IMG/VR virus record: IMGVR_UViG_2778261657_000004
Length of the DNA stretch: 10,376 nucleotides
Origin: a virus
Taxonomy: Duplodnaviria; Heunggongvirae; Uroviricota; Caudoviricetes
Strand: one strand, 5' to 3'
In this document: positions 1 to 10,376 of the stretch, piece after piece
Layout of the letters: the number at the start of each line of letters is the position of its first letter
Position numbering within the stretch: position 1 is the first letter of the stretch
Notes under the pieces: generated by a model
Told to the model about the DNA's origin: nothing
The model's input: only the letters and a program-made list of their open reading frames with translations
Database searches by the model: none
Made by a program: the position numbers and the translations under genes

Positions 1-1236
1 CTACGATAACCGCGCATTCAACATGGCTACCTGTTCGTCGTTCATGTCATCAATCCACATACCGTAAATTTCATACACCATCTGCGCAGTTTCATGCCCC
101 ATCTGGCTGGCTATAAACGCCGGGTTCGCTCCTGCCGTCAACAGCCAGCAGGCAAAAGTATGCCGCGTATGGTACGGATTACGGCGGCGAATACCAGCAC
201 GTTTTACTGCTGCATTCCATCTCGCACCCAAACTGCTTACCGAGTAATAAGGTTTCTGTTTTCCGTTACACACTCTGGGCATGAAAACAAAATGTAGTTT
301 TTGCTTTTCGGTTCTGCCGTACTCCCGATGGTAAAAAGTGATTTCGCCTTTGCGATGATGCCCGGTCAGTTTGTATTGCTCCTTCAGTGCTTCAAGAGCA
401 GGCTGCAGTAGCGTTACTGTCCGGATCCCGGCATTTGTTTTTGGGGGACCGAACATATCAAGTATCGTCAGGTTTCTTCTGACATTCACTATTCCCTTCT
501 CGAGATCCACATCCTCCCACGCCAGAGCTGCCAGTTCCCCGTGACGAAGTCCTGAGTAAACGGCAAATTTCCACAAGTTCTGGCTCTGTCCTTTTTCACT
601 TTCCATTAATGCATTGAATTCTGTTTTAGATAACGGATCCGGCTTTATTCTGTTTCGCTGTAATTTTTTTACTCCTTCAAATGGTTTGGTTGATATAAAT
701 CCCGACTGATACGCAAAACGTAACAGCGAACAGAGCAGGGCGATATAGTTATCAACTGTGCGCACGGTTCTTCCTTTTTTGTTGGATCTTGGATTATCCA
801 GGTAAAGCGTTTCTCCATGCAGCAGTTCATTCCGGTAGTTTAGGATATCGCTATAACGAATATGTGATATCGGGGTACTTTCACAAATTATTATTCTGAG
901 TGTTTTTAATTGTGATTTCGTTTTCTTCATTGTGTTTGTTGTTAACTCTGTCTCTTTAATTTTTGTCCAGATAACACAAAGCTCCCCGAACGTTTTTATG
1001 ACTCTCGTTGTCACCATTTTTGCCCCAGTGCTGGACTGGGGAAAACGTCTTAAATACTCAAATTCACCGGAGTTTATTTCATGAACTATCAGCGCTCTTA
1101 AATTTCCGGCCTTTTTAATATTACTGTTTGTAATCTCCCAGCCTTTTAATGTTTCCCGACATCGTTTTCCTCGAAACATGAACCAGATGCGAATGTTTCT
1201 ACCTCTAATCTCGACACCTGTTGGTAATTTAGACAT
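1..1236 (-). CDS. intR: Tyrosine-type site-specific recombinase / prophage integrase (Rac IntR-like)
   Basis: 411-codon ORF, stop at 1-3, ATG at 1234-1236. C-terminal catalytic region has ...PYHTRHTFA... (H-x-x-R) and a terminal ...QMVYEIYGMW... tyrosine, typical of phage integrases. The N-terminus MSKLPTGVEIRGR... matches my recollection of Rac IntR. Confidence 0.93.
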   Translation of the reverse strand: MSKLPTGVEIRGRNIRIWFMFRGKRCRETLKGWEITNSNIKKAGNLRALIVHEINSGEFEYLRRFPQSSTGAKMVTTRVIKTFGELCVIWTKIKETELTTNTMKKTKSQLKTLRIIICESTPISHIRYSDILNYRNELLHGETLYLDNPRSNKKGRTVRTVDNYIALLCSLLRFAYQSGFISTKPFEGVKKLQRNRIKPDPLSKTEFNALMESEKGQSQNLWKFAVYSGLRHGELAALAWEDVDLEKGIVNVRRNLTILDMFGPPKTNAGIRTVTLLQPALEALKEQYKLTGHHRKGEITFYHREYGRTEKQKLHFVFMPRVCNGKQKPYYSVSSLGARWNAAVKRAGIRRRNPYHTRHTFACWLLTAGANPAFIASQMGHETAQMVYEIYGMWIDDMNDEQVAMLNARLS

Positions 1237-1237
1237 A

Positions 1238-1453
1238 TCATGAGTCTTTGATAAACTGATTTATCTTTGGATAGTTGTACCAGATAATCCCTCGTTTGCT
1301 GTCTGGCTTACCTAAAGGAGATACTCGTTTGAAGTGGAAGCCCTCCACCCAACAGTTCTGGCGGTATGCTTCAATTTGTCTGGCCCCCAGACCAGTGCGA
1401 AGCATCAGGCCGTATTCAACCATCCACTCTTCATTAAAGATTACTTGTGCCAT
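1238..1453 (-). CDS. xisR: Excisionase-like small protein (Rac YdaQ/XisR family), 71 aa from internal ATG
   Basis: Small ORF immediately upstream of int: its TGA stop (1238-1240) is 1 nt from the int ATG. The 71-aa length from Met at 1451-1453 ([10 protein letters not shown]...) fits Rac YdaQ. The ORF-track start at 1477 is a less likely N-terminal extension. Confidence 0.72.
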
Positions 1454-1552
1454 CGCATCACCTCTGGCAGGCGCCAATGTTAGACTGAAATTGACGCCTG
1501 ATGTTGATTATTAATAATCAGCTATGAAGTTTTAATTTGAATACAATGCAAT

Positions 1553-1741
1553 TCACGAGGACTGAAGTTTCTCGCAATTAAAATTTATCAGTTTTACTTT
1601 CTGCTCTCTGGAAACGCCTGCTTCTTTTTTACCTGAGAGCATTTTTTCGCATTCTGATTTCGTTAGTTTAGATTTTGAATATCTTGTCCAGTTAGTAGGA
1701 GTGCCACCTTCCTTTTCAATTGTAGCGGTAATTTTATACAT
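1553..1741 (-). CDS. ydaC: Small prophage protein, YdaC-like (function unknown)
   Basis: ORF 1553..1813. Preferred start is the ATG at 1739-1741 (MYKITATIEKEGG...), preceded by GGAGG 5 nt upstream. This start overlaps the ralR stop in an ATGTATAA arrangement. Confidence 0.6.
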   Translation of the reverse strand: MYKITATIEKEGGTPTNWTRYSKSKLTKSECEKMLSGKKEAGVSREQKVKLINFNCEKLQSS

Positions 1742-1940
1742 GAACGCCTCCATTAATATTTTCAGTGGTTCGTTTATTCCATCTTTCGAGCGCTTCTTTT
1801 TCACTTCCACCATAGCCAGTTCGGGATTCGCATCCGTTGCATTTTGCCCGGTAATATCCTGAAATGTCTTTCACCGTTACTGATGGACAACCACAAAACG
1901 GACATGGTTTAACATCGTCATATCTCAAAGTTTTTGTCAT
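1734..1940 (-). CDS. ralR: Restriction alleviation protein RalR/Lar (reported as type I toxin, DNase)
   Basis: Translation MTKTLRYDDVKPCPFCGCPSVTVKDISGYYRAKCNGCESRTGYGGSEKEALERWNKRTT... has the Cys-rich CPFCGC...CNGC motif of the Lar/RalR family. It sits between ydaC and recT as in Rac. Confidence 0.85.
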   Translation of the reverse strand: MTKTLRYDDVKPCPFCGCPSVTVKDISGYYRAKCNGCESRTGYGGSEKEALERWNKRTTENINGGVHV

Positions 1941-1984
1941 AAAAACTATCTCACGTTGGCGGTGCATTACACCGCCAGGCTGGA

Positions 1985-2818
1985 TTATTCTTCTGGATTA
2001 TCGATTACACTGTATTCCCCGGCTATAACCGATATGTCGTCTGGATTAATTGTTTCCACCTCTTTTCCATCCATCGATACTGCACGCTGGATTTCAATAG
2101 ATACCGGCAGATACTTGAACAGTTTTCGTATCACTGTCTTTTTGGCCATGTCTTCAAAGTGTTCATCCCAGATGGACGACGCCCCTTTTGACGCTGCGTT
2201 TTTTGCCGCCTTGCTGTGTGTGTCGCGAACTTTTTCTACTTGTTTGCTGGTCATGACTTCAAACTGCACTCCTCCGTCTTTCAGTTTTGCAACAGCATAG
2301 ACATGGGTTATAGGGGCATCTTCGTTTTCACCGGGACGATGAACCAGTTTTTCATCAAGGCCAAGTTCATAGCTGAATTCATCACATTCACGGACAACAC
2401 GAGCTGACAGACTGATGATTTGACCTGATCGACGGGCAAGGTCGATCATGCCGCGATAACCGATGATCAGCTGTACGTTCTTCTTACCGTTTTTTGCTTT
2501 TCCGTTGCCGAACGGTAGCAGATATGCATGACCGAGGGCGCTACCTGGCTCAAGTCCGAGCTGTGAACACTGTACGATGGCACCGATAAAACTCGTCGAG
2601 TCACAGTTTCTTAGTTCCGGTACTTTACGGATTTCTGTTGTAGCAATGCGGATCATGCGTTCCGCTGTCATGTGACGTGGCAGAGCTGCTGCCAGTTGCG
2701 CTTTCATTGCCGGGCTGTTAATCACGCACAGCACATCCTTATCGTTAACTGCTGCTGGTGCACGGTTTCCCTGAGTTTTTTGCAGATCGGCTTTTGCGAT
2801 AGGTGGTTGCTTAGTCAT
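1985..2818 (-). CDS. recT: RecT single-strand annealing recombinase
   Basis: Translation from ATG at 2816-2818 ([24 protein letters not shown]...) matches RecT along its length, including ...[24 protein letters not shown]... and ...[17 protein letters not shown].... AGGAG lies 7 nt upstream, and the ATG is embedded in the last recE codons (AATGACTAA overlap). The ORF-track start at 2875 is rejected. Confidence 0.92.
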
Positions 2819-4040
2819 TTGCATACTCCTTAGCCCAGCGGGGCAGTGATAACGTCTTAATAGCTGGCCATTCATCGGTATTTAGGCAGTCAGCCAGGGT
2901 CCGCAGATTGCGGTGATATTCCTGCTGGCCTGCCAGTTTTGCTTCTTCGCCCATCATGAAAATCTCAACCGGATAACGTCCGCATTCAACAGTTGTGCTG
3001 GCAACCAGAAAAACGAAAGTTGGCTGCACACCAAACTGTGCTTCATAACCGTCACTGTAGAATGCATCCTGAACGTGATAGCGGTAGTCGTAATAAGCCA
3101 TTTTGAATCGTTGAATATCCGCTGTGGTTTTCACGTCCATGATCCAGTGAAATTCAGGAATAATTTTGTCCGGACGGCACCGACACAAAATTCCTGTTTC
3201 CGGATCTTCCCAGTAAATTGATGATTCAGCGTGTCCGGCGCTTTCAACAAGCCATTGCCCCAGCGGCAAAGCCATAACGCTTTGATACATGAGTTCAATT
3301 TTCCGGCCTTCTTCCGCAGTGATAACCGTTTTTCCTGTGCTTGCGCATTCCATCAGAAACGCTTTCTCTTCTTCTTTTCCGGCGTTTGTACGGCGGTTAA
3401 ATTCAGGTGCTACGATAAAGCGGTTACTGAATTCTTCCGGTTCAAGTACCCGGCAGTGGAAAGCGGTTCCTAAATCGAGCGTTTTTGTCTTTGTAGTGTC
3501 CACGGGGGCATTTTTACGCCACAAATACAGTGCCGGAGTATCAGCAATGTCATCGAGCTGAGACTTACTGACACCGGGACCCGCGTGGTAATTCTCATTC
3601 GAAATTCCGTAATAAATACCTGGCTCTATGTCTTCTACGATTACGGGATCTGCGACTTCGCCAGTTTCATCACTGCAATCGCGATGCGGATCGCTGCCAG
3701 CATTCTCATTGTGCGGATGTTCAGCGCCTTCCATTTCCTCCGGATCTTTTTCCTTAGCTTCAACCTGATTCTCTTCACCGAATGTTTCCTGGTATGTTGC
3801 GTCGCCCATCACCGCACCACAGTCAGGGCAGTTATCCCCGCCAGTCTGACCGCAGGCATTGCAGACTATTTCCGGTTCCTGTTGCACTACTGGCTCAGGT
3901 TGTTTCGCATCCGGGCTGATTTTTTCCGTTTCTGGCTGGTTCTGGTACACAGAATCGCGAGTCTGGAGCCCCTTAACCCATTTCGGATCGTTCGGGTCGC
4001 TAATTCCGTCAACAAATTCACCACGTGATGCAGCAAGCAA
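2811..4040 (-). CDS. recE: Exodeoxyribonuclease VIII RecE, C-terminal portion only (5'-truncated; possible pseudogene). The frame stays open upstream to 4190 without a convincing start.
   Basis: The 409-aa ORF (TTG at 4038-4040) reads ...[30 protein letters not shown]... through to ...[13 protein letters not shown], which is the C-terminal half of RecE including the nuclease domain. The same frame continues upstream as ...[47 protein letters not shown] until a stop at 4191-4193, with no ATG and no Shine-Dalgarno. K-12 RecE is 866 aa, so roughly the first 400 codons are missing. Confidence 0.85.
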
Positions 4041-4169
4041 TTTATCGGCATCGACAGGATTTTTTGATGGAATGTTTTTCCGGGCTTCATGGAGTTCTGC
4101 CCGCAGTTCCTGATATTTCGCATCAACAGAATTTACCTGTGACTGAGCATCCAGCGGCTGCGTGTTCTG

Positions 4170-4298
4170 ATGATGTTCAGTTGGCCTAAATCACTTTCTG
4201 TTGCCATTGGTGGTGGGGTGGGGCTGATTGGTGTTGATGCTATTCGTGGTGCGGCAATGAGGGTCATCGGTAACAAGTTCGGTGCCCATAAGGAGTAA
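4170..4298 (+). pseudogene. Possible 3' remnant of a holin (S-like) gene abutting the endolysin
   Basis: Short frame [42 protein letters not shown] ending at TAA 4296-4298, 3 nt before the endolysin ATG, in the position a holin normally occupies. It has one hydrophobic stretch followed by a charged tail. Its 5' part overlaps the recE frame, so it cannot be complete. Identity as a holin is not verified. Confidence 0.25.
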
Positions 4299-4301
4299 TT
4301 A

Positions 4302-4778
4302 ATGCAGACACTTAATTCCCAGCGTAAAGCTTTCCTTGATATGGTGGCATGGTCAGAAGGAACAGATAACGGACGGCAGAAAACCAGAAATCACGGTTAT
4401 GATGTTATTGTCGGTGGCGAACTGTTCACTGATTACTCCGATCACCCCCGCAAACTTGTCACGCTAAATCCGAAACTCAAATCAACAGCCGCTGGACGTT
4501 ACCAGCTTCTTTCACGCTGGTGGGATGCCTACCGCAAGCAACTTGGCCTGAAAGATTTTTCTCCAGAAAGTCAGGATGCTGTAGCGCTGCAGCAGATTAA
4601 AGAGCGTGGCGCTTTGCCGATGATTGATCGCGGTGATATCCGTCAGGCTATCGACCGTTGCAGCAATATATGGGCTTCACTGCCGGGCGCTGGTTATGGT
4701 CAGTTCGAGCATAAGGCTGACAGTCTGATTGCAAAATTCAAAGAAGCTGGCGGAACGGTCAGAGAGATTGAGGTATGA
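4302..4778 (+). CDS. R: Phage endolysin, lambda R-type lytic transglycosylase
   Basis: 158-aa translation [53 protein letters not shown]... is near-identical to lambda R as I recall it, including the catalytic Glu in AWSEGTD. AGGAG at 4291-4295 sits 6 nt upstream of the ATG. The TGA stop overlaps the Rz ATG (ATGA). Confidence 0.95.
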
Positions 4779-5239
4779 GCAGAGTAACCGCGATTATCTC
4801 CGCTCTGGTTATCTGCATCGTCGTCTGCCTGTCATGGGGTGTTAATCATTACCGTGATAACGCCATCGCCTACAAAGAACAGCGCGACAAAAATGCCAGA
4901 GAACTGAAGCTGGCGAACGCGGCAATTACTGACATGCAGATGCGTCAGCGTGATGTTGCTGCGCTCGATGCAAAATACACGAAGGAGTTAGCTGATGCGA
5001 AAGCTGAAAATGATGCTCTGCGTGATGATGTTGCCGCTGGTCGTCGTCGGTTGCACATCAAAGCAGTCTGTCAGTCAGTGCGTGAAGCCACCACCGCCTC
5101 CGGCGTGGATAATGCAGCCTCCCCCCGACTGGCAGACACCGCTGAACGGGATTATTTCACCCTCCGGGAACGACTGGTAATGATGCAGGCCCAACTTGAA
5201 GGTGCTCAGCAATACATAACCGAGCAGTGTTTAAAGTAA
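4775..5239 (+). CDS. rzpR: Spanin inner-membrane subunit Rz (i-spanin)
   Basis: 154-aa translation [21 protein letters not shown]... has an N-terminal transmembrane helix followed by a charged coiled-coil-like region, as in lambda Rz. Its start overlaps the R stop. Confidence 0.9.
4995..5180 (+). CDS. rzoR: Spanin outer-membrane lipoprotein subunit Rz1 (o-spanin), embedded in the +1 frame of Rz
   Basis: 61-aa translation [24 protein letters not shown]...[15 protein letters not shown] has a lipoprotein signal peptide with lipobox LVVVGC and a Pro-rich mature part. GAAGGAG sits 7 nt upstream of the ATG. It lies wholly inside Rz, as lambda Rz1 does. Confidence 0.87.
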
Positions 5240-5289
5240 AATCTTAACTACAATATGATTCATTTTGATGATTGTTTCATAAGGAACAG

Positions 5290-5376
5290 TGAAGTAAGAT
5301 CTAAGAGGAGTTAAATTTTATACAGTATAATCATAATATTGCAGCAAGGTGGTTATAATTGAAAGAATATTTAGAT
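5290..5376 (+). promoter_or_regulatory. AT-rich trkG upstream region with several -10-like hexamers and an SD (promoter not resolved)
   Basis: TATAAT at 5326-5331 and 5354-5359, CATAAT at 5332-5337, and AAGGTGG at 5346-5352. No convincing -35 at 17-bp spacing was found by eye, so the exact promoter is unassigned. Confidence 0.25.
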
Positions 5377-6834
5377 ATGAATACATCTCATGTAAGAGTT
5401 GTTACTCATATGTGTGGGTTCCTGGTTTGGCTCTATAGTCTTTCAATGTTGCCACCAATGGTTGTAGCATTGTTTTATAAAGAAAAAAGCCTGTTCGTTT
5501 TCTTAATAACTTTCGTTATATTTTTTTGCATTGGTGGCGGAGCGTGGTATACAACTAAGAAATCTGGCATTCAATTACGTACCCGTGATGGGTTTATTAT
5601 AATTGTAATGTTTTGGATTTTGTTTTCTGTTATTAGTGCATTCCCTTTATGGATTGACTCAGAACTTAATTTAACGTTCATTGATGCTCTGTTTGAAGGG
5701 GTTTCTGGAATAACAACAACAGGAGCAACTGTAATTGATGATGTTAGTTCATTACCTCGGGCATATTTGTACTATCGGTCACAGTTAAATTTTATAGGTG
5801 GTTTAGGAGTTATTGTTCTGGCGGTTGCTGTATTGCCATTATTGGGTATTGGTGGTGCAAAGCTTTATCAGTCAGAAATGCCGGGGCCATTTAAGGATGA
5901 CAAACTCACTCCCCGCCTGGCCGATACGTCACGGACACTGTGGATAACTTATTCTTTATTAGGTATTGCTTGTATTGTCTGTTATAGACTTGCAGGAATG
6001 CCTTTGTTTGATGCTATTTGTCACGGGATTTCCACAGTTTCGCTTGGTGGTTTCTCAACTCATAGCGAGAGTATCGGATATTTTAATAACTATTTGGTTG
6101 AGCTGGTGGCTGGTTCTTTTTCCCTGCTATCGGCTTTCAACTTCACTCTTTGGTATATTGTTATTAGCAGGAAAACGATAAAACCTTTAATCAGAGATAT
6201 TGAACTTCGTTTCTTTCTGTTAATAGCCTTAGGGGTGATCATTGTTACCTCTTTCCAGGTCTGGCATATAGGTATGTATGACTTGCATGGAAGTTTTATT
6301 CATTCGTTTTTTCTTGCCAGCTCCATGCTCACTGATAATGGTTTAGCTACGCAGGATTATGCAAGTTGGCCCACGCACACGATAGTGTTTTTGCTGTTGT
6401 CAAGTTTCTTTGGGGGATGTATAGGTTCAACTTGTGGTGGAATTAAGTCACTTCGATTTCTTATACTTTTCAAACAAAGCAAACACGAGATAAATCAGCT
6501 TTCTCATCCCAGAGCGTTGTTGAGTGTAAATGTAGGAGGGAAGATAGTTACAGATCGTGTAATGAGGTCTGTATGGAGTTTCTTTTTTCTTTATACTCTC
6601 TTCACGGTGTTTTTTATACTGGTGTTAAATGGTATGGGATATGATTTTCTTACATCATTTGCAACAGTGGCTGCATGTATTAATAATATGGGATTAGGTT
6701 TTGGGGCTACTGCATCGTCATTCGGAGTGCTTAATGACATTGCAAAATGTTTAATGTGCATAGCTATGATTCTTGGTCGCCTTGAAATTTATCCTGTTAT
6801 TATATTGTTTTCAGGTTTTTTTTGGCGCTCCTAA
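5377..6834 (+). CDS. trkG: Potassium uptake protein TrkG (Trk-system membrane subunit)
   Basis: 485-aa translation from ATG 5377 (MNTSHVRVVTHMCGFLVWLYSLSMLPP...) is a polytopic membrane protein matching TrkG as I recall it. The coding sequence is visibly AT-rich relative to its neighbours. An alternative TTG start at 5359 has the AAGGTGG SD 6 nt upstream. Confidence 0.94.
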   Translation: MNTSHVRVVTHMCGFLVWLYSLSMLPPMVVALFYKEKSLFVFLITFVIFFCIGGGAWYTTKKSGIQLRTRDGFIIIVMFWILFSVISAFPLWIDSELNLTFIDALFEGVSGITTTGATVIDDVSSLPRAYLYYRSQLNFIGGLGVIVLAVAVLPLLGIGGAKLYQSEMPGPFKDDKLTPRLADTSRTLWITYSLLGIACIVCYRLAGMPLFDAICHGISTVSLGGFSTHSESIGYFNNYLVELVAGSFSLLSAFNFTLWYIVISRKTIKPLIRDIELRFFLLIALGVIIVTSFQVWHIGMYDLHGSFIHSFFLASSMLTDNGLATQDYASWPTHTIVFLLLSSFFGGCIGSTCGGIKSLRFLILFKQSKHEINQLSHPRALLSVNVGGKIVTDRVMRSVWSFFFLYTLFTVFFILVLNGMGYDFLTSFATVAACINNMGLGFGATASSFGVLNDIAKCLMCIAMILGRLEIYPVIILFSGFFWRS

Positions 6835-6920
6835 TATATGGCTGATTTATAATTGTGAGTTTAATATTATGTTGACTCACTCATTGATCCAATACCTAAC
6901 TTTACCAGCAACACCTCCGT

Positions 6921-6958
6921 CCCCAGTAGCACTGGCTGCTGGGGTGCGTTTTATTCAT
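6921..6958 (+). terminator. Candidate rho-independent terminator downstream of trkG
   Basis: Inverted repeat CCCCAGTAGC (6921-6930) / GCTGCTGGGG (6935-6944) forms a 10-bp stem with one G-U wobble around loop ACTG, followed by TGCGTTTTATT. The T-tract is short and separated from the stem by 4 nt, so this is moderate at best. Confidence 0.35.
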
Positions 6959-6971
6959 AAAGCAAGGCTGT

Positions 6972-7763
6972 ATGAGCGAGAAATTAAAGATAGTCTATCG
7001 CCCATTACAAGAATTGTCACCGTATGCGCACAACGCCAGGACGCACAGTACTGAGCAGGTGGCACAACTGGAAGAAAGTATTAAGCAATTCGGCTGGACT
7101 AATCCGGTGCTGATTGACGAAAAGGGCGAAATTATTGCGGGTCACGGTCGTGTTATGGCGGCTGAAATGCTCAAAATGGATTCTGTTCCGGTCATTGTTC
7201 TGTCTGGCCTGACGGATGAGCAGAAAAAGGCGTACCGCCTGGCAGATAATCGCCTGCCGATGAATGCTGGCTGGGGTGAAGATCTGTTGCGGATGGAGCT
7301 GTCGGACCTAATCAATGCTGATTTTGATGTCTCCCTGACAGGCTTCATCCCGACAGAAATTGATGAACTGTTGACGGATGTTTTGCCCGGTACAGGAAAT
7401 GAGGAGGAGCCGTATACGACGAAAATTGATACGCCTGTTTATGAGCCGTCGGGCGGTAAACCGGATATCAGTGAACTGTACGACGATACGAAAACTCAGG
7501 AGCTGATCAGCCGGATACGTTCGGCGTCCCTTGAGCCTGATATTGAGAAATTCCTCCTGTGTGCGGCAGAACGTCACACGGTGTTTAATTTCAGCAGAAT
7601 TGCGGACTATTACGCTCACGCCCCCGCTGAAATTCAGTGTTTTTTCGAGGAGTCGGCGCTGGTGATCATTGATTATCAGCAGGCTATTGAAAATGGATTT
7701 GTCCGGATGACGCAGCGCATGGTGGAGATCATGCATGGTGGTGAGGAGGAGGAATATGCGTGA
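6972..7763 (+). CDS. ynaK: ParB-like nuclease-domain (ParB/Sulfiredoxin superfamily) protein, 263 aa; full-length relative of short Rac YnaK
   Basis: N-terminal region KIVYRPLQELSPYAHNARTHSTEQVAQLEESIKQFGWTNPVLIDEKGEIIAGHGRVMAA has the ParB N-terminal domain pattern (GxGR variant of the GERR box). The C-terminal ~150 aa are acidic with no domain I can assign, ending ...HGGEEEEYA. K-12 YnaK is, as I recall, only ~87 aa. Confidence 0.82.
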   Translation: MSEKLKIVYRPLQELSPYAHNARTHSTEQVAQLEESIKQFGWTNPVLIDEKGEIIAGHGRVMAAEMLKMDSVPVIVLSGLTDEQKKAYRLADNRLPMNAGWGEDLLRMELSDLINADFDVSLTGFIPTEIDELLTDVLPGTGNEEEPYTTKIDTPVYEPSGGKPDISELYDDTKTQELISRIRSASLEPDIEKFLLCAAERHTVFNFSRIADYYAHAPAEIQCFFEESALVIIDYQQAIENGFVRMTQRMVEIMHGGEEEEYA

Positions 7764-8688
7764 TGATTTTTGCGCCTTTATTCTGACTCACGGGCGACCG
7801 GACAAAGTTCTGACTTACCGGACGTTGCGTCGTGCTGGCTATACCGGGAAAATTTTTATCGTTGTTGATGATGAAGATAAGACACGGCATCAGTACATGG
7901 CTGAATTTGGTGAACAGGTGCTGGTGTTTTCCAAAGCCGATATCGCCAGTCGTTTTGACGAAGCCGATAATTTCTGTGACCGCCGCTCAATTTTTTACGC
8001 CCGTAATGCCTGTTTCGACCAGGCAAAACTGGTCGGGTGTAAATACTTCATTCAGCTCGATGATGATTATCACGAGTTCCAGTTTCGGGTGGATCGCAAC
8101 TATGACCAGGCCTATTTTCCGATAAGGAAACTGGATGCGATCCTTTCTGAAATGCTGGCGTACTACGAATCAATACCTGCTCTTTCCATCGCTATGTCGC
8201 AGGGAGGGGATTTTCTTGGTGACAATGGCGGCCATGCTTCGTGGGTGAAACGCAAGGCAATGAACAGCTTTATCTGTTCGGTTGATCGACCGTTCTCATT
8301 CATGGGGCGCATTAACGAGGATGTGAATACGTACACGAATCTCGGTCGCTGTGGTGAATTGTTTATGACGATCGGTGCTGTCCAGTTAGGGCAGAAACAG
8401 ACGCAGAAAAACAGCGGCGGAATGACCGAGCTGTATCTGGATTCCGGAACCTACGTTAAAAGTTTTTACTCCGTCATGTATGCGCCGTCGTGCGTAAAAA
8501 TCTCACTGATGGGTGCCAGCCATAAACGCATTCACCATCAGGTCACCTGGAACAACGCTGCAGTAAAAATCCTTCACGAAAAATACAGGAAGAAGACACC
8601 CTGCATATCAATGGGGGTGACAAATGATTCCGTATTCGAAAGTCGAGTCTCTGGCAGCGTGCCGGATGACTGCACAACAAATCGCTGA
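7756..8688 (+). CDS. Hypothetical prophage protein (~310 aa) with GT-A-like motif pattern (possible nucleotide-sugar transferase fold); function unknown
   Basis: ATG at 7756 is preceded by the GAGGAGGAGG purine run and overlaps the upstream stop (ATGCGTGA). The N-terminus has a beta-alpha-beta pattern AFILTHGRPDK...GKIFIVVDDEDK, with a DxD-like YFIQLDDDY about 60 residues later, spacing typical of GT-A glycosyltransferases. There is no Walker A motif. This is inference from motifs only. Confidence 0.6.
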   Translation: MRDDFCAFILTHGRPDKVLTYRTLRRAGYTGKIFIVVDDEDKTRHQYMAEFGEQVLVFSKADIASRFDEADNFCDRRSIFYARNACFDQAKLVGCKYFIQLDDDYHEFQFRVDRNYDQAYFPIRKLDAILSEMLAYYESIPALSIAMSQGGDFLGDNGGHASWVKRKAMNSFICSVDRPFSFMGRINEDVNTYTNLGRCGELFMTIGAVQLGQKQTQKNSGGMTELYLDSGTYVKSFYSVMYAPSCVKISLMGASHKRIHHQVTWNNAAVKILHEKYRKKTPCISMGVTNDSVFESRVSGSVPDDCTTNR

Positions 8689-8908
8689 CGTTCTGGATGT
8701 TGATCTGAACCGACTGAAAGAAAATCGGGAAGCCGCGTGGGAAATCTGGAGTAAAACACTGACTGGAGAAACAGTTCCGTTCAGCTTCACGCTTTCGAAT
8801 GGAGAGGGGGCATACACTTTCAGTTTCCCGAAGGTTCAGGTGTCAGGTGAATGGCCTGATGGGGGTAATAGCGACATTATCAGAAGTGGAACGGCACAGC
8901 CTGGGTGA
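8624..8908 (+). CDS. Hypothetical 94-aa protein or remnant of an unidentified phage gene
   Basis: ORF with SD GGGGGTG 5 nt upstream of ATG 8624. It overlaps the 3' end of the preceding gene by 65 nt in another frame. The N-terminus has a helix-turn-helix-like stretch ([20 protein letters not shown]). Its TGA stop overlaps the GTG that opens the tfa fragment. No family assigned. Confidence 0.3.
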
Positions 8909-9138
8909 AGGATACGGAAGCAGAAAAACTGTTCCGGATCCGGGAGGCGGAAGAAACAAAAAAAAGCCTGATGCAGGTAGCCAGTGAGCATATTGCGCCG
9001 CTTCAGGATGCTGCAGATCTGGAAATTGCAACGGAGGAAGAAATCTCGTTGCTGGAAGCATGGAAAAAGTATCGGGTATTGCTGAACCGTGTTGATACGT
9101 CAACTGCACAGGATATTGAATGGCCAGCACTGCCGTAG
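8881..9138 (+). pseudogene. tfaR: Tail fibre assembly protein (TfaR-like), 3' fragment only
   Basis: Frame reads [86 protein letters not shown], the conserved C-terminus of lambdoid Tfa proteins. The frame is closed by TAG at 8869-8871 immediately upstream, so the N-terminal ~100 codons and the whole stf gene are absent. Confidence 0.75.
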
Positions 9139-9235
9139 GGTAAAACATATAAATTCTATAATTAGATGTATCTTTCCATTTACGGCAAGGAAGGGGGCTT
9201 GGAAGACGTAAAGCATCTCACACCGAGATTATTTT

Positions 9236-9826
9236 TTATATGTCAGGTGTCTGAAGTTTTGCTTTGGCTCTTAAAATGGTTTGCCGCGAGGTTTTGAATT
9301 CCCGGGCAATGGCACTTATACTTACACCTGACTTAATTCGTTCGAATACCACCTGTTTCTGTTCTTCATTTAACACAGGTGGTCGACCAAAACGTTTCCC
9401 TGCGCCGCGGGCTCTTACTATCCCGGAATGAGTGCGTTCAAGTAAAAGGTCTCGTTCAAATTCAGCGACTGCTGAAATTACTTGCATCATCATTTTTCCT
9501 GTTGGACTGGTCAGGTCAATGCCAGCCAATGCTAAGCAATGCACTCTGATACCTGTTTCGGTCAGTTGTTCCACTGTTTTCCTGATATCCATTGCATTAC
9601 AACCAAGGCGATCCAGTTTTGTCACAATCAATTGATCACCACATTTCAGGCGAGCAAGCAACCGGTTAAAACCAGGACGCTCACTGGTTGCTGCTGAGCC
9701 GCTAATGTGTTCTTCGATTATTTGCTGAGGTTTGATTTTAAAACCTGCACTTTCGATTTCCCGGCGTTGATTTTCGGTGGTCTGATCCAGCGTTGATATC
9801 CGACAGTAAGCAAAAATTCGAGACAT
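9236..9826 (-). CDS. pinR: Serine recombinase / DNA invertase (Pin/Hin/Gin family), PinR-like
   Basis: 196-aa translation [29 protein letters not shown]... has the catalytic serine in the N-terminal YCRISTLDQ motif and a C-terminal HTH ([20 protein letters not shown]). It lies next to the tfa remnant as in Rac and e14. Confidence 0.94.
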
Positions 9827-9963
9827 AGTGAGACTCTATACGAAATTGGTGTTCATATCATAATGCATCTCAGAAAATAATTATGATTATTTTTGTGCAT
9901 ATTTGTATGTACACGTTCGAAAATAAACGAATGCGTATGCAACCCCGTAATTTTGGTGAGACC

Positions 9964-9977
9964 CAAAATCGATTTTG
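9964..9977. promoter_or_regulatory. Perfect 14-bp palindrome CAAAATCGATTTTG in the pinR upstream intergenic region; candidate protein-binding site
   Basis: Exact dyad symmetry read directly from the sequence at 9964-9977, about 140 bp upstream of the pinR start in the 316-bp pinR/ynaE intergenic region. Function is not known. Confidence 0.3.
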
Positions 9978-10142
9978 TGAAAAATGGCTTTAACTCGGTT
10001 TGTTTTTCGAGTTCCGGGCGGACTCAAGGAAGAAGAATAGTGTTGCGTGTTATTTTAACCAGATTTCAAGTTGTTTGGTCGTGGAAAAGTGGAGCAAAAT
10101 GTTGTTAAAGTGGAAAAATGATAAAAAAGTAAGTTTATTATA

Positions 10143-10376
10143 TTACATTTTACCATTTAAATTTTGGTTGTCTTTAAGAACTGATATCGCTGTTTGTAAT
10201 AATTCTTTGTTATCCAGCCATGATTTTTTCTTTATGTTTCCTTCAATGTAATCAAGCAATGTTCTGGTATTGATAGGTCTTCCCTGTTTTGCTACTTCCA
10301 CTACAGCATTCCCTAGGATAATTCTTACTTCAGGAAGCTGCGCAGGGAACCACTTTAGGGTGTCTTTTGATTTCAT
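10143..10376 (-). CDS. ynaE: Small prophage protein YnaE (YdfK/YnaE family, cold-shock-induced family in K-12)
   Basis: 77-aa ORF with its ATG at the very end of the window (10374-10376). The translation MKSKDTLKWFPAQLPEVRIILGNAVVEVAKQGRPINTRTLLDYIEGNIKKKSWLDNKELLQTAISVLKDNQNLNGKM matches my recollection of Rac YnaE. Confidence 0.78.
   Translation of the reverse strand: MKSKDTLKWFPAQLPEVRIILGNAVVEVAKQGRPINTRTLLDYIEGNIKKKSWLDNKELLQTAISVLKDNQNLNGKM

Follow-up and report, generated by a model that had tools for sequence, protein, structure and literature searches.

The 10,376-nt stretch of DNA analysed here, hereafter the window, is a genuine but unremarkable E. coli Rac prophage remnant of much reduced size, running from intR to ynaE. 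Its anatomy, its junctions, its clonal distribution and the frequencies of its parts in the population, all directly observed, are best explained as those of a clonal Rac remnant shaped by microhomology deletions, in which an adjoining ParB-like/TAGT gene pair is a probable orphaned passenger. We hold this explanation with considerable confidence.

The first-pass annotation had recognised a Rac gene content of int/xis, ralR, recET, lysis genes, trkG, a ParB-like pair and pinR, and this was confirmed by Pfam, Rfam and the PGAP annotation of the near-identical AR_0061 locus (Table 1). It had also set a K-12 Rac of about 23 kb against less than 10.4 kb here. The annotated Rac feature in K-12 is indeed 23,060 bp, and the homologous intR-ynaE interval measures 22,225 bp in K-12 vs. 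10,376 bp in the window. Measured between the att cores, attL to attR, Rac is 11,236 bp long in the window lineage and 23,086 bp in K-12. The shrinkage is thus real, but the description of it as extreme holds only in a relative sense: the int-to-ynaE interval is 9,127 bp in FG31-1 and M37H, and with 9,988 bp from attL to attR in FG31-1, the Rac of the window is not the smallest.

Table 1. Features and deletion junctions of the window.
Feature	Position	Strand	Evidence or detail
intR tyrosine integrase, intact, 411 aa	1..1236	-	Pfam Arm-DNA-bind_2 + Phage_integrase; K-12 intR of equal length
xisR excisionase, intact	1238..1453	-	Pfam DUF1233
rcbA-like DUF1187 protein, 62 aa	1553..1741	-	Pfam DUF1187 2e-38; phrog_5753
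RalA antitoxin sRNA	1557..1735	+	Rfam RF02694, 218 bits (gathering score 170), full-length match
ralR type I toxin (Lar-like restriction alleviation / DNase)	1734..1928	-	Pfam Lar_restr_allev; PGAP in AR_0061
recT, intact, divergent mosaic allele	1985..2794	-	Pfam RecT 2e-50
recE C-terminal fragment, codons ~410-866 of 866 (457 codons), PD-(D/E)XK nuclease domain	2811..4181	-	Pfam DUF3799; K-12 recE alignment up to J1
Junction J1, 13.9 kb lost	4183/4184		microhomology TG; reference 4223 joined to 18115
Holin C-terminal fragment, non-functional	4184..4298	+	Pfam Phage_holin_3_1, profile positions 65-99 only; PGAP 'missing N-terminus'
Lambda R-type endolysin (GH24), intact, 158 aa	4302..4778	+	PGAP glycoside hydrolase family 24; 99.8% identity to near-intact reference
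Rz spanin	4775..5239	+	Pfam Phage_lysis 6e-53
Rz1, embedded in Rz	4995-5180	+	Pfam Rz1 2e-19
trkG K+ transporter moron, intact	5377..6834	+	Pfam TrkH 1e-144
Terminator-like hairpin between trkG and ParB-like gene	6921..6944	+	10-bp stem, 7 GC pairs, then TGCGTTTTAT
ParB/Srx-N-domain protein, 263 aa, conserved C-terminal domain	6972..7763	+	Pfam ParB_N 28.6 bits; phrog_620 1e-88
TAGT-family GT-A glycosyltransferase, 310 aa, 'GREB1-related'	7756..8688	+	PF20691 TAGT
orf69 (small ORF preceding terS in intact relatives), 5' fragment	8666..8733	+	near-intact reference 22597-22806, cut at 22664
Junction J2, 9.6 kb lost	8733/8734		microhomology AAGC; reference 22664 joined to 32303
Tail tube (BIG2-domain) gene, internal fragment	8734..8881	+	98.7% identity to near-intact reference 32299-32450; PGAP 'phage tail tube protein, partial'
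Junction J3, 1.2 kb lost vs. AR_0061	8881/8882		microhomology TATC; AR_0061 locus 16142 joined to 17347
tfaR C-terminal fragment, last ~85 codons	8882..9138	+	Pfam Caudo_TAP, profile positions 56-130; K-12 tfaR alignment from K-12 locus 23729
pinR serine invertase, intact, 196 aa	9236..9826	-	Pfam Resolvase + HTH_7
ynaE/ydfK cold-shock protein gene, window edge	10143..10376	-	PGAP; 99.6% identity to K-12

Like K-12 Rac (b1345-b1375), the window has the ttcA integration site, the att core and an intR-xisR-rcbA-ralR/RalA-recT-recE left arm, followed by an Rz/Rz1-trkG-ynaK centre at 99.8% identity and a tfaR-pinR-ynaE right end at 99.6%, and it fits the pattern published for K-12 Rac and its strain variants (Krishnamurthi et al. 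2017, PMC5700373). The intR genes of the two differ with a dN/dS of 0.06, and the xisR coding sequence shows no difference from K-12. However, K-12 Rac keeps racC through ydaW, ydaY, ynaA, lomR and stfR, none of which is in the window, whereas the window keeps 2.3 kb that K-12 Rac is missing, comprising the holin stump, the R endolysin and a full-length ParB-like gene with TAGT. The two also differ in their recT alleles and in overall size (11.2 kb vs. 23.1 kb). Over positions 4182-8733 the window is 99.8% identical to the near-intact Rac-like prophages Escherichia phage vB_EcoS-666R9 and 683R6 (ON470614.1, ON470595.1), which have the ancestral gene order holin-R-Rz-trkG-ParB-like-TAGT-orf69-terS-terL and retain a 13.9-kb early region and a morphogenesis region of more than 20 kb, both lost from the window.

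Using ON470614.1 and AR_0061 as references, three junctions were mapped. J1 removed the recE N-terminus, racC, ydaE, kilR, sieB, the immunity, replication and nin regions, Q and the 5' end of the holin gene, and the toxic immunity region (kilR, racR, ydaS, ydaT) is gone as one block in the window lineage. Lost at J2 were the orf69 3' end, terS, terL, the portal, all head genes and a 5' portion of the tail tube gene, and at J3 the remaining tube fragment, ydaY, an older junction between ydaY and the 3' end of stfR, and the 5' half of tfaR. That older, fourth junction is seen in AR_0061 and was swallowed by J3 in the window. At least three junctions had been proposed earlier, at about 4170-4195, at 8870-8880 and at the tfa 5' end. 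Three do exist, and the first agrees with J1, but the other two are a single junction, J3, and J2 had been missed. Through at least four illegitimate deletions at 2-4 bp microhomologies, a lambdoid ancestor exceeding 40 kb would have shrunk to 11.2 kb. In the order we infer, the first would have run from the recE N-terminus through immunity, replication and Q into the holin gene, so that racR went together with the toxic genes under its control; the second would have begun at terS, crossed the head genes and ended in the tail-tube gene; and the third and fourth would have removed the tail, tail-fibre and tfaR 5' regions.

Over ~1700-2800, the recT block, identity to K-12 and to the near-intact reference falls to 54-85%, amid flanks mostly at 94-100%, and recT itself has a dS of ~1 and a dN/dS of 0.12. 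This clearly foreign allele, a tail-tube fragment that many other prophages carry at 100% identity, and an inversion in the same region of BE2-5 could all suggest that the arrangement mainly reflects homologous recombination or mosaic exchange with other lambdoid prophages, making the window a hybrid and not a decayed Rac. We consider this very improbable, as each junction joins two collinear, same-orientation points of one near-intact Rac-like prophage, the sequence shared at each is only 2-4 bp, and both sides are 98.7-99.8% identical to that reference.

Of 5,426 complete genomes, only AR_0061 carries J1 and J2, while none carries J3, or J2 together with J3. The architecture of the window is present in at least eight draft assemblies and probably dozens, and AR_0061 has it minus J3. 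All eight drafts that were fetched are collinear with the window at 99.92-99.97% identity, and the ORF fused across J2 and J3 is indexed in 43 blocks as an 80-aa form and in 14 contigs as a 94-aa form. The architecture is private to the AR_0061 clone. An assembly chimera or collapse, an objection that the first-pass annotation had itself raised, might be suspected from the absence of J3 in the complete genomes and from the closest of these, AR_0061, having an extra 1.2 kb at J3 and an IS3 that interrupts recT. We give this practically no credence: AR_0061 carries J1 and J2 in a complete genome, the ORF spanning J2 and J3 recurs across the draft assemblies, and all three junctions are clean, without repeats that mislead assemblers. 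The locus is the Rac cryptic prophage at ttcA in one clonal E. coli lineage, the relatives of strain AR_0061.

Rac size and content differ among strains, with recE and trkG conserved and toxins disappearing together with their repressor (PMC5700373). In a presence/absence table of four independently decayed lineages (window/AR_0061, K-12, REL606, and BE2-5/FG31-1, which have a common left junction but different right junctions), the constant core was int, xis, rcbA, ralR/RalA, recT, the recE C-terminal half, trkG, pinR and ynaE, the outline of which is already published (PMC5700373). The recE fragment of the window, a pseudogene by PGAP, has no canonical start at its 5' end in translation, the first ATG/GTG/TTG being a TTG at 4040; independent deletions have truncated recE in FG31-1/BE2-5, JNQH497 and others. 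trkG lies in a region of low GC (0.33-0.41 over ~5200-7000 vs. ~0.43-0.54 in adjoining segments), and in the LY180 and A30 prophages it is missing from the same cassette position. An Rfam IS009 match falls inside the tfaR fragment. The earlier proposal that survivors are biased toward genes of plausible host benefit or selfish maintenance is consistent with the constant core, but the ParB-like/TAGT pair and the lysis enzymes fall outside it; because the holin is truncated, the lysis enzymes are passengers, like the pair.

What, then, is the pair? The ParB-like protein is the full-length form of K-12 ynaK, and its top Foldseek matches are ParB, Noc and KorB. Five unrelated phage backbones have the two genes as a conserved cassette, side by side or overlapping, and in four of these backbones the terminase genes follow immediately or lie within ~1.4 kb. 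In intact phages the pair sits directly upstream of terS, and dN/dS between phage alleles is 0.08-0.17. The pair is a bona fide conserved phage late-operon cassette beside terminase genes, and most likely consists of a ParB-like activator or targeting factor and a GT-A glycosyltransferase that acts on the phage DNA at or near the packaging step. For the DNA-modifying dioxygenases of phages, ParB-like proteins serve as activators, and GT, ParB and terminase genes are the commonest neighbours (PMC13229309). We compared the pair with phage 5mYOX(TET/JBP)-ParB-glycosyltransferase DNA hypermodification modules (PMC13229309; PMC8256090) and with the T2/T6 beta-glucosyl-HMC alpha-glucosyltransferase (phrog_842 / PF20691; PMC13390438). 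Common to this cassette, as found in phages, and those modules are a ParB-N-domain protein without an evident HTH, an adjoining TAGT-family GT-A glycosyltransferase and a terminase nearby. Unlike in the 5mYOX(TET/JBP) modules, no TET/JBP dioxygenase or hydroxymethylase was found beside the pair or among the scanned hypothetical proteins of the near-intact Rac-like phage.

The pair had earlier been taken as functionally retained, which the population data do not support. With 80% as the threshold for completeness, the 5,426 complete genomes include 1,539 with complete trkG (out of 1,551 with any trkG), 889 with the complete pair and 757 with complete terS-terL, counts that ignore kinship and in which laboratory strains of K-12 and B are over-represented. 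In about 650 genomes trkG persists but the full pair does not, and the pair is lost or truncated in ~42% of trkG-positive genomes with many independent endpoints. Those inside the pair lie at 231, 254, 421, 438, 655 and 922 of 1,717; in one genome an IS3 is inserted and the match ends at 1360, and protein clusters of truncated or fused forms number ~20 or more. K-12, REL606 and the smaller remnant FG31-1 have the pair only in truncated form or not at all. Compared as totals and not per genome, 757 terS-terL vs. 889 pairs means that prophages with packaging genes can account for most complete pairs.

Within the window, the ParB-like protein carries D102G at a residue at least 90% conserved in 38 sequences, and G102 was seen in only one other sequence (L028). 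In lambdoid phages, the late promoter lies between Q and the holin gene, an interval that J1 took along with Q. A consensus-match scan placed a terminator-like hairpin ahead of the pair and returned no promoter-like site upstream of the ParB-like gene. Judged from sequence, the pair in the window has probably been orphaned transcriptionally, would not be expressed and is not kept for the sake of the host.

Selection for a host benefit, for example DNA or protein glycosylation affecting restriction, defence or stress tolerance, could instead have domesticated the pair as a module alongside trkG and recET. Both ORFs are intact in the window and in the 889 genomes, and pN/pS in trkG-linked full-length copies looks constrained (TAGT 0.13, ParB-like 0.38, trkG 0.22); the counts are small, and some of the variation is grouped in clusters suggestive of import from active phages. 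A deletion endpoint also falls just downstream of TAGT in several remnants (the window, at +45 bp, XD35 and USMARC-51688). When the truncated K-12 ynaK was over-expressed, the MICs of six antibiotics rose (PMC12924614), so the ParB-like domain may have some effect on the host. However, we find domestication unlikely, given the frequent losses, a frameshifted TAGT in 2 of 22 sampled full-length copies, and the D102G change, hairpin and missing late-promoter region of the window. Furthermore, because J1 and J2 are confined to one clone, too little time has elapsed for the intactness of the pair to say anything about selection. Its survival looks like hitch-hiking beside trkG, and not like evidence of host need.

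Bobay, Touchon and Rocha (PNAS 2014) reportedly described domestication and purifying selection of defective prophages. The window resembles that framework, in which most prophage DNA is deleted rapidly and a subset of genes is kept under purifying selection, but it is one more example only, its recent clonal deletions saying little about selection. What survives may be sorted into three groups. The att sites, int, xis and the pinR-ynaE end would be ends needed for integration and excision. The holin stump, R, Rz/Rz1, the ParB-like/TAGT pair and the tail-tube and tfa fragments would be passengers that happened to lie between deletion endpoints. The remainder, ralR/RalA, rcbA, recT, the recE nuclease half and trkG, would be a core common to the other Rac remnants examined, and for these genes long-term retention is plausible.

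For the gene content of the window, the list of ORFs, the Pfam and Rfam matches and the PGAP annotation of an almost identical complete genome all agree. This DNA is Rac, the prophage integrated at ttcA. Collinear draft assemblies place ttcA on one side of it and ynaM, uspF and ompN on the other, and in one of these (L025) the att core TTGTTCAGGTTGTAT... is duplicated, downstream of ttcA and beyond ynaM, with 24 of 26 positions identical between the two copies; this is the ttcA-side integration by which Rac membership is recognized. Three collinear blocks align to K-12 Rac at 93.6%, 99.8% and 99.6% identity, and the synteny of intR, xisR, ralR, recT, recE, trkG, pinR and ynaE is that of K-12.

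The first-pass annotation had put K-12 Rac at about 23 kb and measured an int-to-ynaE interval under 10.4 kb, and both figures hold: K-12 Rac is annotated at 23,060 bp, and the interval is 10,376 bp in the window vs. 22,225 bp in K-12. Measured between the att cores, the element is 11,236 bp long here and 23,086 bp long in K-12. The window is not the smallest Rac, as the same interval is 9,127 bp in FG31-1 and M37H. At the fetched loci, the only ones where size was measured, attL-attR lengths were 9,988 bp (FG31-1), 12,979 bp (BE2-5), 13,701 bp (AR_0061) and 17,522 bp (REL606). Nor can K-12 Rac be regarded as the same remnant with more DNA: 2.3 kb of the window (4184-4794 and 7226-8879) is missing from it, because K-12 has deletions of its own there.

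Gene order, deletion junctions and other located features of the window
Feature	Window position	DNA lost	Microhomology	Content
Gene order, left arm				intR, xisR, rcbA-like DUF1187, ralR with RalA sRNA, recT, recE C-terminal fragment
Gene order, centre				holin stump, lambda-R-type endolysin, Rz/Rz1, trkG, ParB-N-domain protein (263 aa), TAGT glycosyltransferase (310 aa, PF20691)
Gene order, right end				148-bp tail-tube fragment, last ~85 codons of tfaR, pinR, ynaE
J1	4183/4184	13.9 kb	TG	lost: recE codons 1 to ~409, racC, ydaE, kilR, sieB, immunity, replication, nin, Q, holin 5' part
J2	8733/8734	9.6 kb	AAGC	lost, from 45 bp past the TAGT stop: terS, terL, portal, head genes, into the tail-tube gene
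J3	8881/8882	1.2 kb vs. AR_0061	TATC	
Divergent recT block	1700-2800			recT and ralR 3' end
First in-frame start of recE fragment	4040			TTG (ATG, GTG and TTG considered)
Terminator-like hairpin	6921-6944			trkG/ParB-like interval; 10-bp stem, 7 GC pairs, T-rich tail
ParB-like gene	6972-7763, + strand			
D102G	7276			codon 102 of ParB-like gene
TAGT gene	7756-8688, + strand			
IS009 (RF02111) match	8906-9104			219 bits, within tfaR fragment

Two references served to map the junctions by alignment: the near-intact Rac-like prophage vB_EcoS-666R9 (ON470614.1) and AR_0061, the closest complete genome. At least three deletion junctions had been proposed, and three clean ones (J1-J3) could be aligned; J1 and J3 had been placed correctly, J3 had been listed twice (as "8870-8880" and as "the tfa 5' end"), and J2 had been missed. 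A fourth, older junction, visible in AR_0061, joins the ydaY region to the stfR 3' end and was later swallowed by J3, which brings the deletions behind this remnant to at least four. Among 5,426 complete E. coli genomes, J1 was found in one, AR_0061, J2 likewise in AR_0061 only, and J2 together with J3 in none. The ORF that runs across J2 and J3 is recurrent in draft assemblies, in an 80-aa form in 43 indexed blocks and a 94-aa form on 14 contigs, and the eight draft loci that we fetched all match the window collinearly, with 99.92-99.97% identity. An assembly chimera, which whole-locus alignment had been expected to expose, was therefore rejected, and the arrangement genuinely belongs to one clone, in which it is of recent origin: AR_0061 and the window are separated by 4 substitutions, an IS3 in recT and the J3 deletion.

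Several further rearrangements were seen at these and related loci. One assembly of the clone (L029) diverges from the window inside the tfaR fragment, beyond its position 10503 (window equivalent 9126), and carries a MASE4-GGDEF gene, pbp, bio genes and uvrB where the window has pinR-ynaE, a further rearrangement or deletion of the right end. In BE2-5 (L003 11386-12952), the segment holding the TAGT 3' end, orf69 (a small ORF before terS in intact relatives) and terS is inverted relative to intact relatives, which splits TAGT at window-equivalent 8636. In some strains (XD35, L018 3570-5117; XH989, H120), the Rac late region runs, from a point immediately beyond TAGT or within ynaK, directly into a Lom fragment, and the iron/manganese transporter genes sitABCD come next, suggesting another cargo insertion in a Rac prophage. 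The Rfam IS009 match lies within the tfaR fragment, so this 'RNA' family overlaps a conserved tail-fibre-assembly coding sequence.

Our presence/absence table covered the window, AR_0061, K-12, REL606, BE2-5 and FG31-1, six loci that count as four decay histories because BE2-5 and FG31-1 have one left junction and differ only on the right. Constant across it were intR, xisR, rcbA, ralR, recT, the C-terminal 457 codons of recE, trkG, pinR and ynaE, and all other genes were variable. Rac is known to vary in size and content, with recE and trkG well conserved and toxins lost together with their repressor (PMC5700373). The core retention seen here agrees with that published pattern and is thus real and already known; the suggested bias of the survivors toward beneficial or selfish genes stands to this extent, and does not extend to the ParB-like/TAGT pair.

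Even within the core, recE is not inviolable. Independent deletions that end in the lysis region have repeatedly cut its N-terminal half (the FG31-1/BE2-5 junction, an IS1-associated junction in JNQH497 and further N-terminal truncations in a recET survey); AST205 lacks all of recE, BL21 has an internal recE deletion, and AR_0061 has an IS3 in recT. The window itself does not encode full-length RecET: recT is intact, and recE retains 457 of 866 codons, with its nuclease domain (DUF3799) complete. The IS3 of AR_0061 (L001 8114-9371, window-equivalent 2111-2113, with a 3-bp target duplication) interrupts recT, which is therefore dispensable in that sister strain. The recT block is a foreign allele: it shares no more than 54-85% identity with K-12 and with the near-intact Rac-like phage, its flanks are mostly 94-100% identical, and dS in recT is about 1. 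It looks like a mosaic replacement acquired by recombination with another phage. A type I RalR/RalA module is present, with a Pfam Lar_restr_allev protein and an overlapping antisense RalA (Rfam, 218 bits vs. a gathering score of 170).

The first-pass annotation had argued from survival that the pair was functionally retained, a reading that fails at the level of the population. Across the 5,426 complete genomes, some trkG sequence occurs in 1,551 and some of the pair in 1,580; trkG reaches at least 80% completeness in 1,539, and complete copies of the pair and of terS-terL number 889 and 757. The large drop therefore falls across the pair itself, and most complete pairs can be explained by prophages that still have packaging genes, a comparison of totals and not genome by genome. 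About 650 genomes keep trkG and lack the full pair. Deletion endpoints lie inside the 1,717 positions of the pair, at 231 (B strains), 254 (K-12), 421, 438, 655 and 922, and in one genome an inserted IS3 ends the match at 1360. Protein searches returned roughly 20 or more truncated or fusion clusters of E. coli ParB-like or TAGT fragments, with Lom, Tfa, NlpC/P60, terminase and tail-fibre sequences as fusion partners, and TAGT is frameshifted in two (A30 and TL012) of 22 sampled full-length copies.

Expression of the pair in the window also appears doubtful. Lambdoid phages have their late promoter between Q and the holin gene, and both Q and the Q-to-holin region fall within the J1 deletion. 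Once Q antitermination was lost, the strong terminator-like hairpin ahead of the pair would insulate it from trkG transcription, and a consensus scan found no promoter-like site upstream of the pair in the window. Together these features suggest that the pair is not transcribed there. In addition, the ParB-like protein has the substitution D102G in the window and in a second assembly of the clone, L028. All other copies have Asp at this position, which lies in a GW-D motif. An alignment of 38 family sequences shows Asp there in at least 90%, and the substitution could be a loss-of-function change.

Polymorphism provides counterevidence to a passenger reading, as trkG-linked pairs do not look neutral: pN/pS in trkG-linked full-length copies, from small counts, was 0.13 for TAGT, 0.38 for the ParB-like gene and 0.22 for trkG. 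Some of the variation also occurs in clusters, as though brought in from active phages. Within the clone there are 11 variable sites, and the 5 nonsynonymous and 1 synonymous changes in intact genes give no power to test selection after compaction. Counts for the pair between the window and the near-intact prophage (5 nonsynonymous, 2 synonymous) or locus L006 (6 and 2) are likewise underpowered for dN/dS, and a TAGT comparison with A30 was discarded as the A30 copy is frameshifted. Taken together, the evidence favours viewing the pair as a passenger on a 4.55-kb block containing trkG. The same holds for the endolysin and spanins: intact R, Rz and Rz1 are useless with a truncated holin, of which profile positions 65-99 only remain, the 5' part lying within J1, so a complete lambda-type lysis cassette is absent.

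The trkG region itself is low in GC (0.33-0.41 over ~5200-7000, vs. ~0.43-0.54 in adjoining windows). Lambdoid prophages of LY180 and A30 (L009 and L010, ~8600-9000) have the lysis genes, ParB-like gene, TAGT, orf69 and terS without trkG, which shows trkG to be a low-GC moron that entered between Rz and the pair.

In phages, the pair is not junk. Homologues with 45-85% identity are adjacent, and usually overlapping, in five unrelated phage backbones, and dN/dS of the pair between phage alleles is 0.08-0.17. In four of the five backbones the pair is directly upstream of terminase genes or within ~1.4 kb of them, and three different terminase families are represented among the backbones with identified terminase genes. 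In the metagenomic and genomic phage loci collected (L011-L016, L033 and L034), the ParB-like protein has ~260-287 aa and TAGT ~283-297 aa, and the two genes are always adjacent or overlapping.

The N-domain of the ParB-like protein belongs to the ParB/Srx superfamily (PF02195 ParB_N, 28.6 bits vs. a cut-off of 26.3), with a phmmer match to Spo0J (2.5e-5) and ParB, Noc, KorB and Srx as the best Foldseek matches. The AlphaFold model is confident in this domain only (pLDDT ~73-92, vs. ~45-80 in the C-terminal domain). The C-terminal half is a strongly conserved, family-specific helical domain, for which Foldseek returned no interpretable or confident structural match. Pfam detected no HTH family in the protein, and no parA gene was found in the ORF listing of the locus or in the near-intact phage annotation; the protein thus lacks the central HTH and the ParA/parS partner of a partition ParB. 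Its partner is a TAGT (TET-associated glycosyltransferase, also GREB1-related), a family reportedly defined by Iyer et al. in 2013, with a PF20691 match above the curated cut-off, a GT-A fold and an acidic DxD motif; a PDB sequence search with it gave no match. A TAGT would be expected near a TET/JBP (5mYOX) dioxygenase or some other enzyme supplying hydroxymethyl-pyrimidine, and no such association was seen here: Pfam found no TET/JBP or hydroxymethylase in 10 proteins, mostly hypothetical, of the near-intact Rac-like phage, and no TET/JBP was present in its annotation or in 8 neighbourhoods from the 5 backbones.

Phage thymine dioxygenases are activated on double-stranded DNA by ParB-like proteins, and the genes found most often beside these enzymes are those for GT, ParB and terminase (PMC13229309). 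Those activators consist of an NBD and a CTD without a DNA-binding domain, an architecture with which our ParB-like protein, compared by description, is compatible; however, they sit next to their cognate 5mYOX (PMC13229309), and the pair has no 5mYOX neighbour in the loci scanned. It has also been proposed that ParB steers modification enzymes to DNA during packaging (PMC8256090). The most likely mechanism is that the ParB-like protein, as an activator or targeting subunit, and the GT-A sugar transferase would act together on phage DNA late in infection. No hydroxylating enzyme that would point to a sugar acceptor is present. A bolder reading is that the pair (ParB-like, ~260 aa; TAGT, ~285-310 aa) is a self-contained cassette, travelling with terminase genes across unrelated backbones and working without TET/JBP or a hydroxymethylase in packaging-coupled glycosylation, possibly active even in remnants if read through from trkG; we consider this unlikely. 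If true, it would be a not-yet-described form of packaging-coupled glycosylation, with unmodified or host-modified DNA, or protein, as its target.

The window is an ordinary, clone-specific decay variant of Rac, and its compaction itself matters little. The value of the analysis is mainly negative: a gene that outlasts several deletions is not thereby shown to be functional if those deletions are recent and its neighbour is under selection. A by-product, more useful than the compaction itself, concerns K-12 ynaK (L002 16378-16641, 87 aa), which a K-12-specific deletion has fused into ydaY and which corresponds to the N-terminal stump of the ParB-like protein (263 aa in full). In a 2026 over-expression screen, ynaK raised the MICs of six antibiotics (PMC12924614), and the gene can now be seen as what is left in K-12 of a ParB-like/TAGT cassette that is common next to phage terminase genes. 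Known ParB-GT modification systems are defined by a dioxygenase partner, which is missing from this cassette, and this gives a testable lead on what the cassette targets, and this dioxygenase-less ParB-like/TAGT cassette is the sole lead of wider interest.

Follow-up and report, generated by a model that had tools for sequence, protein, structure and literature searches.

The stretch of DNA analysed here, hereafter the window, comprises 10,376 nucleotides and represents a Rac-type cryptic prophage remnant of E. coli. Its left part carries, on the minus strand, intR, xisR, a DUF1187 gene, ralR, recT and a fragment of recE, followed on the plus strand by a holin fragment, a lysozyme gene, Rz (with an embedded 61-codon open reading frame), trkG, a ParB-N gene and a TAGT-like gene, with pinR on the minus strand at the right end. 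An Rfam match places the RalA antitoxin RNA opposite ralR. The element is identified as Rac by its location beside ttcA and by its intR-xisR ... recT-recE ... trkG ... pinR synteny, as seen in the flanks of the AR_0061 genome and of the draft loci, and in alignments to the Rac prophages of K-12 and REL606. The closed genome of AR_0061 harbors a near-identical element that adjoins ttcA as K-12 Rac does, and a contig of GCA_002543575.1 matches the window at 100% identity over 10,040 nt. The features surrounding the recE fragment are the following:

1985 to 2818, minus strand: recT, intact, 277 codons (Pfam PF03837, E = 1.7e-50), matching in length the recT that RefSeq annotates in strain RM9513
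2811 to 4183, minus strand: 3' remnant of recE (pseudogene), K-12 RecE residues 411-866 plus the stop codon
2814 to 3596, minus strand: complete RecE nuclease domain (residues 606-866), aligned with residues 4-265 of PDB 3H4R chain A
2826 to 2831, minus strand: AAGGAG, Shine-Dalgarno sequence of recT, 7 nt before its ATG and within the recE frame
3732 to 3734, minus strand: internal in-frame ATG (K-12 M560), with a GGAGG ending 2 nt upstream
4038 to 4040, minus strand: TTG (K-12 residue 458), the first in-frame ATG, GTG or TTG, without a Shine-Dalgarno sequence
4182 to 4183, no strand: deletion junction, with 2-bp microhomology (TG on the plus strand, CA on the recE sense strand)
4182 to 4298, plus strand: lambda-family holin gene reduced to codons 76-113 of 113, covering only positions 65-99 of the 99 in the PF05106 profile
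4191 to 4193, minus strand: in-frame TGA in holin-antisense sequence, seen in translation, which shuts the recE frame upstream
4302 to 4778, plus strand: GH24 lysozyme (endolysin), intact open reading frame (RefSeq WP_001194112.1), with its late promoter and Q-like gene deleted
4775 to 5239, plus strand: Rz spanin gene, intact open reading frame (Pfam PF03245, E = 5.6e-53)
4995 to 5180, plus strand: 61-codon open reading frame inside Rz in another frame, from the list of open reading frames
5151 to 5180, minus strand: TTACCA-18-AATAAT, a sigma-70-like consensus match that does not in itself indicate function, the sole one on this strand upstream of the recE remnant and some 970 nt from the junction

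From 4190 down to its TAA at 2813-2811 the recE frame is uninterrupted, with neither frameshifts nor internal stops. BLASTP against K-12 RecE aligns residues 411-866 without gaps, with 441 of 456 positions identical (97%), and the 456 retained codons are preceded by three foreign, unrelated ones. The first-pass annotation had estimated that roughly 400 N-terminal codons were gone, and the loss indeed amounts to 410 codons by K-12 numbering, or to 427 of the 883 codons in the allele of strain RM9513. At the protein level the remnant shows no difference from the C-terminal part of the intact RM9513 RecE, and the sole nucleotide difference, at window position 4017, is synonymous. The remnant matches Pfam PF12684 (99.8 bits) and aligns over 262 residues with the solved structure of the RecE nuclease domain (3H4R; E = 1.3e-179; about 99% identity across the domain), indicating that it is a true gene fragment and no chance open reading frame. 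In the alignment to K-12, H652, D748, D759 and K761 are all unchanged, and D748, D759 and K761 are presumably the metal-binding or catalytic residues of the PD-(D/E)XK motif. A role for H652 in the RecE nuclease has been reported (PMC3239189). The possible objection that the retained segment might lack the nuclease domain hence does not apply. A complete frame, a start codon and a ribosome-binding site, as expected of a functional recE, are nonetheless all missing, and RefSeq treats the corresponding segment of AR_0061 as a pseudogene, "missing N-terminus".

Downstream of the remnant, recT covers positions 1-192 of the 198 in the PF03837 profile and possesses its own start codon and Shine-Dalgarno sequence. 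Beginning with its ATG (2818-2816), it shares its first 8 nt with the end of recE (ATGACTAA), and this overlap has been preserved, so that the earlier description of a RecE core tightly coupled to an intact RecT is accurate. Compared with the Rac prophage of K-12, in which recET is silent, the window shares the ttcA-adjacent site, the order intR, xisR, ralR/RalA, recT, recE ... trkG ... pinR, and the 8-nt recE/recT overlap. It differs in lacking the first 410 recE codons and everything from the racC-like gene through the Q-like gene, in carrying a DUF1187 gene in place of rcbA, in the 3' end of recT, and in its lysis alleles, which comprise a lambda-type holin and a GH24 lysozyme where K-12 Rac retains only the rzpR/rzoR remnants.

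The extent of the deletion was established by reference to strain RM9513, which harbors an almost full-length, undeleted and near-identical Rac. Positions 1-4183 of the window correspond to positions 1476-5658 of the RM9513 locus (L006), with 3 mismatches over 4183 nt, and positions 4182-8733 correspond to positions 23136-27687, with 6 mismatches over 4552 nt. The comparison of both flanks hence reveals that 17,479 bp are absent from the window, with the breakpoint at 4183/4184, inside the 4170-4195 interval anticipated from the reading frames, and with TG as the only sequence common to both parental sequences. A base-by-base view of the junction revealed no IS element and, on sequence grounds, the 2-bp microhomology is a signature of illegitimate recombination. 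The lost segment includes 427 recE codons and the recE ribosome-binding site, a racC-like gene, ydaE, kilR and the early-left control region; it also encompasses sieB, a DUF1391 gene, the repressor gene, cro, ydaT and the replication genes; and it contains an anti-phage dGTPase gene, an MBL-fold gene, hokD, the DUF1367, DUF1364 and DUF1133 genes, and holin codons 1-75. With the DUF1367, DUF1364 and DUF1133 genes taken as the late-regulator region (Q-like gene), the proposed absence of everything from racC to Q is borne out. A mosaic boundary between recE alleles was considered at the breakpoint and discarded, because on either side of it K-12 and RM9513 are 87-100% identical in 60-nt windows; the block in which these two recE alleles diverge spans codons ~101-221.

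Across the junction, recE, broken at K-12 codon 410/411, meets the lambda-type holin gene at its codon 76. The first-pass annotation correctly recognized a join between recE and the late lysis cassette, but its portrayal of the two as back-to-back does not hold: recE and the holin gene were originally divergent, and the deletion therefore unites two truncated 5' ends. The cassette, moreover, was itself cut. The holin remnant lacks its start and N-terminal two-thirds, and hence does not constitute a full-length class I holin, whereas an intact 113-codon holin is found in TA8571 and RM9513; in AR_0061, RefSeq lists the holin as a pseudogene. Since only positions 65-99 of the holin family profile remain, the lysis cassette can be considered disabled, despite the intact lysozyme and Rz reading frames. 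The 61-codon open reading frame embedded in Rz may correspond to Rz1, judging from its position.

The junction was detected in a single one of 5426 complete E. coli genomes (AR_0061) and in at least ten draft or read-derived assemblies (NCBI, ENA and Logan read sets). The exact 40-nt junction string is present in nine of the ten loci that were fetched, and the tenth (L011) retains the junction together with a nested deletion of window positions 4189-4809; in metagenome contigs, the exact 40-nt string returned no match. The occurrence of the same junction in a closed genome and ten independent assemblies argues that it is real and inherited. Misassembly or a chimeric contig as its source, for which no support was found, is thereby rejected. 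Relative to the window, the junction loci show 0-5 SNPs per 10 kb, as expected for a young clade that inherited a single event, and deletions in the tail region distinguish several of its members. Within this clade the prophage goes on decaying. In AR_0061, an IS3 element (1258 bp, with a 3-bp target duplication) has inserted inside recT, and the contig of one draft locus (L020) breaks at the same recT position, so that recT is interrupted by IS3 or cut there in 2 of 11 junction loci, a pattern that suggests neutral decay. The clade was identified through an exact-protein look-up that required an unchanged recE reading frame; given this requirement and the scant divergence among its members, the intactness of the remnant says nothing about selection, and a selection test is uninformative.

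Whether the remnant can be translated was addressed by computing the predicted pairing energy of candidate ribosome-binding sites with the anti-Shine-Dalgarno sequence of 16S rRNA. As previously noted, the frame running from 4190 to 2811 has no ATG or Shine-Dalgarno sequence at its upstream end, and its first possible start is the TTG at 4040. The pairing energies concur, yielding +0.3 kcal/mol for this TTG, versus -8.6 and -8.8 kcal/mol for the recT and lysozyme starts. Some gene callers nevertheless use TTG 4040, generating a 409-aa product, and this exact protein is recorded on 26 contigs. The anti-Shine-Dalgarno scan of the recE frame detected no Shine-Dalgarno-linked start before M560. 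The best internal start is the corresponding ATG at 3734 (-5.4 kcal/mol), the product of which would be RecE 560-866, and a 307-aa protein starting at M560 is annotated in some NCBI records. This start was not created by the deletion, since K-12 RecE also has a methionine at position 560. Depending on the gene caller, the remnant is reported as a "PD-(D/E)XK nuclease" protein of 409, 332 or 307 aa.

Transcription signals were searched for by sigma-70 consensus matching between positions 2700 and 5500, an approach that weak or non-canonical promoters can escape. Promoter-like sites are not in excess in this interval (2, against 3.4 +/- 1.6 in shuffled sequence), and the scan detected no minus-strand site inside the recE remnant. 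The sequence now upstream of recE is that of the lysis genes (holin remnant, lysozyme and Rz) read in antisense, where the only minus-strand match is the TTACCA-18-AATAAT sequence listed above. A transcript reaching recE from such a distance would carry an untranslated leader of about 1 kb or more, and a leader of this kind would be expected to undergo Rho-dependent termination.

These observations bear directly on the comparison with sbcA mutations put forward in the first-pass annotation. Among the sbcA alleles characterized by the Clark laboratory there are reportedly mutations of the promoter type, insertions that read outward, and in-frame racC-recE fusions that retain a promoter and a start codon. 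In MG1655, recET is completely repressed and sbcA mutations trigger its expression (PMC3945230; PMC10956419). Literature searches for the molecular nature of sbcA6, sbcA8, sbcA20 and sbcA23 retrieved only mentions of strain usage, and the phrase "truncated RecE" matched receptor papers only. The deletion described here resembles sbcA mutations in being a cis change upstream of the region encoding the RecE nuclease, and in both cases the RecE N-terminus is dispensable for activity. Unlike them, it has removed the promoter, Shine-Dalgarno sequence and start codon without supplying any equivalent: the native control region is gone and consensus matching identifies no active promoter reading into recE, and the retained RecE codons are preceded by three foreign codons and a stop, leaving no fusion partner that could provide a translation start. 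Given that sbcA mutations switch recE expression on, whereas this deletion eliminates every known expression signal, the analogy is superficial and fails, and the label of sbcA-like architecture is not supported for a deletion that took away the early-left promoter region together with the ribosome-binding site and start codon of recE.

A case can still be made for an active RecET pathway, with sbcA-like activation driving expression of both the truncated RecE core and RecT. With its nuclease domain and recT intact, the locus does have the capacity to encode an active pair, and RecE from residue 588, together with RecT, has been shown to suffice for recombination when expressed (PMC3945230; PMC3118119). 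The recombineering constructs that demonstrate this, such as pBAD-ETgamma, likewise combine a C-terminal RecE segment with full RecT and the native overlap (PMC3945230; PMC3118119), but they rely on heterologous promoters and engineered starts, in contrast to a natural remnant that begins at residue 411 and is devoid of expression signals. The repressor gene has been deleted, and the internal ATG at M560, with its SD-like GGAGG, could in principle allow any stray leftward transcript to yield active RecE 560-866. However, the repressor-controlled promoter was lost along with the repressor, the 5' end of the frame has no Shine-Dalgarno-linked start, the DNA upstream is antisense lysis sequence with no excess of promoter-like sites, and the long untranslated leader would, on general grounds, favor Rho-dependent termination. 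Together with the interruption of recT by IS3 in AR_0061 and the contig break at the same site in L020, these features leave the suggestion that the locus may express an active truncated RecET unsupported, and such activation appears improbable. Alternatively, recT could be functional by itself, translated from low-level spurious transcripts by means of its own Shine-Dalgarno sequence and engaged in single-strand annealing without RecE. The gene is intact, with AAGGAG 7 nt before its ATG, and it spans 277 codons in 9 of 10 draft loci. This clade-wide intactness is, however, partly a consequence of the look-up for an unchanged recE frame, and the absence of minus-strand promoter-like sites within the recE remnant, along with the IS3 insertion and the L020 break, renders an autonomous role for RecT quite unlikely.

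It is hence very likely that the locus is a decayed Rac prophage shaped by one illegitimate deletion of 17,479 bp, in which recE persists as a promoterless, start-less pseudogene and not as part of an activated recombination system. A single microhomology-mediated deletion took out the toxin, immunity and replication genes together, leaving recET stripped of the signals that sbcA mutations normally unlock. Silence would then be the most likely state of recET, transcriptional silence being what we infer from the missing signals, and the prophage would no longer be able to be induced, to replicate, to kill or to lyse its host. Remnants of this sort belong to a familiar form of prophage decay, and RefSeq already lists this one as a pseudogene.

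Truncation of recE is common among Rac prophages. By coverage, about 1672 genomes contain at least 80% of the stretch comprising recT and recE codons 411-866, and about 1533 contain at least 80% of the recT-to-kilR stretch. For a deletion hot spot at the shared recE breakpoint, a 400-nt query centred on this site, with matches sampled across the whole ranking, revealed no further matches ending at position 200/201. Five other strains present independent recE 5' truncations in which recT is kept and recE is fused to late-region DNA:

BE2-5: first retained K-12 RecE codon 241, joined directly into Rz
2017.02.04CC: first retained K-12 RecE codon 295, IS element at the junction
JNQH497: first retained K-12 RecE codon 334, IS element at the junction
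2017.01.04CC: first retained K-12 RecE codon 375, IS element at the junction
2EC1: first retained K-12 RecE codon 378, IS element at the junction

Like the window, these five remnants have lost the central prophage region and kept the C-terminal part of RecE together with recT, but their endpoints differ and four of the five involve an IS element, whereas the join in the window is direct, features a 2-bp microhomology and leads into the holin gene. Deletions within the recE gene of Rac can also take other forms. In BL21(DE3), an internal out-of-frame deletion has removed recE codons 91-590 while racC through kilR were kept, and in TA8571 the loss of RecE 411-866 and of the first ~46 recT codons has destroyed both the nuclease domain and recT.

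The recurrence of such remnants might be taken to mean that Rac deletions preferentially spare the RecE core and recT as a minimal RecET useful to the host, with stray leftward transcripts and initiation at M560 providing low constitutive levels of RecE(560-866) and RecT in a clade devoid of repressor. Six of the eight recE-disrupting events examined do keep the nuclease core in frame and recT intact, with TA8571 as a counter-example, but this count is biased towards retained recE by the retrieval of the examples through similarity to the window region. In a survey of 154 genomes, half of Rac was missing from more than half of the E. coli strains, and toxin genes were often lost, with kilR present in 48% and ydaS in 34% of strains; ydaS was never found without racR, and no Rac genes were better conserved than recE and trkG (PMC5700373). 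A deletion removing racR is viable only if ydaS/ydaT are removed as well, and the loss of kilR eliminates a further toxin. Under these constraints, large central deletions with their left end in or near recE and their right end in the late region would be the expected survivors, and no selection for the RecE core would be needed. A deletion process favoring a host-useful RecET hence strikes us as very doubtful.

Were the remnant expressed after all, there would be natural isolates with a minimal RecET that is constitutively active, which would be of relevance for genome plasticity and strain engineering. As a decayed prophage, the locus has little significance beyond annotation, where the remnant is to be read as a pseudogene. 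It nonetheless provides a clean, datable example of the decay of Rac, one that fits the observation that ydaS does not occur in the absence of racR (PMC5700373).

The CA dinucleotide of recE codon 410 at which the deletion in the window was formed (4182-4183) is also used by an unrelated deletion in strain TA8571 (locus L005, 2899-4797). The TA8571 deletion runs in the direction opposite to that of the window, keeping recE codons 1-410 and joining them to recT at about codon 47, and its recE-recT join likewise shows CA microhomology. A small hairpin (CTGA-ACATCA-TCAG) begins 1 nt 3' of this CA site, and the chance that a shared breakpoint like this one would arise by coincidence among the 9 endpoints seen was estimated post hoc at about 7%. 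The breakpoint common to the window and TA8571 may be read either as a hot spot for deletion or as coincidence. The deletion in the window also generates two short chimeric open reading frames across its junction, both of them probably by-products of that event without any meaning of their own:

4170-4298, plus strand, 42-codon chimeric ORF with its ATG in recE-antisense sequence, running into the holin C-terminus
4133-4276, minus strand, 47-codon chimeric ORF with a TTG start

Further changes are seen within the clade that shares this junction. The draft genome L011 (GCA_002513555.1) carries a nested deletion of 621 bp immediately to the right of the junction (window 4189-4809), which takes out the holin remnant, the lysozyme gene and the start of Rz while keeping the original junction. 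A 1.2-kb segment with ydaY, present in AR_0061 and in the draft loci L012 and L020, is missing from the window at 8878-8881, and because its flanks overlap there by 4 bp this loss looks like another microhomology deletion, variable within the clade. AR_0061 also harbors a 1258-bp IS3 inside recT (L001 4254-5511), with a 3-bp target duplication at window position 2111-2113; the insertion is absent from the window and from most clade members, and the L020 draft contig ends at this same position.

Compared with K-12 Rac, recT differs at its 3' end (window 2122-2241), with 277 codons in the window and 269 in K-12, and the downstream gene (1553-1741) is a DUF1187 gene in place of rcbA. This mosaic replacement is common to the window and RM9513. 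In other lambdoid prophages (matches H118-H121), the part of the recE region with nucleotide similarity is limited to recE codons up to about 590, a racC-like gene and kilR, and the C-terminal part of recE gave no alignment in this nucleotide comparison. The similarity boundary (about 5117 in L006, the RM9513 locus) falls at about RecE residue 590 in K-12 numbering, which coincides with the established start of the RecE nuclease domain.

Two Rfam RNA families match the window above their gathering scores:

1557-1735, plus strand, RalA antitoxin sRNA (RF02694, 218.2 bits), opposite ralR
8906-9104, plus strand, IS009 (RF02111, 219.5 bits), where the tail-fibre-assembly remnant lies

At 6972-8688 the window also encodes a full-length ParB-N domain protein of 263 aa, whose K-12 Rac counterpart is the truncated ynaK, overlapping a protein of 310-317 aa to which RefSeq gives the name 'GREB1-related protein' and which has a match to Pfam TAGT (PF20691). 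The two may be paired genes for DNA modification, lost from K-12 Rac.

Follow-up and report, generated by a model that had tools for sequence, protein, structure and literature searches.

Lysis genes R, Rz and Rz1 in a Rac-type prophage probably left without holin or late control by a recent deletion

In lambda-type lysis the endolysin R, a soluble transglycosylase of the cytoplasm, gains access to the murein only through lesions made by the holin, and the spanins Rz and Rz1 reach the membranes unaided and are inert until peptidoglycan has been degraded. In lambda itself the lysis cassette has the order S-R-Rz/Rz1 (NC_001416, 45186–46427), with Rz1 embedded in the +1 frame of Rz and R overlapping Rz. 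The defective prophage DLP12 of Escherichia coli K-12 retains a complete lambdoid cassette (essD-rrrD/ybcS-rzpD/rzoD), including the holin and a characterised regulatory region; transcription of this S-R-Rz/Rz1 operon and a modulating effect on OMV production have been reported, with phenotypes that depend on the holin (PMC7918800). The Rac prophage of the same strain carries an orphaned lysis remnant, the pseudogene rzpR and rzoR, upstream of trkG; S, R and the first ~20 nt of Rz have been lost there. According to a published survey, incomplete prophages preferentially lose lysis and lysin genes (PMC7744054). Our search for literature treating the Rac prophage trkG, holin and endolysin together returned only off-topic reviews.

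The genes described here occupy positions 4170–5239 of a 10,376-nt stretch of DNA, hereafter the window, which is, judged by its gene content and colinearity, a heavily deleted Rac-type cryptic lambdoid prophage of E. coli. The Rac gene set in the window comprises intR, xisR, rcbA, ralR/RalA, recT, recE, trkG, ynaK, tfaR and pinR (Table 1), and all features by which we recognised Rac are present: intR/xisR and ttcA-adjacent integration, recET, the trkG moron and pinR at the right end. The assignment is based on colinearity with E. coli AR_0061, whose annotation gives the same layout with ttcA flanking, and with K-12 Rac, whose map served as the reference for gene order, together with Pfam matches for the individual genes and the RalA sRNA. 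Shared with K-12 are the element and its ttcA-adjacent insertion site, the left arm intR-xisR-rcbA-ralR-recT-recE, the right arm trkG-ynaK and tfaR-pinR, and the orphaned state of the lysis genes. In contrast to the window, K-12 Rac keeps a full recE, the immunity region and ydaS-W, and its lysis genes were lost through a different deletion that fused ydaW at window position ~4795; the window keeps R and a full Rz, and lost instead the stretch from the 5' part of recE through the 5' part of S.

Table 1. Features of the window, and cassette SNPs seen in other contigs of its deletion lineage, with coordinates on the 10,376-nt stretch
Feature	Position	Strand	Remarks
intR	1–1236	minus
xisR	1238–1477	minus
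RalA antitoxin sRNA	1557–1735	plus	Rfam 218 bits, above gathering score; antisense to rcbA/ralR
rcbA/DUF1187, then ralR		minus
recT	1985–2875	minus
recE' remnant	2811–4181	minus	3' ~457 codons of exonuclease VIII (PD-(D/E)XK / DUF3799 domain); Pfam DUF3799 E 2.5e-28
Holin stub ORF, 42 codons	4170–4298	plus	Holin-derived part 4182–4298 only (38 codons and stop; last TMD and C-terminal tail)
Deletion junction	4182–4183		2-bp TG microhomology; blastn of the window against L002 and base-by-base comparison
R, lambda-type soluble endolysin (lytic transglycosylase)	4302–4778	plus	Intact, 158 aa; AAGGAG RBS
SNP G>T	4523		R W74C
Rz, i-spanin	4775–5239	plus	Intact, 154 aa; Pfam Phage_lysis E 5.6e-53; ATGA overlap with R
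SNP G>A	4856		Rz D28N
SNP G>A	4877		Rz E35K
Rz1, o-spanin lipoprotein	4995–5180	plus	Intact, 61 aa; +1 frame inside Rz; Pfam Rz1 E 2e-19; AAGGAG RBS
SNP C>T	5016		Rz A81V = Rz1 L8F
Sigma-70-like site	5230–5259	plus	Sole plus-strand site within 3000–5500 (consensus scan); 3' of Rz, in AT-rich spacer before trkG
trkG, potassium transporter	5359–6834	plus	Pfam TrkH E 1e-144; adjoins the cassette on the right, conserved in Rac
ynaK, ParB-like	6972–7763	plus	Full length
TAGT-family glycosyltransferase	7735–8688	plus
Tail-fibre-assembly fragment (tfaR 3' fragment)		plus	3' of glycosyltransferase
IS009 RNA	8906–9104	plus	Rfam 219 bits, above gathering score; overlaps tfaR 3' fragment
pinR, then end of ydfK/ynaE		minus	Right end of window

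Three of the four genes of a lambda-type lysis cassette are present in the window, arranged as in lambda, and the remnant is, as far as its sequence tells, a partial cassette of this type that has lost its regulation and sits within a member of the Rac family. The first-pass annotation had described R, Rz and Rz1 as intact, with good ribosome-binding sites and canonical overlaps, and our alignments bear this out: AAGGAG lies at the usual distance before both R and Rz1, R and Rz overlap at an ATGA, and none of the window copies carries an inactivating change. R is full length; it shares 95% identity with lambda R, is the same protein as the copy in a holin-intact Rac, and has E19, which we take to be the catalytic residue, together with all other invariant positions. 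It matched the lambda lysozyme structure 1AM7 (E 5.6e-102) among PDB sequences and the PHROG category "endolysin" (3e-64); it had no match in the Pfam scan, which we read as a gap in that scan and not as divergence. A SAR or signal-bearing endolysin that could act without a holin was ruled out, given the 95% identity to lambda R and an N-terminus that reads without a hydrophobic segment. Rz, an i-spanin with an N-terminal TMD, is 93% identical to its lambda homolog and retains C99 and C152; Rz1 shares 93% identity with lambda Rz1, has exactly the sequence of K-12 RzoR, and retains the lipobox C20 and C29; these four cysteines are presumably the key residues of the spanins. The window differs from lambda in that its source holin is another lambda-family member of 113 aa with 24% identity to S, of which the last 38 codons are left, in that Q, any region able to hold a pR'-like late promoter and the orf-64 region are missing, and in that trkG lies 3' of Rz where lambda has bor. 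As a separate observation, many Rac and other lambdoid prophages among our hits (H34–H39 and H58–H65) carry the same Rz/Rz1 behind another endolysin, of the rrrD or rrrQ type, and their matches begin exactly at the start of Rz (window 4775/4776), a pattern suggestive of modules being exchanged where R meets Rz.

We mapped the loss of the upstream genes against the near-complete Rac prophage of strain FDAARGOS_497 (L002), which has the full 113-aa holin, a Q-like gene and replication, head and tail genes. The window is colinear with recE of L002 up to 4183 and with the 3' end of the holin gene from 4182 onwards, so that the 3' part of recE is joined head-to-head to the last 38 codons of the holin; base-by-base comparison with L002 revealed no IS end or repeat at the junction. 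Missing between these points are ~13,147 bp (about 13.1 kb; L002 2856–16000) that hold the 5' half of recE, racC, ydaE, kilR, sieB, racR, ydaS-V, DUF1627, nin-like genes, the Q-like antiterminator, two small ORFs and holin codons 1–75, and with them the immunity and replication regions. The recE' remnant lacks its 5' half and upstream promoter region and reads away from the junction; no ATG lies near the junction, the first start is a TTG at 4040, and the AR_0061 copy is a PGAP pseudogene. Because recE' and the lysis genes read off the junction in opposite directions, each is left without its upstream region, and the loss of Q and of the region upstream of the cassette is, on this mapping, the work of a single illegitimate-recombination event. 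The left arm from int to recE is only ~93% identical between L002 (1483–4083) and the window (2241–4183), and the lysis-trkG arm is 99–100% identical, so Rac prophages are mosaic and the element as a whole does not descend directly from L002.

Over window 4182–5504, that is, 1,323 bp that cover the holin stub, R, Rz, Rz1 and the 5' end of trkG, there is not one difference between the window and holin-intact L002, and the R proteins share an accession. At least 29 complete genomes among the matches listed are likewise 100% identical over 4182–5400 and have an annotated full-length holin, and the stub-R-Rz-trkG stretch as a whole occurs in 262 of 5,426 complete genomes (window 4182–5700, coverage of at least 80%). 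Given the zero differences from a holin-intact Rac, the deletion would be recent, and the simplest reading is that it is too young for decay by point mutation. It also follows from this identity that the intactness of the cassette is uninformative with regard to selection. The structural description in the first-pass annotation (a stub of the holin, loss of Q, recE abutting the cassette, intact genes) is upheld, whereas the choice that it offered between very slow drift and retention for some other role falls away, neither being needed when 1,323 bp of identity can be read as a recent deletion. A more general caution is that intact ORFs and good ribosome-binding sites in a prophage remnant do not amount to selective retention when they are identical to the copies in intact relatives.

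We therefore favor, with a probability of roughly 85%, the reading that R-Rz-Rz1 are a silent, disarmed hitch-hiker left by a recent illegitimate-recombination deletion in Rac and not a domesticated module. One deletion, from the middle of recE to holin codon 75, would have taken the holin, Q, kilR and ydaS/T and so disarmed Rac, and would have left R-Rz-Rz1 without a holin and, by sequence, without a promoter, between recET and the host-useful trkG. Since R would be confined without a holin and the spanins would be inert on intact peptidoglycan, the remnant should be harmless and selectively invisible; extrapolating from lambda lysis biology, it would be non-lethal even if expressed. The cassette would look intact for lack of time only, and drift would remove it through nested deletions and unconstrained substitutions. 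What we describe is ordinary early-stage prophage decay of an already known kind, and its importance is limited to that of a cleanly resolved snapshot of a stepwise process.

A variant account, that positive selection favored the deletion itself because it disarmed Rac in one step (loss of kilR, ydaS/ydaT and the holin), with R-Rz-Rz1 lying outside the selected interval, is compatible with the hitch-hiker reading as far as the cassette is concerned and differs only in why the deletion spread. The deleted interval does span kilR, racR, ydaS/ydaT and the 5' part of the holin gene, and members of the lineage occur in no fewer than 30 assemblies of differing origin. However, the junction is rare: it occurs in one of the 5,426 complete genomes (AR_0061) and in about 30 draft or SRA contigs, and exact 40-nt scans gave no match in metagenome contigs and none in GTDB species representatives. 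Clonal expansion by hitch-hiking would moreover give the same picture, and we regard positive selection of the deletion as unlikely.

Silence of the cassette is suggested by the state of its control region. No ORF anywhere in the window matched a Q-type antiterminator in the profile searches, and the Q-like gene of L002 (14095–14637; PHROG 753, E 6e-79) falls inside the deleted interval together with everything else 5' of the holin. The absence of Q and of the late-promoter region noted in the first-pass annotation is in this way accounted for, with the loss of the late promoter meaning that the whole region upstream of the holin is gone and not that a promoter was pinpointed in L002. Consensus scanning found no sigma-70-like site on the plus strand at 3000–4302, and a relaxed scan requiring 8 of 12 matches returned zero plus-strand sites at 3600–4310, where shuffled sequences give about 2.2; the suggestion that the cassette is served by a promoter inside or antisense to the recE remnant finds no support in these scans. 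One weak extended -10-like string is present at 3790, and the nearest plus-strand gene upstream of the cassette is RalA, ~2.5 kb away. The single site downstream of Rz (Table 1) is probably trkG's own promoter and not that of the cassette. R-Rz-Rz1 are thus apparently promoterless on consensus scans, which are blind to weak, non-sigma-70 or activator-dependent promoters and to read-through.

The fate of the genes after the deletion can be followed in other assemblies, in which the 409-aa recE' product is indexed in 37 blocks (draft genomes and SRA/ENA assemblies); 24 contigs were read. Contigs L006–L013 remain colinear with the window through the junction and differ from it by 0–3 SNPs, and L007 (GCA_002543575.1) is identical to it over 7,040 bp. 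In L005 (GCA_002513555.1), and likewise in a similar contig, the sequence runs through the junction to 4188 and then resumes at 4810; with this nested deletion of 621 bp (4189–4809), at a 2-bp microhomology as read by eye, what was left of the stub has gone, as have the whole of R and 35 nt at the start of Rz. In L014–L018, a type of eight contigs with a 332-aa recE' product, 3842–4793 are missing and 3841 is joined to 4794 at a 9-of-10-nt microhomology (TTATC[C/T]CCGC), so that the junction is lost along with the stub, R and the beginning of Rz. The left arm of these contigs is 99.95% identical to the window, compared with only 93% for the recE arm of L002, and 5016T, common to most junction-bearing members, is found in L014–L016 where the contig reaches that far. 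The L014 type is thereby probably a nested derivative of a window-type ancestor; as its deletion erases the diagnostic junction, this descent is likely and not proven.

R is intact in about 22 of the ~32 contigs of the lineage, a proportion that fits a young event and is also compatible with weak retention. The distinct SNPs of the cassette (Table 1) comprise four nonsynonymous and no synonymous changes, a tiny sample in which two of the four come from members whose Rz was already truncated at the 5' end. Between lambda and the window omega is ~0.07 for R and ~0.21 for Rz, and four nonsynonymous changes out of four have a probability of ~0.004 at an omega of 0.1 and 0.35 under neutrality. Elsewhere in the remnant seven nonsynonymous and six synonymous changes were counted, and the contrast with the cassette is not significant (~0.14, one-sided hypergeometric). 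These counts exclude an apparent SNP at 3837 in L014–L018, which was dropped as an artefact of the junction microhomology; the uncorrected 7:7 counts give 0.12 (two-sided). 5016T may have arisen after the deletion. In H32, a holin-intact copy with 99.9% identity, Rz is of the window allele (its protein has the same accession as that of L002, which matches the window), so that the polarity of 5016T is an inference. Evidence of purifying selection after the prophage became defective is not found in these contigs, in which R has been lost from L005 and L014–L018 and the SNPs of the small sample stand at 4:0; loss of R by nested deletions and solely nonsynonymous cassette SNPs argue against retention. 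Elsewhere the same cassette has been disrupted independently, by the ydaW-'rzpR deletion in K-12 and by an IS3 inside Rz/Rz1 in strain A23, and in another strain the match begins only at window ~5111.

These data bear on a rival reading in which the genes are a domesticated module, expressed at a low level through read-through or a cryptic promoter and acting through the holin of a co-resident lambdoid prophage or in peptidoglycan turnover and vesiculation as proposed for DLP12. It draws some plausibility from the reported transcription of the DLP12 operon and its effect on OMV production (PMC7918800), from the several related lambdoid regions that most E. coli genomes carry (a median of three matching places per genome) and from the integrity of every ORF and ribosome-binding site in the window cassette. 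DLP12, however, resembles the present remnant only in that a defective prophage has kept lambdoid lysis genes: its operon is complete, regulatory region included, and the phenotypes are holin-dependent, whereas the window has lost both holin and regulatory region to the deletion, and the consensus scans gave no promoter-like site 5' of R. Members of the lineage have also lost R by nested deletion or carry the W74C change in it, and identity to holin-intact copies accounts for the intactness of the genes without selection. We consider domestication improbable. A looser version, in which read-through or a promoter missed by the scans gives low-level transcription, and the products are used in trans by the host or a co-resident prophage, for instance to strengthen lysis once another holin acts, or have a holin-independent role in the envelope, such as in peptidoglycan turnover or vesiculation, seems to us very improbable.

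The gene upstream of R had been described at first pass as at most a 42-codon fragment, and a search of the 4170–4298 peptide against holin families agrees with this, as only the C-terminal third of the holin profiles was matched: positions 65–99 of 99 in Pfam PF05106 (E 1.1e-6) and 70–109 of 114 in PHROG 126 (E 3.4e-11). The stub aligns to residues 76–113 of the 113-aa holin of intact Rac, and the N-terminal 75 residues of a complete class I holin (about 105–113 aa with three TMDs) are missing. Its first four codons, MMFS from the ATG at 4170, are antisense recE sequence, and no Shine-Dalgarno sequence precedes this ATG. AR_0061 annotates the stub as "phage holin family protein, missing N-terminus", a PGAP pseudogene, and no entry in the assembly collection matched the 42-aa product exactly; the product is evidently not called by gene callers. 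That the ORF is a functional minimal holin or pinholin, and the cassette still a working lysis system, has in its favor an open frame with an ATG and one hydrophobic segment matching holin profiles, but we reject this as almost certainly wrong given that the chimeric 5' codons are a fortuitous product of a random 2-bp microhomology event, that only the last third of the profile is present, and that the stub has been deleted in L005 and in the L014 type.

The right endpoints of three apparently independent deletions fall within about 16 bp of one another, at window 4794–4811 in the region coding for the N-terminal TMD of Rz: the K-12 ydaW/'rzpR fusion at ~4795, the L014 type at 4794–4803 and L005 at 4810. 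They lie at a TATCT motif that occurs twice there (TTATCTCCGCTCTGGTTATCTGC), and the cluster could reflect a microhomology hot spot or selection that removes the start of Rz but keeps rzoR and the region upstream of trkG.

To the left of the cassette, the recE remnant retains the C-terminal PD-(D/E)XK nuclease domain beside a recT that is intact in the window; in AR_0061 recT is additionally split by IS3. C-terminal fragments of RecE are recombination-proficient together with RecT, and the recE remnant and recT could be activated by promoter fusion.

Two further junctions lie to the right of trkG. At 8730–8733, with a 4-bp overlap, the window lacks ~9.6 kb that in L002 hold the genes from terminase to tail tube, and at 8878–8881 it lacks ~1.2 kb of AR_0061, ydaY included. 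The ynaK gene encodes 263 aa with a ParB_N domain in the window; the K-12 gene is shorter and the gene is annotated as partial in other strains. The glycosyltransferase gene that follows and overlaps ynaK encodes a 317-aa, TET-associated protein (Pfam TAGT, 1.4e-34) that matches the PHROG category "beta-glucosyl-HMC-alpha-glucosyltransferase" (6e-104), and the two genes 3' of trkG may form a phage DNA-modification pair.

Follow-up and report, generated by a model that had tools for sequence, protein, structure and literature searches.

We propose, with moderate confidence, that two overlapping genes in the window (the whole stretch of 10,376 nucleotides analysed here) encode the two subunits of a DNA-tethered phage glycosyltransferase. 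ORF2, a GT-A enzyme of the TAGT family with a DXD motif, would be the catalytic subunit acting with a nucleotide-sugar donor, and ORF1 would be its dedicated partner. Among the roles suggested for the pair in a preliminary description, DNA modification is the best-supported reading. Host defence is disfavoured by the occurrence of the pair in late and replication operons, in phage c5 and in Vibrio phages, and, in the window itself, by a terminator-like hairpin ahead of the pair with no promoter-like site.

Organisation of the locus

The window is a Rac-type remnant of about 10 kb, multiply deleted and without the Q/late-promoter region. The main features of the locus are collected in Table 1. 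As first described, neither ORF is interrupted and the two share 8 nt, which the ORF list and the window sequence confirm: the ATG of ORF2 occupies 7756-7758 and the stop codon TGA of ORF1 7761-7763. ORF1 comprises 263 residues. The second ORF is listed at 7735-8688, and the in-frame ATG at 7756 opens a protein of 310 residues (MRDDFCAF...). This start is preferred because cross-phylum homologues begin at the identical residue (MRDDF...). Related loci carry the same purine-rich stretch ahead of the ATG equivalent to that of ORF2.

The hairpin upstream of ORF1 has a stem of 10 pairs, seven of them G-C, a loop of 4 nt and the tail TGCGTTTTAT. No promoter-like site was found between this hairpin and ORF1. 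Downstream of the pair, collinearity with the intact phage ON470595 stops at 8733 (blastn), and the small remnant ending there gives a terS-like match to PHROG 309 (aa 3-37), with which the annotation of the intact phage agrees. No parS-like or other notable repeats were found within 6700-9000.

Table 1. Coordinates of the features of the two-gene locus within the window
Feature	Position	Strand	Basis or remark
Terminator-like hairpin	6921..6944	+	after the trkG moron, 28 nt 5' of ORF1
ORF1, full-length ynaK form, putative partner/adaptor subunit	6972..7763	+	PHROG 620, E 1e-88, aa 1-250
ParB/Srx-type N-terminal module of ORF1, aa 1-141	6972..7394	+	Pfam, PHROG and PADLOC matches
TAGT-partner domain of ORF1, aa ~148-263	7413..7760	+	
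Shine-Dalgarno-like GAGGAGGAGGAA for ORF2	7743..7754	+	within the codons of the ORF1 acidic tail
ORF1 stop/ORF2 start overlap, 8 nt, ATGCGTGA	7756..7763	+	window sequence
ORF2, TAGT-family GT-A glycosyltransferase, putative catalytic subunit, 310 aa	7756..8688	+	
DDD (D102-D104) of ORF2, DXD metal and nucleotide-sugar motif	8059..8067	+	
C-terminal region of ORF2, aa 199-280, past the Pfam model	8350..8595	+	PHROG 31222, E 4e-45
Remnant of the small ORF preceding terS in intact Rac-like phages	8624..8733	+	blastn vs ON470595

The glycosyltransferase

ORF2 had been regarded as an uncharacterised orphan, but it can be placed in a named family: it matches the Pfam model TAGT (PF20691) over residues 8-222 with 120.4 bits (cut-off 27.5, E 1.2e-34), and RefSeq names it 'GREB1-related protein'. 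Its predicted model shows a GT-A fold with a DXD motif, and D102-D104 is invariant in 11 cross-phylum and 48 closer sequences. The family match, the modelled fold and the invariant aspartates together support the enzyme identity. The structural neighbours include the protein/peptide glycosyltransferases glycogenin, SunS, GalNAc-T and POMGnT1.

No terminase ATPase or nuclease profile matches ORF1 or ORF2, ORF2 lacks a Walker A motif, and in intact relatives separate terminase genes lie downstream. On these grounds an identity as terminase or packaging protein is ruled out, and the initial proposal that ORF2 is a GT-A sugar transferase and not a terminase holds; a match to a phage structural protein was not found either. 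PADLOC has no match to ORF2 and recognises ORF1 through the N-module of MTase_II only. Judged from its sequence, ORF2 has no obvious membrane association.

Past the Pfam model, residues 199-280 of ORF2 (GGMTELY..GTYVKSFYSVM..PSCVK..RIHH) are highly conserved, with residues that are invariant across alignments. When the chain is modelled alone, this region reaches a pLDDT of 35-55. It is a candidate partner-docking surface.

The N-terminal module of ORF1

The ParB/Srx-type domain claimed for the N-terminus of ORF1 is borne out. Pfam ParB_N (PF02195) covers residues 23-90 with a borderline 28.6 bits against a gathering threshold of 26.3, and the assignment is backed by PHROG matches (E 1e-27 to 1e-88) and by PDB profiles, in which Noc and Spo0J are the closest solved relatives (E 1e-9 to 1e-12). 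Furthermore, PHROG 498 'DNA methyltransferase' matches residues 3-141 (E 3e-49) and PADLOC MTase_II residues 10-144 (E 1.4e-37). ORF1 contains no N6/N4 or C5 methyltransferase domain, as these matches span only positions 13-151 of 436 in MTase_II and 31-171 of 633 in PHROG 498. The same N-module is present in 391 phage records, many of them annotated as DNA methylases.

The canonical CTP-binding motif GERRxRA is degenerate in ORF1 (G57-HGRVM-A63, with a single arginine kept) and no HTH domain was found. Since these arginines and the HTH are missing, binding of DNA or CTP by ORF1 is only putative, which counts against our main reading. A further identity, that of a partition ParB or Noc, was rejected. 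NCBIfam parB TIGR00180 scores 36 bits, under its cut-off of 58, and covers residues 11-94 only; the HTH and C-terminal dimerisation domain of partition ParB proteins are absent, the rest of ORF1 being the TAGT-partner domain; and there is no ParA gene in the window and no parS-like repeat within 6700-9000.

The partner domain

The C-terminal part of ORF1, initially described as a long acidic region that could not be assigned, is a conserved domain of about 110 residues that is invariably linked to the transferase. It comprises, in order, the peptide YTTKIDTPVYEP, a helical core, an ALVIIDY segment and the acidic tail. Y148 and Y157 are invariant and lie in the flexible partner peptide YTxKIxxPxYEP. 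No Pfam family or fold match was found for this domain. An exhaustive search with a profile of 266 positions, ParB columns included, returned counts of 43,894, 23,609 and 4,342, figures that include common ParB proteins and so are not specific to the domain.

This domain is the constant companion of TAGT, and the ParB part can be missing. Where it is, the partner is short and its N-terminus reads MKQxNLFG, similar to a beta-clamp-binding motif: Q-x-x-[LMIV]-F stands at residues 3-7 in 101 of 120 stand-alone partners, most commonly as QINLF, a sequence-level resemblance among related, non-independent proteins that does not extend to ORF1 of the window. For comparison, the beta-clamp consensus is QL[SD]LF and UmuC carries QLNLF (PMC3716654). 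DNA polymerase A or primase-helicase genes lie upstream in the short-partner loci L107, L109 and L103, and the DnaN clamp gene lies immediately 3' of TAGT in L107, L109 and L144. The methyltransferase-type N-module and the clamp-like motif beside DnaN and polymerase genes support a DNA tether. A natural partner-TAGT fusion (P0081) is partial and apparently error-ridden, and was set aside.

Pairing across viruses

In every one of the 78 species-level genome loci that extend upstream of TAGT, the partner domain is encoded there in the same orientation, so that the two genes form a co-conserved unit, as had been supposed, with co-conservation of essentially 100%. They are adjacent in 72 of these loci; at least one gene intervenes in the other six, in four of them a second TAGT. 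Conversely, all 28 phage records with the partner domain also encode TAGT. Across phyla the ORFs typically overlap at their stop and start codons, by 4, 8, 11, 14 or 17 nt, and the two proteins co-vary: their pairwise identities correlate with r = 0.57, whereas 999 permutations never gave a value above 0.12. Linkage, overlaps and correlation support a pairing that is obligate. It extends to viruses of Lactobacillus, Nocardia, Vibrio, Porphyromonas and haloarchaea, and the Porphyromonas phage TAGT is still paired at only 27% identity (hhalign probability 97%). Some loci carry tandem second TAGTs, and one a UDP-galactopyranose mutase, which fits glycan building.

Genomic context

In most loci the order is partner, TAGT, (TerS), TerL and portal, with terminases that fall into at least four Pfam types; in some, TerL follows TAGT directly without an annotated TerS. 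The pair is also found within a late/replication operon of phage c5, a cos phage that we take to be virulent, and between the primase and helicase genes of Vibrio phages of about 191 kb, where signs of lysogeny were not seen in the stretch examined. A place at the start of the packaging operon, together with the copies in Vibrio phages, supports a phage function over a function in the lysogen.

Both ORFs are intact in 889 of 5426 complete E. coli genomes (16%), and many E. coli copies of the pair are shortened by deletions. The preliminary description had read the intactness of both ORFs as a sign of selection. This argument is weak because the window is a defective remnant without the Q region, and the pair in the window may not be expressed. 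The comparison with K-12 is half confirmed. Its ynaK is indeed short, retaining only nt 1-254 of ORF1. The proposed counterpart of ORF2, ydaY, was rejected: YdaY shows no similarity to ORF2 and matches, at 98% identity, the C-terminus encoded by a tail-region gene in an intact Rac-like phage. The transferase gene has thus left no trace in K-12.

The intact Rac-like phage lacks genes for TET/JBP, for a thymidylate-synthase-like hydroxymethylase and for an alpha/beta-GT, and neither TET/JBP nor any other 5-hydroxymethyl-pyrimidine source is encoded in the window. Hydroxymethyl-pyrimidine genes and a conserved third gene beside the pair (TET, hydroxymethylase or methyltransferase) were equally absent from a census of the 25 commonest Pfam families among about 300 neighbour genes of about 95 loci, which families occurring once, below the top 25, may escape. 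DNA methylases are sporadic (5 of 150 upstream genes) and radical SAM proteins occur in 10 of 150 downstream genes; NCBIfam has no specific family for the neighbouring radical SAM. Since no hydroxymethyl pathway travels with the module, the known acceptors of TAGT-type enzymes are all missing, which speaks against a reading centred on DNA.

Proposed mechanism and alternatives

In the proposed mechanism, the overlapping, translationally coupled genes would supply both subunits in fixed proportion, and the C-terminal domain of ORF1 would bind the conserved C-terminal region of ORF2. Modelled alone, each of these two regions is disordered. The ParB/Srx module, as fused to DNA methyltransferases, would bring the enzyme to DNA, and in short partners the clamp-motif-like N-terminus would do the tethering instead. 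In an intact phage the pair would be expressed with the late/replication genes, just before terminase. We infer that the pair would add sugar to the DNA of the phage ahead of its packaging and thereby, most plausibly, protect that DNA against host nucleases. The window copy, lying behind a terminator-like hairpin without a promoter-like site and without the Q region, counts against this proposal. In a more specific form, which we rate as unlikely, the sugar would be placed directly on ordinary DNA, without a hydroxymethylated base, by an enzyme that moves along DNA with the help of the ParB-type module or of a beta clamp from the host or the phage.

The missing hydroxymethyl-base pathway also fits an unlikely alternative in which the module is a protein glycosyltransferase. 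Its target would be its own partner, a DNA-bound protein or a virion protein, and the tether would only localise the enzyme. In one variant the invariant tyrosines of YTxKIxxPxYEP would be glycosylated on the partner in a glycogenin-like manner; Y148 and Y157 do sit in a flexible peptide, although they would fit interface residues equally well. The TAGT relative GREB1 O-GlcNAcylates ER-alpha (PMC7968844), the structural neighbours of ORF2 listed above modify proteins or peptides, and the module adjoins the structural operon. However, both alternative N-modules point to DNA, one by its kinship with methyltransferases and the other by its clamp-like motif near DnaN and polymerase genes, and DNA is the substrate of those phage members of the family that have been characterised.

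We consider it quite improbable that the module serves the host of the prophage, either as a defence that glycosylates foreign DNA or in lysogenic conversion of a surface glycan. Such a role would agree with the survival of an intact pair in a prophage that has suffered many deletions, with its presence in 16% of the complete E. coli genomes, with the adjoining trkG moron and with the recurrence of ParB-like domains in defence systems; the idea of prophage glycosyltransferases acting against invading phages has been published (bioRxiv 10.1101/2023.12.21.572611). Yet PADLOC is silent on ORF2 and sees in ORF1 a methyltransferase-type N-module only, and the pair occurs in replication/late operons of phage c5 and large Vibrio phages. 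In the window a terminator-like hairpin precedes it without a promoter-like site, the apparent lack of membrane association of ORF2 does not favour a surface role, and the many deletion-truncated E. coli copies are what neutral decay predicts.

Such phage methylases as share the N-module often sit in this same pre-terminase position. Very improbable, finally, is an accessory role in DNA packaging, in which ORF1 would be a ParB-like nuclease or site-recognition protein working with terminase, on the model of the HNH proteins of some cos phages, and the TAGT-like protein would be structural or regulatory: the gene order ahead of several terminase families and the loci with TerL directly after TAGT would suit it, but the linked part is the C-terminal domain while the ParB module is dispensable, the transferase DXD is invariant, short forms and Vibrio copies lie in replication modules remote from terminase genes, and phages of diverse hosts commonly encode DNA methyltransferases with this N-module, which thus accompanies DNA-modifying enzymes.

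Significance

Attaching sugars to their DNA is a classic way for phages to counter host defences. To our knowledge, DNA sugars are known only where the phage first makes hydroxymethyl-cytosine or -uracil, and a DNA-tethered glycosyltransferase with an unmodified base as acceptor would, if real, represent new DNA chemistry. It would also imply a hidden DNA hypermodification in lambdoid prophages of about 1 in 6 E. coli genomes and in phages and viruses of many bacterial phyla and of haloarchaea, with potential consequences for sequencing, restriction mapping and the host range of phages. In a 2026 study, 288 of 753 TAGT-encoding phages carried a 'solitary' TAGT of undefined function. One large clade of these is not solitary, as a dedicated partner domain outside the database families always comes along, fused to either of two alternative putative DNA tethers. 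The module resides in ordinary lambdoid E. coli prophages, which are convenient for genetics and nucleoside mass spectrometry. In addition, 'beta-glucosyl-HMC-alpha-glucosyltransferase' and 'partition protein' are misleading names that are corrected here.

Comparison with known systems

Our literature search found neither the ParB-TAGT pair nor the function of ynaK/ydaY described; the linkage is perhaps noted in Iyer et al. 2013, who reportedly defined TAGT. ParB-like genes appear, unanalysed, among the neighbours of phage GT-A enzymes, which hypermodify 5hmC (bioRxiv 10.1101/2023.12.21.572611). Those TAGT proteins that have been characterised, the T2/T6 enzyme among them, glycosylate DNA bases, and ORF2-type enzymes belong to the 'solitary TAGTs' without a defined function (PMC13216743).

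The T2/T6 beta-glucosyl-HMC-alpha-glucosyltransferase and TET-associated enzymes resemble ORF2 in Pfam family, GT-A fold, DXD motif and phage origin, and the tandem second TAGTs of related loci recall the stepwise sugar addition of T6. The T2/T6 system, however, needs hmC synthesis and an alpha-GT, whereas the Rac-type phage lacks hmC synthesis, alpha/beta-GT and TET; the ORF2 clade is also set apart by its extra conserved C-terminal region and obligate partner. The T2/T6 name given to ORF2 through PHROG 842 is rejected as over-annotation, given the missing hmC genes and a tblastn search at E 1e-5 that did not reach T-even phages, their enzymes included. GREB1 and the kinetoplastid base-J glucosyltransferase (JGT) are TAGT-domain relatives according to the cited sources. 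Both are large multidomain eukaryotic proteins; GREB1 targets protein and JGT targets the hmU made by JBP.

For the tether, ParB and Noc, which are CTP-dependent clamps, are homologous to the N-domain of ORF1, in which the box I Arg and box III Asp-Asn still have counterparts. They have an HTH, a dimerisation domain and a ParA partner, all absent from ORF1, in which GERRxRA has become GHGRVMA. A precedent for clamp-borne glycosylation is T4 alpha-GT, which co-purifies with the gp45 clamp: there a phage DNA glycosyltransferase rides on a DNA-encircling clamp, as may the clamp-like short partners near dnaN. Unlike the present enzymes, T4 alpha-GT is a GT-B protein that binds the clamp itself; here the contact would fall to a separate adaptor, and that of the window has a ParB module in place of the motif. 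Lastly, the phage and type II methyltransferases of PHROG 498 and PADLOC MTase_II join the same N-module of about 140 residues to a DNA-modifying unit. In these enzymes a SAM catalytic domain is fused to the module, whereas ORF1 would serve as an adaptor that recruits a separate glycosyltransferase.

The partner-TAGT pair

ORF1, a ParB/Srx-type module joined to a C-terminal TAGT-partner domain, and ORF2, a TAGT-family glycosyltransferase, form a conserved two-gene unit. The preliminary description had proposed such a unit from two intact, overlapping ORFs, and the overlap is plain in the sequence: the stop of ORF1 and the start of ORF2 share 8 nt (ATGCGTGA), and GAGGAGGAGGAA at 7743-7754 lies immediately 5′ of the ORF2 ATG. 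The equivalent MRDDF residue is also where homologues of ORF2 in other phyla start. Given the strong family matches of each, both ORFs are more than chance reading frames.

Linkage was surveyed in 80 viral-contig loci and in another 80 taken at one genome per species; each was scanned with three profiles, for TAGT, the ParB part and the C-terminal part. In 78/78 species-level loci with any upstream DNA, the C-terminal domain precedes TAGT on the same strand, being directly adjacent in 72 of them. At least one gene intervenes in the other six: a second, divergent TAGT in L136, L154, L155 and L160, and a SAM-methyltransferase-like gene in L138, while the 555-nt gap of L162 holds only a 74-aa ORF without assignment. 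In nearly all loci the partner stop and the TAGT start overlap by 4, 8, 11, 14 or 17 nt. Hosts of the pair include Enterobacteria, Bacteroidota, Clostridia, Veillonella, Verrucomicrobiota, Planctomycetota and Acidobacteriota, among others, with a TAGT identity of 44-57%. All sequenced-phage records carrying the partner domain also carry TAGT (28/28); where a TAGT record gave no partner-domain match, the copy is degraded or belongs to a distant Porphyromonas phage, and in that phage profile comparison recovered the domain (probability 97%). Pairwise identities of partner and TAGT correlate (r = 0.57; maximum 0.12 in 999 permutations), the pattern to expect if the two are inherited and evolve together.

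At 80% coverage or more, the pair is present in 889/5426 complete E. coli genomes. RefSeq names these copies of ORF1 ‘ynaK: ParB/Srx family N-terminal domain-containing protein’ and those of ORF2 ‘GREB1-related protein’ or ‘hypothetical protein’. The K-12 counterparts named earlier were half right: ynaK is the first 254 nt of ORF1, whereas YdaY shares no similarity with ORF2 and matches the end of a tail-region gene at 98% identity. The transferase gene is wholly removed by the K-12 deletion. In Shigella flexneri CP182557 (L088), the C-terminal-domain ORF upstream of TAGT (6001) has only 168 aa, and it matches the ParB profile far less well than E. coli copies do (E 5e-17 vs 1e-65); this partner gene looks disrupted by pseudogenisation.

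The surrounding prophage

The window is a strongly reduced Rac-type prophage of Escherichia, as seen from its ORF list and from comparison with the intact Rac-like phage ON470595. Collinear blocks comprise 1-4183 (int to recE) and 4775-8733 (Rz to slightly beyond ORF2), followed by 152 nt of the major tail gene (8730-8881) and a tail-fibre assembly gene fragment from ~8880. These blocks leave the window without immunity, replication or Q region and without any packaging or head gene.

Genes of the window in their order, with other features set among them
Feature	Position	Strand	Remarks
Integrase	1-1236	minus	ORF list
recT, truncated recE			after integrase
RalA sRNA match	1557-1735	plus	Rfam, 218 bits (gathering score 170)
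Lysozyme	4302-4778		ORF list
Rz	4775-5239		after lysozyme; embedded Rz1-like ORF
61-aa ORF	4995-5180	plus	inside Rz; start resembles lipoprotein signal peptide
trkG moron	5359-6834		upstream of the pair
Terminator-like hairpin	6921-6944		directly 3′ of trkG; strong, stem of 10 pairs, T-rich tail
ORF1	6972-7763		263 aa; TGA at 7761-7763
ORF2	7756-8688		310 aa; ATG at 7756
Tail-gene fragments			downstream of the pair, before invertase
IS009 match	8906-9104	plus	Rfam, full length, 219 bits
Pin-type invertase	9236-9826		last in gene order

This ~10-kb ‘mini-Rac’ contains at least three deletion junctions, joining recE to the lysis region (~4184-4774), the small ORF preceding terS to the 152-nt tail-gene piece (8730-8881), and that piece to the tfa fragment (8880-9140). 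The arrangement appears unique among the 5426 complete E. coli genomes, as in none of them are positions 8500-9300 covered to 80% or more at any one place. The RalA match (the antitoxin of the RalR toxin) overlaps minus-strand ORFs 1553-1813 and 1734-1967, at the place that ralR occupies in the intact Rac-like phage. The IS009 match lies within the tail-fibre assembly gene fragment (ORF 8905-9138, Caudo_TAP). The ORF nested in Rz looks like an intact Rz1 o-spanin, judging from its sequence. The hairpin is consistent with insertion of trkG, as a self-contained moron, between lysis genes and pair.

The remnant that houses the pair thus lacks late regulatory elements. The full length of both genes had been taken as a sign of selection, but it may instead reflect recent decay.

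Domains of the two proteins

The assignment of ORF2 as a GT-A nucleotide-sugar transferase is borne out. It belongs to the Pfam family TAGT (TET-associated glycosyltransferases, PF20691; E 1.2e-34, aa 8-222) and its DXD motif (D102-D103-D104) is invariant from E. coli through to a haloarchaeal virus. The AlphaFold model, built from 48 sequences, has a mean pLDDT of 70 and a very confident N-terminal half; among viral models, TAGT-domain proteins match it best (E 3e-25). Sequence comparison of ORF2 reaches no solved structure. The family includes the T2/T6 enzyme which adds a second glucose to glucosyl-hmC, and ‘solitary’ TAGTs of undefined function occur in 288/753 TAGT-encoding phages (PMC13216743). 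GT-A phage enzymes also glycosylate 5hmC in DNA (bioRxiv 10.1101/2023.12.21.572611).

The first ~141 residues of ORF1 form a ParB/Srx-type domain, as described previously. The Pfam score barely exceeds the threshold; much stronger matches link aa 3-141 to PHROG 498 ‘DNA methyltransferase’ (E 3e-49) and the module to the N-terminal 150 positions of a PADLOC type II methyltransferase model (E 1.4e-37). By tblastn, the module occurs in 391 phage records, many of which bear a DNA methylase annotation. Noc and Spo0J are its best-aligning solved structures. A partition protein was considered and rejected, since the CTP-binding box GERRxRA is degenerate (GHGRVMA) and ORF1 has neither HTH nor dimerisation domain. 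One ORF1 variant (P0121, 313 aa, ENA metagenome) carries a ~50-aa internal duplication at the end of the ParB module, with two copies of VLSGLTDEQKK...SLTGF.

Genomic neighbourhood

In most loci the pair lies immediately ahead of packaging genes, next to terminases of at least four Pfam types (Terminase_6N, Terminase_3, TerL_ATPase, GpA). Upstream are the mixed ends of early or lysis modules: SSB, VRR-NUC, RusA, a few DNA methylases and lysozyme. Neither the commonest neighbour families nor any part of the intact Rac-like phage include a TET/JBP or thymidylate-synthase-like gene.

Some loci carry accessory genes consistent with sugar chemistry. A further, divergent TAGT paralogue stands in tandem with the pair (L136:5160-6011, L154:5153-6004, L155:641-1489, L160:5178-6011, L107:2970-3842, L144:4794-5600), which suggests that some phages add two sugars stepwise. 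On a Pseudobdellovibrionaceae contig, a UDP-galactopyranose mutase gene (Pfam GLF, E 2e-73; L141:3340-4527) right after TAGT hints at galactofuranose as the sugar transferred. A ~320-aa radical SAM protein (motif CNNKCPYC), which fits no specific NCBIfam family, is encoded by 10/150 downstream genes scanned; in the two loci examined, both Clostridia-type prophages (L135:6860-7816, L150:6864-7838), the gene is immediately 3′ of TAGT.

Proposed enzyme and substrate

A two-subunit enzyme is the simplest model covering all observations. TAGT would be the catalytic subunit, acting with an obligate partner whose C-terminal domain would dock on the conserved, poorly modelled transferase region aa ~186-282, while its N-terminus would provide either of two interchangeable tethers to DNA. 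Phage DNA is the likely substrate, by analogy with ParB-methyltransferase fusions and the T-even enzymes, and would be modified once replicated but not yet packaged; shielding from host nucleases would be the likely benefit. Observation supports the enzyme family, fold, motif, linkage and modularity; complex formation, substrate and benefit are inferred.

The main weakness of DNA glycosylation is that every known acceptor of the enzyme family is absent. Either ordinary DNA is the substrate, in which case the chemistry would be new, or a protein is glycosylated. The acceptor could then be the partner itself, which offers a flexible peptide with two invariant tyrosines. A defence system in the lysogen, as suggested earlier, is less likely: the module is also carried by large Vibrio phages and by the virulent phage c5, PADLOC matches only the methyltransferase-type N-module, and in the window the pair follows the terminator-like hairpin with no promoter-like site between it and ORF1. 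A packaging function is unlikely, given the dispensable ParB part and the invariant catalytic DXD.

The TAGT family itself is known, and ParB-like genes have been listed in passing, without further analysis, among neighbours of phage GT-A enzymes (bioRxiv 10.1101/2023.12.21.572611). In the literature covered, we found no description of a dedicated partner domain, of its near-100% association, in bacteria and archaea alike, with this clade of TAGTs, of alternative ParB or clamp-motif tethers, or of the absence of any hydroxymethyl-base pathway. Through the ORF1/ORF2 module, the function of ‘solitary’ TAGTs becomes testable in E. coli.

Exchangeable N-terminal parts of the partner

The two-subunit model draws on the modularity of the partner. 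Among the 80 species-level loci, 47 encode a partner whose N-domain is recognised by the ParB profile and 11 one with a divergent N-domain, at least five of these showing, by eye, ParB-like GNHR/GHQR-type motifs. A short ORF (53-168 aa), barely more than the C-terminal domain, is found in 14, several of which look truncated or frameshifted; the partner is cut off by the contig end in six, and two have no upstream DNA.

Searching a large protein collection with the partner profile mainly retrieved ~132-aa stand-alone partners without Pfam domain. In 101 of the best 120 (P0241-P0360), Q-x-x-[L/M/I/V]-F occupies residues 3-7, typically as MKQINLFG, and it never occurs elsewhere in these 120 proteins. 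An MKQxNLFG N-terminus was noted in this set and in L103, L109, L124, L125, L140, L144 and L149. By sequence, the motif resembles the bacterial beta-clamp-binding consensus QL[S/D]LF, found as QLNLF in UmuC (PMC3716654).

Loci with short partners of this kind are located in replication modules. The order is DNA polymerase A, (second TAGT), partner, TAGT, DnaN beta-clamp in L107 and L109, and second TAGT, partner, TAGT, DnaN in L144; in L103 a primase-helicase gene precedes the pair. The ~191-kb Vibrio phages carry the pair with primase/exonuclease genes on one side and a helicase gene on the other. A DNA glycosyltransferase borne by a clamp has an experimental precedent in T4, whose alpha-glucosyltransferase co-purifies with the gp45 clamp.
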